From Bryobacterales bacterium (GTDB taxonomy: Bacteria > Acidobacteriota > Terriglobia > Bryobacterales > UBA6623): a DNA stretch of 64,000 nt. The DNA is taken from the NCBI GenBank assembly GCA_963422375.2, contig OY729428.2:160001-224000 (forward strand). Direction: 5' to 3'. The stretch's first letter is position 1. Each line of letters begins with the position of its first letter. Positions 1 to 64,000 of this stretch are shown piece after piece. Position numbers and translations under genes: made by a program. Below the pieces are notes generated by a model. That model worked only from the letters and a program-made list of their open reading frames with translations, searched no databases and was not told the DNA's origin.

Positions 1-265
1 GGCCTAGCACGTCATACTGGATCGCCCATGGCAGCAGGAAGATGGTCTCCACGTCGAAGATGACGAATAGGATGGCGACCAAGTAGAAGCGGATCGAGTA
101 GCGTCCGCGCGTGTCGTCTTCCGGCGCGATCCCGCATTCGTACGCCTCGAGCTTCGTCTTGCTGGGCGCGTAGGGGCGCACCAGTTTCGCGACGATGAGC
201 GTGACGATCGGAAAGGCCGCGGCGATGCCGATGAATATCAGGATCGGAATGTACCCTCGGGGCAT
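1..265 (-). CDS. nuoA: NADH-quinone oxidoreductase subunit A, partial (runs off window start)
   Basis: Manual translation (not in ORF track): MPRGYIPILIFIGIAAAFPIVTLIVAKLVRPYAPSKTKLEAYECGIAPEDDTRGRYSIRFYLVAILFVIFDVETIFLLPWA, with the NuoA motifs YECG and FYLVAILFVIFDVE. Confidence 0.95.
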   Translation of the reverse strand, partial: MPRGYIPILIFIGIAAAFPIVTLIVAKLVRPYAPSKTKLEAYECGIAPEDDTRGRYSIRFYLVAILFVIFDVETIFLLPWAIQYDVLG

Positions 266-273
266 GCATGCCG

Positions 274-279
274 ATTATA
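274..279 (-). promoter_or_regulatory. -10 box TATAAT 8 nt upstream of the nuoA ATG (probable leaderless promoter)
   Basis: Perfect TATAAT on the minus strand in a GC-rich context, with no SD between it and the ATG. Confidence 0.6.
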
Positions 280-884
280 CAATTCGCCGATCCCTGATCC
301 CGGGAGCGTTCTCGGGTGCCCGGGGCATTCTGGCGGAAGGACCCTCATGGGACGCGTTGATGGGCTAGCCGCGCCCGTTGCGGAATGATCGACGGCCTGC
401 TTGGAAGTCGCGCCCGGACTGGCGCACTTCTCGCACGACGCGCCGGAGGCCGGTCAGATACCGGCGGATCGCTCCGCCAAGGATGGTTCGCCATCGGCCC
501 GGAGGCCGATCCCAGGATTCGTCCGGACGGTCACGCAGCCGGCAGCGCAACGTCGCCTGCCTCGGAGACCGGCTACATCTCCCCCCTCCGGCATCCCTTG
601 GACGCCAATGGCCAAGAACGCTTCGGGGCTCCTACGGCGTTGCGCGAACCGTCCGGACACCGCGGTTGCACCCGCCGAAGACAAGCCGACTCGCCATTCC
701 GTCAGCCGCGCTAGTAGAGCCCTGCAGATGCGCCTTCATGCCCTTGACTGCCTGCCCCTCCGCCAGAATCCGACAGGATCGCTTGATTCCTGAAGTCTCC
801 CGGGTGTGGAAGAGATCTCGGCGCGGCGTCGCCCCGGAGGCATCGCCATTGGTACCGGGCGGGCGGAGCGATCCGAGCGTGATG

Positions 885-1745
885 TCAGCCGACGCCTAGC
901 GCCGAGCGCAGGGCCGACTTCATCGCACTCTCGTCAGGCGACTTTCCCGTCCACATCTCGAACGCGATCACGCCTTGGTAAACCAGCATCGACAAGCCGT
1001 CAAGCGTCGGAAGGCCCTTCGACCGCGCCATGGCGATCAGCCCTGTCTCGGGCGGGTTGAACACGGCATCGGCCACCAGCATGCCGGTCGGCGCATCCGA
1101 GAAATCGATGTCGGGCACGCCTTGGTCCGGGTACAGACCGATCGACGTGGCGTTGACCAGCAGGTCGCAGGTCGCTGGCACGACGAAGGTGCCGCGCCAA
1201 GGTTCGTAACGCACCGGCCCGCCGGTGGAGCCGCAGCAGTCAGCGACCATTTCACGGCCCCGGCGCTCGGTTCTGTTGACGACGAGCAGGTCGGAGACTC
1301 CTGCCAGAACGAGCTCCGTGCCGATCGCCCGCGCAGCCCCGCCGGCACCGAGCACGACAGCCCGCTTACCGGCTGGATCCATGCCCGCGTCCTTCCGTAC
1401 GCCGCGCAGGAATCCCTTGCCGTCGGTGTTCTCGCCGATCTTCCTGCCCCCATCCAAGCGGACCGTGTTGACTGCACCGATCGCCCGCGCCTCCGGGGAG
1501 AGGTCGTCTAGGTAGGGAATCACCGCGACTTTGTGGGGAATCGTAAGGTTTATGCCGCGCATTCCCAGCGCGTCGATCGCATCGATGGCCGAGCCGAGCC
1601 TCTCCGGGGGAACCTCGAAGTTCAGGTAGCGCCAGTTCAGACCGGCCGCGGCGAACCCCGCTTCCTGCATCACTCCGGTCGGATTCTCCGCCACCGGCTG
1701 GCCGAAGACCCCCACAACTTCGGCTTGGTAGTTGGCTGACATCAT
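885..1745 (-). CDS. aroE: Shikimate dehydrogenase
   Basis: Motifs GINLTIPHK, AIGAVNT, GENTDGKG, LGAGGAARA, NATSIG, GLSMLVYQG. Confidence 0.93.
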   Translation of the reverse strand: MMSANYQAEVVGVFGQPVAENPTGVMQEAGFAAAGLNWRYLNFEVPPERLGSAIDAIDALGMRGINLTIPHKVAVIPYLDDLSPEARAIGAVNTVRLDGGRKIGENTDGKGFLRGVRKDAGMDPAGKRAVVLGAGGAARAIGTELVLAGVSDLLVVNRTERRGREMVADCCGSTGGPVRYEPWRGTFVVPATCDLLVNATSIGLYPDQGVPDIDFSDAPTGMLVADAVFNPPETGLIAMARSKGLPTLDGLSMLVYQGVIAFEMWTGKSPDESAMKSALRSALGVG

Positions 1746-2980
1746 TCCCAGTTTATCGCCGTCGCTGCCCTCGGCGGCTGATGAGGGCCGATCCCGACTT
1801 GTAAGTCCATCCGCCTGGAATAGGCACGAGTCCCTGCGCCGTCACTGAAGGAGACTCGCGGCAGGCCCGTGCCGACCGTTGCTGCGTGCAAGACCGGCGG
1901 ACGTGATCCCAGTCTCGCTCGCATCGGCCGAGGCATGGCACTTGCGACTGGACTGGGTGCCGCGGAGGGATGAGACCAGGCCTGCACAGAGTCTCGGAAT
2001 TCTTGCTCATGGATGCCAATAGGAACGTGCCTCTAATCTGCTCCCCGGTCCGCTGGCGAGCTATCGCGGCAACCCCTCGCCGACATCCAGCCTTGAGGCC
2101 AAGCCCACCGGACCACGCTGTCAGGCGAGGACTGAGACGCATGTCCGGCGATGCCGACCACTAGCGCTCGCCCGCAAGTCGTGCCGCCACGCGTCAATCA
2201 CCCGCCAGAACTTCCGTTCCTTCCCATTCCCCCGAGAGGACGGCCGCCAGCAGGAGCCCATCCTCTTCCGACTCAGGCGATTCCGCGGAGACGAACTTTG
2301 GCACACCCCTAAGCCTAGAACTATGCTATGGTGCAGTGAAGGGGTGTTCGCGTGGATCCCCCGTCGGTCAGACGGCTCGATTGCGTCTGTGACCACGCCC
2401 TACGATTGGGAACACACGCGGCATGGCTGCCGGCACGCTAGACGCCATCGAGGAGCCGCTCGTTGGGCCATACCTGGCAAGAGCGGTCACGGAATCAAGC
2501 AAGTCCCATCAGTTGGGAAAACCGGCCAGTTCTACAACCATCAGAAAACTCCCCGTACAATGCCAAAGGGTATACTAGTCATTCCTCACGACTCTCTCCA
2601 TGGTTACTCTTGTTCTTTCCCTGACGATATCGGCCCCCAGAATATTCCTAATGCCGCTTTGGTGTTAGCAAGCGAAGGCTCTACTGAAAAGATGGCGCCC
2701 ATTCAACTCCGAAGTGCGACACGCGGGTAAGGGGCGGTGGGCTGGGATACTAGGACCACAGTAGCAGATCCAGCGGCGCCGGACAAGCCGCTGCCGGGCC
2801 GAAGCGGGGGGCCGCGTCCCGGGCAGGCGGGCATGCGTGCCCCGTTTCCGGAACGGGGACCCTCCGGGCCTTGCGCAGGGAGCGGAGCGACCGCAGCAAG
2901 GCCCGGAGGGTCGAGTCCGCGCCTGTCCGGGCGCAGCTCCCCCGCGCCCCTGTCCGGGGCGGCGGGCTGCCAGCCCTGCC

Positions 2981-4075
2981 TCAGCCCCGCGGCACCCGCT
3001 CCCGCTCCGCCGGGAAGACTTCCTCCGGCGTGCGCCCGCCCGGCACCTTCCGCGGACGCCGGTTCAGGCGGTCCCGCGCCTCCCGCACCCGGGCCGGGTC
3101 CACTCGCCGCAGGTCCGTCCCCTGCGGGAAGTACTGCCGCGGCAGCCCGTTGGCATGCTCGTTCAGCCCGCGCTCCCAGGAGTGGCAGGGCCGCGCGCAG
3201 TAGAAGCCCGCCCCCAGCCGCTGCGCCACCTCCCGGTGCCTCCCGGTGCCCCGCGAACTCCTTGCTGCGAACTCCTTGCCGTTGTCGGCCGTGAGCGTGT
3301 GCGTCACGGCCCCGCTCCCTGCGAGCATCCCTGCGAGCATGGCCGTCATCGCCGCCCCGACCAGCTGCGCCGTGCGCCGGCTAACCGGCTGCACTAGCAG
3401 GTACTTAGAGAACCGGTCCACCAGCGTCACCAGCGCCCCGCGGCGCTGCCCGCCGATCACGGTGTCGGCCTCCCGGTCGCCGCCGCGCGCCTTCGCTCGC
3501 GCCTCCGCCGGGCGCTCCGCGATGTCCGCGCGCCCCGGGATCAGGCCGCGGCCCGCCGTCCGGCCGACCCGCCGCACGCGCTTGCGGCCGCCCTGCCTCA
3601 GGTGCCGGTACAGCCGGCCCCCCTGCCGCCGGTCCGCGCGCACCAGCTGGTAGATCCGTTCAGGGCTGATCTCCAGCGCCCCTTCCCGCTGCAGCCGCGC
3701 CGCGACCTGCTCCGGGCTCCTGCTCCGGGCTCCTGCTCCGGGCTCCTGCTCCGGGCTCCAGTCCTGCCGCAGGCAGTCCTCGCTCCGCGTCCGCAGCGCC
3801 GACGTCAGCTGGCGCGGCCGGCACGACGCCGCGCGCCGCCGCCGCTCCGCGCGCTCCCGCGCGCTCCCCCAGCTGTAGCTCGCCGCGCGCTCGCCCTCCG
3901 CCGGTCGGCCGTTGCGGCCCACTTCCCGGTAGATCGTGGCCCGCTTGCGGCCCGGCTGCCCGGCGATCCTGTCCGCTCCCCAGCCCGCCGCCCGCAGCGT
4001 CTCGCTCCGGCAGCGCTCCTCCTGCGTCACGTGCGTGTAGCTCTTCCGCATCTGCCTCCCTGCTCCTTCCAGCAC
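2981..4075 (-). pseudogene. IS30-family transposase with degraded motifs and internal micro-duplications
   Basis: WSPEQ, D(R)EADTV, TADNGKEFA, SWERGLNEH, RQYFP, LNRRPRK motifs; several conserved W/L positions replaced by R/P. Confidence 0.88.
3706..3757 (+). repeat. 13-bp tandem repeat (CCTGCTCCGGGCT) x4 inside the IS30 transposase WSPEQ motif
   Basis: Read directly from the sequence; net +39 nt keeps the frame. Confidence 0.9.
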
Positions 4076-4194
4076 CTACCAGCCTACTGCCGCGACACCA
4101 CCGGTCGCTGCCCCCCTCTCCCCTCCCTGCCATCTTGTGGCTCGGCGCCTGTCGCACTTCGGAGTTGAATGGGCGTGGAGATTATTCCGTATGA

Positions 4195-6115
4195 AGAAGG
4201 AGATCGTGGATATCACTGGAGAGAGGAAGACAGCGATTGGACAGAATCAGCGTGACTGGACCTAGGGAAGAAGTACTGACGTGGCAAGTAATGGCTTCTG
4301 GAATCAGTCTACCAGCTGGATCATCCATGCATGAGTATGTTGAATCGAAGAGAATTGTGGCATGGAGAGATGACAAATTGGAGTACGTTTTTCCAGCTAG
4401 ACAAATCGACTCTGAAGGACGTCTTCCTGACGGTATTGAGACAGTTCTCCATTGGATCGGTAACGGATATTCTGCGTGGACTTGGTTAACTGGGCCAATT
4501 GAATGGGAATTATATATCTGAGTGCCGACAACGCCATATCCGACTAGAACTGCTGTGAGCAGGGAGGTGGGTGTCGAGCTGGGGTCATGCGAGTGCGGCC
4601 GCGGCGGGCACAGAGGGGTGGGGGGTGGGATCGTATCTGAAGCGAGCCTGCCAGCGGATTGGACGAGGAAGGGACTGGAGAGGCCGCCTCGCATGCCCCG
4701 GTTGCCCCGGTTGCCCCGGTGGCACCCGGTTGGCGGTGGCAGGGCACCCCTTGCAAGCCGCTTGCAGGCCCTGCGAGGGCCGAAGACAGCGGATCCCCGG
4801 CGCTCGACGGCCTGCATGGACGGTCCGGGCCGGACCGGGGTCGCGCCGGGGCATGCCGGATCCGGTGCGCCCCTCGTACCGAGCGTGCAGCGCGCGCCCG
4901 CAGCGGGCTGCCGCGCTCGGCGCGGCGGGCGCCGCTCAGGCCGCGACCGCGGCCTTGCCGGTCAGCTGCCGGTAGGTCAGCGTCCGGCCGACCAAGCCCC
5001 GCGCCATGCGCCGCATCCGTTCCGCCGTGTCGCAGTCGCGGTCGTTGCGCCGTCCCGCGAACTCCGTCAGGTAGCGGCCGAGATGACGGACGCTCATCCG
5101 GTGATAGGTGCCGTACAGGCCGCGCTCGAACAGGGACCCAAACGATTCGATGCCGTTCGTATGCGCTGCCCCGCGCACGTACTCGCCGCCGGAGTGCCTG
5201 ACGGCTTCGTGCGCGAACTCCGCCATGCCGGCGCAGGCCGCCGCCTCGTCGGAGCGGAGCTGCGCGCCCGGCGCGACCCGGCCGCGCACGAAGCCCTGAC
5301 AGGTCGCCCTTGGTCGCGCCCGGCAGCGGCCGCGCGGCCGCTGCGTTCGTGGCGCGGTCCCGCGCCCCCGCCACGGGCGTCTTGCCGACGGGCCCGCGCC
5401 CGGCGCGGGCCTTCTTCCTCTCGTGCTTGTTGCGCTCCTTGCCGCCGACGCAGGTCTCGTCCACCTCCACCGGGCCGGCGAACGGGCCCTGATCCCGCTC
5501 CCGGCACGCGCGGATGCGGTGCGCCAGGTGCCAGGCCGACTTCCGGCTGATGCCCGGGTCGCGGTGCAGCTTCATGCTCGAGACGCCCTTGATGCCGGTG
5601 GTCGGCAGGAACAGGGCGACGGCCCGGGTGCGGTAGCCGAGCTCGGTGTCGGCCGTCACGCTGCCGGTGCGCACCGAAAAGCGCTTGCCGCAGCCGCGGC
5701 AACGGTACGGCATCGAAGGGTGGGCCGCGTCGGACTGCACGCTGGAGCCGCGGCAGCGGGGGCACGCGGGACCGTCCGGCCAGCGCATGGAGGCGAACCA
5801 CTTTTCCGCGGATTCGTCATCGGGGAACATGGCGATCACTTCGATCAATGTGATGCCTTTACGGAACCACTTTCCGGGACCTTGTTTCTTCATTTACGGT
5901 ATCCCCTACTGGAACTATTCTACCAAGAAACACCACAGAATGTCAACGGAAATTCGGAAGAAATATGAAATCTTATTATGGCTTGATAATTTCCCGACTT
6001 GATTCCCTCGGCACTCAGATATATAATTCCCAATTGAATCCCTTGGCGGGAGTGTTTCTCTTGACTTGCTGCGAGACGGGAAGGCACTCCTAGTTGAAGA
6101 TGCTGCAAAGAGTTA
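4195..6115 (+). pseudogene. Xre/MbcA/ParS-type antitoxin-like gene interrupted by an IS1595 (coding parts about 4195-4504 and 6040-6115)
   Basis: Removing element 4505-6031 and one TSD restores an in-frame peptide ...EYVFPARQIDSEGRLPDGIETVLHWIGNGYSAWTWLTGPIESLGGSVSLDLLRDGKALLVEDAAKSY, which fits the WLxxPxxxLGGxxxLDLL toxin-binding domain pattern. Confidence 0.72.
4505..6031 (-). mobile_element. IS1595-family element, type A; frameshifted transposase about 4936-5893
   Basis: Perfect 24-bp TIRs GGGAATTATATATCTGAGTGCCGA (4505-4528 / 6008-6031); 8-bp TSD AATTGAAT (4497-4504 / 6032-6039); Zn ribbon CPRC..CRGC, VEVDET, SDE and HTNGIESF motifs split over two frames. Confidence 0.95.
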
Positions 6116-7098
6116 CCTGATTACCCACAAGACTCAGCCAAGGTTAGGAGGCGGTAAGGCCTGGGCGGGGTGCGCACGGAGGCGTGGAGCAGGCGGGGGA
6201 CCAGCGCCTCGAGATCGTAGCGGCGGTTGAAGCGGTAGCGGAACTCGGCGAGGTAGCGCGGCAGGTGCTTGCCGTCGAGCGCGTGGCAGGTGCCCGCCAG
6301 GGACTGCTTGACGTTCGCCAGCATCGTGTTGACCCGGACGTTGACCCGGACGAAGCGGGAATCCGCGCAGCTCCGCTGCCCGCCTCCGGTGACGGTCGGC
6401 ACGTGCTCGCAGCCGGCGTCGGCCACGCCCCGCAAGCAGGCCGGGCCGTCGGCATGCACCTCCGTGCCGGGCTGCAAGTGCCGCCCGGCCCACGCTGCCA
6501 GCGTCTTCTTGCGCAAGCCCGCCACGCTGGCCACGCTGCTCATGCGCATCCTTGCCGGCTTGCCGGCGGCGGTGACCTGCACGGCGGCCACGAACGGCGT
6601 CTTGCCCGCCGCGCCGCGACCGCGCTTGCCGCCGCTCCGCTCCCCGCCCCGGTAGGCGTCGTCCACCGGCACGATGCCGCCCGCCGGCACGCGCTCGTCG
6701 CGCTCCTTCATCACTTGCAAGAGCTTGTGCTTCATCTTCCAAGCCGTGTTCCGGCTCACGCCCGGCTGCCGCGCCAGTTCCAGCCACGAAACGCCGTGCT
6801 GGCCCTGCGTCAGCAGGTGGATCGCCAGCAACCGGACGGTTAGCGGCAGCTGGGTGGCGGCCAAGATCGTGCCGGCGGGAGCCGCACTCCGGGCAGCGGA
6901 AGCCGTCCGGCCAGCGGGCGTTGAAGACGGCCTGCTCGCATGGCCCCTCGCTGCCGTAGCGCTGCAGGAACTTGCCCAGGCTGAGTCCCTTCTGGAATTG
7001 CACGCGATTGCGTTTCAGCTGCTAGCCCCTTTCCTATCAGAGACTTCCGATCTCCTTTAGTATAGCATATCCTCGGCTGAAGCTCGTTGGTAATCAGG
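6116..7098 (-). mobile_element. IS1595-family element, type B copy 1; transposase frameshifted by an internal deletion
   Basis: Ends CCTGATTACC..CAGCC / GGCTG..GGTAATCAGG; motifs VDDAY, VHADG, VNTMLANVK, EFRYRFNRR; no TSD, flanks unrelated. Confidence 0.92.
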
Positions 7099-7469
7099 TT
7101 CAACATTGCCAGCACGGGCAGCCCAATGCAGCGGCATGGCCTTGTGACTGTCATCGGAATCGACCAAAGCACCGGCGTCAAGCAGAGCAGCCACGGCATC
7201 GCCCCTGCGTCCCGAGGCAGCATACTGAGGGGCGCAAAAGTCTTTTCGGATCGGCCAGGCCAGAATGTACTGGCAACTGGGTTCCCAAGCAGTCTGCTAA
7301 GAAGGAGGCCTTCCAAATTCGAGTACGCAATATACTGTGTAGATAGTTACGGTATATCACAATATGCAGGCCTAAGTTCGAGAATTCAAGACTCTATCTC
7401 TGCGCTGCTATGATGACAGACTGAATCCGAAGTCGACTGAGTATGGCCCGTATCTTGGGAAAAGACTTT

Positions 7470-8371
7470 CCTGATTACCAACGAACGTCAGCCGAGGATA
7501 TGCTATACTGGAGGAGGTCGGAAGTCTCTGATAGAAAAGGGGATAGCAGATGAAACGCAATCGCGTGCAATTCGAGCAGGGACTCAGCCCGGGCAAGTTC
7601 CTGCAGCGCTACGGCAGCGAGGGGCCATGCGAGCACGCCGTCTTCAAGGCCCGCTGGCCGGACGGCTTCCGCTGCCCGGAGTGCGGCTCCCGACGGCACT
7701 GCCGCATCCGCTCCCGCAAGCTCTGGCAGTGCCATGCCTGCCACCGCCGGACCTCCCTCGTCGCCGGCACGCTCTTCGCCGCCACCAAGCTGCCGCTAAC
7801 CGTCCGGTTGCTGGCGATCCACCTGCTGACGCAGGGCCAGCACGGCGTTTCGTCGCTGGAACTGGCGCGGCAGCCGGGCGTGAGCCGGAACACGGCCTGG
7901 AAGGTGAAGCACAAGCTCCTGCCAGTGATGAAGGAGCGCGACGAGCGCGTGCCGCCGGGCGGCATCGTGCCGGTGGACGACGCCTACTGGGGCCTACTGG
8001 GGCGCGGCGCGGCGGGCAAGACGCCGTTCGTCGCGGCCGTGCAGGTCAGCGCCGACGGCCAGCCGGCAAGGATGCGCATGAGCAGCGTGGCGGGCTTCCG
8101 CAAGAAGACGCTGGCAGCGTGGGCCGGGCGGCGGGGATTCCCGCTTCGTCCGGGTCAACACGATGCTGGCGAACGTCAAGCAGTCCCTGGCGGGAACCTG
8201 CCATGCGCTCGACGGCAAGCACCTGCCGCGCTACCTCGCCGAGTTCCGCTACCGCTTCAACCGCCGCTACGATCTCGAGGCGCTGGTCCCCCGCCTGCTC
8301 CACGCCTCCGTGCGCACCTCGCCCATGCCTTACCGCCTCCTAACCTTGGCTGAGTCTTGTGGGTAATCAGG
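7470..8371 (+). mobile_element. IS1595-family element, type B copy 2; internally deleted
   Basis: Same ends as copy 1; 8-bp TSD AAGACTTT (7462-7469 / 8372-8379); transposase 7550-8366 is frameshifted. Confidence 0.95.
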
Positions 8372-8761
8372 AAGACTTTTACGCCTCTCAGTAATGCAGC
8401 GGGGTCGCACCGTTTCTGTCGCGAGCCTCACGTTCAGCAGAAGCGGCAAGGAGGGCCTTGATTACCTCAGCGTCCCCACCAAACGCACCGTATTGTAGCG
8501 GAATGGCATTCTGTCCGTTCAAGGCACCAACTGGCGACCCAGCGACGAGCAAGACCCCCGTGGCCTCATCGCTGCCCTTCAAGGCTGCATCGTGGAGGGG
8601 CATGTCGCCTCCGACCGTCGCGCGCATCAAGGTCAGCACCGACATCCATCAGGGCCTTGACTGCGTCGGCCTGACCTCCCCCAGCGGCCCGATGAAGCGA
8701 CGCGGACTTGTGTCCGTCAGGGGCTCCGGCGGAAAGTAGGGCGCGGATGGCTCCATAACTA

Positions 8762-9016
8762 GTGCCCGTGACAAAACTCGTATCCCATTGACAACAAAGG
8801 CGTTAGGTCCAATCTCTCAAGGCGAAGATTTCGCTGGAATGCTACGACTAATCCGAAATCCTGGCGATTCTGGGCAGAGCGCGGAAATCTTCGCGATTGG
8901 CGTCTGAGCAACTTCCGACCTTGGGTCCTATATGTTGTGTTTGGAGATCCATCCGACCTCAGGATGTAGTATGCAATGCTGATCGGGCCAGAATTCAGGG
9001 GTTTTGTCACAAGCAC
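8762..9016. mobile_element. 255-bp MITE-like non-autonomous element
   Basis: 16-bp imperfect TIRs GTGCCCGTGACAAAAC / GTTTTGTCACAAGCAC; 6-bp TSD TAACTA (8756-8761 / 9017-9022); no transposase; its removal restores the ankyrin frame ALGGSYGAIRALLSAGA. Confidence 0.85.
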
Positions 9017-9215
9017 TAACTACCTCCCAAGGCAGCATCGTGGAGAGGCATGCCTCCCTCGTCGTCGGGTACATCGCAACGGGCCCCAGCGTCAAGGAGA
9101 AGCCTGACGACTTCTTCGTCACCGTTCAGTGCTGCTGCGTCAAGCGGTGTTCTTCCCATGGGTCCGCAGAGTCCGGAACATCCAGTTAGAGCACTTCCCG
9201 ATCGATGCCCTGGAT

Positions 9216-10652
9216 CTAGACGATTTCTTCAATGACGTGCCCATGCACCTGCGTCATTCGCTCGTTGCGCCCGAGATGCGGGTACGTGAGCTTGTACTGG
9301 TCGAGGCCGAGCTGATGCAGGATCGTGGTGTGGATGTCCCGGAAGTGATACGGCTTCTCGACCGCCCTCAGCCCGATCGCGTCCGTCGCGCCCACGGCTT
9401 GCCCGCCCTTGATGCCGCCTCCGGCCATCCACATGGTAAAGCCTAGGTTGTGGTGGTCCCTGCCCGCGCTGCCGTCCTTGCGCGTCTCGGCCTCGGGCGA
9501 ACGCCCGAACTCCCCGCCCCACAGCACCAGCGTCTCGTCGAGCATGCCGCGACGCTTGAGGTCCTTGAGCAGAGCGGCCACCGGCTGGTCGGTCTGCGCC
9601 GCCATGCGGAGGTGGTTCTCCTCGATGTCCCGGTGTGCGTCCCACTGGAGTTCCCCGGGCCCGCCCCCGGATACCACGGTTACGAAGCGCACGCCCTGCT
9701 CCACCAAGCGCCTCGCGAGCAGGCAGCGGCGACCGTAGTCGTGGGTGGGCTCCTTGCCCACGCCGTACATCTCGAGCGTGGCGTCCGATTCGTTCGACAG
9801 GTCGAAGATGGCAGGCGCCTCGGTCTGCATCTTGAAGGCGAGGTCGTACGTCCGGATGCGAGCGTCGAGTTCGTCGTCGCCCTCTTCGATCGCCGCCCGG
9901 TTAAGCGTCTGGATCAGCTCCACCGTCCTCTTGCGCTGCGCGAGGCTCACGCCCTCGGGAAGGTCGAGGTTGAGCACGGGCCGGTCGCCCGGGCGGAATG
10001 TCGTCGGCTGGTAGACCGCCGGCAGGAAGCCGTGCATGTACATCGGCTGGCCTGCCTCGAGCGCGCCGTCCGGGTCCGGCATCACGACGTAGGCAGGCAG
10101 CGAACGCGCTTCGGACCCCAAGCCGTACACGACCCACGATCCCATGGACGGGAAGCCCGGTACGATCCGGCCCGTCATCAGCTCGTACTGCGCGGCGGAA
10201 TGGACCACCATGTCGCCGTAGCAGGAGCGCAGCACCGCGATGTCGTCGATGCATCCGGCCGTATGCGGGAAGAGATCCGACACTGCGATGCCCGACTGCC
10301 CGTACTTGCGGAAGGTGCGCTTCGAACCGAGCAGCTTGGCGTCGGACTTGACGAACTGGTACTTGGCCTCGCCGAACTCCGCCGGGCGTGGCTGGCCGTG
10401 CAAGCGGTTGAGCAGCGGCTTCGGGTCGAATGTCTCGATGTGGCTGGGCCCGCCAGCCATGAACAGGAAGATGACCGCCTTGGCCTTGGCGTCGGGCCGG
10501 TGCGCCGGCTTCGGGGCGAGCGGATCCCGCGGCACGGCCCCGCGCAGGGATTCGTCGCTCGCGAGAGCGTGCGCCGCCAGGTAACCCATCCCGCAGCAGG
10601 AGTCTCTCAGCAGCTCGCGTCGCGTTCGGGTCCAGCGGATATGGCCGCGCAT
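9216..10652 (-). CDS. DUF1501 domain-containing protein
   Basis: Tat-like TRRELL N-terminus; motifs AKAVIFLFMAGGPSHIETFDPKP, PSMGSW, CLLARRLVEQGVRF, WDAH, GEFGRSP, GRDHH; start trimmed to the ATG at 10652. Confidence 0.9.
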   Translation of the reverse strand: MRGHIRWTRTRRELLRDSCCGMGYLAAHALASDESLRGAVPRDPLAPKPAHRPDAKAKAVIFLFMAGGPSHIETFDPKPLLNRLHGQPRPAEFGEAKYQFVKSDAKLLGSKRTFRKYGQSGIAVSDLFPHTAGCIDDIAVLRSCYGDMVVHSAAQYELMTGRIVPGFPSMGSWVVYGLGSEARSLPAYVVMPDPDGALEAGQPMYMHGFLPAVYQPTTFRPGDRPVLNLDLPEGVSLAQRKRTVELIQTLNRAAIEEGDDELDARIRTYDLAFKMQTEAPAIFDLSNESDATLEMYGVGKEPTHDYGRRCLLARRLVEQGVRFVTVVSGGGPGELQWDAHRDIEENHLRMAAQTDQPVAALLKDLKRRGMLDETLVLWGGEFGRSPEAETRKDGSAGRDHHNLGFTMWMAGGGIKGGQAVGATDAIGLRAVEKPYHFRDIHTTILHQLGLDQYKLTYPHLGRNERMTQVHGHVIEEIV

Positions 10653-10721
10653 CGCCTCGCTCCAGCCCCATTGTACAGGCGCAGGCAGCCCGACGGCGCT
10701 CGCTACAATGGATAAAGGCGG

Positions 10722-13106
10722 ATGAAGCTCCTCGCGTCCCTGAACCCGCAGCAGCGCGAGGCGGTAATGCATACGGAGGGTCCTCTGCTGATCTTGGCGG
10801 GGGCCGGCAGCGGCAAGACCCGTGTCGTAGTCAGTCGGATCGGCTACCTGATCCTCGAAAGAGGCGTCGCGCCCGAGTCGATTCTCGGCGTCACCTTCAC
10901 TAACAAGGCCGCCGGCGAGATGCGCGAGCGGGTCGAGCGCGTGCTTCGCGAAGGAGGCGCCGCGGGGGAGGCCTTGCCCGCGGTCTCCACGTTCCACTCC
11001 TTCTGCGTCCGCATCCTGCGCCGTCACGGAGCACCCCTAGCGCAGATCCGCCCCGGCTTCACGCCCGGCTTCCTGATCTGCGACGACAGCGACCAGCTCG
11101 GCATTGTCAAGTCCGCCTTGGGCGAGGTCGGCCCGGAGGCCAAGTCGATAAAGCCGCGGGACGCGCTCTCCGCGATCAGCCGCGCCAAGAATCACGGGGT
11201 GGGCGAGGTCCGCCTCCGAGGCACGGACCGGAAACACACCGAGATCCTGAATGCGGTCTACAGCTCTTATCGCGACGAGCTGCTGGAGACCGACGCGCTG
11301 GATTTCGACGACCTGCTCCGCGAGGCAGTCCGCCTGCTGCAGTCCTTCGACGATGTCCGGACTAGGCTCCAGGCCCGCTACCAGTTCCTGCTGGTCGACG
11401 AGTTCCAAGACACCAACAAGGCTCAGTACGAGATCGTCCGGCTGCTGGCGGGGAAGCGCCGGAATATCTGCGTGGTCGGCGACGATGATCAGTCCATCTA
11501 TTCCTGGCGTGGCGCCGAGATCGGCAACATTCTCAATTTCGAGACCGACTACCCCGCGGCGAAGGTCGTTCGGCTGGAGCAGAACTACCGCTCGACCGCG
11601 CGCATCCTCGAGGCGGCGTCCGCCTTGGTCGATCGCAACACACGGCGGCAGAAAAAGCGACTCTGGACTGACGGGCCGCAGGGAGAGCGCCCGGTGCTGT
11701 ATTGCGCACGGGACGGGATCGCCGAGGCCCGCTACGTGGCGGGCGAGATCCGGCGGCTCCTAGAGAGCGACCCGACCGTTCGCGTGGGACTGCTGTACCG
11801 CACGAACTGGCAATCCCGGCCGTTCGAGGAGGCCTTGCGGCAGGAAAACCTGAACTTCCTCCTCGTAGGAGGCGTCGGATTCTACCAGCGAGCGGAAGTC
11901 AGGGACCTACTCGCCTACGTCAAGGCCGCGGCTTCTCCGGATGACGCGGTGAATCTGAGGCGCATCATTAACGTGCCGGCGCGCGGCATCGGCAAGTCCA
12001 CCCTCGGGAAGCTTGAGGAGTTCGCCTCGCAGCACGGGGTCACGCTGTGGAAGGCGATCGAGGAGCATGCCAGCAGGCACCTGCTCGGCGTGCGCGCCCG
12101 CACGGCGCTTGCCCGGTTCCGGTTCCTGATGACGCAGCTGCGGGACGTCGCGAGGTCCGGGCGCGCCGATTCCACCCTGCAGTGGGTGCTCGAGGAGACG
12201 GGTTACCGCCGCACCTTGGAGTCAGACAAGTCTGCGGACTCCGAGGGGCGCCTCGACAATCTGAAGGAACTGATCGGGGCCGCTCGCGAATCAGCCGAGC
12301 GCGGAGAGTCGCTCGCGGAATTCCTCGACTTCGCGGCCCTAGTCTCCGACTCGGACGGGATCGACCAGGCCGCCCGGGTCCTGCTCATGACCCTCCATAA
12401 CGCGAAGGGCCTCGAGTTCCCCGCGGTGGCCTTGGTCGGCATGGACGACGGCCTGCTGCCCCACTCCCGGAGCCTTGCCGCTTCGAGCGAGGCGCTCGAG
12501 GAGGAGCGCAGGCTCTGCTACGTCGGCATGACGCGGGCTCGACGCCACTTGCTGCTCACGCGAGCGGCGTCCCGCAGGCAGTTCGGCGCGAGCGACTCCG
12601 AGGACATGCGACCGTCCCAGTTCCTGAAGGAGATTCCGGTGGGCCTGCTGGAAGATCGCACGCCCCGCGAGGACGTGCCTAGGACCGCTTGGCGCTTTGG
12701 TGCAGACAGGCCCGTTCCCGGCTTCCGCGACCGCGCCAAGCCCCCGGCCGGAACGATCATCACGCACAACTCCGTGTCCGCAGTGGCGGGTTTCTTCAAG
12801 GACCGCGGCATCAACATCGCGGCACAGGCAGGGTCCGGCGCGAAGGAACACGACAGACCGGCAGGAACTTCCCGGGCGGCCGACGGCCGCCCGGGACGGG
12901 CGCGGCCGACCCTGGGCCAAGCGCGCAAGACATTGCGCAGCCAGAGGCCGTTCGCGCGCGGCACCCGCGTGCGCCACAGCCGGTTCGGTGTCGGAGTCGT
13001 GCAGCGTCGCGAGGGCGAGGGGCCCGGAGCGAAGCTCTCGATCTATTTCCGGGACTACGGCTTGAAGAAGCTCGTAGCGGGCTACGCGAACCTGCAGGTC
13101 GAGTGA
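10722..13106 (+). CDS. pcrA: UvrD/PcrA family ATP-dependent DNA helicase
   Basis: AGAGSGKT, TFTNKAA, VDEFQDTN, VGDDDQSIYSWRGA, LEQNYRS, TLHNAKGLEF, EEERRLCYVGMTRA and a C-terminal Tudor-like domain. Confidence 0.95.
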   Translation: MKLLASLNPQQREAVMHTEGPLLILAGAGSGKTRVVVSRIGYLILERGVAPESILGVTFTNKAAGEMRERVERVLREGGAAGEALPAVSTFHSFCVRILRRHGAPLAQIRPGFTPGFLICDDSDQLGIVKSALGEVGPEAKSIKPRDALSAISRAKNHGVGEVRLRGTDRKHTEILNAVYSSYRDELLETDALDFDDLLREAVRLLQSFDDVRTRLQARYQFLLVDEFQDTNKAQYEIVRLLAGKRRNICVVGDDDQSIYSWRGAEIGNILNFETDYPAAKVVRLEQNYRSTARILEAASALVDRNTRRQKKRLWTDGPQGERPVLYCARDGIAEARYVAGEIRRLLESDPTVRVGLLYRTNWQSRPFEEALRQENLNFLLVGGVGFYQRAEVRDLLAYVKAAASPDDAVNLRRIINVPARGIGKSTLGKLEEFASQHGVTLWKAIEEHASRHLLGVRARTALARFRFLMTQLRDVARSGRADSTLQWVLEETGYRRTLESDKSADSEGRLDNLKELIGAARESAERGESLAEFLDFAALVSDSDGIDQAARVLLMTLHNAKGLEFPAVALVGMDDGLLPHSRSLAASSEALEEERRLCYVGMTRARRHLLLTRAASRRQFGASDSEDMRPSQFLKEIPVGLLEDRTPREDVPRTAWRFGADRPVPGFRDRAKPPAGTIITHNSVSAVAGFFKDRGINIAAQAGSGAKEHDRPAGTSRAADGRPGRARPTLGQARKTLRSQRPFARGTRVRHSRFGVGVVQRREGEGPGAKLSIYFRDYGLKKLVAGYANLQVE

Positions 13107-13108
13107 GG

Positions 13109-13128
13109 CCGGCCCGCGAGCGGGCCGG
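13109..13128. terminator. GC-rich hairpin between the convergent pcrA and arsC genes
   Basis: CCGGCCCG-CGAG-CGGGCCGG inverted repeat directly after the stop codon; no clear U-tract. Confidence 0.4.
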
Positions 13129-13152
13129 AACCCTGTCTCCTCGCGGGGCGCT

Positions 13153-13590
13153 TCAGGCGCGCGGGCTCTCGGCCAGCCAAGCCGCCAAAGCCGCGGCGAT
13201 CTCGTCGCGCACCCGCCGGAACAGGGCCATGCGCTCCTCGTCGCTGCCTGTCCCCGCTGCGGGGTCGTCGAAGCTCCAGTGCATCCTGCACACCCGTCCG
13301 GGAAAGACCGGACAGTTCGCAGCCGCCCAGTCGCACACCGTAATGACCGTATCGACGCCCGTGCCGACGTACGCCTCCACGTGCTCCGACTCCTGCGCGC
13401 CGATATCGATTCCGATCTCCGCCATGGCCGCCACGGCATGGGGGTTGAGCCCGTGAGGCGACGTGCCGGCCGAGAGCGCCTCCATGCGGTCCCCCGCCAT
13501 CGACCGCAGCAGCCCCTCCGCCATCTGGCTGCGGCAGGAGTTGCCCGTGCAGAGGAATAAGACGCGAGGCCTGTCCGGCATCGCGGGCAA
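13153..13590 (-). CDS. arsC: Arsenate reductase ArsC, LMW-PTP fold
   Basis: LFLCTGNSCRSQMAEG, VITVCD, CPVFPG, HWSFDDP. Confidence 0.88.
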   Translation of the reverse strand: MPAMPDRPRVLFLCTGNSCRSQMAEGLLRSMAGDRMEALSAGTSPHGLNPHAVAAMAEIGIDIGAQESEHVEAYVGTGVDTVITVCDWAAANCPVFPGRVCRMHWSFDDPAAGTGSDEERMALFRRVRDEIAAALAAWLAESPRA

Positions 13591-13592
13591 GC

Positions 13593-14450
13593 CTACAGGC
13601 CCGGCGAGGGCTTGGCGTTCTTGAGACTGTTGAGTTCCGTGCGGGCGTGGGGGGCCACGTTCGAGGACGGGAAGCGGTCCAGCACCGACTGGAAGGACTT
13701 GGCGGCCTCGTCGTTGCGACGGAGCTTTACTAGGGACAGACCGAGCTTGTATATCGCGTCCGGCGCGAGCTTGCTGAGGGGGTACCTCCGGTACACCTGG
13801 TCGAACTGCCGCGCGGCTTCGTCGTAGTCCGCGGCCGAATAGTAGGTCTCGGCTAGGTAGAATTGCGCGTCGCCGGCCTTCGACTGGTTGGGATGCAGGG
13901 CGAGGTAGTCCATGAACTGCAGACGTGCGTTCTCGATATTGCCGCGCATGTAGTCGCTCATGCCGCCCTCGAAGATGGCGTCGCCGGCATTGGACGCGGT
14001 CTCGTCAGCCCGGATTTCCCCCTCCGCGCTGCCCGGGCCGGGGATGGTAGTGAGGTGCGTCTTGATGTCGCGGACGTCCGCGTGGAGCCGGTCGACCGTC
14101 ACGCCGATTTCCTCGACCGTCGCGCGAAGGATGGCGAACTGCGTCGTCAGGGCGTCGACCCTGGCCGCGGTAGACCGCTGGGGCTCGGTGAGCCCGTCAT
14201 CCAAGGCAGCCACCCCGCGCTCGATCACGGCCAGCCCGGCCGTGACGGTGTCCTGCTGCTCGGTGACCTGCCTGACCAATGCTTCCACGCCAACCAAGCG
14301 GTCCGAGGTCTTCTCCTCCAGCTGCCGCAGCACGTCCTGCAGCAGCGCCATGTCCCGCTGCAGCTGGACAAGCTCTTTCCTCTGCCCTGTAGCACTCGGC
14401 AGCAGCAACGAGCAGCACGCGAGCAGCAAGGCTAGCCGTTTGAACCACAC
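13593..14450 (-). CDS. cpoB: Tol-Pal system protein YbgF/CpoB (coiled coil plus TPR)
   Basis: Signal peptide, coiled coil and TPRs (AQFYLAETYY, APDAIYKLG); directly downstream of pal. Confidence 0.85.
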   Translation of the reverse strand: MWFKRLALLLACCSLLLPSATGQRKELVQLQRDMALLQDVLRQLEEKTSDRLVGVEALVRQVTEQQDTVTAGLAVIERGVAALDDGLTEPQRSTAARVDALTTQFAILRATVEEIGVTVDRLHADVRDIKTHLTTIPGPGSAEGEIRADETASNAGDAIFEGGMSDYMRGNIENARLQFMDYLALHPNQSKAGDAQFYLAETYYSAADYDEAARQFDQVYRRYPLSKLAPDAIYKLGLSLVKLRRNDEAAKSFQSVLDRFPSSNVAPHARTELNSLKNAKPSPGL

Positions 14451-14641
14451 AAATCACCTCCCTCGGGAACGCGAGTGGCGGTGTCCACCGCTGCAGTTCT
14501 TCGAGCAATGGGCACGGCCGACCGCGCCGACCGCAGGGACACGCATCTCTCGGCTCCCTAGCGGGCCGGCGACCCGTCCGACCCCACGGCCGGACGGGTC
14601 AGGCGCGATGCCGACGGAACCCATAGGCACGCACCGCCCTG

Positions 14642-15409
14642 CTAGCGGAGCCTCAGGTGGGCGCGTCGGTTGCGCTGGTAGCAGCTCTCGTCCTCGTCCG
14701 TGCAGACCGGGCGCTCCTCGCCTAGGCTGACCTTCGACAGCTTGCTGGCGGGAATTCCCAAGTTCACGAGAAAGTCCACCGCCGCTGTCGAGCGCCGGTC
14801 GCCCAAGGCGAGGTTGTACTCGGTCGTGCCGCGCTCGTCGCAATGGCCCTCTACCAAGAAGGCCGCCGCGGGGTAGTCCTCGAGCAGCTTCTCGAGGGCC
14901 CCCGCGTTCCCGCGTAGCGCGTCGGCCGCGTCCGGCCGGATATCGCTCTTGTCGTAGTCGAATAGCGCGTCGCGCACGCTGCTCGAGCTGAACGCTTCGG
15001 AGAGATCCGGCTTCGGGGGCGGGGGCGGGGGGGGCGGGGGCGGGGCTCGCACGGTCACCATCGCCGACCCGGTGGCTGTCTTGCCGTCAGCGTTCTTCAC
15101 CGTGATGGTGTACTCCGTGGAGCGGGTCGGGAAGACTTCCCTGCTGCCGCTCGTGGCGATTGGCCCGATGCCCTGATTCAGTTCGGCGCTGGCCGCGTTG
15201 GTCGAGCTCCACGTGAGCGTCGCGGACTTGCCGCGCTCGATGGAGCTCGGCTCGGCAGTAATGCTGACGCTGGGCGCGGGCGCCTCGGGCGGGGGCGGGG
15301 GCGGGGGCGGGGGCGGCGTCGGGGGCGGGACTTCCTTCTTGCAGCCCAACGCGAAAAGCGCTAGAAACACGCCAACCGCGATCACGGTGATTCGGTTACT
15401 TGACCGCAT
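14642..15409 (-). CDS. pal: Peptidoglycan-associated lipoprotein with an Ig/PKD-like insert and poly-Pro linkers
   Basis: Lipobox LGC; OmpA-like motifs FDYDKS, EGHCDERGTTEYNLALGDRR, QRNRR. Confidence 0.92.
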   Translation of the reverse strand: MRSSNRITVIAVGVFLALFALGCKKEVPPPTPPPPPPPPPPEAPAPSVSITAEPSSIERGKSATLTWSSTNAASAELNQGIGPIATSGSREVFPTRSTEYTITVKNADGKTATGSAMVTVRAPPPPPPPPPPKPDLSEAFSSSSVRDALFDYDKSDIRPDAADALRGNAGALEKLLEDYPAAAFLVEGHCDERGTTEYNLALGDRRSTAAVDFLVNLGIPASKLSKVSLGEERPVCTDEDESCYQRNRRAHLRLR

Positions 15410-15519
15410 GTGAACTTCTGGTCCTCCATCTTCGTCACCGCTAGCAGGCGGTGACCGCTAAGCACACTAGCTTACAACAGATAGAATACCGCATCCGCGA
15501 TCGCCGCGGAGAGAAGTTC

Positions 15520-16899
15520 TCACCTCGACGCCCACAGCGGCGTTTCGTTGTCTCCCTTGCTGGTCAGCTGCCTGATCTGCGTGCCGTCGACGCGCATCGA
15601 CCAGATCTGCGTCCGGCCTAGGCGGTCGGAGGCGAACACGACGTGGGTGCCGCTCGGCGAGAACGTCGGATGCTCGTTGCGCCCCCGGCTGTGCGTCAGC
15701 TGCGTGTACCGCCCGCTCGCCACGTCGAGCAGGAAGATGTTGTAGTTGCCGATCTCGTAGCCCCTCGTCCAAGCGAAGGCAAGACGCTCCCCGGTGGGAT
15801 CCCAGGCCGGCTGCACGGCGTCCCCGCCCCCTCCCGAGACCCGGCGGCGGTTCGAGCCGGCGACATCCATGATGTAGACTTGCGGCTCGCCCGACGCGTC
15901 CGAGACGAAGGCGATCTGGGTCCCGGTCTTGGGGTTCACCGCGGGATCCACGTCGATCGACTCGGAATACGAAACTCGCCGCAGGTTTCCCCCGTCGGTG
16001 TCCGCCCGGTAGATCTGGCTCCGCCCGGAAAGCGACGAGGCGAAGTAGATCGTGCCGCCGTCGGGAGCGAAGCTGGGCGTTGTGTTCAGCGAGGCATCCT
16101 GGTTGTAGAACTGGAGCTTGCGACGCGACTCCAATGAATGCACGTAGATCTTCGGAATGCCCTCTAGGAAGGTGGTGAATGCTATGCGGCGGCCGTCCGG
16201 CGACACGGCCGGTGTGAGGCAGAGGCTGCGATAGCTGGTGATGGGCTCCTTGTTGCGTCCGTCGTAGTCCATCGCCCAAATTTCCTTGCGGTCGTCTCCC
16301 TCGTCCCTGTGGACGTAGTAGATCCGCGTGCCCGCCAGCCCCTGCCCGAGCCCTAGGTTCCGGAGGACATCGCGGGCGAAATCGAAGGCCATGCCACGTG
16401 CGCTGGCCGGGGTGGCCTCTCCGAAGTAGCGCTTGCCGAACACGTAAGACGCCTCCGCCGACTCCTGCGTCACGTCGGCCACGAAGCCGGACAGCGCGAG
16501 GCGGCCGCCCGCGTCCTCGATGCCCCCGTAGACCAAGTACCGCGCCTGCACGGGCACGTCGCTCCAGCCGAGCAGCCACAGGCCTCGTCCCCCGGGATCC
16601 TTCGGCATACCGGCCTCGTCCTCGCGAATGTCGCGCGGGGCGCGCGGGGCGCTGCGCGGGTAGAAGGAGCGCGGCGCGAGTTCGAGCCGTCCAGAGGACT
16701 CCAGCGCCTTCCAGAGCTCGTCGTTGAACTGGTCTACCGAGCCCGCCGCGCCGATCGGGCCGTGGATCCGGGCCACGGCCATGCGCGGGTCGCGCTGCTC
16801 GTCCCTGATTTCGATGACCGCGTCGGGGTTGCGCTGGGCCGGGAGCACGAGCGTCCCGGCCAGAACCGTCCCTGCGCAGAAGGTCAGTCGCCGCTTCAT
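15520..16899 (-). CDS. tolB: Tol-Pal beta-propeller protein TolB
   Basis: PD40 repeats (PAVSPDGRRIAF, PTFSPSG) and operon position. Confidence 0.92.
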   Translation of the reverse strand: MKRRLTFCAGTVLAGTLVLPAQRNPDAVIEIRDEQRDPRMAVARIHGPIGAAGSVDQFNDELWKALESSGRLELAPRSFYPRSAPRAPRDIREDEAGMPKDPGGRGLWLLGWSDVPVQARYLVYGGIEDAGGRLALSGFVADVTQESAEASYVFGKRYFGEATPASARGMAFDFARDVLRNLGLGQGLAGTRIYYVHRDEGDDRKEIWAMDYDGRNKEPITSYRSLCLTPAVSPDGRRIAFTTFLEGIPKIYVHSLESRRKLQFYNQDASLNTTPSFAPDGGTIYFASSLSGRSQIYRADTDGGNLRRVSYSESIDVDPAVNPKTGTQIAFVSDASGEPQVYIMDVAGSNRRRVSGGGGDAVQPAWDPTGERLAFAWTRGYEIGNYNIFLLDVASGRYTQLTHSRGRNEHPTFSPSGTHVVFASDRLGRTQIWSMRVDGTQIRQLTSKGDNETPLWASR

Positions 16900-16936
16900 G
16901 CTGTGTATTCCTCCGTTGCGATCCGGGACCCAAGCG

Positions 16937-17731
16937 TCATTGGAGCCGGAAGTTCATCTCGATGACGATCGATCCCCTGCCCAGCCCGGCGGGCAGCGCC
17001 CTCACCGGGCTCGCGTTGCGGATGGCCCGCAGCGCCGAGATGTCCAGCGAGCGGTTCCCGCTGGACTCCGCGATGCGGACCTCCGTGATCTCGCCGCTGC
17101 GCTGGATGGCGAAAGAGGTCACGACCGGCTTCGCCGAGCCGCCCGCGACCTGCCCCAGCGTCCGCCGCCACTGCTCTCCGACAGCCCGCTGCAGAATCTG
17201 TGCGTACCATGCAAAGCGCTTGCCGAACGGGCCGCCCTGCTTGCCGCCGAAGCCCACCCCGCCCCCGCCGGCGCGATAGAGGTCGCTGCTGAGGGTCGCA
17301 CCCAGGGACGAGCGCAGCTCGTTGGCCTTGGCCTCGCCCGCGCTCCGCTGGCCGACGGACCGCTCCTGCTGCTTTTGGTCCTGCCTGCGCTTGGCCGCAG
17401 GAGGCACGGGAGCGGGCGCCGGGGTGTCCGCAGGCGGCTCGGGCGGCGCGATCTCAGTCGACCGCTGGAACTTCGGCGGGGCGGGCACGTTGTGCCGGGT
17501 GGGGTTGGCGAGCGGGTTGGGCACGTCCGCCCGGGCGACGTTGATCGGGACGCTGCTGACAGCGACGATCCCGCCGCCGCCGGCCGGATCCGGTGAGCCC
17601 AGTTCGATCGACGGGTTGAACACCCCCCAAGCAACCGAGGCCGCGAGCAGTAGGCCGTGGCACGACAGCGACACCGCGAGCGGGCCTCGCAGGGCCTCCG
17701 GGCTCTCGGCGACCGTGCGCACCGCGTCCAT
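16937..17731 (-). CDS. tolA: TolA/TonB-family energy transducer
   Basis: N-terminal TM with SxxxH, Pro-rich linker and TonB_C-like SSGNRSLDISALRAI; lies between tolR and tolB. Confidence 0.8.
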   Translation of the reverse strand: MDAVRTVAESPEALRGPLAVSLSCHGLLLAASVAWGVFNPSIELGSPDPAGGGGIVAVSSVPINVARADVPNPLANPTRHNVPAPPKFQRSTEIAPPEPPADTPAPAPVPPAAKRRQDQKQQERSVGQRSAGEAKANELRSSLGATLSSDLYRAGGGGVGFGGKQGGPFGKRFAWYAQILQRAVGEQWRRTLGQVAGGSAKPVVTSFAIQRSGEITEVRIAESSGNRSLDISALRAIRNASPVRALPAGLGRGSIVIEMNFRLQ

Positions 17732-17747
17732 CGGCTGGCTCGCTGAC

Positions 17748-18147
<400 letters not shown>

Positions 18148-18173
<26 letters not shown>

Positions 18174-18969
18174 CCTCGGCTCCGTAGTCTCGTTCCGCGA
18201 GATTGAAGAACTCCAGACCGAAGTCCTGCATGCGCGAGCGGATCTCGCGCAGCCTCTCCGAGAGCATGTTGTAAAAGATCAGGGCCGGAATCGCGGCGAA
18301 GAGCCCGAGCGCCGTAGCCAGCAGCGCCTCCGCGATTCCCGGCGCGACGGCCCGCAGCGTCGCGCCGCTCGCCTGGCCGAGCCCGCGAAACGCCTCCAGC
18401 ACGCCCCAGACCGTGCCGAACAGACCGATGAACGGCGCGGCGGAAGCGGTCGTCGCCAGCAGGCCCAGCTTGCTCTGCAGCCGGGAGGTCTCCTCGCTGA
18501 CCGCGAGCGCGAGCGCGCGGTCGACCGAGGCGGGGTTGCGAACCAGGCCGTGCGTGTTGACTTGGCGCGCCACCTCGGCGTAGCCGTAGTCGAAGACCGT
18601 GGCTACGGGCGAAGGCCGGTATTGGGCGGTGGCGGCATTGATGTCGGCAATGCTCTCGGCCTTGCGGAACACGCGCCGGAACCTGCGGTTGAGGGTGACG
18701 GCGTTGCCGAGGAGCTTGAACTTCGAGTAGGCGACGGCCCAAGACGCCACCGACAGCGCCGCGAGGATCAGGAAGACGGCGAATCCGACCGGGCCGACCT
18801 CGAGCACGAGGCCCAGCAGCGTCGACTGCTCCACGGCAGCGGCGACTTCCTCGGCCGCGGTGTCGGTCCCCGCAGCTTCGTCTGCAGCGGCCTGCAGCAA
18901 GAATGCGAACGCTGGCGCGTCGAGCAATACGGCACCTCGTGGCGGGCGGATCCAAGCGGCCGGCGCCAC
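18148..18969 (-). CDS. tolQ: TolQ/ExbB proton channel protein (start uncertain)
   Basis: APFIGLFGTVWG, VAPGIAEALLATALGLFAAIPA. Confidence 0.93.
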
Positions 18970-19240
18970 GGCCCACCTTCCATGATCGTACTACATTCAT
19001 GCCGTAGATTGTTGTGCCCACCCCCGCACCACCTACTTTGACGCACGACGGACGCCGGCCGTTCCGCCGGTAGGTCCGCGCGCGGGGCCTGCCGACACGA
19101 GCTACCGACACTCCGGAGGGGCCGAGCGGCGGGGCAGGTATTCTGGGGCCTGCCACGCTTGAGGACGGAATCGCGGGCTCGCGGCGAGCCTCTCGCGCGC
19201 CGTCGCCGAACGCGCCGCGCACCGGGGGACCCGCCGGAGA

Positions 19241-20914
19241 ATGCTCCAAGAACTCGACGTCGACAGCTACGCGGTCGTGGACCGGCTCCGCTTGGCATTC
19301 CAGCCCGGGCTGAACATCCTCACCGGCGAGACCGGCAGCGGCAAGTCGATCGTCGTCGGGTCTCTCGCCCTCCTGCTCGGCAGCCGCGCCAGCGCCGACC
19401 TCGTGCGCTCCGGAGCGCGGCGCGCGCGCGTCTCGGGCCGCTTCGACGCGCCGCGGGACAGAGCGGCGCTGGACAGGCTCTCCTCGGCGGGGATCGAGTG
19501 CGACGGCGACGAATTGATCGTCGAACGCCAGGTTCTCGCGTCCGGCAAGAGCCGCGCGTACGTGAACGGCTCTCCGGCCACGGTCGGGCTGCTGCGCGAC
19601 CTAGCGCCGCATCTCGGGGACATTCACGGGCAGCACGAGCAGCAGACGCTGCTCTCCGCGGCGCACCAGCTGCAGCTGCTGGACGCCTTCGCCGGAACGG
19701 CCGGCGACGCCGCGGAGCTGCGGGCCCTGCATCGCCGCTGGCGCCGGACAGGCGAGGCGCTGGCCAAGCTCAGGGGCAGCGAACGGGAGCGGTTGCGCCG
19801 CATCGACCTGCTGCGCTACCAAGTGGGCGAGATCCGCGACACCGCCGTCCGCCCGGGCGAGGACCGGGATCTGGAAGTCGAGCTGCAGCGGCTGTCCAAC
19901 GCCGAGCAGCTGCGTCGGTGCGGATTCGCAGCCTGCGAGGCACTGTACGACGCGGAGACGTCGGCGTCCTCGCGGATCAAGGCCGCTATCGACGCCCTGG
20001 GCGCGGTCGCGGCCGACGGCGGGCCCTTCGAGCGATTCGCCGCGAGCCTGGAGGACACCCGCAGCGCGGTGGACGACGTCGCCTTCGAGCTGCGCTCGTG
20101 CGCCGACCGACTCTGCTCCGACCCGCAGAGGCAAGAAGAGGTCGAGAACCGCCTAGCGGCGCTGGAGAGACTACAGCGCAAGTACGGACCGTCCCTCGAG
20201 GAGGTGCTGGAGTTCGCAGAGAGGTCCGAGCGGGAGCTCGGACAGCTGGCCGGCAGCGACGCCGAATCCGAACGCCTCGAACAGGATTTGCAAGAGGCCG
20301 CGACGGACTACGAGAGGCGCTCGTCCGACTTGTCGCTGAGACGGCGCAGAGCGGCGAGCGAACTGTCCACACGGACGGAGGAACAGCTCCGCGATCTCGC
20401 GCTGGCCAAGGCGCGCTTCGAGGTCGCCGTGGACGAGCTGGCCGGGTGGTCGGCTAACGGCGTCGACAGGGCGGCGCTGCGCTTCTCGGCCAATCCGGGC
20501 CAGCCGCCGAGGCCGCTGGGGCAGGCCGCTTCGGGCGGCGAGCTGTCGCGGATCGCTCTCGCCCTCAAGACCTGCCTGGAGGAAACAGGCACCGACGGGC
20601 CGTACCGGCGGACGCTCGTGTTCGACGAGATCGACACCGGGGTCGGCGGGGGCGTCGCGGATGCGATCGGGCGGCGCTTCCGGAAGCTCTCGGCGGGACA
20701 CCAGCTTCTCTGCGTGACCCACCTGCCCCAGATCGCTCGCTTCGCCGACGCCCACTTCCACGTCGCGAAATCCGAATCCGAGGAGCGCTCGAGCGCCACG
20801 GTGGCCGAGCTCGGCGAGGCGCAGCGCGTCGAGGAGCTGGCGCGGATGCTCTCCGGCGCCGAGATCAGCGCGGCGGCAATCGAGAACGCCCGGCAGCTGC
20901 TGCTGTCGCCCTAG
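19241..20914 (+). CDS. recN: DNA repair protein RecN
   Basis: TGETGSGKS, DIHGQHEQQ, SGGELSR, VFDEIDTG, CVTHLPQIA. Confidence 0.96.
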   Translation: MLQELDVDSYAVVDRLRLAFQPGLNILTGETGSGKSIVVGSLALLLGSRASADLVRSGARRARVSGRFDAPRDRAALDRLSSAGIECDGDELIVERQVLASGKSRAYVNGSPATVGLLRDLAPHLGDIHGQHEQQTLLSAAHQLQLLDAFAGTAGDAAELRALHRRWRRTGEALAKLRGSERERLRRIDLLRYQVGEIRDTAVRPGEDRDLEVELQRLSNAEQLRRCGFAACEALYDAETSASSRIKAAIDALGAVAADGGPFERFAASLEDTRSAVDDVAFELRSCADRLCSDPQRQEEVENRLAALERLQRKYGPSLEEVLEFAERSERELGQLAGSDAESERLEQDLQEAATDYERRSSDLSLRRRRAASELSTRTEEQLRDLALAKARFEVAVDELAGWSANGVDRAALRFSANPGQPPRPLGQAASGGELSRIALALKTCLEETGTDGPYRRTLVFDEIDTGVGGGVADAIGRRFRKLSAGHQLLCVTHLPQIARFADAHFHVAKSESEERSSATVAELGEAQRVEELARMLSGAEISAAAIENARQLLLSP

Positions 20915-20999
20915 CCCTGACCGTACAAGGCCCTGTCTCGCGAGGCCGGGACCGGGCGAGCACCCGGGCGGCTCCAACCCGGACTAGGCGGAATCTCCG

Positions 21000-21850
21000 T
21001 GGCTACGCTTCACATCGATTAGTCGGTGGCACATGGTTGCAATCGAGTTGCCACACGAGAATGGCAGGAAGCGGCCATCCCGCTAGAGGCCGCCCGCGGT
21101 GCTCACAGGCCGAGATCCTGATGCCGCATTGACTTCCGAGAGTTTCCGTGGCAGCGATGTGCCAAATGCTGCCGTGCGAGTCCGATACTACGAATCCGAC
21201 AGGCCATTAGCACGGTTGGGTTTCAACACCGGAGCGATAGCAGATGCCGAGGGTAGTAGCTTCCTTCTGCATTGCGTCGCGCTGAATCTTCCCGTTGTAG
21301 TTGCGGCTCACACAAGGACCCACGTGGCAACATGATCATGTCGGGTTACGATAAAGATTGGCGGTGAAGAGCCACTTCCAGCTATTTTGCTTGACGATTC
21401 CGGGGCTATCGTGGTCGTGAGGGTCCTCGACACGCAACGTCAACCTGTTGCCGGGGCCTCAGTACTGCTTCTGGCAGATCCAGCTGGACTGCCGGACGAG
21501 GCAAGGCGTTCACGTTAGCATCGGAGATCCTTCCATCAGGGCGCTGTGACATCTGCTCTCGGAGTCGTTCGCTTCGCGGGCGTTCATCAAGGCCGAGTTG
21601 TCGTCAGGTCCAAGGCCCACGAGGAAACCGTAGAGCGGCGTGCGGCGCGGCCTAGGAACCAAGAGCCGCTACGCGTCACGCTGAGTGTTCTACGACACCT
21701 GCCCGATCTGGCTCGGTCTGCGACGCGACATCGTTCGGATCTTCCTTCGCGCGGTCCTGGCTTGGTGAGATCTGCCTCGCCACCAGCAGCCGCCCCGCTG
21801 CAAGCCGCGGTCAAGGCGGGCTGGCCCCACATGGAAACAGCGCCCACTAG
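21000..21850 (+). pseudogene. Possible decayed gene with a carboxypeptidase-regulatory-like (Ig) domain remnant
   Basis: Fragment DSGAIVVVRVLDTQRQPVAGASVLL at about 21396-21470, broken by stops; boundaries approximate. Confidence 0.3.
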
Positions 21851-22256
21851 CCCGGATTATTCATAAGTAGCCCGGAGGGCCATAGCCCGGTCCCTCCGCC
21901 CCGGCCGTGAGGGCCTCCGGTCCAGCGCGATCCTCGCTCCTACGAGTGCCCTGCGATTCCCGGCGGCAACCCCGGCCCGGTCCGGATGAGATCCCAGTTT
22001 ATAAACTGAAACTGTTTTCCACCGGAGGTTTATGTTGAATGCATCGTCGCATCCGCAGCTTCCCAAGGCGTTCCGTTCCGCAATGCGCCCCGTCGCCTTC
22101 CCCCTTCGATCACGAGCGCCGCAGCTCCGACGGCGGCGCTGTCCCGGTCGAGGCCGCCGACCGCGCTCCCGGCCTCACCGCGGCTTTCGCCGACTGCCTG
22201 CGCGACCGGCGCCAGCCTTCCAAGGTGCTCCACTCCCTCGCCGCACTGTTTCGCAG
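21851..22256 (+). mobile_element. IS1380-family remnant (left end plus transposase N-terminus)
   Basis: End-like CCCGGATTATTCA at 21851; peptide FDHERRSSDGGAVPVEAADRAPGLTAAFADCLRDRRQPSKVLHSL fits the IS1380 N-terminus. Confidence 0.75.
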
Positions 22257-22585
22257 CCGGCTACGATGTCTCGACCGCGGCGGGCCTGGAGGACACGGCG
22301 GCCCGCATCCGGCACCACCTCGGCATGGAGAGCCTGCACCTGATCCACGCCAACGATTCGAAGACGCCGCTGGGCTCCAACAGCGACCGGCACGAATCCA
22401 TCGCGGACGGGCACATCGGCGCGAAGGCCTTCGCCCGGATCCTGGGGCACGCCGAGCTGGCGGACAAGCCCTTCATCCTCGAGACGCCCTTCATCGACGA
22501 GAGCCATCGCGAGAACGTGCGCAGGCTCCGCGCCCTGGCCGAGGGCCGGATCGCGGACCTGCGGGCCGACCAGGCCGGCAACTAG
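22244..22585 (+). pseudogene. nfo: Endonuclease IV, 3' portion only
   Basis: HCFAAGYD, IHANDSK, DRHESI..GHIG and ILETP motifs; the 5' part is replaced by the IS1380 remnant. Confidence 0.88.
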
Positions 22586-23268
22586 TCGTCGCCGCCGAGG
22601 AAGCCCGCGCGGAGCAGGAAGTAGACCAAGGTGAGAACGCTGCTGACGGCAGCCGCGACGTACGTCCAGGCTGCCGCGTTCAGCACCCTGTCCACGCCGA
22701 CGCGCTCGTAAGGGGCGACGATGCCGTACTTCACCACGAGGTCCTTCGCACGCCTCGTGGCATCGAACTCGACTGGCAAGGTGACAAGCTGGAAGGCAAC
22801 CGTCGCCGAGAAGAGCGCGATGCCGAGCGTAACCAAGCCGCCCATCGCGAATAGGAACCCGATCGTGAGCACGATCCAGCTCAGGCTCGAGCCGATGCTC
22901 GCCATAGGCACCATCGCCGAGCGCAGCTGCAGCGGGGCGTACCCGTTGGCATCCTGGATCGCGTGTCCGGCCTCGTGGCAGGCGACGCCGACCGCGGAGA
23001 TCGACCGCTGCTGATACACCTCGGGAGAGAGCGCAAGCATGCGCGTGCGTGGGTTGTAGTGGTCGGACAGGAATCCCTCCGTAATAGCTACTTCCACGCT
23101 GTACAGCCCAGCCTGATCGAGCATTATGCGCGCCGCCTCCGCCCCTGTCATGCGCGCCTTCACGTTCCCGTACTTCTTGAACGCTGACTTGGTGCGGGCA
23201 CCCGCCCAGAGCGAGAGCAGGAGGCCCGGAATCATGAAAGCCAAGTAGAGCGGGTCGAAGAACATCAT
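22582..23268 (-). CDS. Putative neutral zinc metallopeptidase (YugP / Zn_peptidase_2)
   Basis: LSDHYNP, HEAGHAIQD, TLPVEFDA, AAAWTYVAA; start taken at MMFFD. Confidence 0.9.
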   Translation of the reverse strand: MMFFDPLYLAFMIPGLLLSLWAGARTKSAFKKYGNVKARMTGAEAARIMLDQAGLYSVEVAITEGFLSDHYNPRTRMLALSPEVYQQRSISAVGVACHEAGHAIQDANGYAPLQLRSAMVPMASIGSSLSWIVLTIGFLFAMGGLVTLGIALFSATVAFQLVTLPVEFDATRRAKDLVVKYGIVAPYERVGVDRVLNAAAWTYVAAAVSSVLTLVYFLLRAGFLGGDD

Positions 23269-23384
23269 CGAATTCTGCCTCCAGCTAGCGGGCACGGGCT
23301 CCCGCCCGAGCCGACTCCCATCAGTTTAGTCCACCGCGTCCCGCATCGGCCCCGACGGCCCTCCGACCGCGCAGCACGACTCGC

Positions 23385-24197
23385 TCAGGGGACGGGCAGC
23401 GCGGACGCCGCGAGTTTCCTGTAGGCCTGCCGCACCGCGGGGAGGCGGGCCCCTCGCGCGTCGCCGAACGGCACGAGAGCGTCCGGCTCCGGCGGCTGCC
23501 TCACGCCCCCGGCTAGGATCCAATCGCGCGTCCGCGGGACGGGAGCCGCGGGGCTCACGGGCGAGTAAAGCCATCCGGCCGGCCGGCCGGCCGCGGCGAA
23601 CTTCGCCGCGATCGGCTGGATCTCGCCGTCCGGCAGGGACCCGAACGCCCGGAACCACGCCTCCGGGGCGGCATCGGCGATCAGCTGAACCAGCGGCATG
23701 CAGTCGACTCGCCCCAGCCAGTCCGCGTTCACGAGCAAGTCGGCCACCACGAAATCGTACGAGGTTCCCGCGCGCGCCAAGTAGTCCTCGGCATCGGCCA
23801 CGTGCAGGCGCAGCCGGCCGGCCCGCTCGTAGTGGCGCACCAGCGGGTGAAACTCCCGCGCCATGCCCGCCATGGCCGGATCCGCGTCCACCGCGTCCAT
23901 CTCCAAGCCCGCGAACTGGTGCAGCAAGCCGACCGTCCCGCAGCCCCCGCCGAATCCGAGCATCAGGCCGCGCCCGCCGGGGTGTCTCTGCCCCGCCAGC
24001 AGCCAAGCGAGCTGGTACCTCGTCTCCATCACGGGCCCGGGTCCGGCGGGCAGCGCCGGGTCCGCCCAGGCCGCGCCCGGTTGCAGCAGCGAGGCGCCCT
24101 GCAGCACGCCGCCGATCGTGAAGCGGCGCGCCTCGGCCGTGTCCACGACGCCCACGCGCCCGAACAGGCCCTCGCGTTCGAGCCTGACCGCGGGCAC
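23385..24197 (-). CDS. Spermidine-synthase-like SAM-dependent methyltransferase
   Basis: LMLGFGGG, VDADP, VADAEDY, YDFVVADL. Confidence 0.7.
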   Translation of the reverse strand: MPAVRLEREGLFGRVGVVDTAEARRFTIGGVLQGASLLQPGAAWADPALPAGPGPVMETRYQLAWLLAGQRHPGGRGLMLGFGGGCGTVGLLHQFAGLEMDAVDADPAMAGMAREFHPLVRHYERAGRLRLHVADAEDYLARAGTSYDFVVADLLVNADWLGRVDCMPLVQLIADAAPEAWFRAFGSLPDGEIQPIAAKFAAAGRPAGWLYSPVSPAAPVPRTRDWILAGGVRQPPEPDALVPFGDARGARLPAVRQAYRKLAASALPVP

Positions 24198-24202
24198 CGC
24201 GG

Positions 24203-24833
24203 TCAGCTCCGCTTCCCAGCGCGCACGGCCATCTCGAAGTGCTCGCCGAGGTAGACCCGCCGCACCTCGGGGTCGGCTTGCAGTTCCCGCGGCTGCCCGG
24301 CCCGGAAGACGGATCCGTTGTGGATGATCAGCGCCCGGTCGGTCACGGCCAGCGTCTCGCGGACGTTGTGGTCGGTGATCACTATGCCGATTCCCTCCCG
24401 ACTCAGTCTACCGAGGACGCCTTGCAGCTCGAGCACCTGCTTCGGGTCGATCCCGGAGAACGGCTCGTCCAGCAGCAGGAAGCTGGGCGACAGCACGAGC
24501 GAGCGCGCGATCTCGACGCGCCGGCGCTCGCCCCCCGAGAGCTGGTACCCCCGGCTGCCGCGCACCTTGTCCAGCCCGAGCAGGGCGATCAGGTCGTCCA
24601 GCCGCTCGCGGCGCTCCGCGCGGACCAAGGGCAGCGTCTGCAGGATCGCCAGGATGTTCTCGTCCGCGGTGAGCCTGCGGAAGACCGACGCCTCCTGCGG
24701 CAGGTAACTGATGCCCAGGCGGGCCCGCTGATACATCGGCGTGTCGGTGATGTCGCTGTCGTCGACGAACACCCTGCCCGCATCGGGGCGGACCAGACCC
24801 GCGATCATGTTGAACGAAGTCGTCTTCCCCGCC
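24203..24833 (-). pseudogene. lptB: LPS export ABC ATPase LptB, 5'-truncated inside Walker A
   Basis: AGKTTSF, YLPQEASVFRRL, LSGGERRRVEIAR, LLDEPF, ITDHNVRETL, VYLGE; the upstream GPNG is replaced by an IS end. Confidence 0.92.
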
Positions 24834-25710
24834 CAGCGGTTCTCAATTTGGCCGTCAAGGGGGTGCGTGAACGTTGTTTCGGAGGATAGAGGTGAATAAG
24901 TTGACCGAGAGGTTGCGCTCCTGAGGCCGCCCGCGGGAGCGTCGGACGGCGGGCAGGGCCGTGGTGCGGCCCGCGTCGCGGGTCCGCCGAGTGCCGAGCC
25001 CGCGGCCGGACGCACTCCGGCGGTAGCCGGCTGCGACGGTCGGCCGCTCGCCGGACGCTGCCGGCACGAAACTGCGCGGAGTCCAGGCCCCGGCTGCCCG
25101 GCCGCCTGGCAGCCCGGAGGCGCGCGTCCGGCGCGCACCGCCGCCAGCAGCGTCGGCCGGTCCGGGAAGCGGAACCAGCGCAGCGCGACCTGCAGCTCCC
25201 GGAACAGGGCGCGGCGCGTGACCGGCTGGCGCCGGCACTGCTGCCGCAGCGCGCAGACGCACTGCACCACGGCGTGGAGCGCGAAGGCGAACAGGTTCAG
25301 CACGGCCAGCACGCTGGCCAGCCCTTCCTTGCCGTGCCCGAAGTTGCGCTTGCAGTTGCGGCCGTGCCGCGCCAGGCAGTTGAAGCCCTCGTTCTCGATC
25401 TTCCAGCGCGCCCGGCCGGCCCGCGCGATCCGCTCCGCGTTGTCCGCGGTGACCGCGAGACCGGTGAAGAAGCTGCTGGCGCAGGTGCGCTTGCCGCCGC
25501 GTTCCACGGCGTACTCGATCCAAGTGCCCCGCAGGGCCTCGCGGCCCTTGCGCAGGGGCACCGCGGCCGTCCGGCGGAAACGGTGCCGCTCGCACCGCTG
25601 GCCCTTCCCGCGCCGCGGCAGCCAGCCGGTCGAGCGCACCGCGCCGCTCGCCCGCCGGCTCTCCAGCACCTCGTACAAGTGCTTGCGGGATCCGGGCTTG
25701 CATACCCGGA

Positions 25711-26602
25711 CCTGATTACCCACAAGACTCAGCCAAGGTTAGGAGGCGGTAAGGCATGGGCGGGGTGCGCACGGAGGCGTGGAGCAGGCGGGGGACCAGC
25801 ACCTCCAGATCGTAGCGGCGGTTGAAGCGGTAGCGGAACTCGGCGAGGTAGCGCGGCAGGTGCTTGCCGTCGAACGAATGGCAGGTTCCCGCCAGGGACT
25901 GCTTGACGTTCCCCAGCATCGTGTTGACCCGGACGAAGCGGGAATCCGCGCAGCTCCGCTTCCCGCCTCCGGTGACGGTCGGCACGTGCTCGCAGCCGGC
26001 GGCGCTGATCTGCACGGCGGCCACGAACGGCGTCTTGCCCGCCGCGCCGCGCCCGCGCTTGCCGCCGCTCCGCTCCCCGCCCCGGTAGGCGTCGTCCACC
26101 TGCACGATGCCGCCCGGCGGCACGCGCTCGTCGCGCTCCTTCATCACTTGCAAGAGCTTGTGCTTCATCTTCCAGGCGGTATTCCGGCTGACGCCCGGCT
26201 GACGCGCCAGTTCCAGCGACGAAACGCCGTGCTTGCCCTGCGTCAGCAGGTGGAGCGCCAGGAACCAAACGGTCAGCGGCAGCTTGGTGGCGGCGAAGAT
26301 CGTGCCGGCGACGAGGGAGGTCCGGCGGTGGCAGGCATGGCACTGCCGGAGCTTGCGGGAGCGGATGCGGCAGTGCCGCCGGGAGCCGCACTCCGGGCAG
26401 CGGAAGCCGTCCGGCCGGCGGGCGTTGAAGACGGCCTGCTCGCACTGCCCCTCGCTGCCGTAGCGCTGCAGGAACTTGCCCAGGCTGAGTCCCTTCTGGC
26501 ATTGCACGCGATTGCGTTTCATCAGCTATCCCCTTTCCTGTCAGAGGTTTCCGACCTCCTCCAGTATAGCATATCCTCGGCTGACGTTCGTTGGTAATCA
26601 GG
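25711..26602 (-). mobile_element. IS1595-family element, type B copy 3; nested, in-frame internal deletion
   Basis: Same ends as the other copies; 8-bp TSD TACCCGGA (25703-25710 / 26603-26610); ORF 25716-26522. Confidence 0.95.
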
Positions 26603-26674
26603 TACCCGGATGCAGTCCATGCCGGCCGCCGCGGCGGCCTCGCAGACCGGCTGGCAGCAGTGCAGGTCGTCGCC

Positions 26675-26733
26675 CGGCAGGACGGGGCGGCAGGACGGGG
26701 CGGCAGGACGGGGCGGCAGGACGGGGCGGCAGG
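26675..26733 (+). repeat. 13-bp tandem repeat (CGGCAGGACGGGG) x4.5 inside the ISNCY transposase
   Basis: Read directly from the sequence; frame preserved. Confidence 0.9.
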
Positions 26734-28334
26734 CCTGCAGCCAGGCGCCGCGAGCGGCGAGCCAGCGCTTGGCGGCGTTGCGCTCGCAGTCCCGCTTGCG
26801 CTCGTCCTCGCTCATGTCGGCGCGGGTCGCGGCCGCGTCCTGCTGCGGGCACGCGAACTCGGGCATCAGCGGCAGGACGGTGGCGTGGCCGTCGGCCACC
26901 GCGGTGGCCGCGACCATGGTGCGGAAGTGATGCGGCCGGCGCTCGCTGCCGACGCGCCGCACCGAGCACTGCGGGCAATGCACCCTGTCGGAGCGGTGGA
27001 ACCGGACGCCGTCCGGAGCCGCCGGCAGGCGCTCGTCGAGGCGCTGCAAGGGCGCGAGCGCGCCCCGCGCGGCCACGGTTTCGAGGCACGGCCGGCACAG
27101 CGGGTCGCACGCGGCCGGGTCGCGGTCGTCGAGCAAGTTGCGGATCCGCTTGTCGCAGGGGATGCGGCCCACGCCGCACAGGGTCCGGCAGTTGGAGCGG
27201 GAGCCGTCCCGCTCCATGCGCCGCTGGAACGCGAGCAACGACTCGCACCGGGTGCAGAAGCAGGCCGGGGCGCAACCGGCGGCGGCGCTGACCTCGTAGC
27301 GCTTGTTGCGACCCGCGCGCCGGTCGGGCCGGCCGGCGGCCGTCTCGCGGAAGGCGCTCAGCAGTGAGTCCAGAACATGGGGCATTCACCCTAGCTCACG
27401 CATTCCGCTAGCAAAAGTCAAGTGCCAGACTGCCTGCGACACCTTTCTCAGACACTCTGGAAATCCCCAAAGGCCCAAATTGAGAATCGCCGGCTGCGGA
27501 CCACTCGCTCGTCTTCGATGTGGTGCGCCGTTTCGCCCCGCCGCTTGGCATCGAACTGACGAAGCGGGAGAGGCGCTCAATCGAGACGGCGAAGGGCGTG
27601 GTCCGTCTGCTGCCGGTCTCCGAGCGGGCACGGCCGCTCTTCGCCAAGCGCGCGTCGCGGGCGGTCGCGACGTGGCTGGAGTGTCATTCGGCGACGCGAG
27701 CAGACCCGCCGCAGGCGGTGCTTTTCCCGGACTGCGAGGGCCACGGCGGACCCTCGGTCCGGGAGCGGCGACCGCGTTACGGCGATGACGACGCCCCCGA
27801 CGACGGCTCTGCTCCGGCTTCGGGCGCGACCACGGCCGACCGGATGCACACCGGAATTCTGCTCCAAGCCGGAGGCCAGACGGAAGCGCGGCCCCGACTT
27901 CCTGCGCCTGTCGATCGCTCTCTCGGCTCTGTATCCGCGTGGCAGCGAGGAGAAGCGTCCGCTCGGCGCCAAGCTGCTCGTGGTGCCGCGATGAGGCCGA
28001 CATCCGGTTAACCCGTACGTCAGACGGGTACGAAGCCTGACGAGGGAGTGCAGGGCATGGCAGATTCCGAATTGCTGAAGCGCATCCGCTCCGCCTGCAT
28101 GCCGGTGGATGAGGCGAGCACTCTGCCTGCCGCCCTTGTACAGCGACTCGTTCGACCGCTTGCCTCGTCCGTCAGGCGGTCGAGCACGTGCTGACGCTCG
28201 TGACACCGGACAGTGTCCGGTGCGTTGCGCCTGCTGAAGTCGGTTTCCCGAGGCGTGTTCACAGCGGTGTCGGCGAGCGAGCACGCGGAGATGGATTGCT
28301 CCGTTGATCGTCGGATAGACTAACAGGAGACTCT

Positions 28335-29177
28335 GTGAATTCAAGCCGGCCTCAGGACCTGCCCGAATTCGCCAAGCCACCCTTGGCGGAAGTTGCCCTG
28401 TCCCTTCAGTTCCGATCGCTGTCCAGCCTGACGACCGCTCACATCGGCCTGCTCTGGCGGAGGTATCGCGACCAGTTGCCGCTGATCGAAGAGCACCTGC
28501 CGCTGGCGCCAGCCTCGGAGAGCTTCGATCCGCCATCACTGCCACGGGTGGAGATCGCCTTTGAGGGCAAGCCACCTGCTCCGCGCGTCTGGTTCGTGAA
28601 TGAGGCAAAGACGGAACTCGTGCAGGTGCAGCAGGACCGCTTCATTCACAATTGGCGCAAGATCGGCCAAGTCGACACGTATCCGCGGTACGAACGAATC
28701 CGCGAGCGATTCCGACACGAAGTGTCAATGTTCGAGAAGTTTCTCGAGGACGAAGGTCTCGGCGAGCTGGAGGTCAACCAATGCGAGGTGGCGTACGTCA
28801 ACCATATCGAGCGCGCAGGAAGATGGGAGAACCATGGAGAGGTCGAGAAGATCCTGAGGAACTGGGCGCCGTTGCCAGCCGTTGCATTCCTGCCGGCCCC
28901 GGAGGACGCCGCGGTTCAGTGGCGGTATCGCATTCCGGGCTCTGATGGACCCGTCGGCAGATTGCACGTGACGGCCCAGCCCTCGTGGAGCACGGCTGAT
29001 GGGAGCCCAGGCTGGGTCATGAATCTGATGGCGCGGGGAGCCCCGATCGGAACTGGAATCGACGGGGCGTTCGAGTTCTTCGATCTGGGGCGAGAGTGGG
29101 TGGTGCGAGGGTTCGCAGATCTGACCACCGAGTCCATGCAACGCTGCTGGGAGAGAACGAATGCCCGGTCTGGTTAA
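28335..29177 (+). CDS. TIGR04255-family-like protein of unknown function
   Basis: FAKPPLAEVALSLQF, RVWF..LVQVQQDRFIHNW, YPRYE, YVNHI, F..LTT; AGGAG SD before the GTG. Confidence 0.82.
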   Translation: MNSSRPQDLPEFAKPPLAEVALSLQFRSLSSLTTAHIGLLWRRYRDQLPLIEEHLPLAPASESFDPPSLPRVEIAFEGKPPAPRVWFVNEAKTELVQVQQDRFIHNWRKIGQVDTYPRYERIRERFRHEVSMFEKFLEDEGLGELEVNQCEVAYVNHIERAGRWENHGEVEKILRNWAPLPAVAFLPAPEDAAVQWRYRIPGSDGPVGRLHVTAQPSWSTADGSPGWVMNLMARGAPIGTGIDGAFEFFDLGREWVVRGFADLTTESMQRCWERTNARSG

Positions 29178-29706
29178 TGCCGTTGACGCGGGTCCGGGGG
29201 TGCTGGCGGAGAGCTTGGTGCAACGTCGGTTGTCAACGACGGAGACAGTGGCAGCTGCAGGTGCCTTGGTCGCTCCGCTCGTCCGAACGATGTCGCAAGA
29301 ATCGCCTCGGCGGCCGATCCGAAGGATAGCGATTCGAGCGTCCAGGCGTGATCTGCCTGAAGGGCTTGTGCATGCTCTCGAGCGGGCCTGCGAACTGCAG
29401 CAGCTCCCGAGGGGTTGGAATTCGTACGGCGCCGAGCCGGTTTCGGATACTGCCTTCAGACGGGCAATCGAGTTTCTGACGGCATACGTGGTTCGAGGCA
29501 TCGCCGGTCCCGTGCTCGTGCCCACGGTGCGGGGCGGGCTGCAGATCGAATGGCACCGGAGGGGCGTGGACATCGAAGTCGAAATCAAGCCTGACGGATC
29601 GGTGTCGTGGTGTGCGGAAGACCGGCGGTCGGGTGAGGAGGTCGAAGCGGTCCTGACCGGTCACGAAGAAACGGTCCGAGAGTGGCTTAGAAGGGCCTCG
29701 GACTGA
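29161..29706 (+). CDS. Conserved hypothetical protein; true start may be ATG 29290
   Basis: Globular C-terminal part LQQLPRGWNSYGAEPV..PTVRGGLQIEW..IEVEIKPDG; overlaps the upstream stop. Confidence 0.72.
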   Translation: MPGLVNAVDAGPGVLAESLVQRRLSTTETVAAAGALVAPLVRTMSQESPRRPIRRIAIRASRRDLPEGLVHALERACELQQLPRGWNSYGAEPVSDTAFRRAIEFLTAYVVRGIAGPVLVPTVRGGLQIEWHRRGVDIEVEIKPDGSVSWCAEDRRSGEEVEAVLTGHEETVREWLRRASD

Positions 29707-29710
29707 GCTC

Positions 29711-30127
29711 ATGACCTCCGCGGAGGAGTGCCGGAGACAGTTTCCCGACGATCCGCAGATCCTTGATAACGTTCGTCTTCTGCGGAGAGTCCCGCCGTGG
29801 CATTTCGTTCGTGACGACAACGACGGCTGTATCCGGCCTTCGTCGGCGGCGTTCATGGACGACCGCGACGGAGATCCCATGTCCGTCTACCGCCAGGACG
29901 TCATAGAGAGGGACGGCGGGGAGCCGGGGCGGGTGCTGGCGAATCACAGGGGCTTCGGCCTAGTGTCGATCTTGGCCAGCCAAGTGCGTTCCAAAAACCA
30001 GACAGTCCACTCGGATCCTGTTCCGGAGGAGTCGTCGCACGCCAAGGTCTGCGGGCCGAAGCCGAGATCCACGCGGAGGTGGCTCGTCCGCCGCGCCGAG
30101 TGGGTATTCGCGCCACGGCGTGCTTAG
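29711..30127 (+). CDS. Small hypothetical protein, ADP-ribosyltransferase-like motif layout
   Basis: LLRRV..PSSAAF..MSVY..DPVPEESSHAKV; starts 4 nt after the upstream stop. Confidence 0.7.
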   Translation: MTSAEECRRQFPDDPQILDNVRLLRRVPPWHFVRDDNDGCIRPSSAAFMDDRDGDPMSVYRQDVIERDGGEPGRVLANHRGFGLVSILASQVRSKNQTVHSDPVPEESSHAKVCGPKPRSTRRWLVRRAEWVFAPRRA

Positions 30128-30870
30128 GAGTCTCGCCGAAACAACCTGTCCGCTTCCTCGTTTCTCCGGTATACACGGCGCCACGACCGGGATGACACAA
30201 GCGGTGCAGGGAAAGTTCAATGTGTTGAGACCGCTGTTGGACGAGCGCACTCGCTGCCTCTGGGCCGCGGCGGAAGCCCGCGCCATTGGACGCGGGGGCA
30301 TTCCATGGGTCGCCAAGACAACCGGCATGTCGTGCGCCACGATCCGGGCCGACTTGCGGGAACAGCATGCGTCCTCGCCACAGGAGTCGCGGGCGGGCAT
30401 TGCGCAGGTGGGCACCCTAGGCGGCGGTCGACAGGCGCCGGCGGATCGCGATCCGGGTCTGGTGAGGGCATTGGAGGTGCTGCTCGACCGGTTCCCGCGG
30501 GCGACCCTCAGGGTCCGCTGCTCTGGACGTGCAGCAGCGCGGCGCGCTGGGCGGAGCAGTTGGGACCTGCAGGACATCGGGTCAGCGAGCGCGCGGTGAA
30601 TCGGCTGCTGCACGAGTTGGGCTACCGCTTGCAGGCCAGCCGTAATACGCTCAAAGGCCGCCGGCATCCGGACCGGACCGGAATGCACGATTCCGGCGCA
30701 TCGCCCGGCGGGCGCGGGCGTTGCAACGCTTGGGCCAGCCGGCGGCCTCGATCAACACGAAGAAGAAGGCGTGGGGCGACCGATGCCGCACCGGCGGCCG
30801 GGAACGGGTTCTACCGATCCCGCCTAGGGCCGCTAGCCGGCACAATTCATCAAGCCATGGATTCGGGCGT
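30125..30870 (+). mobile_element. ISAzo13-family transposase remnant (frameshifted, truncated)
   Basis: LDERTRCLWAAAEARAIGRGG, GGGR, GDPQGPLLWT, LLHELGYRLQ, HPDR, INTKKK across frames; boundaries approximate. Confidence 0.85.
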
Positions 30871-30904
30871 TCGCCCGCCCGACTCGCAGCACCCGCCCGT
30901 CCGG

Positions 30905-31680
30905 GCTGGCATCACCGACCAGCGGAAGCACTGAATCCGGCCATCCTTTCCCGTCGCGCCCAATAGCATCCCGCTGGAGATGGATTCCTGCCGTCAGACC
31001 TCATGCGCGCATTGACCGGGCTAGTCGCGCAGAACCCAGATCGGCGAGGACCACGCGATCTCTGCGTTCGCCTGGACCGCCCGCAGGTAGTAGAAGCTCT
31101 CGCCATCCAAGGGCTCCTGATCGGAGTATTCGAAGTCGTGATCCGGGCTGCCCGGTGTGGCGATATAGACGACTTCGTTGTTCCGCACCAGCGCCACTTG
31201 CCGCAGCGTGTCCGTGCCGAGAATCCTCGGCCGGATCGCCGGCACCTCCGCTCCGACGCGGATCTCGTCGCCCATGAAGGCCTCCCCGAGGCGGAACTCT
31301 ATGATGATGTTGTCTGTCCCCGCGCAGGCGTGCCGCCGGCGGATGGCGGCCGCCACGCCCTCGCACGTGGCGCTCTCCGCGTACACCGTGGCGTACGACA
31401 TGTCCGTGGAGAGGTGGTCCGAGCTCGCTGATTGGCACGAGCCGAAGATCCTTGGCCCAAGCGGCCGCGACCATGCCGTCGGGGTGGATTTCCTCCAGCA
31501 TGGCCGAGCCGGCCGAGAGACAGCCACCCGTCGTCCGTGAACGGGCAGCCGACGCATTCGCAGCGGTGGCGGTCACCCTGGAAGATCTCGACCACGGGCT
31601 CGAGCTCGGGGTCGCTGTCGCGCCAGTGGTCGCCCGTGGTCGTCGCGGACGTGTCCTAAATCGCGAGCCCGCCGGTGCAA
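30905..31680 (-). pseudogene. Decayed partial tandem duplicate of the 3' end and downstream flank of the 31842-34487 gene
   Basis: Near-identical to about 31725-32500, with substitutions, frameshifts and a stop. Confidence 0.9.
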
Positions 31681-31841
31681 CGCGCCTGCCCGACGGGCGC
31701 GACGCGCGGCGCCGGACTGACCGGGCTAGCATCGCCGACGAGCTGAAGGCCTGAATCCGGCCCTCCTTTCCCGTGGCGCCCCAATTGCATCCCGGCGAGG
31801 ATGGATTCCCGCCGTCAGACCTCATTCGCGAATCGACCGGA

Positions 31842-34487
31842 CTAGTCGCGCAGGACCCAGATCGGCGACGACCACGCGATCTCGTCGTTCGCCTGGACCG
31901 CCCGCAGGTAGTAGAAGCCCTCGCCATCCAAGGGCTCCTGATCGGAGTATTCGAAGTCGTGGTCCGGGCTGCCCGGTCTGGCGGAATAGACGACTTCGTT
32001 GTTCCGCACCAGCGCCACTTGCCGCAGCGTGTCCGTGCCGAGAATCCTCGCCCGGATCGCCGGCACCTCCGCTCCGACGCGGATCTCGTCGCCCATGAAG
32101 GCCTCGCCGAGGCGGAACTCGAGGATGATGTTGTCCGTCGCCGCGTAGGTGTGCCGCCGACGGATGGCGTCGGCCACCCCCTCGCGCGTGGCGCTCTCCG
32201 CGTACACCATGGCGTACGACATGTGCGTGGAGAGGTGGTCCGAGCTCGCGATTACTCCGAGCCGAAGACCCTTGGTCCAAGCGGCCGCGACCATGCCGTC
32301 AGGGTGGATTTCCTCCAGCATGGCCGAGCCGGCCGAGGGATAGCCCTGCCCCACGTCCGTGAACGGGCAGCCGACGCATTCGTAGCTGTAGCGGTCGCCC
32401 TGGAAAATCTCGACCACGGGCTCGAGCTCGGGGTCGCTGTCGCGCCAGTCGGTACCCATGTTCGTCGCGGACGTGTGCGAAATCGCGAGCCCGCCTGTGC
32501 GGCGGATCTCCTCGTACAGCATCTTGGTATCGCCCTCGATGACAGACCCGATGCCGTTGTGGCGCTGCATGTACTCTTCCGGGCGCGCGAAGAAGGGCAC
32601 GTTCCGGATGCCCCTCCGCGTGTGGAAGACATTGCGGTGCCCGTTGGGATAGCGCACGGATCGCTCGTAGCCGAATAGCGAGGCGTAGCCCTCGGTATGG
32701 AACAGGTCGGCCGCCTTCTCGGTCAGCCACCACCAGTAGATGCGGTCGGCGCCGTACTGGTGGTCGGAAACGAAGCCCCAGTCCATCGACGCGGCGTCGA
32801 GCATGTAGCGGTAAAAGTCGAGGAGCGATCCGTCGGGGGATGCCCGCAGATCCATCGACAGCTCGGTGTGGCGGTGGGTGTCTCCCCGCAGGATGCGCAG
32901 CTGCCGACCGCGGACGCGGACGCGGAAGTCCCGGATGCGACGGACGTCACGATCCTCGTGCGGATGGCCCGCGGGGCGCGAGTCCACATCCGGGCCGCGC
33001 TCGCTGAGAGCGGGCTCGGAGGACGGCACTCCCGGCTCGTAGCGCGCGGCATAGACGTTCTCTATGACCGTTTCCTCGGGGAGATTGACCATCACGGAGA
33101 ACGTGGGGTGCCCGTCGCGCGGCCAGGCGATCCACAGCCCTTCGCGCGCCGGCGCGGCCGCGGCGAACATGCTCGAGCGGCCGCGGCTGTACGGCACCAT
33201 GGCGGGCTCGGTCCAGCCGTCCGCCGTCAGAGTGGTCACGAAGAAGCGCCAGTAGTCCGCCAGCCTGCGCCCCTGGCGGTTGCGGACCAGCAGGTGCAGG
33301 CGGCCTTGGTCGTCGATCGCGAGGCGCCCGTAGTGGTGCAGCTGCCCGCTCTCGGGGGTGTACACCTTCTGGCCCCGCTCGATTGCGAACGGCGGCGCCA
33401 TCCCGAGCCTGCGATCGCCCGCGTAGGCGACGACCTCCACGCCGCGCCGGTCGTAGATCGGATAGCCGGGCGCTGTCCCGACGGGATCGAGGCGCCCTTG
33501 ATCCTTGGCCCAGTTGACGCGGCCGGCCTCGTAGCTGACCCACACCCGGTCGCGGCCGTCGACAGCCAGGTCGGGTCGCGCTTCCAGACGCTCGGTGGCC
33601 GCTACCTCGACCACGGGGCCGGGCTCTCCCTCGGGGAGCCGCCGCATGAGCACGTCGTAGCGGCCCTTGTCGTAGGTGTCCCATGCGACGATCGCCGTGC
33701 CTTGGGAGTCGACAGCGACCGCGGGCTCCCAGTCGTTGCGGGGGCTCTCGCTGACCCTGGCCTCCTCGCCCCACGCGCCGTCCCGGTAGGCGATGTGGTA
33801 CACGTCGGACTGCCGTCCCCGGAACGCCTGCCAAGCGACGTGAATCGCGCCGTCCCGGAAGGCCACGTCGTGATCGAAGTCGGACTGCGGCGCGTCGGTG
33901 AGGCGCTGCAGCGGCCCGAAAACGCTCCCGTCGTACCAGCGGGCGTACAGATCGAAGTTGCCGTCCACCTGCTGCGACCAGACGGTCCACAGACGGCCCT
34001 CGCTGTCGAATGCCAGCCGCGGCCTCCAGACATCGCCGCTGACGCCCGGCACCTGCGTCCAGGTGCCCCAGCGCTGCTGGGCGCTGTCGTAGCGGGCCAG
34101 GCGCACCTGGTCGCGATACCCGTCGAAGCTGGCCCAGGCCATCCACGCGACCGACCGGTCGCGCGGGTGGGTGACGATATCGGGAAAGTCGTCGGAGCGC
34201 GTGTCCTCGGTCATGCGCATCGCATCGACGATGCGGGGATCCAAGGGAGGCTCCGGTTCGGGATCCCGGGGGGTCATGAACGCCTCCGACGCGCCCAAGT
34301 GCGGAATGTTCTTGCGCGCCACCTCGTGCTGGGCCGGGGCGTCGGGCCGCAAGCGGCCCGGCTGGGCATCGTTCGGCTGGCCGAGCAGGGTGCCGGCCGC
34401 GAGCGCGGCGAGACCTGCCAGCCGCAGCGAGAGGACCGTCAGTAACCGGCCCGCGCCAGCGGGGCCGCAGGGTGTCTCGTTGGCCAT
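31842..34487 (-). CDS. Secreted protein with a repeat/propeller-like N-terminus and a C-terminal PHP-like metallohydrolase domain
   Basis: Signal-like N-terminus; GDTHRHT, SDH, GHRN, SHT, VEIFQ and ASSDH motifs; terminal YYLRAVQ..AWSSPIW. Confidence 0.8.
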   Translation of the reverse strand: MANETPCGPAGAGRLLTVLSLRLAGLAALAAGTLLGQPNDAQPGRLRPDAPAQHEVARKNIPHLGASEAFMTPRDPEPEPPLDPRIVDAMRMTEDTRSDDFPDIVTHPRDRSVAWMAWASFDGYRDQVRLARYDSAQQRWGTWTQVPGVSGDVWRPRLAFDSEGRLWTVWSQQVDGNFDLYARWYDGSVFGPLQRLTDAPQSDFDHDVAFRDGAIHVAWQAFRGRQSDVYHIAYRDGAWGEEARVSESPRNDWEPAVAVDSQGTAIVAWDTYDKGRYDVLMRRLPEGEPGPVVEVAATERLEARPDLAVDGRDRVWVSYEAGRVNWAKDQGRLDPVGTAPGYPIYDRRGVEVVAYAGDRRLGMAPPFAIERGQKVYTPESGQLHHYGRLAIDDQGRLHLLVRNRQGRRLADYWRFFVTTLTADGWTEPAMVPYSRGRSSMFAAAAPAREGLWIAWPRDGHPTFSVMVNLPEETVIENVYAARYEPGVPSSEPALSERGPDVDSRPAGHPHEDRDVRRIRDFRVRVRGRQLRILRGDTHRHTELSMDLRASPDGSLLDFYRYMLDAASMDWGFVSDHQYGADRIYWWWLTEKAADLFHTEGYASLFGYERSVRYPNGHRNVFHTRRGIRNVPFFARPEEYMQRHNGIGSVIEGDTKMLYEEIRRTGGLAISHTSATNMGTDWRDSDPELEPVVEIFQGDRYSYECVGCPFTDVGQGYPSAGSAMLEEIHPDGMVAAAWTKGLRLGVIASSDHLSTHMSYAMVYAESATREGVADAIRRRHTYAATDNIILEFRLGEAFMGDEIRVGAEVPAIRARILGTDTLRQVALVRNNEVVYSARPGSPDHDFEYSDQEPLDGEGFYYLRAVQANDEIAWSSPIWVLRD

Positions 34488-34676
34488 TCGCGACCTCTCC
34501 GGCGGAGCCGCTGCACGGGAAGGCGGATCGCAGCAGGCCCGAACCGCCCGATTCTAGCGAATCCGGCCGTCGAGCCAGCGCAAGCCCGCCCGGGAGCCGC
34601 CGCCGTTCGACCATGATGGAGTGTCGGCAGGCACGCCGCGCCAGCGGCGGGCCCGCGCAGCCGCGACCCCTGCCCG

Positions 34677-35462
34677 ATGGAACTCGAACCAGTCATCTCG
34701 ATCGCCAAGCGCGCGGGCTCCGCGATCATGGAGGTGTACTCGCGGGCCTTCAAAGTCCGGCGGAAGGCCGACGACTCGCCACTGACCGAGGCCGATACGG
34801 CCGCGCATCGGATCATCGCCGAGGGGCTGCGGAGCGCGTATCCCCGGATTCCGCTCCTGTCGGAGGAGAGCCCGGACCTAGCGGCGTATTCCGCCCGCCG
34901 GCAGTGGGAGCGCTACTGGCTGGTCGATCCGCTGGACGGGACCAAGGAGTTCGTCAAGCGGAACGGCCAGTTCACGGTCAACGTGGCCCTCGTGGAGCGA
35001 GGCGTCCCCGCCGCAGGCGTGGTGTTCGCGCCGGCGCGCGAGTGGATGTACTGGGGCGCGGTCGGCTCGGGCGCTTTCAAGGCCGTAGGGTCGGACAGCG
35101 CCAAGCCGATCCGCTGCGGGCCGATGCCCGCGACCGGACGCCTGCGGGTGGTCGGCAGCCGGACCCACCTAACGGACGAAACGCGCGCCTACGTGGACGG
35201 GCTGCGGGCCTCGTACAGCGAAATCTCGTTCCTGGCGATGGGGAGCTCGCTCAAGATCTGCCTGGTCGCGGAAGGGGCCGCGGACCTCTACCCGCGCCTG
35301 GCGCCGACGATGGAATGGGACACCGCCGCCGCTCATGCGATCCTGCGGGCGGCGGGCGGCCGCCTGATCGACTACGCCGAGGGCAGCGAGGTGCGCTACA
35401 ACAAGGAGGACCTGCGGAACGGCTGGTTCGTGGCGGAATCGCCCCGGAAGGCCCCAAGCTAG
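34677..35462 (+). CDS. cysQ: 3'(2'),5'-bisphosphate nucleotidase CysQ
   Basis: SPLTEAD, WLVDPLDGTKEF, GSSLK, PTMEWDTAA. Confidence 0.95.
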   Translation: MELEPVISIAKRAGSAIMEVYSRAFKVRRKADDSPLTEADTAAHRIIAEGLRSAYPRIPLLSEESPDLAAYSARRQWERYWLVDPLDGTKEFVKRNGQFTVNVALVERGVPAAGVVFAPAREWMYWGAVGSGAFKAVGSDSAKPIRCGPMPATGRLRVVGSRTHLTDETRAYVDGLRASYSEISFLAMGSSLKICLVAEGAADLYPRLAPTMEWDTAAAHAILRAAGGRLIDYAEGSEVRYNKEDLRNGWFVAESPRKAPS

Positions 35463-35468
35463 AGGGAG

Positions 35469-35945
35469 ATGGCGGCGACTGCGAACGACCGGGCGCTCGC
35501 GGGCCTAGCGGACCTAGCCCTCGGCGAGGCCCTGGGACGGATCCTTGCGGCCCTGGACGCCGAGACGGGCACGGTCCATCGCCTAGGGGCCGACGGCTGC
35601 CTGCACCTCGCAGAGCATGCCGGGAGCATCCCGGAAGACCTGCTCCCGGTGATCCGGCGCATTCCGGTGGGCAAGGGCATGGCGGGGCTCGCGGCCGAGC
35701 GCGGCGAGCCAGTGCAGATTTGCAACCTGCAGACCGACGGAAGCGGCCGAGCGCGGCCAGGGGCCCGGGCCACCGGCATGGGAGGGTCGATCTGCGTTCC
35801 CATGAGGGCCCGGGGGCGGCTGGTAGGCGTTGTCGGTGTCGCGGTCGCTCGCGAGCGCGAATTCAGCGCGGCGGAAGCCGCCTGGCTGACGGAGGCCGGC
35901 GCGGCCCTAGCCGCCGACGAAGGAGATCCATGGCCGTCCAGCTAG
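35469..35945 (+). CDS. Stand-alone GAF domain protein
   Basis: IPVGKGMAGLAAERGEPVQICNLQTD, SICVP, LVGVVGV. Confidence 0.82.
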   Translation: MAATANDRALAGLADLALGEALGRILAALDAETGTVHRLGADGCLHLAEHAGSIPEDLLPVIRRIPVGKGMAGLAAERGEPVQICNLQTDGSGRARPGARATGMGGSICVPMRARGRLVGVVGVAVAREREFSAAEAAWLTEAGAALAADEGDPWPSS

Positions 35946-37489
35946 TCACTCTGGATCCGGCCCTGGTCCCGTCCAAGCCTTGGATCCGCCTGCACCCGAG
36001 CGACAACGTGGTCGTCGCTCGCACCCACATACCGGCCGGCGCCGCGCTCGAAGTCGAGGGGACCGCGATCAACGTCAAGCAGCCGATCGCGCCGGGGCAC
36101 AAGATGACCGTGCTGCCGATCGCGCAAGGGGGGATCGTCTACAAGTACGGCGAGGAGATCGGCCGCGCGGACGCGGCTCTCGGCGCGGGCGAGTGGGTGC
36201 ATACCCACAACCTGCGGTTCGACATCGACGAGCGAAGCTACGAATTCGGCACGGCCCGCTCGGATCTGCCGGATCTCCCGCTCCCCGCGAAGCGGACGTT
36301 CATGGGCTATCCGCGCGCCGACGGCCGCGCGGGCACTCGCAACTACGTGGCGATCGTCGGCGCGAGCCATTGCGCCGCGCACGTGACAGAGAGGATCGCG
36401 GCCGCCTTCCGCGACGAGTCGTTCGAGGGAACGGGCGTAGACGGTGTGGTCGCGCTGCCACACACCGACGGATGCGGCCAGGCGGAAGGCGAAGACTCCA
36501 AGCTGCTGCGCAAGACGCTGGACGGGCTGGCCGACCATCCGAACGTGGCGGCCGCGGTCGTTGTCGGGCTCGGCTGCGAGGTGAACCAGGTCGGCTACTA
36601 CTTGCGGCCGGATCCCGCCGCGGGCGCGCCGCCCCGGCGCGGGCTGACGCTCCAAGAGAGCGGCGGGACGCGCCAAGCGGTCGAGGACGGCGCCAAGGCG
36701 GTCCGGGAGATAATCGCGGCTGCAGGCCGGATCGGGCGGCAGCCCTGCCCGGTCTCGCAGATCGCCATCTCGCTCGAGTGCGGGGGCTCGGACGCATTCT
36801 CCGGGATCACGGCGAATCCCGGCGTGGGCTACTGCGCGGATCTAGTGGTGAAGCAGGGCGGCACGGCCTGCTTGGGCGAGACCACCGAGATATGGGGCGC
36901 GGAGCATCTCCTGACGCGGCGCGCGGCCAGCCCCGCGGTCGGCCGACGGCTGCTGGACGCTCTCGAGTGGTACTTCGACTACGTCGGCCGGTTCCGGGAT
37001 TCGGTGACGTTCAACAGCAATCCCTCGCCCGGCAACCTGGCGGGCGGCATTACGAATATCGCGGAGAAGTCACTGGGGGCGATCGCCAAGGGCGGGCAGT
37101 CGACGCTGAGCGCTGTGTACGACTACGCCGAGAGGATCACCGAGCGGGGCTTCGTGTTCATGAACAGCCCCGGCTACGACCCAGCCTCGGTAACCGGCAT
37201 GGTCGCCGGCGGCTGCAACATCTGCTTTTTCACAACCGGTCGCGGCAGCTGCTTCGGATTCGCCACGGCGCCGGTCATCAAGGTCGCTTCGAACTCGGCG
37301 ACGGCACGCCACATGGACGAGGACATGGACATCAACGCCGGCACCGTGGCGGACGGCGAGGAGGATATCGCCTCTCTGGGGCGCAGGATGTACGAGACGC
37401 TGCTGGAGGTCGCTTCCGGGCGCCGGACATGCAGCGAGAAGCTCGGGCACCGCGAGATGATGACTTGGCGGATCGGACCCGTTCTCTGA
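35930..37489 (+). CDS. uxaA: Altronate/galactarate dehydratase family protein (UxaA, with SAF domain)
   Basis: IRLHPSDNV, GHK, HTHN, GTRNY, HPNV, GLGCE, CGGSD, SPGN..GG, FTTGRG; AGGAG SD before ATG 35930. Confidence 0.88.
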   Translation: MAVQLVTLDPALVPSKPWIRLHPSDNVVVARTHIPAGAALEVEGTAINVKQPIAPGHKMTVLPIAQGGIVYKYGEEIGRADAALGAGEWVHTHNLRFDIDERSYEFGTARSDLPDLPLPAKRTFMGYPRADGRAGTRNYVAIVGASHCAAHVTERIAAAFRDESFEGTGVDGVVALPHTDGCGQAEGEDSKLLRKTLDGLADHPNVAAAVVVGLGCEVNQVGYYLRPDPAAGAPPRRGLTLQESGGTRQAVEDGAKAVREIIAAAGRIGRQPCPVSQIAISLECGGSDAFSGITANPGVGYCADLVVKQGGTACLGETTEIWGAEHLLTRRAASPAVGRRLLDALEWYFDYVGRFRDSVTFNSNPSPGNLAGGITNIAEKSLGAIAKGGQSTLSAVYDYAERITERGFVFMNSPGYDPASVTGMVAGGCNICFFTTGRGSCFGFATAPVIKVASNSATARHMDEDMDINAGTVADGEEDIASLGRRMYETLLEVASGRRTCSEKLGHREMMTWRIGPVL

Positions 37490-37538
37490 CCGCGACGGGA
37501 GCCGCGACTCAGCGAGGGGTGTACCATTGAGGGTGGAC

Positions 37539-37612
37539 GCCGGGGTAGCTCAGCTGGTAAGAGCGACGGACTCATAACCCGTAGGTCGGCGGTTCGAGCC
37601 CGCCTCCCGGCA
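37539..37612 (+). tRNA. tRNA with CAT anticodon, most likely elongator Met; CCA not encoded
   Basis: Cloverleaf with GCCGGGG/TCCCGGC acceptor stem, AGCTCAGCTGGTAAGAGC D arm, CTCATAA loop and GGTTCGAGCC T arm; Ile2 not excluded. Confidence 0.92.
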
Positions 37613-38405
37613 CCGCTTGCGGATTCCCGCGACCCGTCTAGCCCGGGCGGCTCTCGTAAGCGTCAGCCCAGACCCTCCCCTGCTCCTGCGGCGATCCCGC
37701 AAGCGCTGCCATCCCAAGCGGACGGTGGCGGAGCGCCCGCAGCCATCCGCGGCAGTGTCGTCGGGCTGGCTCGAGACCGGCCTGGTCACGGTGGCCCGCA
37801 AGCAAAGCACAACCGCCGGACCCGTTGGTACGCGCGTGGCGCCCGGCCATGCCGTGCCGAGTCCGTGGCGGTTCCGCGGAGTTACTTCGCTTGACTCGAA
37901 AGAGCGCGACGCGAGGATCCCGACCCGTTCTTTCCGGCCGAACCGCTCGCAAAGCCACCCGCAGCGGAACCGGAGGCGCTCGCCAATCACCGGCCCGGGC
38001 TGCCCGCGCACCATCGCCTCCATCACCGCAACCAAGCCCTCTTAGTGGTCGGAGATACGTCAGTGCGATTATCCTGACAGGCGTCAAGTCGCGCCAGCCG
38101 AATCGGGCGTGAATGGGACGGCCCAATCTCTCGCATTCCGCGCGGCACCATCGCTCAACTCCGCTTCGATTGGCAGGCTGCCGGGACCAGGTCGAAGGGA
38201 TTACGGTCGAATGAAGGCCGGGGTTCCGGCGCTAGCTGGACAAGGACGGCTCGTTGCGGCTGCGCGCGGAACCAATGGATCGGGGCTATTCGGCGGGACA
38301 AGTGGCCATCGAACCAGTCCCTCCAACCCTGCGGACAGAACGCCGCGTTGAAGCTCGCGCTTGCGTCTTGGGACCGCCGTTCCGGCTGAGTTACGAGCCG
38401 CTAGC

Positions 38406-39086
38406 CTAGCGCTCCTCGAAGGGGAGATCGTTGAAATTCCTAGTCAGCGGCACCACCTCGGCCCCGGGCGGCGCCTTGAACTCGAAGAGCGCGGCCGCAA
38501 GACTCGGATTCTTCACTTCATCGGAAAAACGGTAGGCGTTGACGGACTCGTCCCGGCCGACGATCCGTATTCCCGTGATCGCGTAGTCGTCGGGAGTGAA
38601 GGCGAACTCCACTCTCGAGAAGAAATCCTGGCCTCCGCGACCCTCGCCTAGGAGCGCCGGCTGCCCCTCCACCTCGCCGACGCGCAAGTTGCGGAACATC
38701 CGCCGGAGGCGCATCCGGCCCAGAAGAAACGAGAGGGGCGCCCGCAAGTCGGTCATCTCCTCGAGATTGACCTGGCGGACCTGGTGGGTGTAGGGATTGT
38801 ACTGCCGAAAGACGGTCCCGTCGCTGACACCCAGCTTCCCCTGCGGGTCGCTGTACTCCCAGCGCATCTTGCCGGGGCGCAGCAGGTAGAGCGTGCCCGA
38901 TTCCGAGTTACGCTTCCTGCCGGCGTATTCCATGGACTGCTCAAAGCCCATCTTCAAGGCGCTGAGGCTGTTGTAGTGGCGCTCGATGCCCTCGACCACA
39001 TTGTCGACTGACTGGGCCTGCAGATGGAGTTCCGAAGCAGCCGCCAAGGCGAGCGCGAGACAGGAGAGTGCGACGAGTCGAATCAT
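38406..39086 (-). CDS. lolA: Outer-membrane lipoprotein carrier LolA
   Basis: Signal peptide; SGTLYLLRPGKMRWEYSDP, VSDG, FEFKAPPG. Confidence 0.88.
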   Translation of the reverse strand: MIRLVALSCLALALAAASELHLQAQSVDNVVEGIERHYNSLSALKMGFEQSMEYAGRKRNSESGTLYLLRPGKMRWEYSDPQGKLGVSDGTVFRQYNPYTHQVRQVNLEEMTDLRAPLSFLLGRMRLRRMFRNLRVGEVEGQPALLGEGRGGQDFFSRVEFAFTPDDYAITGIRIVGRDESVNAYRFSDEVKNPSLAAALFEFKAPPGAEVVPLTRNFNDLPFEER

Positions 39087-39161
39087 GAACTATGGCAGGG
39101 TCCGGCACATTCGGCGCATCGCGGGCCGGCCCTGCGTTCAGTGTAGCGCACGGCGCGGCGG

Positions 39162-40349
39162 TCAGTCGCGGAGCAGCTTCCGGATGCCCCTGGTGGCTTG
39201 GCGGATGCGCTGGACGTTCTCGACGAGGGCGAAGCGGACGTGCCTGTCGCCGCCCGGCCCGAAGCCGATGCCGGGCGACACGGCAACGAGCGCTCTCTCG
39301 AGCATCAGCTTGGAGAACTCGAGCGAACCGGCCCAAGAGTACCGCTCGGGGATCTTGCCCCACACGAACATGGTCGCCTTGGGGCCCTCGATCTCCCAGC
39401 CGCCCTTGCCCAGGCCGTCGATCAGAGCGTCGCGGCGCGCCTCGTACATCGCAGCGGTTTCGCGCGTGAACTCTTCGCACTGGCGGAGAGCGATGATCGC
39501 GGCAATCTGGATCGGCTGGAACATGCCGTAGTCCAAGTAGCTCTTGATCCGTCCCAGCGCGTCAATCATCTTCGGATTCCCGAGACAGAACCCGACCCGC
39601 CAACCGGGCATGCTGTAGCTCTTGGACATCGAGAAGATCTCCACGCCGACCTCCTTGGCGCCGGGCACTTGGAGCATCGAGGGTGCCCGGTAGCCGTCGA
39701 AGGCGATGTCGGCGTAGGCGAAGTCATGCACCAGCATGGTGCCGTGGCGGTGCGCCAGCTCGACGAGCCGGTGAAAGAAGCCTGCGTCGGCGCACAGGGT
39801 CGTGGGGTTGTGGGGGAATGAGGTCAGGATCATCGCGGGCCTGGGGCCCGGTCCCTTGAATAAATCCTCGGCACGGTTCAGGAATTCGTCCGCCGAGGGC
39901 ATCGGAACGGCGATCTGCCGACCGTCCGCCATGACCACGCCCCACTGATGAATGGGGTACGAGGGATCCGGCATCACGACCCCGTCGCCGGGCCCGATCG
40001 TCGCGAATGTCAGGTGGGCGAGGGCGTCCTTCGAGCCCATCGTCGCGATGGCCTCGGTCTCGGGATCCAAGTCTACGTCGTAGTTCGCCTTGTAGCGCTT
40101 GCAGATCTCCTCGCGCAGGCGCGGGATCCCTCGGGACAGGGAATACCTGTGGTTGCGCTTGTCCCGGGCCGCCTCGGTGAGCTTGTCCACAACGGCGGCA
40201 GGAGTGGCCCCGTCGGGATTGCCCATGCCAAGATCGATAATGTCGAGGCCGGCTCTCCGGGCCTTGGAGCGCATCATGTTGATTTCGGCGAATACGTACT
40301 TCGGGAGCTGCCCGATGCGATAGAACTCGCGCCCGTCGAGAAGGCCCAC
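39162..40349 (-). CDS. Class I/II PLP aminotransferase (AlaC / LL-DAP aminotransferase-like)
   Basis: DLGMGNPD, FPHNPT, HDFAY, SMSKSYSMPGWRVG, SPGIGFG. Confidence 0.92.
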   Translation of the reverse strand: MGLLDGREFYRIGQLPKYVFAEINMMRSKARRAGLDIIDLGMGNPDGATPAAVVDKLTEAARDKRNHRYSLSRGIPRLREEICKRYKANYDVDLDPETEAIATMGSKDALAHLTFATIGPGDGVVMPDPSYPIHQWGVVMADGRQIAVPMPSADEFLNRAEDLFKGPGPRPAMILTSFPHNPTTLCADAGFFHRLVELAHRHGTMLVHDFAYADIAFDGYRAPSMLQVPGAKEVGVEIFSMSKSYSMPGWRVGFCLGNPKMIDALGRIKSYLDYGMFQPIQIAAIIALRQCEEFTRETAAMYEARRDALIDGLGKGGWEIEGPKATMFVWGKIPERYSWAGSLEFSKLMLERALVAVSPGIGFGPGGDRHVRFALVENVQRIRQATRGIRKLLRD

Positions 40350-41586
40350 AGCCTCATTCTCTCAAACGCGCGCAGCTGGCCCGTATCGGCAGGAACCGAC
40401 CCAAGACACGGAGATGACACGGTTGAGTCCGCGCCTTGCGTTGGCGCAATCGGCAGGTTGTCGGCGAGGACGACAGTCGCGCAGCCGTCGTGTCGGCGAC
40501 AGGAACCGCAGGCGCTTCCCAAGCGCCCCGAGGGACACACGGGATACCGTCAGCCGACAGTCAAGACACGGACCAGAATGGGTAGCCCCGATTGCCGACC
40601 CTCGCTGGCTGGGGCGATAATCCTTGCGGTGGGTGTCGATCTAGCGCTCAGGCCGCTGGAGTGCCGCTCGCATTCCTAGGCGCATGCGGCATGATCACTG
40701 CGTCGCAGCACTTGTAGGCAAACGAATAGGAGGTAGTCGCGGTCGATTTGTCCAGAGCGCGCTACCGAGACGCGATCCATCTTTCCGGGGTCGCTCTCGC
40801 CAATGAGAGCTCCGATCCAGCAGTTGGTTTCCGCCTAGCCAATCTCGCCGGAGCCATGGCATGCAATGCTGACCTGCGGATGGCGGAAGGCTCCTGCACC
40901 TGTCTGAACGAGGTAGGAATACGACGCGCGTAGACTAACCGGTGCAGGCCTACGCGCTCGCGCGCGCAGATCAGAGGAGCGGTAGCGGGTTCCGAAGCAC
41001 TCGACCTCCCGCTGGATGCGCCTCTCGTTGTCCGGGCCGCGGACCGCGAGGCCGATGCGGAATTCGCACTCCTGCACAAGCGCGGCGCGGGGAGTGCCCC
41101 AGCAATCCGGTGGGATCGATAGGAAGCCCGCGGCGCGAGAATACGGGACCGAGGGGCCGGTCCGCCGCAGGAAGGCGACAGGCCTTGCCGGCATGATTCA
41201 CCCAACGGCACGAGGTCGGCAAGGCGGCAGCCAATGCCGTGCGAGGAGCGTCGAGAGGCGAAGCTCTGCAAGCACGGCGGGAAGCGATTCCGGGGCGGAC
41301 TCCGAAATGCTCGGGCTAGCCGGTCGGTGAGCGCGCCGATGCCACCAGGTTGGAGCGGCACCCAAGACTATCGCGCCCTAGGCGTCGGACAGCATCCAGG
41401 ATCGCCTGAAGCACCTCGAGCGGCCGACTCCTCGTCTTCAGTGCATCAAGCGCAAGCCGGCCGTCCCCGCCAACGCCCCTTCGACCTCTTTCCGGAGCGC
41501 GACGCGATCGGAGCGGCGTCTGCGCATGAAGCCCGAGCGCCAGCGGCCCGGGCCGGCACGGCGCAGCTGGGCTCGCTCCGCCCGCA

Positions 41587-44500
41587 TTACCGCCCGACCT
41601 GGACGCCCGAACCGAACCCACGGGCCGCCGCCGGCGCGCCCGGAGCGAGTTCGGGCGCGCCGGGTCCGGACACGCGGCTCGATGCTCGGGCGCCCTCCCC
41701 GCGAACCAGCCATCTCGCAGCCGCCCGGAAGTCCTCGAGAATCACGTACAGGCACGGCACCAGCACCAGCGTCACGGCCGTCGCGAACAGCACGCCCGAG
41801 GCGAGGGCCACGCCCATCGGAACGAGGAACTGCGCCTGGAGGCTCTTCTCGAGAATCAGTGGCGTCACCCCGGCCGCGGTCGTCAGCGACGTGAGAAGGA
41901 TCGGCCGGAACCGCGCCTCTCCCGCGGCACGCACCGCCTCCTTCAGCGCTACTCGCTCGCGGGCGTAGCTGTTGATGAAGGTGACCAGCACGAGGCTATC
42001 GTTGACCACCACGCCGGCCAGCGCCACCATGCCGCACATCGAGAGGAAGCTGACCTGCAGGCCGAGGATCGCGTGCCCCCAGATGGCGCCCACCATCCCG
42101 AAGGGTATGGCGCTGAGGATGATCAGTGGCTTGACGTAGCTCTTCAGCGGGATCGCCAGCATCGCGAAGATCACGAACATGGCGATGGCGAAGCCCCGCG
42201 CCAGCCCTTCCATCGACTCGGCGAAGTCGGCCTCGTCCCCTTCGAAGGAGTAGGCGACGCCGGGGTATCCGGCCATCAGCTGCGGCAGGAACTCCGACTC
42301 CAAGGCCGCCGAGATCTCTCCGCCGGTCGTGATCGACTCGTCCACCTCGGCCTGCACGCTGACCGAGCGGCTGCGGTCGACCCGCGTGATGGCGGCCGGC
42401 CCCCGGCCCATGCTCGCGACCGCTACCGTCGAGAACGGCACCTCCGACCCGGACGGCGTGCGGATCCGCATCTGCTCGAGGTCCCCGAGCGAGCGGCGGT
42501 CCCGCTGCGGGTAGCGCACCATCACGCGGATGTCGTCCCGGCCGCGCTGGATGCGCTGCGCCTCCTCGCCGAAGAAGCCCTGGCGGACCTGCCGGCCCAG
42601 ATCCCGCATGGTCACGCCCATCGCCTCGCCTTCCGAGGTCAGCGCCAGCTTGATCTCCGGCTTGCCGGTGCGGTATGTGTCCGAGACGTCGATCACGCCC
42701 GGGTACTCGGCAATGCGAGCCTTGGTGATCTCCGCGACCCGCCGCACGGTGTCGAGGTCCAGGCCGCTGAACTGGAGGTCGATGGCCTTGCCGCCTCCGA
42801 TCATGTCGTGCGAGATCAGCAGCTCGACCGCGCCTGGAATCTGGCCCACCTTCTCGCGCCAACGGCCGGCGATCTCCGCCGCGCTCAGGCTGCGCAGCTC
42901 CGAGGGGAACAGCTCGACGTTGACCTCCCCCAGGTAGTCCCCCTGCGGATTCGCCACTCCGGCCGCAGGGCCGCCTTGGACCTCGCGAAACGGGTGCTCT
43001 CCGATCGAACGCAGGATGTGGACGAACTCGTCGCGCCCGATCTCGGCGGCGATCTCCTCGCGCAGCTCCAGCGCCGCGCGCTCGATGATGTCCACTCCGG
43101 CGCTGGTGACCTCCGCCGGCGCGTCCCTGGGCATCGTCAGGAAGGCGACGATGTTGTCGGAGTCGACCGTCGGGAACAGCACCATTCGCACCAGGCCGGC
43201 GCCGACGAGCCCCGCGGTGAAGAGCACGGAGAAGAGCGCCAGGGCGACGGTCAGGTACCGCCAGTCCAGGGCGGCCCGCAGCGTGGGACGGTAGATGCGC
43301 CGGACGAACAGCTCCAGCCCGCCGGAGAACAGGTTGAAGAATCCGTCCCATGCCCGCGCGGCCAAGGCGGTGCGCTTGCGCGGCCGCTTGTAGTGCGCCA
43401 GATGGCACGGCAGGATGAGATTCGACTCGACCAGCGAGAAGAACAGCACGGGCAGGATGATGAGCGGGAAGACGCCCGTGATCTTGCCCATGATGCCCGG
43501 CACGAACAGCATCGGCGAGAACGCGGCCATGGTGGTGAGGACGCCGAACGCGACGGGGATCAGCACCTCGTACGTCCCGCGAATCGCCGCGCTTGTCCGC
43601 TTGCCCGTTCTCTGCTGCGTCGTGAAGATGTTCTCGCCCACCACGATCGCGTCGTCGACCACGATGCCCAGCACGAGGATGAAGGCGAACAGCGACATCA
43701 TGTTGATCGAGACGTCGAACACCGGCATGGCCGCGATCGCGCCCAGGAACGAGATCGGAATGCCGATCGTGACCCAGAACGCCAGGCGCAGCCGCAGGAA
43801 CAGGGCGAGCACCGTGAAGACGAGCACCAGCCCGGTCATGGCGTTCCTGACGAGCAGGTCGATGCGGTCCTCGAGCAGGCGCGCGGAGTCCTGCCACGTG
43901 AACAACCCGATGCCCTCGGGCAAGGCGCCGGCCGCGCGCTCGACGTAGGCATGCACGGCTTGCGCCACCTCCACCGCGTTCTGATCGCCGACCCGGTACA
44001 CCTGGATCATCACGGCGGGCCTTCCGTCGAATTCGGCGCTCACCGCGAGGTCCTCGAAACCGTCCACCACGGTCGCGACGTCCCGCAAGTAGATCCGCGT
44101 CCCGTCGGGGCGGGCCAGCAGGGGCAGGCCCTCGAACTCATCGCCGGTGTACGCCTGCCCCTTCGTGCGGAACAGGATCTCGCCGTTCTCGGTCTTGACC
44201 GACCCGCCGGGCAGGTCGACCGAGAACTGCCGCACGGCGGCGGCGATGCGGTCGAAGGTGAGGCCCCACCGCCGCAGAGCGTCCTCGGACACCTCGATCG
44301 AGATCTCGTACGGCGGCGCGTTCAGCAGCTCCGCCTGGGAGACCTCGGGCAGCGTGACGATCTCGTCCCGCACGCGCTCGCCGATCCGCTTCAGCGTGCC
44401 CAGGCTCGTGTCCCCGGCGACGGCCACGTTGATGACCTGGAAGCGGGTCACGACCTCCTGCACCACGGGCTTCTCGACCTCGGCGGGAAACGTGTCGATG

Positions 44501-44844
44501 GCGTCGATCTTGGCCTTGACGTCCTCCAGCACCCGCCTCACGTCGTACGCGGACAGGACCTCGACGATGATCGAGCCCGCACCCTCGCTAGCCGTGGAAG
44601 TGATCCTCTTGACGCCGTCCACGCCCTGCAGCGCTTCCTCGACGCGCACGCAGACGCCTTCCTCGACCTCCTCCGGGGCCGCTCCCCGGTACTCGACGCC
44701 GACGGTGATGATCTCGAGCGAGAACTCCGGGAACACTTCCTGCTTCAGGTCGGCAAGAGTGATCAGGCCGGAGGCGACGATGATCACGAGCAGGAGGTTC
44801 GCGACGACCCTGTTCCGCGCGAACCAGGCGATCATGCCCTTCAT
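41587..44844 (-). CDS. RND efflux permease (AcrB/AcrD/AcrF family)
   Basis: GIVVDDAIVVGENI, GVVVNDS, RFRPILLT; two large periplasmic loops. Confidence 0.95.
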   Translation of the reverse strand: MKGMIAWFARNRVVANLLLVIIVASGLITLADLKQEVFPEFSLEIITVGVEYRGAAPEEVEEGVCVRVEEALQGVDGVKRITSTASEGAGSIIVEVLSAYDVRRVLEDVKAKIDAIDTFPAEVEKPVVQEVVTRFQVINVAVAGDTSLGTLKRIGERVRDEIVTLPEVSQAELLNAPPYEISIEVSEDALRRWGLTFDRIAAAVRQFSVDLPGGSVKTENGEILFRTKGQAYTGDEFEGLPLLARPDGTRIYLRDVATVVDGFEDLAVSAEFDGRPAVMIQVYRVGDQNAVEVAQAVHAYVERAAGALPEGIGLFTWQDSARLLEDRIDLLVRNAMTGLVLVFTVLALFLRLRLAFWVTIGIPISFLGAIAAMPVFDVSINMMSLFAFILVLGIVVDDAIVVGENIFTTQQRTGKRTSAAIRGTYEVLIPVAFGVLTTMAAFSPMLFVPGIMGKITGVFPLIILPVLFFSLVESNLILPCHLAHYKRPRKRTALAARAWDGFFNLFSGGLELFVRRIYRPTLRAALDWRYLTVALALFSVLFTAGLVGAGLVRMVLFPTVDSDNIVAFLTMPRDAPAEVTSAGVDIIERAALELREEIAAEIGRDEFVHILRSIGEHPFREVQGGPAAGVANPQGDYLGEVNVELFPSELRSLSAAEIAGRWREKVGQIPGAVELLISHDMIGGGKAIDLQFSGLDLDTVRRVAEITKARIAEYPGVIDVSDTYRTGKPEIKLALTSEGEAMGVTMRDLGRQVRQGFFGEEAQRIQRGRDDIRVMVRYPQRDRRSLGDLEQMRIRTPSGSEVPFSTVAVASMGRGPAAITRVDRSRSVSVQAEVDESITTGGEISAALESEFLPQLMAGYPGVAYSFEGDEADFAESMEGLARGFAIAMFVIFAMLAIPLKSYVKPLIILSAIPFGMVGAIWGHAILGLQVSFLSMCGMVALAGVVVNDSLVLVTFINSYARERVALKEAVRAAGEARFRPILLTSLTTAAGVTPLILEKSLQAQFLVPMGVALASGVLFATAVTLVLVPCLYVILEDFRAAARWLVRGEGARASSRVSGPGAPELAPGAPAAARGFGSGVQVGR

Positions 44845-46037
44845 GCGGCGCGCCCTTCCGCGGCGACCGCCTCGGTGGCCCGCACGGCCATGCCGTCGAC
44901 CGCCGTGCCGATGGGGGAGACGCAGATCCGCTCGCCCTCCCGGATCCCGTCCCGGATCAGCACGGAGTCGCGCTCCCGGCGCAGGACGTCGACCTGGCGG
45001 AAGCGCAGCCGGCCGCCGCTATCGACCACCCAGACGACATCCCCGTCGCGCAGGGCGCTGCGCGGGGCGCGGATCACGCCCGGCACCAGAATCCCCTGGA
45101 TCTCCGCCTGGACGAACATGCCGACGGCCAGCGGGGGCCGGTCGGAGTCGCGCCCGCGCGCGTAAGGATCCCGCACCTGCGCGATCGCGTTGACCATCCG
45201 CGTGCGGGGATCGATCTCGCCCTCGGTGCGCACGATGCGACCCCGCCACGAGTGCTCCCGTCCGGCGAAGCGGGCGGTGAGGCTGACCGCCGGGCCCTCG
45301 GCGGACGACTCCTCGTCGCGGTAGGCCAGCGGCAGCCGGCAGTACTCCAGCTCGGCGTTCGGAATCGGCAGCCTCACCTCCGCCACGTCCACGGCGTAGA
45401 GCGTCGCGGCGACCGCGCCGCGCTGCACGAACTGGCCCACGTCGACCTGCTTCGACCGGACGCGGCCGTCGAAGGGGGCGCGCAGGACCGTACGCTCCAA
45501 GTCGTACTCGGCCTGCTCCAAGGATGCCTCCAAGGCACCCAAGCTCGACCGCAGCTCGGCGATCTGCGGCTCGCGGAACAGCAGCGGCGACGGCTCGCCT
45601 GTCCCGAGCGCCTCCCACTCCCGGCGCGCCAAGGCGGATTCCTCCTGCTCGGTCTGCAGGCGCAGCCCGGCCTGCTCGATGGCGGCCTTGGCCCGGGTGA
45701 TGGCCAGCTCGTACTCCCGCGGATCGATCCTGAGCAGGACGTCCCCGGCGTCGAAGAACCCGCCGGCCGCCAGGGAGGGCGACACCTTCACGACCCGGCC
45801 CGAGACCTCGGGCACCAGCTGGCTCTCCGTGCGCGGCGCGACAGTTCCCTCGGCCTGCACCGTCAGGCGCAGGGACGTGCGCTCGGCCTGTATGACGTTC
45901 ACGAGCGGGGGCTGGACGACCGCGTCGACGCGCTGCGGCTCCTCGTAGGATTCCACGAGCGTCTTGGCGGTCCAGCCGCCGACAGCCAGCACGAAGACCG
46001 GCAGCAGCACTCTCAGAGCGAGTCGAAGTCTGTGCAT
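44841..46037 (-). CDS. RND periplasmic adaptor (membrane fusion protein)
   Basis: EVSGRV, RAPFDGRV..VDVGQFV, IDPRTR, GMFV. Confidence 0.93.
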   Translation of the reverse strand: MHRLRLALRVLLPVFVLAVGGWTAKTLVESYEEPQRVDAVVQPPLVNVIQAERTSLRLTVQAEGTVAPRTESQLVPEVSGRVVKVSPSLAAGGFFDAGDVLLRIDPREYELAITRAKAAIEQAGLRLQTEQEESALARREWEALGTGEPSPLLFREPQIAELRSSLGALEASLEQAEYDLERTVLRAPFDGRVRSKQVDVGQFVQRGAVAATLYAVDVAEVRLPIPNAELEYCRLPLAYRDEESSAEGPAVSLTARFAGREHSWRGRIVRTEGEIDPRTRMVNAIAQVRDPYARGRDSDRPPLAVGMFVQAEIQGILVPGVIRAPRSALRDGDVVWVVDSGGRLRFRQVDVLRRERDSVLIRDGIREGERICVSPIGTAVDGMAVRATEAVAAEGRAA

Positions 46038-46046
46038 GGGCCTCTC

Positions 46047-47492
46047 CTATTGATCCCTCGGGGCCGGAGCCGGGCAGCAGGAGGCGCCGACTCCGGCCTC
46101 GAAGCCGCCTCCCAGAGCGAGGTGCAGCTCGACGCGGTTGTCGACTTGCGCGCGCCGCAGCGCCAAGATCGCGCTCCGCGTCTCGAGGGCGGTCTGGCGC
46201 AGGCCGAGCACCGCGAAGACGTCCCCCATCCCGGCGGCGTAGCGGCTCTCCGCGAGCGCGGCCGCCTCGTCGGTGATGCGCCGCGAGTCCGCCAGGGCCG
46301 ACCGCTGCTCGCGCAGAGCCGCCTCCGAGGCCAAGGCGCTCTCGACCTCCAGGTACGCGGTCCAGATGCGGCTCTCGTAGTCGGCCGCGGCGGAGCGCGC
46401 GAGCGCCCGCGCGGAGCGCACCCCGGCCCGCAGGCGCCCGCGGCTGAAGACGGGCTCCGCCAAGCCCAAGGCGAGGCTCCAGACCCGCAGTCCGGGATTC
46501 ACCAGGTCGAGCAGGGTGTTGCTCGAGGTGCCCAGGCTGGAGGTCAGCGAGAAGCCCGGCCGCAGCGCGGCCTTCGACTGCACGGTGCGGGCGTCCGCGG
46601 CGAGCAGCCCCTGTTCGGCGGCGACCATGTCGGGCCGGCGGCGCACTAGGTCCGACGGAAGGCCGGCCGGCACGCGGTCCGGCAGATCGACCAGCGCGGG
46701 GCTCGGGGCGAGCTTGCCGGCCGGGTACTCGCAGGCGAGGACCTCGACCTGGCGGACGAAGAGATCGCGCTGGCGCTCGCGCTCCTTAAGGGAGGACCTG
46801 GCCCGCGCCACGTTGCCGTCCGCGACCCGCACGTCAACGGGCGACCGCGAGCCGAAGCGGTACCGTTCCCGCGTGCGTTCGGAGACGGTCTCCAGGTGCT
46901 CGACCGTCGCTTCGGCGAGAGCGACCTGCCCCTGCGCCTCGACCGCGGCGAACCAGGCCTTGGCCACCTGACCGCTGAGCGAGAGCCGGGCGGCCGCCAG
47001 GTCGGCCGCCCGCGCGGCCACGCCGGCGTCGGCCTCGACCTTCCGCGCGGCGACCCGCTGCCAGAGATCCGCCTCCCACGAGAGGTTCAGCGTCAGGCCC
47101 GCCGTGCCGAAGGTATTGCTGAGCACCCGGTCCTTCAGGCCGGGGAACGGGAGGCCCACGAAGTTCTGGCGCTGGCGGAGCCGGTTAATGCCGACCCCGA
47201 CCTCGGGCCAGGCGGTGGCCCCCGCGATCCGCCGCTCCTCGACGGCCGCTTCGATTCGCGCGAGGGCGGATCGCAGCGTGCGGCTGCAATCCAAGGCGCT
47301 GCGGACCGCCGCGTCAAGGCCGGGATCGCCGAAGTAGGCCCACCAGTCAGAGGCCGGCTGGGCGCGGTCGGCGACGGCCCCGCTCCAGCTCTCGGGCACG
47401 GGCACCTGTAACTGGCGCTCGGGCAGGGAAACGGGCCGCGAGCAGGCCGCCGCGAGGGCGGCGGCCGCGGCGACTGCGACTGTTATGCGCAT
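46047..47492 (-). CDS. Outer-membrane efflux lipoprotein (TolC/OprM family)
   Basis: Lipobox AAAC; SWEADLW, GLPSDLVRRRPD, LHLALGGG. Confidence 0.93.
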   Translation of the reverse strand: MRITVAVAAAAALAAACSRPVSLPERQLQVPVPESWSGAVADRAQPASDWWAYFGDPGLDAAVRSALDCSRTLRSALARIEAAVEERRIAGATAWPEVGVGINRLRQRQNFVGLPFPGLKDRVLSNTFGTAGLTLNLSWEADLWQRVAARKVEADAGVAARAADLAAARLSLSGQVAKAWFAAVEAQGQVALAEATVEHLETVSERTRERYRFGSRSPVDVRVADGNVARARSSLKERERQRDLFVRQVEVLACEYPAGKLAPSPALVDLPDRVPAGLPSDLVRRRPDMVAAEQGLLAADARTVQSKAALRPGFSLTSSLGTSSNTLLDLVNPGLRVWSLALGLAEPVFSRGRLRAGVRSARALARSAAADYESRIWTAYLEVESALASEAALREQRSALADSRRITDEAAALAESRYAAGMGDVFAVLGLRQTALETRSAILALRRAQVDNRVELHLALGGGFEAGVGASCCPAPAPRDQ

Positions 47493-47495
47493 GAG

Positions 47496-48164
47496 CTAGG
47501 CGTCCTCGGGAGGGCGGTCCGCGGCGCCCCGCGGGTCGGGCTCGGGGCCCGCTCGCATGCCCGCGGCCACGAATCGCACCATCGCGCCGAGCGTGGCCTC
47601 CGTGTCGGAGGGATCGCAGGAGCCGGCGGTCCAGCGGCGGGTGCGATCGGAATCGAGCATGGTGTGGACCATCACGCCCAGCGCGAAGTGCATGCGCCGC
47701 CGCAGGTCCGCTGGCGACAGGCTTGGGAGCGCGCGCCGGAACGCGCTCTCGAAGCGGACCAAGACCTCGCCGTACTCGCGCTCGAAGTCCGCCTCCAAGT
47801 ACTGCACCGGCTCGGAATAGAAGCGCGCGCACAACCGCAGGAAGCGCCGCCCGGCCCGCGGCTCGCGGGCCAGCGCCAGCGCGGGGGCGTACAGCGACTC
47901 GAGAACCTCCTCCACCCGCAGGTCCGCGCAGGCCTCGGCCCTGTCGAGCATCCCGATCCGCTCCGCGTTGACCGGCCGGACCCGGCGCTGGAACACCGCA
48001 CGGACCACCGCCTCCTTCGATCCGAAGTGGTAGTGGACCGAGGCCAGGTTGACCCCGGCCTCCTTGGTCAGCAGGCGCAGGGACACGCCGTCCACGCCCC
48101 TCTCGCTGAAGAGCGCCTCGGCGGCATCGAGAATCGAGGCCTTGGTTGCGTCGGCGTGCTGCAT
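47496..48164 (-). CDS. TetR/AcrR regulator, PsrA-like
   Basis: ILDAAEALF..GVNLASVHYHFGSKE HTH and a PsrA-like C-terminus; start taken at ATG 48164. Confidence 0.9.
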   Translation of the reverse strand: MQHADATKASILDAAEALFSERGVDGVSLRLLTKEAGVNLASVHYHFGSKEAVVRAVFQRRVRPVNAERIGMLDRAEACADLRVEEVLESLYAPALALAREPRAGRRFLRLCARFYSEPVQYLEADFEREYGEVLVRFESAFRRALPSLSPADLRRRMHFALGVMVHTMLDSDRTRRWTAGSCDPSDTEATLGAMVRFVAAGMRAGPEPDPRGAADRPPEDA

Positions 48165-48171
48165 GCCCTGA

Positions 48172-48217
48172 TTCAAACGTTTGATTGAATCATAAGGCCG
48201 GCCCGGCGCGTTGTCAA
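48172..48217 (-). promoter_or_regulatory. Sigma70 promoter plus a PsrA-like operator for the TetR-RND operon
   Basis: TTGACA (48212-48217), 17 bp, TATGAT (48189-48194) on the minus strand; dyad TTCAAAC-N4-GATTGAA at 48172-48189. Confidence 0.8.
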
Positions 48218-48259
48218 ACGGCCGACCGCCATATGCTGGGGAAAGGGGGCGCAGGAGGG

Positions 48260-49105
48260 ATGGACGGCAGGATTTCCGAAGCGCTCGCGGCGGAGCGGCC
48301 CTTCGCGATATGCGGGCCTTGCGTGATCGAGTCCCTCGGCCACGCCCTCATGGTCGGGCGGGCCGTGGCCGCGGCCGCCGAGGCCACGGGCGTGGCCGCG
48401 GTGTTCAAGGCTTCGTTCGACAAGGCGAACCGCACCAGCGAGTCCTCCTACCGCGGGCCCGGCCTGCGGCCGGGACTGGAGATCCTGGCCGAGGTCCGTC
48501 GCGAGACCGGGCTGCCGGTCCTGACGGACATTCACGAGCCCGCCCAGGCCGAAATCGCCGCCGAGACGTGCGACGTGCTGCAGGTTCCGGCCTTCCTGTG
48601 CCGCCAGACGGACCTGCTCCGGGCGGCGGGCGGCACCGGGCGGCACGTCAACATCAAGAAGGGGCAGTTTCTCGCCCCGGACGACATGCGTCACGCCGCC
48701 GACAAGGTCGCCGCCACGGGCAACGACCGGATCGTGCTGACCGAGCGCGGCACCAGCTTCGGCTACCGCAACCTCGTCGTCGATTTCCGGGGCGTGGCGC
48801 TCCTGCGCGGTCTCGGCTACCCGGTCGTGCTCGACGTGACGCACAGCCTGCAGCTGCCCGGCGCGGCGGGCGGGTCCAGCGGCGGGCAGCCCGAGTACAT
48901 CGCCGACCTGGCCCGCGCGGGGGCGGCCTGCGGGGTCGACGGGCTCTTCCTCGAGGTCCACGAGGAGCCGCGCCGCGCCCTGTCGGACGGCTCGACCGCG
49001 CTGCGCCTGGACGCGCTGCGCGGCCTGCTGGCCGAGACGGCGGCCATCCGGCGCTTGGTCGCCTCGTTCGGCGACGGGGGATCCGCCCGCCGCGGGATCA
49101 CTTGA
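48260..49105 (+). CDS. kdsA: KDO-8-phosphate synthase
   Basis: GPCVIES, FKASFDKANRTS, PAFLCRQTDL, KKGQF, ERGTSFGY, DVTHS; AGGAGG SD. Confidence 0.96.
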   Translation: MDGRISEALAAERPFAICGPCVIESLGHALMVGRAVAAAAEATGVAAVFKASFDKANRTSESSYRGPGLRPGLEILAEVRRETGLPVLTDIHEPAQAEIAAETCDVLQVPAFLCRQTDLLRAAGGTGRHVNIKKGQFLAPDDMRHAADKVAATGNDRIVLTERGTSFGYRNLVVDFRGVALLRGLGYPVVLDVTHSLQLPGAAGGSSGGQPEYIADLARAGAACGVDGLFLEVHEEPRRALSDGSTALRLDALRGLLAETAAIRRLVASFGDGGSARRGIT

Positions 49106-49823
49106 GGCCGAGGCCCCCGTCCACGGCCAGCACCTGCCCGGTGACGAACGCGGGCCCCTCGAGCAGCAGGCGCACCGCCTGCGCGATCTCCTCGCCCGTG
49201 CCGTGCCGGCGCATGGGCGTGACGCGCACCAGGCGGGCGATCTCCTCGGGCATCTCCGGGCCGAAGTGGACGACGCCCGGGGCCACGGCGTTGACTGCGA
49301 TATCGGGGGCCCAGGCCTTCGCGAGCGCCTGCGTCAGCATCACCACGCCGGCCTTCGACACGCAGTAGGGCACGTGCCCGCCCCAGGGGCGGAGGCCTCC
49401 GAGCGAGCCGATGTTGACGATCCGGCCCCCGCCGGACCGCAGCATGAGCCGGGCCGCCTGCTGGCAGCAGAAGAACGCGCCCTTGAGATTGACCTCGTGC
49501 ATCGCGTCCCAGTCCCTCTCGGTGGCCTCGAGCGGGTCTACGGCCCGGAAGACGGCGGCGTTGTTGACGAGGCCGTCCAGCCGGCCGCCCCACCGCGCGA
49601 TCTGGTCGAACAGGCGCCGGATCTGCTCGACGCGAGCGAGGTCGGCGCGGAAGGCCCGGCCGCCGCAGCGGGCGGCCGTGTCCCGCGCCTCGGCCCCGGA
49701 ACTGCGGTAATGGACGGCGACGCGCGCGCCGCGAGCGGCGAGCTCCAAGGCGACGCAACGTCCGATCCGCTTGGCCGCGCCGGTAACGGCCACAACCTTG
49801 CCGCGGAGGTCGTCCATGCGCAC
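49098..49823 (-). CDS. SDR oxidoreductase, pteridine reductase-like
   Basis: TGAAKRIG, NNAA, YCVSK, VNAVAPG. Confidence 0.88.
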   Translation of the reverse strand: MRMDDLRGKVVAVTGAAKRIGRCVALELAARGARVAVHYRSSGAEARDTAARCGGRAFRADLARVEQIRRLFDQIARWGGRLDGLVNNAAVFRAVDPLEATERDWDAMHEVNLKGAFFCCQQAARLMLRSGGGRIVNIGSLGGLRPWGGHVPYCVSKAGVVMLTQALAKAWAPDIAVNAVAPGVVHFGPEMPEEIARLVRVTPMRRHGTGEEIAQAVRLLLEGPAFVTGQVLAVDGGLGLK

Positions 49824-49927
49824 GCCCGGGCGGCGCGGGCGGCGTCGCCAACCTACCGTATTACGATAGCGCTACAGCCCTTATCGCCCGGGCCCGCGAC
49901 GCCGCTCCCCGCCGTCGCCACTATTCG

Positions 49928-50533
49928 ATGCACAAGTACATCATGATCGGCCCGCAGGGCGCGGGCAAGGGCACGCAGTCCAAGCTGCTGGCCGAGAAAT
50001 TCGGCTTCGTGCATATCTCCATCGGCGAGATTTTCCGATGGAACGTCAGCAACCACACCAAGCTCGGCTCGCGGGTCACGCGCATCACCCAGGAGGGACG
50101 CCTCGTGTCGGACGAGGTGGTGGAGAAAGTCGTACAGGACCGGCTCGGAATGCACGACTGGAGGTACGGATTCGTCCTCGACGGCTTCCCGCGCACCTCC
50201 GTCCAGGCCATGTACCTCTTCGAGAACTGGAATCTCGACCGCGCGATCTATCTGGATCTCGACGACGAGACGGTGCGGCGCCGGGTGCTAGCGAGGGCGC
50301 GCGCGGGGGAGGGCGGAGGCTTCACGAAGCGCTCGGACGACAACCCCGAAGCGCTGCGGCGAAGGCTGGTCGAGTACCACGAGAAGACGCGACCGCTGCT
50401 GGCCCTATTCGCGGAGCGCGGCATGCTGCTGCGGGTCGACGCGGGCCGTCCGATCCCGGACGTGTTCGACGAGGTGGTGCGGGGCCTGGGCTTGAGCGAG
50501 GGGGCGGCGCAGATGCCCGGGCTCTCCCAGTAG
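49928..50533 (+). CDS. Adenylate kinase-family NMP kinase, short LID
   Basis: GPQGAGKGTQ, HISIGEIFR, LDGFPRT, RSDD. Confidence 0.88.
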   Translation: MHKYIMIGPQGAGKGTQSKLLAEKFGFVHISIGEIFRWNVSNHTKLGSRVTRITQEGRLVSDEVVEKVVQDRLGMHDWRYGFVLDGFPRTSVQAMYLFENWNLDRAIYLDLDDETVRRRVLARARAGEGGGFTKRSDDNPEALRRRLVEYHEKTRPLLALFAERGMLLRVDAGRPIPDVFDEVVRGLGLSEGAAQMPGLSQ

Positions 50534-50620
50534 CGGCGGCGCGCCTCGCTATATTGGGGCCATTCTCCCTCTCCCCGGGGCCTCCAGCCCCCGAGCGGCC
50601 GACCGACTACGCAGAGACGA

Positions 50621-53600
50621 ATGAACGAAGAGTTGCGCGCGCTCCTCAAGGCGTACCGCGAGCTACCGCGTCAGACGCAGAAGGCCTTGGAGCTGCTGTC
50701 GGTGGTCTACCGTCCGATCTCGCGCAAGGAGACCTTGGAGTTGGTGAACGGCGCAGGCATCCGCAAGGGGCCCGGCACCAAGTTCACCTACGCCGACATG
50801 CGGAAGCTAGTCGACCGCCTTATGACCAGGAGGCTCGTCACCAAGAAGGGCCAGCGATTCCAATGCAATACCGACATCGCGGAGGCGATCACGCGCGAGG
50901 CGGGGCGCGCGGGGCGTCTCAAGGAATGGGTCGAGATCACCGACGTGCTGCTGCCCGGGCGGAGGGCACGCCGGAGGGCCACCTACCCCTACCACCGTTC
51001 GTGGCAGGAGTTCCTGGAGGTGATCCGCATTTCGGTCCATCTCAACGAGCCCGAGGAGTTCCAGCGGCACGCCGGGATCTGGCGGTCCGCCTACGACCTA
51101 GCGGGAGCCTGCCCGGACCCGTTCGACAGGATCTTCAACCGGCCGTTCGACGCGGCCTGGCTCGATTCGAGAGACCCGGTGATTCGAGACGCGGGCAGTG
51201 CCCGCATTGTCGAGAATGCCCTCCAGTCGCTGGCCCCCTGCCGCGAGCAGGCGGACTTCCTGAGGCAGCACCCGCACGACCGAGGGAACTATCTCGTGGC
51301 CGAGCACGATATCCTCGCGGGCAACGGCGGGGCGACCTCGATGGACCTGCCCGACGATTCCGCCTGGGGCCAAGTGCTGCGGGGATGGGCGCGCTGCATC
51401 GAAGGGCAGTGGCAGCAGGCGATCGCGCACTTCGAGGGCGCCGTCAAGATCCACAGGAAGGCCCGGGGAATCCGGCGCGCGGTCGTGCTGCCCCCGCGCT
51501 TCCAAGCGCTGCGCGTGATCGCGCTGCTGGGCACGGGCGAGATCCGGCATGCCCGCGCGGCCGGGAAGCTGGCGGACGAGGCCCGCGACGCAGTGTCGAA
51601 CGTGGCTCCTCTCTACCGGGCGCTGAAGGGCGCGACGCTGCTGCTGGCGGACGGGCCCGAGGCCGCCCGCGAGTGCGTCGCGTCCGTGATGCCCGAGACG
51701 ATCACGGATCCGCTGCTGCAGGTGTTCGCCTGCACCGCTCTGTGCTGGGTCGACCGCGACAGAGTGCGCAAGCACCGCCAAGCCCTCGCCGAGCTCGGGC
51801 GGCGGGCCGAGGGCGACGGATACGCATGGGTGGCCGCCGAGTGCCGGCGCATTCTCGAGCGCGCCGACCCCGAGGGGCGGCCCCCGACGGGCGCCTCGCA
51901 GCCGACCGAGGGATACAGGGCGCTGGTCGACGCGGTCCGCGACCAAGCCCCGTGGGAGCGCAAGCTCGCGGCGCTCGAAGGCTTGACGCTGGGCGGCAAG
52001 AAGCAGGCGGGCGCCGCAGCGGCATCCAGGCTGACGTGGCGGATCCTGCCGCACGGCGAGACTGCGACGATCGAGCCGTACGAGCAGAAGCTGAACAAGA
52101 AGGGCCTGTGGACCAAGGGGCGGTCCGTGTCTCTCAGGCGGCTTCACGACCGGTCCGACGTCGGCTGCCTTTCCGCCCAGGACTTTCGGATCTGCGCGGC
52201 CGTGGAAGCCGCCTACTGGAGCGGTCGCGCGGACTACGCGATGTCAATCGACAAGGCGATGCCGGCACTGGTGGGACATCCGCTGGTGTTCCGGGCGGAC
52301 AACCCCGAAACGAGGGTGGAGGTCATCGAAGCCGAGCCCCAGCTGCAAGTGACCGCCGAGGGCGATCAGGTTCGCATGCGGCTCGTTCCCGAGCCCGTCG
52401 AGGACCACAGGGTGCGCGTCACCGTGCAATCGAGGACCCGCGTGGCCGTCACGGTGTTCGGCCCGGAGCACAACGAGCTCTTCAGCGTGCTGGGCGCCGA
52501 CGGCATGGACGTGCCGGCGGGCTCGGAGGACCGGGTCGAGCGCGCGGTCGCGGCGGTCAGCGGCGTCGTGACGGTCCACTCCGACGTCGGCGGCGGCACC
52601 GACGCGGTCGAAGTCGCCGCCGACCCCACCCCGCTAATCCACCTGACGCCGTACGGGAACGGCCTCCGGGTGGAGCCCTTCGCGGCTCCGCTCGGGACGG
52701 ACGGCCCGCTCCTAGCGCCGGGCGAGGGGGGCAGCTCCGTCATCAGCGTTACCGGCGGGCAGCGCACGCGAGCCGCGCGCGACTTGCCGGAGGAAAAGCG
52801 CCGCATCGACTCCGCCGTGGCCTCGTGCCCCACGCTGCGCAGATCTTCCCGGGACGAGGCCGGATGGACGCTGCCCGAGCCCGACCAGTGCCTCGAACTG
52901 CTGGAGGAACTGCACGCCCTGGGCGACCGCGTCCGGGTGGGCTGGCCCGGCGGGGAGAAGCTGAGCATCCGCCACAGGGTGACCGCGGACAACCTGTACC
53001 TGAAGATCCGCCAAGGCCGGGACTGGTTCCGCATCGACGGCGAGGTCCGGCTGGACTCCGGCCTCGTCATGACCCTGAGGGAGCTGCTGGACCGCGCGGA
53101 GAAAGCGAAGAGCCGGTTCATCGAGGTCGGCAAGGACCAGTTCGTCGCGCTGTCGGGCCACTTCCTCAAGCGGGTCAGCGAGCTGGGCGCCTACGCCGAG
53201 CGGCACGGCAAGGGGCTGCGCTTCCACCCTTCGAGGACGCTGGCCCTGGAGCCGCTGGTCGAGGACGCCGGCGCGGTCGACGCCGACGAGCACTGGGCGA
53301 AGCGCCTGGAGCGGTTCCGGCGGGCGCAGGCGCACCAGCCTGAGGTGCCGTCCACCCTCCAGGCCGAGCTACGGGACTACCAGGTCGAGGGATTCCAGTG
53401 GGCGGCGCGCCTGGCGGAGTGGGGCGCCGGCGCGTGCCTCGCCGACGACATGGGACTGGGCAAGACGATCCAGGCTCTGGCGGTGGCGCTGTCCCGCGCG
53501 CCGGACGGGCCGACGCTGGTGGTCGCGCCGACATCGGTGTGCGCCAACTGGATCGAAGAGACGCGCCGGTTCGCACCCACGCTCAACGCCATCCAGTTCG

Positions 53601-54742
53601 GGCAGGGCGACCGCGAGAAGACGCTCGAGGGCCTGAAGCCCTTCGACCTGCTGGTCTGCAGCTACGGCCTGCTGCACACCGAGACCGAGGGCCTGGCGGC
53701 AATCAGCTGGGAGACGGTCGTCCTCGACGAGGCGCAGGCGATCAAGAACCGGGAAACGCTGCGGTCGCGGGCCGCGATGCGGCTGGCCGGGGGCTTCCGG
53801 ATGATCACCACCGGCACGCCTATAGAGAACCACCTCGGCGAGCTCTGGAATCTCTTCCATTTCATCAATCCCGGCCTGCTCGGCTCGGCGAAGTCGTTCG
53901 TCCAGAAGTTCGCCATGCCGATCCACCAGCAGGGCAGCCACGAGGCGAGGGGCGCGCTGAAGCGCCTGATCCAGCCGTTCATCCTGCGACGCACGAAGGC
54001 GGCCGTGCTGGAGGAGCTGCCCGCCCGCACTGAGATCACGGTGCGGGTAGAAATGGGCGCCGCCGAGCGAGCCCTGTACCACGCCGTGCGCGAGAGGGCG
54101 ATGCTGGAGCTGCACTCCACGGCCGGGGAGGGAGGAGGGGCGGCCCACCTCAGGATCCTGAAGGCGATCACGCGGCTCCGCCTGGCCTGCTGCCATCCGA
54201 GCCTGGCCATACCCGACACCGAGCTCGCCGGCGCCAAGCTCGAGGCCTTCATGGAGACGGCCGCGGAACTGATCGACAACGGGCACAAGGCGTTGGTCTT
54301 CAGCCAGTTCACGACCCACTTGGCGATCGTCCGGTCGCGGCTCGACGACGAGGGCATTCGCTACCACTACCTGGACGGCAGCACGCCGCCCAAGGCGCGC
54401 AAGCGCGAGGTCGACGCCTTCCAGGCGGGCGACGGGGACCTGTTCCTGATCAGCCTGCGGGCCGGCGGGCAGGGACTGAACCTGACCGCGGCCGACTATG
54501 TAGTCCACCTCGATCCGTGGTGGAATCCCGCCGTGGAGGACCAAGCATCGGACCGGGCCCACCGCATCGGCCAGACGAGGCCGGTGACGATCTACCGGCT
54601 CGTCATGAAGGACACGATCGAGGAGAAGATCATCGAACTGCACAGCACCAAGCGGGATCTGGCCGACGACCTGCTCGAGGGGGCGGACATGAGCGGGAAG
54701 ATGTCGGCCGAGGAGCTCCTCGCGCTCATCCGCGAGGCGTGA
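50621..54742 (+). CDS. Large SNF2-family helicase with a long helical N-terminal region
   Basis: LADDMGLGKT, LDEAQAIKN, TGTPIEN, LRRTK, LVFSQF, AGGQGLNLT, QASDRAHRIGQ. Confidence 0.93.
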   Translation: MNEELRALLKAYRELPRQTQKALELLSVVYRPISRKETLELVNGAGIRKGPGTKFTYADMRKLVDRLMTRRLVTKKGQRFQCNTDIAEAITREAGRAGRLKEWVEITDVLLPGRRARRRATYPYHRSWQEFLEVIRISVHLNEPEEFQRHAGIWRSAYDLAGACPDPFDRIFNRPFDAAWLDSRDPVIRDAGSARIVENALQSLAPCREQADFLRQHPHDRGNYLVAEHDILAGNGGATSMDLPDDSAWGQVLRGWARCIEGQWQQAIAHFEGAVKIHRKARGIRRAVVLPPRFQALRVIALLGTGEIRHARAAGKLADEARDAVSNVAPLYRALKGATLLLADGPEAARECVASVMPETITDPLLQVFACTALCWVDRDRVRKHRQALAELGRRAEGDGYAWVAAECRRILERADPEGRPPTGASQPTEGYRALVDAVRDQAPWERKLAALEGLTLGGKKQAGAAAASRLTWRILPHGETATIEPYEQKLNKKGLWTKGRSVSLRRLHDRSDVGCLSAQDFRICAAVEAAYWSGRADYAMSIDKAMPALVGHPLVFRADNPETRVEVIEAEPQLQVTAEGDQVRMRLVPEPVEDHRVRVTVQSRTRVAVTVFGPEHNELFSVLGADGMDVPAGSEDRVERAVAAVSGVVTVHSDVGGGTDAVEVAADPTPLIHLTPYGNGLRVEPFAAPLGTDGPLLAPGEGGSSVISVTGGQRTRAARDLPEEKRRIDSAVASCPTLRRSSRDEAGWTLPEPDQCLELLEELHALGDRVRVGWPGGEKLSIRHRVTADNLYLKIRQGRDWFRIDGEVRLDSGLVMTLRELLDRAEKAKSRFIEVGKDQFVALSGHFLKRVSELGAYAERHGKGLRFHPSRTLALEPLVEDAGAVDADEHWAKRLERFRRAQAHQPEVPSTLQAELRDYQVEGFQWAARLAEWGAGACLADDMGLGKTIQALAVALSRAPDGPTLVVAPTSVCANWIEETRRFAPTLNAIQFGQGDREKTLEGLKPFDLLVCSYGLLHTETEGLAAISWETVVLDEAQAIKNRETLRSRAAMRLAGGFRMITTGTPIENHLGELWNLFHFINPGLLGSAKSFVQKFAMPIHQQGSHEARGALKRLIQPFILRRTKAAVLEELPARTEITVRVEMGAAERALYHAVRERAMLELHSTAGEGGGAAHLRILKAITRLRLACCHPSLAIPDTELAGAKLEAFMETAAELIDNGHKALVFSQFTTHLAIVRSRLDDEGIRYHYLDGSTPPKARKREVDAFQAGDGDLFLISLRAGGQGLNLTAADYVVHLDPWWNPAVEDQASDRAHRIGQTRPVTIYRLVMKDTIEEKIIELHSTKRDLADDLLEGADMSGKMSAEELLALIREA

Positions 54743-54958
54743 GGGGGAGCCGAGCGGCTCGGCCGTTCCGAGAGGCAGCGACCTTCGCGTGCTTCCATGC
54801 GAGGCATCGCCGGGATGGGGCCGCTTCGCGTCCCGCGTCCAAGCGGACCTTCCCGGCGCTCGCCCCCGGCCGTCGCAGCGCTGCGGGCCCGGGACGCACG
54901 TCCATGCACCCGCCCAGCTGCCGGACGCGGCTGGCGGCCCCGACGCTTGCGAATCCGC

Positions 54959-55843
54959 CTACGCGAACACGACGAAGGGATGGAAGGTGCGGGGCACGAC
55001 GACCCGGCCCACGCAGACCACTCGCCCGTCGGGCCCAATCGCCTTGACGACGCTGGCGTCGCCGCAGCGGCCGAAAGGGCTCACCCGGAAGTCATGCCCG
55101 TGGCGGATCCGCACCGCCTCGCCCGCATTGACGCGGTGGGCGGGGATCTCGGGCAGCAGGCGCGAGGGAGGCAGCACGGCATCCTCCAAGGCTCCGCTGT
55201 CGCGCAGCTCCTCCAGCGATTCCAAGCTGAGGGCGTCGCCGACCTTGAACTCGCCCACCTGCGTGCGACGCAATTGGTGAACGTGGGCCCCGCAGCCCAG
55301 CTCGCGGCCCAGGTCGTGCGCGAGCGAGCGGATGTAGGTGCCGGCCGAGCAGACGCAGCGGAGACTGGCCGTCGCCCCGCTCGCCTCCAGCAGCTCGAGC
55401 TCGCGGATCTCCACATCGACCGGGTCGAGGTCGACCGGCTTCCGCTCGCGAGCCAGCTTGTAGGCCCGGACGCCCTGCACCTTCTTGGCCGAAACCGGCG
55501 GCGGCACCTGGCGGATCGAGCCGCGGAACTTCGCCAGCAGGGCCTCCAGGGCGGCAGGGTCGAGCGCGACGTCCACCGGCTCCCCCAGCGGCTCGCCGTC
55601 CCTGTCGTAGGTCGACGTGTCCCAGCCGAAGCGAATCCCCGCGACGTACTCGCGCTCGTGCCCGAGGTAGAACCGCGCGAGGCGCGTGGCGCGACCCACG
55701 AGCAGCGGCAGAACGCCCGTCCCGAGCGGGTCGAGCGTCCCGACGTGCCCCACCTTCTCCCCGCCGAGCAAGCCGCGCACCGTGCGCACCGCAGCGAACG
55801 AGGTGATGCCGGCGGGCTTGTCCAAGACGATAGCCCCGTCCAT
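54959..55843 (-). CDS. truB: tRNA pseudouridine(55) synthase
   Basis: DKPAGITS, GHVGTLDP, CSAGTYIRSLAHDLG; start ATG 55843 or 55852. Confidence 0.96.
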   Translation of the reverse strand: MDGAIVLDKPAGITSFAAVRTVRGLLGGEKVGHVGTLDPLGTGVLPLLVGRATRLARFYLGHEREYVAGIRFGWDTSTYDRDGEPLGEPVDVALDPAALEALLAKFRGSIRQVPPPVSAKKVQGVRAYKLARERKPVDLDPVDVEIRELELLEASGATASLRCVCSAGTYIRSLAHDLGRELGCGAHVHQLRRTQVGEFKVGDALSLESLEELRDSGALEDAVLPPSRLLPEIPAHRVNAGEAVRIRHGHDFRVSPFGRCGDASVVKAIGPDGRVVCVGRVVVPRTFHPFVVFA

Positions 55844-55871
55844 TCGACTCATTGTAAGGACCGCCGACGCT

Positions 55872-56912
55872 TCAGCGACCGGGCCCCGACAGCAGCGCGC
55901 GGGCCACGCCGGCGACCCGCTCGGCGCTCACGCCCGCCATGCACGGATGGCCCTCGACGGGGCACTTGCGCAGCAGGCAAGGCGCGCAGGCGACCGGCTC
56001 GCGGACCACGCGCGCCCCGGGGGCGGCCGGCCCGGTCGCCCGCTCGTCGGTGGCCCCGAACACGGCCACGGTCGGAATCCCGAGCGCCGAAGCGGCGTGC
56101 ATCGAGCCCGAGTCGTTGGTCAGGTAGACGTCGCAGGTCGCGGCCAGCTGGAGGAACTCCCCCAGCGTCGTCAGGCCCGCGAGGGAACGGAACCGACGCC
56201 CTCCGAGGCGCGCCACCTCGCCGGCAAGCCGCGCCTCGGAGGAAGAACCGAACACCGCGACGGAACTGTCGCGCTGGTCCGCCAGCGCCCGGGCCGCGGC
56301 GGCGAACCGCTCCGGCAGCCAGCGCTTGGCCGAGCCGTAGGCGGCGCCGGGGCTCACGCCGATCCACGGGCCCGCGGGGAGCCCCCGCCGCGCCCACTGC
56401 AGGCCGCCCCCGCGGCGAAGGCGGGCCGCGCCTTCGAGCCGGACCCGCGCAACGGCGGGCACGCGATCAATCAGCTCGGCCCGCAGGAGGAGTTCCAAGT
56501 AGTAGTAGCACTGGTGGGCCGGAATCTCGCCCGGTCCCGGCCGGGGGATCCGGCGGGTGAGGAGCGGGCCGCGGCCGTCCCGGTCGAACCCGATGCGGTC
56601 CGGGATGCCGGCCCGCCACGCCAGCCATGCCGCGTCAAACGCATTTGGGAGCAGGATGGCCCGGTCGAACGCCATGGCGCGCAGCTCGCGCGCCATCCGC
56701 TCGCGCCCGAGCAGGCCTCCGTGCGCGCCGTCCCGGTCGTAGACCGCGAGGTCGTCGCAGAGTCCCTCCCCGCCGTAGAGTTCCGCGACCCAGGGGCGGG
56801 CGAGCACCGTCACCCGCCAGCCCGGATGAACGCGGCGGATCTCGCGGAGGGCCGGGACCGACATCACCGCGTCGCCCAGCCAGTTGGTCGCGCGCACCAG
56901 AAGACGCTGCAT
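55872..56912 (-). CDS. waaF: ADP-heptose:LPS heptosyltransferase II
   Basis: NWLGDAVM, PGAAYGSAKRW, NDSGSMH, FGAT. Confidence 0.93.
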   Translation of the reverse strand: MQRLLVRATNWLGDAVMSVPALREIRRVHPGWRVTVLARPWVAELYGGEGLCDDLAVYDRDGAHGGLLGRERMARELRAMAFDRAILLPNAFDAAWLAWRAGIPDRIGFDRDGRGPLLTRRIPRPGPGEIPAHQCYYYLELLLRAELIDRVPAVARVRLEGAARLRRGGGLQWARRGLPAGPWIGVSPGAAYGSAKRWLPERFAAAARALADQRDSSVAVFGSSSEARLAGEVARLGGRRFRSLAGLTTLGEFLQLAATCDVYLTNDSGSMHAASALGIPTVAVFGATDERATGPAAPGARVVREPVACAPCLLRKCPVEGHPCMAGVSAERVAGVARALLSGPGR

Positions 56913-56959
56913 CGCGGGCATCTACCAGCCTAGCCCCGCCGTCTGGCTAGAATCGTCCT

Positions 56960-58264
56960 ATGGTTCGCCTCGCGCTCGGCGCCGTCCTGCTGGCTGGCGT
57001 GCCCTACGCCCAGGAGGTGCCGCAAGCCTTCGTCGGGGCCCGCGTGGTGCCGGTCGCCGGGGCTCCCATCGAGCGGGGCGCGGTGGTGATCCACCGGGGC
57101 AAGATCGCGGCCGTGGGCGCGGCGTCCGACGTCGAGGTTCCGGACGGGGCCGAGCGGCACGACGTCACCGGCCAGGTGATCATGCCGGGATTCGTGGACA
57201 CCCACAGCCACTGCGGGAACGTCGAGGGCGGGGACGGCAGCGCGCCGATGCAGCCCGAGGTGCGCGCCTTGGACTCCATCAATGCGCGCGACGCCCGGCT
57301 GCGGAAGGCGCAGGCGGGCGGGATCACGACTGCCAACATCATGCCGGGATCGGGCCACCTGCTCAGCGGGCAGACGCTGTACGTGAAGCACCGCGAAGCG
57401 GAGACCGTCGAGGACTTGCTCGTGCATCGGGAGGACGGCTCCCTGGCGTACGGAGTCAAGATGGCGAATGGCACGAACTCGCGCAAAGATCCCCCGTTTC
57501 CGGGCACGCGGGCCAAGTCCGCGGCGATCGTGCGCGAGCAATTCGCGAGGGCCGCGGAATACCGCGACGAAGTGGCCCGCGCGGACGGCGACCCGGCGAA
57601 GCTGCCGCCTCGCGACCTCGGGCTGGAGACGCTGGTCGAGATCCTCGACGGCAAGCGCACCGTGCACTTCCACACGCACCGGCACGACGACATCGTGACG
57701 GTCCTCAGGCTGGCGGACGAATTCGGCTTCAAGGTGGTGCTGCAGCACGTGAGCGACGGCTGGCTGGTCGCGGACCGGATCGCCGCCTCGCCGCGGGTGC
57801 TGGGAGCGTCCCTGATCCTTATCGACAGCCCCGGCGGCAAGCTCGAGGCCAAGGACAACCGCTTCGAGACCGCGGCCGCGATGGACCGGGCGGGCGTCGT
57901 GACCGGCTTCCACACGGACGACCCGATCACCGACTCGAGACTTTTCAACCGCATGGCGGCGCTGGCCGTGCGGGCGGGCATGCCGCGGGAACGCGCCCTG
58001 TACGGCCTGACCATGGCGGGCGCCCGAATGCTCGAGCTGGAGGATCGCATCGGCTCGCTGGAACCGGGCAAGGACGCCGATCTGGTCCTCCTCTCCGGCG
58101 ACCCGCTGAGCGTCTACACGGAGGTGCTGCAGACTTGGGTTGACGGCCGCAGGGTCTTCGACCGCTCGAACCCTCGGGACCGGCTCTACGCCGAGGGCGG
58201 CTTCGGAGCGAGCCACGACCAGAGCAGCGCGATCCACGGCATAGCGAAGGGAGAGCACCGGTGA
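56960..58264 (+). CDS. Secreted amidohydrolase family protein (HxH intact)
   Basis: PGFVDTHSH, HTHR, HTDD, GSLEPGKDAD. Confidence 0.9.
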   Translation: MVRLALGAVLLAGVPYAQEVPQAFVGARVVPVAGAPIERGAVVIHRGKIAAVGAASDVEVPDGAERHDVTGQVIMPGFVDTHSHCGNVEGGDGSAPMQPEVRALDSINARDARLRKAQAGGITTANIMPGSGHLLSGQTLYVKHREAETVEDLLVHREDGSLAYGVKMANGTNSRKDPPFPGTRAKSAAIVREQFARAAEYRDEVARADGDPAKLPPRDLGLETLVEILDGKRTVHFHTHRHDDIVTVLRLADEFGFKVVLQHVSDGWLVADRIAASPRVLGASLILIDSPGGKLEAKDNRFETAAAMDRAGVVTGFHTDDPITDSRLFNRMAALAVRAGMPRERALYGLTMAGARMLELEDRIGSLEPGKDADLVLLSGDPLSVYTEVLQTWVDGRRVFDRSNPRDRLYAEGGFGASHDQSSAIHGIAKGEHR

Positions 58265-59475
58265 GAGGGGCCCTCGCTATCGCGGCGGCTCTAGCCTGCC
58301 ACCTGCAGGCTCCGCCTGCTCCCGCCCAGGTGGCCGTGCGGGGCGAGACCGTGCATACCGCGGCGGGCGAGCCGCTGCAGGACGCCGTGGTCGTCGTGGA
58401 GAACGGCAAGATCAGCCGGGTCGGCCCGGCGGGCGAGGTGGAGATCCCGAACGGCTTCCGGACGCTGCGGGCCAAGGTGGTGACGCCCGGGCTGATCGAC
58501 GCGCGGTCGACCATCGGCCTCAGCGGCTACCTCAACCAGCCCCACGACCAGGACCAGACGGAGAGGTCGCAGCCCGTCCAGCCGGAGCTGCGGGCGATCG
58601 ACGCCTACAACCCGCGCGAGCCGCTCGTGCTCTGGGCGCGCTCGTACGGGGTAACCACGATCCACACGGGCCACGCGCCACAAGCGCTCGTGAGCGGACA
58701 GACGGCCGTCGTCAAGCTGCGAGGCGAGACGCTGGAAGAATGCGTGGTCGAGCCGCTCGCGATGGTCGCGGCCACGCTGGGGGAGGGGGCCCGGGCGAGA
58801 GGCGACAAGTCCCCGGGCACGCGGGCCAAGATGGCGGCCATGCTGCGCGGGGATCTGATCAAGGCGCGGGAGTACGCCGAGAAGCGGGCGGCGGGCGGCG
58901 AATCGGAGCCCGAGCGGGACCTGCGACTGGAGACGCTCGCGAGGGTCCTCGCCGGTGAGGTGCCCTTGCTGGTGACCGCACAGAGGGTGGCGGACATCCT
59001 CACCGCCCTGCGCATTCGCGACGAATTCGAGATCCCGATGGTGCTGGACGGAGTGGCGGAGGCCCCGCGCGTTCTGGACCGCTTGCGGGAGGCCGGCGTG
59101 CCGGTCATCGTCCATCCCACGATGATGCGCGCCAGGGGCGAGACCGAGAACCTCAGCTTCGAGAACGCCGCGCGCCTCTACGAAGCCGGCATTCCGGCGG
59201 CCATCCAAGGGGGCTTCGAATCGTACGTGCCCAAGAGCCGCTTGGTGCTCTTCGAGGCCGCTGTCGCGGCCGCCCACGGCCTCGGTTTCGAGAACGCGTT
59301 GCGCAGCATCACGATCAACGCCGCCGCGGCACTCGGCATCGACAGGAGGGTCGGTTCGATCGAGGTCGGCAAGGACGGCGACCTAGCCCTGTACGACGGC
59401 GACCCGTTCGAGTACGCGTCGCATTGCGTGGGCGTGGTGATCGACGGCGTGGTCGTCAGCGAGGAAGCCCGATGA
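58261..59475 (+). CDS. Amidohydrolase family protein lacking the metal-binding HxH
   Basis: PGLIDARST, GSIEVGKDGD; 4-nt overlap with the upstream paralogue. Confidence 0.88.
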   Translation: MRGALAIAAALACHLQAPPAPAQVAVRGETVHTAAGEPLQDAVVVVENGKISRVGPAGEVEIPNGFRTLRAKVVTPGLIDARSTIGLSGYLNQPHDQDQTERSQPVQPELRAIDAYNPREPLVLWARSYGVTTIHTGHAPQALVSGQTAVVKLRGETLEECVVEPLAMVAATLGEGARARGDKSPGTRAKMAAMLRGDLIKAREYAEKRAAGGESEPERDLRLETLARVLAGEVPLLVTAQRVADILTALRIRDEFEIPMVLDGVAEAPRVLDRLREAGVPVIVHPTMMRARGETENLSFENAARLYEAGIPAAIQGGFESYVPKSRLVLFEAAVAAAHGLGFENALRSITINAAAALGIDRRVGSIEVGKDGDLALYDGDPFEYASHCVGVVIDGVVVSEEAR

Positions 59476-60473
59476 AGCTGGTCACCTATCCCGACGTCGG
59501 GCCCGAGCGCCTGCGGAAGATTGAAGCCTCCAGCGCACCGATGCGGGTGGTGAACTGCGCGACGGAGACCCGGGCTGTCGAGGAGATCGTCGACGCGGAC
59601 GCGTTCTTCGGCAAGCTCACCCCGGAAATGCTCTCGGCCTCCAAGCGCCTGCGCTGGGTGCAGGCACCCACGGCCAGCCTGGAGCACTACGTTTTCCAAG
59701 AGCTGATTGAGCATCCCGCGCAGCTGACGAACATGCGCGGACTGTTCCACGACAACATCGCGGACCATGTCTTCGGGTGCATGCTGTGCTTCGCGCGGAA
59801 CCTGCACGTCTACATCCGCCAGCAGGAGCGGGCCGAGTGGAAGCCGTACGGAGGGACGAAGGAGGGACAGGCATTCCGCAGCGGCCCGGCCGTCACCACG
59901 AGCGTCGACCTGGCGCACACGACGCTGGCAGGCGCGACGCTGGGCGTGGTGGGGATGGGCTCCATCGGCACGGAGGTCGCGCGGCGCGGGGTGTGCTTCG
60001 GCATGCGCGTGGTCGCGGTGGACAAGAACGAGCGGCTGGCCCCCGAGGGAGTCGACGGGCCTTGGGGGACGGACTGGCTGGACGACCTGCTCGCCGAGAG
60101 CGACTACGTCGTGATCGCGGCCCCGCACACGCCCGAGACCGAGAAGCTGTTCGACCGAGCCAAGCTCGCCAAGATGAAGGCCTCAGCCGTCCTGATCAAC
60201 ATCGGGCGGGGGGTGGTCGTGGACCTGGACGCCCTTACGGCGGCACTGCGGGCGGGAGAGATCGGCGGGGCGGCGCTCGACGTGTACGAGACCGAGCCCC
60301 TTCCGGCGGACCACCCGCTGTGGGGCTTCGAGAACGTGATCCTGACTCCGCACGTCGCGGGGCATTCGCCGGCGATCGCGGAGCGCCATCTCAACGTCCT
60401 GCTCGACAACCTAGTGCGCTTCCAGCGAGGCATGCCACTCAAGAACCTTGTCCGGAAGGACCTGTGGTTCTAG
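59472..60473 (+). CDS. D-2-hydroxyacid dehydrogenase
   Basis: GMGSIG, INIGRG, LDVYETEPLP, TPHVAG. Confidence 0.92.
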   Translation: MKLVTYPDVGPERLRKIEASSAPMRVVNCATETRAVEEIVDADAFFGKLTPEMLSASKRLRWVQAPTASLEHYVFQELIEHPAQLTNMRGLFHDNIADHVFGCMLCFARNLHVYIRQQERAEWKPYGGTKEGQAFRSGPAVTTSVDLAHTTLAGATLGVVGMGSIGTEVARRGVCFGMRVVAVDKNERLAPEGVDGPWGTDWLDDLLAESDYVVIAAPHTPETEKLFDRAKLAKMKASAVLINIGRGVVVDLDALTAALRAGEIGGAALDVYETEPLPADHPLWGFENVILTPHVAGHSPAIAERHLNVLLDNLVRFQRGMPLKNLVRKDLWF

Positions 60474-60907
60474 GCGGGCCGGGCCGTCCGAGGGAAGGCG
60501 ACGCGGAGCCCGCGATGAGGCCCGGCTGCGCACGTTCTACGCCGGGAAACTAGCACCGGACCGCGCCTACCTCGCCGACCGGCGCACGATCCTCAACCGC
60601 CAGCCTAGCCCTTCCGTCCCCAATCATCCGACTGAACGCTCGCGGAGAACGGCCTCGTAGGCGTCAGCAGGCACGACCGTCGAATCCGATCCGGATCCGC
60701 TACCATACCTGTGCGCGATTCCTAGGCATGTCGGACTTGGTGCGAGAGAAGCGTAGCGATTCGATGACCAAAGCCGGGACGGACGCCGTCGAGCGTGCGC
60801 GAGAGGCCTCTTCGCTGCCGCGGCTGCCGTAGAAGTGCAAGTACCAATCCTCGCGCACTATCTTCCATGCAAGAGTTGGCTCGCGAGTCTTCGCATTTCT
60901 TGCGGCG

Positions 60908-61560
60908 GTGGCTGCATGGTTGGCGCTCGGCGCAATCGCGGCGGCCCAAGGCCGTCAGGAAGTCATCGATGCGCTGTCTCGGGGCCAGCATCATCAAGCG
61001 ATTCGGCTGCTCACCGAGCAGCTCGAGCAACGCCCGCGTGATCACGCGTTGCTCACGCTTCAGGGGATCGCTCTTTCACGAGCCGGCAGGCCGCTCGAGG
61101 CCTTGGATTGGTACCGAATGGTGCTCAGTGAAGCGCCGTACCATTTGACCGCTCTGCAAGGTGCTGCGGAGATCGAGTTTCAGCACCACGACCCACATGC
61201 GCAAGCCAATTTGGAGCGAATACTCTCCCTCGATCCCGATGAACCCACCGCCCACGCCATGCTCGGCGTCCTAGCATTTGAGCGACGGGATTGTCCCACT
61301 GCGATTCAATATTTCGCGAAGGCCACACCGAATCTAGGGCAAAACAACTTGGTGCTCTGGCAATACGGACAGTGCTTGTTCCAAGTCCGTGAGGCCGAGG
61401 ATGCGGCCCAGATCTTCCGGCAGCTACTCAATCTAGACCCGACCAACGAGGCAGTACGTTTCAATTTAGCCCTGAGCCTCTTCGAGGCAAATCTCTACCC
61501 GGAGACGATCGACACGCTGACCCCTCTCGCCACCGGCGAATTGCCCGAACCAGGAGTCTT
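60908..61560 (+). pseudogene. Secreted TPR protein, 3'-truncated at an IS1595 copy
   Basis: Signal-like N-terminus and TPR helices; the ORF ends at the TGA overlapping the transposase ATG. Confidence 0.75.
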
Positions 61561-62524
61561 CAGATGAAACGCAATCGCGTGCAATGCCAGAAGGGACTCA
61601 GCCTGGGCAAGTTCCTGCAGCGCTACGGCAGCGAGGGGCAATGCGAGCGCGCCGTCTTCAACGCCCGCTGGCCGGACGGCTTCCGCTGTCCGGAGTGCGG
61701 CTCCCGCCGGCACTGCCGCATCCGCTCCCGCAAGCTCTGGCAGTGCCATGCCTGCCACCGCCGGACCTCCCTCGTCGCCTCGTCGCCGGCACGATCTTGG
61801 CCGCCACCCAGCTGCCGCTGACCGTCCGGTTGCTGGCGATCCACCTGCTGACGCAGGGCAAGCACGGCGTTTCGTCGCTGGAACTGGCGCGGCAGCCGGG
61901 CGTCAGCCGGAACACGGCTTGGAAGGTGCAGCGCAAGCTCCTGCAAGTGATGAAGGAGCGCGACGAGCGCGTGCCGCCGGGCGGCATCGTGCAGGTGGAC
62001 GACGCCTGCTGGGGCGGGGAGCGGAGCGGCGGCAAGCGCGGTCGCGGCGCGGCGGGCAAGACGCCGTTCGTGGCCGCCGTGCAGGTCACCGCCGCCGGCC
62101 AGCCGGCAAGGATGCGCCTGAGCAGCGTGGCGGGCTTGCGCAAGAAGACGCTGGCAGCGTGGGCCGGGCGGCACTTGCAGCCCGGCACGGAGGTGCATTC
62201 CGACGGCCCGGCCTGCTTGCGGGGCGTGGCCGGCGCCGGCTGCGAGCACGTGCCGACCGTCACCGCAGGCGGGCAGCGGAGCTGCGCGGATTCCCGCTTC
62301 TTCCGGGTCAACACCATGCTGGCGAACGTCAAGCAGTCCCTGGCGGGAACCTGCCATGCGCTCGACGGCAAGCACCTGCCGCGGTGCCTCGCCGAGTTCC
62401 GCTACCGCTTCAACCGCCGCTACGATCCGGAGGCGCTGGTCCCCCGCCTGCTCCACGCCTCCGTGCGCACCCCGCCCAGGCCGTACCGCCTCCTAACCTT
62501 GGCTGAGTCTTGTGGGTAATCAGG
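61561..62524 (+). mobile_element. IS1595-family element, type B copy 4; left end lost, frameshifted
   Basis: Right end GGCTGAGTCTTGTGGGTAATCAGG; an 8-bp duplication CCTCGTCG (61770-61785) shifts the frame; similarity to copy 2 starts 3 nt before the ATG. Confidence 0.92.
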
Positions 62525-62579
62525 AACACCTATTGACCTACGCGAACGGTCGCAGCTTGGCCTACAGCGAGCTAAACTA

Positions 62580-64000
62580 GTGCTTGTGACAAAACCCTGA
62601 TATTTTGGGGATTCTAGCTAATAGATCCTCACCAAATGATAGCTATGGAAGAAACAGGCTGCGCCAATTACCCGAACTCATTGCCTCATATTCCATTTTC
62701 ATTGTGAGGATACAGTTAGTTCTGTTCTAGTTGTACACTTTTCCTGAACCTTGTCTCTTCAAGGTTTCTATTCAGAGCAATCCAGATCGCTGCAGACTGC
62801 CTATGCAGCCAGCGGCAAGGGTCCCGTCTTGAGACGCTCCCTCTCTCTGTCGCGCACGATCTCTCTGTCGCGCACGATCCGGCCCACTCGATGCACGTTC
62901 GCCGCCAGGACCGCCAGCCCGATCATCCGCCCGAATCCCTCCGCTCCCCGGTCCGTCACCCTGTCCGGACCGCGGCACTCGAGATTGTTGATCGCGGACT
63001 CCACGGCCGGGTGCGCCTGCCTCGCTGCCGCGAATTCGGGCGCGCCTTCCGTCTCCTTCGCCGCCTTCGACAGCCTCCCCTTCCGCGGCATCGCGTGGCA
63101 CGACAGCAGTTCCCCCAAGCGCGTCCGGTTCGCCGGGCTGTGAAAGCCCTTGTCGAAGCTGCAGCTCGACAGCCCCGCGTACAGCCCCTGCGCCCCCTCG
63201 ACGATTCCCACCGCCACGTCCGCGTCGCTGCCCTTCCACGTCACTTCGTGATTCATCACGAATCGGTGCTCGCTTTCCACGATGCATACCGGAACGCCCG
63301 GCTCCACCGGAACCCCCGCTTTTCCTTTCACGCACCAGCGCGTGTGTTCCTCGAAGATCGAGAACACTTTCTCCTCGTGCGGGATCTTCTCCCCCCGCAG
63401 CACGCGCCGCTCCACCGGGTCCGCCAGGAGCTGCACGCACCCGAGGTAACTCCTTGCCGCTCCCAAGGTTCCCTCGTCTTCCCCGGCCCGCTCCAGGGCC
63501 GCCAGCGCACCCTCCGCCCGCTGCGCTATCTCCAGGGCCGCCTCCAGGTACGACCGCACCCTCTCCGGGTTGCCTTGCCTCCTCTTCGCCTGCCGCACCC
63601 GCTTGAATTCCTGCTTCAGCGTCTTCGGCAGCCGCGCGCTCTGCCGCCAACCCGCGATGCCGCGCCCCTTGCACAGCGGCGCAATAGAGCGAACCAGGCA
63701 GCGCAACGCGTCCCATAGGAGACTCACGTCCGTCGGGCAATGCACGTTCGTTTCCACCACGAACGAGTCGCACCGCGCCTTCAGCGGATCGCCTTCCTCG
63801 TACCCCGCCAGCGCGTGCCCCTCCTGCACGACCAGCTGATTGATTTCCGCGAGGAGGTCGGGCGTGAGAAGCTTCAGATTCCGGTTGACTGTCCGGTAGC
63901 TGAAGACCTGCTCGTCGAGCGTCGCGTTCAGACCGAGGAAGCGCCGGACGTCCGCGTGCTTGTTCGCCAGCTCCGTCACGCGGTCGCAGTCGCAATTCAA
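62580..64000 (-). mobile_element. ISNCY-type element, partial; transposase 62801-64000 runs off the window
   Basis: RCDSFVVETNVHCPTD, EKVFSIFEEHT..KGKA, SFDKGFHS, HPAVESAINNLE; candidate end GTGCTTGTGACAAAAC at 62580. Confidence 0.85.

Follow-up and report, generated by a model that had tools for sequence, protein, structure and literature searches.

The window, a 64,000-nucleotide stretch of a Bryobacterales genome, encodes three real, intact genes (ORF1, ORF2, and ORF3) that travel together as a cassette, which is transferred across distant lineages and turns up in defence loci. We consider it reasonably probable that the cassette is a horizontally moving three-gene toxin-antitoxin module directed against phage or other mobile DNA, and the best reading proposes a stabiliser or sensor role for ORF1.

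The sequence-only reading had described three co-oriented, tightly packed ORFs that have a Shine-Dalgarno site and look less GC-rich than the core genes, and this description was confirmed. ORF1 and ORF2 overlap by 17 nt, ORF2 and ORF3 are separated by a gap of 4 nt, and the GC content of the three ORFs is 0.62-0.64 vs 0.67 for the genome (GC3 of 0.68-0.78 vs 0.86-0.90 in four neighbouring genes). The cassette is present as a single copy in its own genome, and positions 27461-30500 are covered by contigs from three other runs (one possibly the window's own sample) with no differences or indels listed. Differences from two relatives fall mostly at third codon positions, which indicates that the ORF1-ORF3 frames are coding. 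No RNA data set was listed as containing the operon, and three short contigs of one run of uncertain kind map onto it and have no bearing on expression. Ahead of ORF1, a TAnACT-like hexamer is aligned in the window and nine relatives (TAGACT, TAAACT, TACACT, TATACT; three with GACACT). A consensus scan found neither a full sigma-70 site nor a terminator at the cassette, so the promoter role that we give to the hexamer is a putative one.

Table 1. Features of the cassette and its immediate surroundings, in window positions.
Feature	Position	Strand	Remark
Broken hmaB (DUF1156-type methylase), 3' end	27493-27991	+	tblastn with HmaB of locus L001
PIN toxin gene scrap (presumed)	28078-28231	+	immediately upstream of cassette, after hmaB remnant
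-10-like hexamer TAGACT and Shine-Dalgarno AGGAG, ahead of ORF1	28316-28329	+	
Shine-Dalgarno AGGAG	28325-28329	+	5 nt upstream of ORF1 GTG
ORF1 (TIGR04255 family)	28335-29177	+	GTG start, 280 aa
ORF2	29161-29706	+	181 aa
ORF2 N-terminal tail, aa about 1-61, proposed ORF1-dependence element	29161-29343	+	poorly conserved
ORF2 C-terminal domain, proposed antitoxin/adaptor	29344-29706	+	motif LxxLPxxWxSYGA...P.VVPT..GG.QLEW
ORF3, predicted minimal ADP-ribosyltransferase (ART)-fold protein, proposed toxin	29711-30127	+	138 aa
ORF3 Arg25	29783-29785	+	strand 22-27
ORF3 Ser58	29882-29884	+	strand 57-61
ORF3 His110	30038-30040	+	strand 110-114
ISAzo13 transposase pieces, frameshifted	30228-30679	+	context, outside cassette; NF033519 in two frames

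The trio is conserved together in other genomes. All 10 genome loci keep the gene order, as do 56 of 57 scorable metagenome or viral loci, and the ORF1 stop overlaps the ORF2 start in 62 of the 64 trios compared. When pairwise distances are set against each other among the three genes, they correlate at 0.66-0.76, values reached by none of 200 permutations. The loci were mostly picked via ORF1 or ORF2 and few via ORF3. Distribution within the phylum is patchy (4/301 genomes). Four Vicinamibacterales copies share 81-87% DNA identity with the cassette, against only 45-52% identity for PcrA, and none of 30 same-genus genomes has a close copy. Decay begins with ORF3: it alone is broken at locus L010, and at one site shared by eight same-genus genomes ORF3 is lost in all eight, ORF2 is kept in one, and ORF1 is kept in all eight.

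A gene of a restriction-modification, Hma, DISARM-type, AbiE, or PDC system lies near 16 of 42 loci, and the other 26 are without a defence neighbour. Specifically, the trio is situated between hmaB and hmaC in two loci (L001 and L126) and between drmMI and drmA in a third (L098). PADLOC matched 30 of 150 cassette neighbours vs 2 of 103 control genes. The control genes are from one genome, the neighbours are grouped by locus and include one that was added manually, and generic helicases account for some of the matches. This frequent siting in anti-virus gene clusters suggests that the cassette is probably a bacterial immune module.

Evidence for a defence setting, which had been anticipated from the sequence alone, extends to the window itself. 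The hmaB remnant matches residues 849-989 (59%) and 995-1034 (80%) of the L001 HmaB (tblastn, E 3e-50) and shares 71% DNA identity over 557 nt with the hmaB end that precedes the L001 trio; judged by this sequence identity, it appears to be what is left of an Hma locus that once surrounded the cassette. In L004, an intact 128-aa gene immediately precedes the trio, as is also the case in L003, L009, and L010. The adjoining scrap, which we take from its motifs to be a PIN (VapC-like) gene, is 70% identical to it at the DNA level across about 180 nt, and the window pieces are frameshifted (tblastn). Both remnants were missed in the first reading. The decay reported for the neighbouring DNA holds for the ISAzo13 pieces (the NF033519 match is far below cut-off) and for a duplication of about 820 bp at 30877-32500, but not for the ISNCY label given to 26522-27385, where no NCBIfam match was found at E 1e-3. 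An IS1595 piece was also confirmed upstream of the cassette.

The prediction of an ART fold for ORF3 gained support from its AlphaFold model (pLDDT 96), for which the best 12 of 50 listed fold matches are all ART-fold (Z 4.5-8.0). Among all 50, judged by title, only one is clearly non-ART-like, and one was left unplaced. The best structural matches are KptA/Tpt1, HopF, and Tse2. Wide-search scores were 7.7 for KptA (rmsd 2.9 over 92 residues), 6.6 for AvrPphF, 5.2 for Scabin, 5.1 for Tse2, and 5.0 for DarT, and a second comparison with KptA gave Z 8.0 (rmsd 2.4 over 87); all of these are at or below 8, a range that the search tool calls common, and single values are middling. A Foldseek search with the model yielded no match at E 1e-3, searches of PDB by sequence profile found nothing, and Pfam had nothing for ORF1-ORF3 or for 144 ORF3 homologues. 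The residues picked out in LLRRV, MSVY, and SSHAKV proved to be conserved: Arg25, which is the family-wide Arg of LLRRV, in 143 of the 144 homologues, Ser58 in all 144, and His110 in 142 (16, 18, and 18 of 19 very distant homologues, respectively). In the predicted ART fold of ORF3, this conserved Arg-Ser-His set is positioned on strands 1, 2, and 5. In R-S-E transferases of the cholera-toxin type, strand 5 begins with the catalytic Glu. In ORF3, His occupies that place in 142 of 144 homologues and Glu107 is present in only 73, suggesting that ORF3 may be an NADase or may act otherwise. A Crinalium plasmid gene (L145) was dismissed as an ART because the call was circular and the gene is without Ser58 and His110; it was left out of the counts.

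ORF1 matched TIGR04255 over nearly its full length (59.3 bits, cut-off 30), in agreement with the sequence-only reading. Its model is predicted to be a two-repeat alpha/beta saddle with TBP-like topology. The top fold matches are not chaperones but guanidino kinases, namely taurocyamine and arginine kinases and McsB (Z 8.0, 7.9, and 7.3), along with TBP (Z 5.7) and glutamine synthetases, and TBP-like viral proteins also came up; the fold matches have an rmsd of 4-5 and a TM-score to the query below 0.45. SecB was detected neither by HMM nor by PDB sequence, nor was it among the 50 fold matches listed for the whole model. Polar residues E19, Q25, R84, Q97, Q99, N106, E151, R209, and R234 are invariant in the ORF1 subfamily; in 30 rows drawn from the whole family, invariance is limited to Y116, Y154, and F260, with P16 and P49 nearly so. 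Charged residues confined to a subfamily are easier to reconcile with binding to particular partners than with a single catalytic site. Among 30 TIGR04255 loci, the partner is of the ORF2/ART type in 12, a MazF-like gene in eight, and HEPN-like in one, and five solo genes form a distinct subfamily; a zeta toxin is the partner on plasmid CP063527. ORF1 is also intact without partners in seven same-genus genomes of one lineage, and these solo and partner-less copies suggest that ORF1 may serve an independent function. ORF1 is an exchangeable lead gene and ORF2-ORF3 are the constant core. No literature was found on TIGR04255, CHP04255, or IPR026349, and the literature searched held no tie between TIGR04255 and toxin-like operons in defence loci; this orphan family is now tied to such operons.

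Conservation in ORF2 is uneven (65 rows: 0.28-0.31 for aa 1-60 vs 0.37-0.72 for aa 61-180), and the variable tail follows the presence of ORF1. The tail is missing in all four intact ORF2-ORF3 pairs that lack TIGR04255, which represent two lineages only; their first ATG is 27-29 aa before the conserved Trp, whereas it is 58-111 aa before it in 30 of 33 loci with TIGR04255. A counter-case, L204, has a long tail and no ORF1, with an insertion sequence upstream and a broken cassette. ORF2 has no Pfam or NCBIfam match, and kinship with ORF1 was discarded (hhalign 0.2%). An Atlas search with ORF2 returned unnamed clusters only, several with phage members; a phage-borne mimic is unsupported, as tblastn of phage records gave one weak match in one search and none in another. 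Prediction of the ORF1-ORF2-ORF3 complex scored 0.84, vs 0.81 with ORF1 replaced and 0.00 with ORF2 replaced, and counts neither for nor against binding.

ORF3 would very probably bind NAD+ and be toxic, and the likeliest mode is ADP-ribosylation of a nucleic acid or consumption of NAD+. In ORF2, the acidic C-terminal domain would likely hold ORF3 inactive. The concave sheet of ORF1 might bind the variable tail of ORF2 and keep ORF2 stable, a step to which we give somewhat less than an even chance, and we are more hesitant in proposing that a phage protein competing for ORF1, or host shut-off, would free the toxin and abort infection. By analogy, the cassette would work in the style of toxin-antitoxin-chaperone systems, from unrelated parts. 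Tentatively, TIGR04255 may constitute a second, non-SecB class of toxin-controlling hub, in which a single-chain TBP-like saddle grips the variable N-terminal tail of the next gene product, gates exchangeable toxins, and releases them when a phage protein competes for the saddle; the proposed gated modules are a Tse2-like R-S-H ART here and MazF-like, zeta, HEPN-like, or hydrolase effectors elsewhere. If true, an orphan family of broad but scattered occurrence would gain a function, and there would be a tractable relative from which to learn what Tse2-type ARTs do. If ORF1 gates toxins as SecB-type chaperones do, it would represent an independent invention of the toxin-antitoxin-chaperone principle in which the effectors can be exchanged. 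The gating idea is directly testable, since variants that have or lack ORF1 and the tail exist in nature.

The toxin and antitoxin assignments would be unchanged if ORF1 were not a chaperone but used its concave sheet as a TBP-like sensor to bind nucleic acid or a nucleotide, or were a divergent glutamine synthetase- or guanidino kinase-fold enzyme that modifies ORF2 or reverses the ORF3 product. The ranking of its fold matches, the invariant polar residues of its subfamily, and the existence of solo copies are consistent with such a role, which we nevertheless regard as unlikely given that the charged residues are not family-wide and the fold matches are distant by both rmsd and TM-score.

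Two further explanations concern the cassette as a whole. Horizontal transfer, insertion-sequence surroundings, toxin-first decay, the 26 loci without a defence neighbour, and a viral-contig copy (L063) with a tyrosine recombinase next to it would also suit a selfish addiction cassette, one whose role is to stabilise mobile DNA and which collects in defence islands as mere cargo, giving no protection against phage. We hold this to be rather improbable: the trio is embedded within Hma and DISARM operons, Payne et al. report that 7 of 9 tested Hma-embedded candidates were validated (bioRxiv 10.1101/2024.01.29.577857), a homologous core is listed as PDC-M32 by that approach, and among 72,556 plasmid records only one matches ORF1 and none matches ORF3. 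It is very improbable that ORF3 is instead non-toxic and uses NAD in repair or processing, as the KptA/Tpt1 C-terminal lobe does, while ORF1 and ORF2 supply the parts that bind RNA or DNA ends. KptA/Tpt1 does give the best structural scores (Z 7.5-8.0), and the ORF1 saddle could bind nucleic acid; however, only the KptA ART lobe (chain residues about 85-180) aligns, at 5-13% identity, and the cassette neighbours include no recurring RNA ligase or 2H gene. Patchy distribution, fast transfer, and ORF3-first loss suit a toxin.

Compared with named systems, ORF3 differs from the RNA 2'-phosphotransferase KptA/Tpt1 in that it is without the N-terminal RNA-binding lobe and is sporadic and mobile. 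KptA, the best match of ORF3, is itself a repair enzyme and not a toxin. Tse2, a type VI effector of P. aeruginosa (PF18648), shares a minimal ART fold with ORF3 (Z 5.1-5.3) at 17-18% identity, the highest among the top fold matches. One source places R14, T79, S80, and H122 in the Tse2 pocket (bioRxiv 10.64898/2026.06.15.732508), and another gives its mechanism as unknown (PMC12133291). Arg, Ser, and His are of the same types and order in both proteins, and their putative residue-by-residue equivalence is drawn from strand positions and not from tool output. ORF3 differs in having no secretion context and another partner protein, and PF18648 matched none of 144 ORF3 family members at E 0.05 and nothing in the genome at E 10. 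An R-S-H ART may also help to make sense of Tse2, which still has no known target.

Kinship with CmdTAC, to which the trio had been likened, did not hold. CmdTAC/PD-T4-9 and other toxin-antitoxin-chaperone systems (PMC11618068; bioRxiv 10.1101/2024.02.24.581848) resemble the cassette in having three genes, a small ART-fold effector, a variable-tailed middle gene, and a third protein that recurs alongside different families of toxin. CmdT has an H-Y-[E/D/Q] triad, unlike the R-S-H set of ORF3; CmdA has a C-terminal tail, whereas the ORF2 tail is N-terminal and followed by a folded domain; and CmdC is a SecB-like tetramer, whereas ORF1 is a predicted two-repeat protein of 280 aa with no SecB match listed, and the toxin gene is last, the opposite gene order. 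A C-terminal chaperone-addiction element of the CmdTAC, HigBAC, or MqsRAC type is absent from ORF2, where the C-terminal part is the conserved domain, and a PADLOC search of the ORF1-ORF3 families gave no PD-T4-9 match.

The closest listed relative is PDC-M32 (M32A and M32B), a PADLOC candidate from the guilt-by-embedding approach of Payne et al. (bioRxiv 10.1101/2024.01.29.577857). The final third of M32A (positions 263-366 of 375, E 2e-13, PADLOC; hhalign 95%, E 2e-8) and the C-terminal domain of ORF2 are homologous, as are M32B and ORF3 (hhalign 97%, E 8e-11), the latter two with Arg, Ser, and His aligned. The gene order is the same, and both were found via embedding in DNA-modification systems. 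M32B was matched by 29 of 88 and 31 of 144 ORF3 family members (best E 1.5e-7). The window ORF3 itself has no match to the PADLOC M32B profile, and so PADLOC would not call this locus; nor did the window yield a full-length match to M32A (375 aa, N-terminal domains fused to an ORF2-like domain). PDC-M32 differs in having two genes and no ORF1, and M32A shows no relation to TIGR04255 over its initial 260 aa (hhalign 0.2%). The suggestion of an undescribed system does not wholly hold for the two-gene core. PDC-M32 has a passing mention only in the literature searched; a search by title and start of abstract, with subscription papers mostly outside it, found no description of the trio, which the PDC tables of Payne et al., DefensePredictor, or language-model screens could list. 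A predicted fold and likely active site are assigned to the large unnamed ORF3 family (1,871 clusters at 50% identity) and, through homology, to PDC-M32B. A reading of M32A as an ORF1-ORF2 fusion was rejected on the same hhalign value and because no member of the ORF1 alignment matches M32A. Two long ORF1 homologues carry N-terminal extensions only.

The sequence-only reading described three co-oriented, packed ORFs with a Shine-Dalgarno motif, and its sizes, overlap, and gap were all reproduced, as was the lower GC content of the cassette (GC3 of 0.68–0.78 vs. 0.86–0.90 in four neighbors). The trio is present once in the genome (5,995,950 bases, 3 contigs). When compared to the relative locus L005, differences at codon positions 1/2/3 numbered 26/18/53, 23/15/38, and 21/12/31 for ORF1, ORF2, and ORF3, respectively. 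Contigs from three runs spanned window positions 27461–30500, with no difference listed. Among the flanks described as decayed, the frameshifted ISAzo13 element and the duplication (820 bp) were recovered and the ISNCY label was unconfirmed; an IS1595 piece was also identified.

Features of the cassette and its flanks (window positions)
Feature	Position	Strand	Remarks
ORF1 (TIGR04255)	28335-29177	+	280 aa; GTG start, AGGAG 5 nt before
ORF2	29161-29706	+	181 aa; overlaps ORF1 by 17 nt
ORF3	29711-30127	+	138 aa; 4-nt gap after ORF2
Broken hmaB end	27493-27991		59-80% identical to hmaB end of L001
Transposase scrap	22039-22581		weak IS1380, fused to 3' part of another gene, presumably endonuclease IV-like
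Nested, decayed insertion sequences	24203-27500		IS1595 piece inside another transposase-like gene; adjoined by lptB with 5' part cut off
IS1595 inverted repeats	25699-25741, 26572-26614		~43 nt
Tandem repeat	26675-26739		13-nt
Repeat	27410-27490		end is high-copy in sequencing runs
Tandem duplication	30877-32500		~820 bp, 81-94% identical; copy frameshifted, weak match to CehA/McbA metallohydrolases
Source of duplication (3' end)	31842-34487		881-aa gene

A search with ORF3 recovered 10 genome loci, each from a record titled Vicinamibacterales or Acidobacteria, and an alignment search with ORF1 yielded 82 further loci (the best 80 of 551 metagenome relatives and 2 viral contigs), of which 57 had at least 1 kb downstream of ORF1 and could be scored. 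The trio proposed from sequence is conserved together in other genomes: it was in order at all 10 genome loci (61–86% identity; one with a frameshifted ORF3), and homologs of ORF2 and ORF3 followed ORF1 in order in 56 of the 57 metagenome and viral loci, the lone exception resembling, by eye, a diverged pair. Of 64 complete trios, 62 have an ORF2 start that overlaps the ORF1 stop. The distance matrices of ORF1, ORF2, and ORF3 were correlated (0.66–0.76, exceeding all 200 permutations), which demonstrates joint inheritance but not binding. The distribution is patchy: 4 of 301 phylum genomes carry ORF3, and 26 of 151 class genomes carry TIGR04255. The window cassette shares 81–87% DNA identity with four copies in hosts whose best PcrA match is only 45–52% identical, and no close copy was detected in 30 same-genus genomes. 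This high identity to copies in distant hosts, together with the absence from close relatives, indicates that the cassette is mobile.

ORF3 had no sequence match in Pfam (including the Tse2 model), NCBIfam, or PDB, and its profile matched 1,871 clusters at 50% identity. Foldseek returned no match at E 1e-3 for a structure model built from 144 rows (pLDDT 96), with AvrPphF and KptA heading the listing. The 12 best rows of a wide structural search were all ADP-ribosyltransferase (ART)-fold proteins, including KptA (Z 7.7, rmsd 2.9, 92 aligned), AvrPphF (6.6), Scabin (5.2), Tse2 (5.1, 17% identity), DarT (5.0), Tpt1, Pierisin, TreTu, and TreX; by our judgment, one of 50 rows was clearly unrelated and one unplaced. 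A second structural look gave Z 8.0 (rmsd 2.4 over 87). Arg25, Ser58, and His110, on strands 1, 2, and 5, were conserved in 143, 144, and 142 of 144 homologs; for 19 distant homologs picked by hand, the counts were 16, 18, and 18. Single Z values are middling; what shows the modeled ORF3 to have the ART fold, as the sequence-only reading had supposed, is the concurrence of matches from different families together with the residue pattern. R-S-E enzymes carry Glu where ORF3 has His. The Tse2 pocket is given as R14, T79, S80, and H122 in a passage of bioRxiv 10.64898/2026.06.15.732508; the mechanism of Tse2 is described as unknown in a passage of PMC12133291.

Residues 74–176 of ORF2 resembled positions 263–366 of the PADLOC model PDC-M32A (E 2e-13), and 29/88 and 31/144 ORF3 homologs, in two sets, matched PDC-M32B weakly. 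Profile comparisons with true PDC-M32 proteins of L017, from a genome of the same genus (M32B model E 1e-46), gave 97% for ORF3 against M32B, with Arg, Ser, and His aligned, 95% for ORF2, and 0.2% for TIGR04255 against M32A. PDC-M32B is therefore predicted, from homology with ORF3, to be an R-S-H ART. The ORF2 domain and ART make up a core that recurs in three contexts: downstream of TIGR04255, fused with further domains in PDC-M32, or on its own. Full PDC-M32 pairs occurred in same-genus genomes at L015–L017, L028 (with a stop inside M32A), and L183.

The proposed novelty stands in part: the trio is neither CmdTAC nor PDC-M32 as modeled, but its core is already in PDC-M32. It lacks both the toxin triad (H-Y-[E/D/Q] in a passage of PMC11618068) and the tail position of CmdTAC, and its M32A match is not full length. 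In bioRxiv 10.1101/2024.01.29.577857, PDCs are 145 untested candidates drawn from genes that lie inside BREX, DISARM, and type I RM systems, and its main text does not name M32; the sole literature mention found, in an excerpt of PMC12429752, places PDC-M32 in a Sinorhizobium prophage. No literature on TIGR04255 or its InterPro names was found in a search excluding subscription papers and supplements, and no such system appeared in passages of DefensePredictor, PMC13069673, and PMC9503650.

The C-terminal 110 aa of ORF2 homologs are acidic (median pI 4.7) and the first 60 aa poorly conserved (0.28–0.31). ORF2 was called at 51 loci, counting duplicates and our own locus; TIGR04255 lay upstream in 33 of them and an ART downstream in 40. 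At 30 of these TIGR04255 loci, the first ATG was 58–111 aa before a conserved Trp, the other three appearing mis-measured; it was 27–29 aa before the Trp in 4 intact pairs without TIGR04255, which represent only two lineages; L204, a broken cassette, is a counter-example. The two ESM Atlas clusters nearest to ORF2 residues 60–181 are unnamed, with phages as the commonest recorded taxon. They may represent cassettes carried by prophages, or solitary antitoxin mimics, an idea that received no support from tblastn of phage records.

Neighbors at 42 long-flank loci were scanned with PADLOC (E 1e-12, first 330 aa per protein; 150 proteins, being 149 of 190 called and one hmaB added by hand). Matches numbered 32, two of them generic sigma-54 regulators, when compared to 2 matches, both PDC models, among 103 genes from 12 own-genome regions (Fisher p 1e-5, overstated because genes are clustered within loci and a single genome served as the control). 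RM, Hma, DISARM-type, AbiE, or PDC genes were near the trio in 16 of 42 loci: it lies between hmaB and hmaC at L001 and L126, within drmD-drmMI-[trio]-drmA-drmB at L098, and beside Hma pieces at L085, L110, and L111. Judging from the broken hmaB end, the window copy was once Hma-embedded too. Four more HmaB-like methylase matches occur in this genome as two opposite-strand pairs (contig C2, 1173375–1180245; contig C3, 410203–420503).

ORF3 alone was broken at L010, and at one site shared by 8 same-genus genomes ORF3 was absent from all 8, ORF2 kept in 1, and ORF1 kept in all 8. These decayed cassettes (L218–L222, L224, and L225 among them), with ORF1 intact, are paralogous to that of the window. 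Ordered decay, where observed, fits toxin-first loss, and survival of ORF1 after loss of its partners hints at a separate use.

The ORF1 model (pLDDT 92.6) comprised a beta-alpha-beta-beta-beta-beta-alpha unit and a similar second unit, a topology that we take to be that of TBP. Its matches were weak and heterogeneous: guanidino kinases and McsB (Z 8.0–7.3, rmsd 4.2–4.6), the SerRS N-domain (7.1), AdoMet decarboxylase, TBP (5.7), glutamine synthetases, and TBP-like viral proteins. Only Y116, Y154, and F260 were invariant across 30 diverse TIGR04255 members; many invariant charged ORF1 residues are subfamily-specific.

The computations show the fold, the conserved residues, the linkage, the transfer, and the context; that ORF3 is toxic, that ORF2 neutralizes it, that the parts bind one another, and that the trio has a defense role are inferences. 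Most likely, ORF3 would be an NAD-using toxin, the folded domain of ORF2 would hold it, and ORF1 would stabilize ORF2 via its N-terminal tail and double as a sensor; the trio is probably like toxin-antitoxin-chaperone systems in mode of action. The role suggested for ORF1 draws on chaperone addiction, in which the chaperone is contested by phage proteins and a pair without the tail no longer needs it (bioRxiv 10.1101/2024.02.24.581848, in part). A nucleic-acid sensor or enzyme, of the kinds present among those mixed matches, is a rather unlikely role for ORF1. A selfish addiction cassette with no defense function is somewhat less probable again; mobility speaks for it and the defense-gene neighbors against it. 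That ORF3 is a KptA-like repair enzyme is very improbable; in its favor, KptA leads the wide search.

Thirty TIGR04255 loci of the class, our own included, were surveyed for partners: ORF2 plus ART (8), ART plus a weak ORF2-like gene (3), ORF2 cut by a contig end (1), an RQG...xxCDL gene (8), a weak HEPN gene (1; E 0.04), no partner (5), and too short (4). Six ART calls came from an HMM already containing those sequences, with independent support from ORF2 profile matches and weak PDC-M32 matches. That TIGR04255 proteins are non-SecB controllers of exchangeable toxins is possible, if doubtful. At L033–L038, L044, and L059, TIGR04255 precedes an HTH or short gene and an unnamed RQG...xxCDL...DFKR gene, which had no Pfam, PADLOC, or NCBIfam match and is presumably MazF/PemK-like; these loci are a candidate second system, worth separate study. 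A separate subfamily (KNKPLVEA...YKMALGRFY; L046–L049, L051) had no downstream partner called. TIGR04255 leads the weak HEPN gene at L042 (2240–3102), precedes a hypothetical gene and a zeta toxin gene on a Vibrio plasmid (L146, CP063527.1, 158–2105), and lies between a VapC pair and cas6 on a Thermus plasmid (L147).
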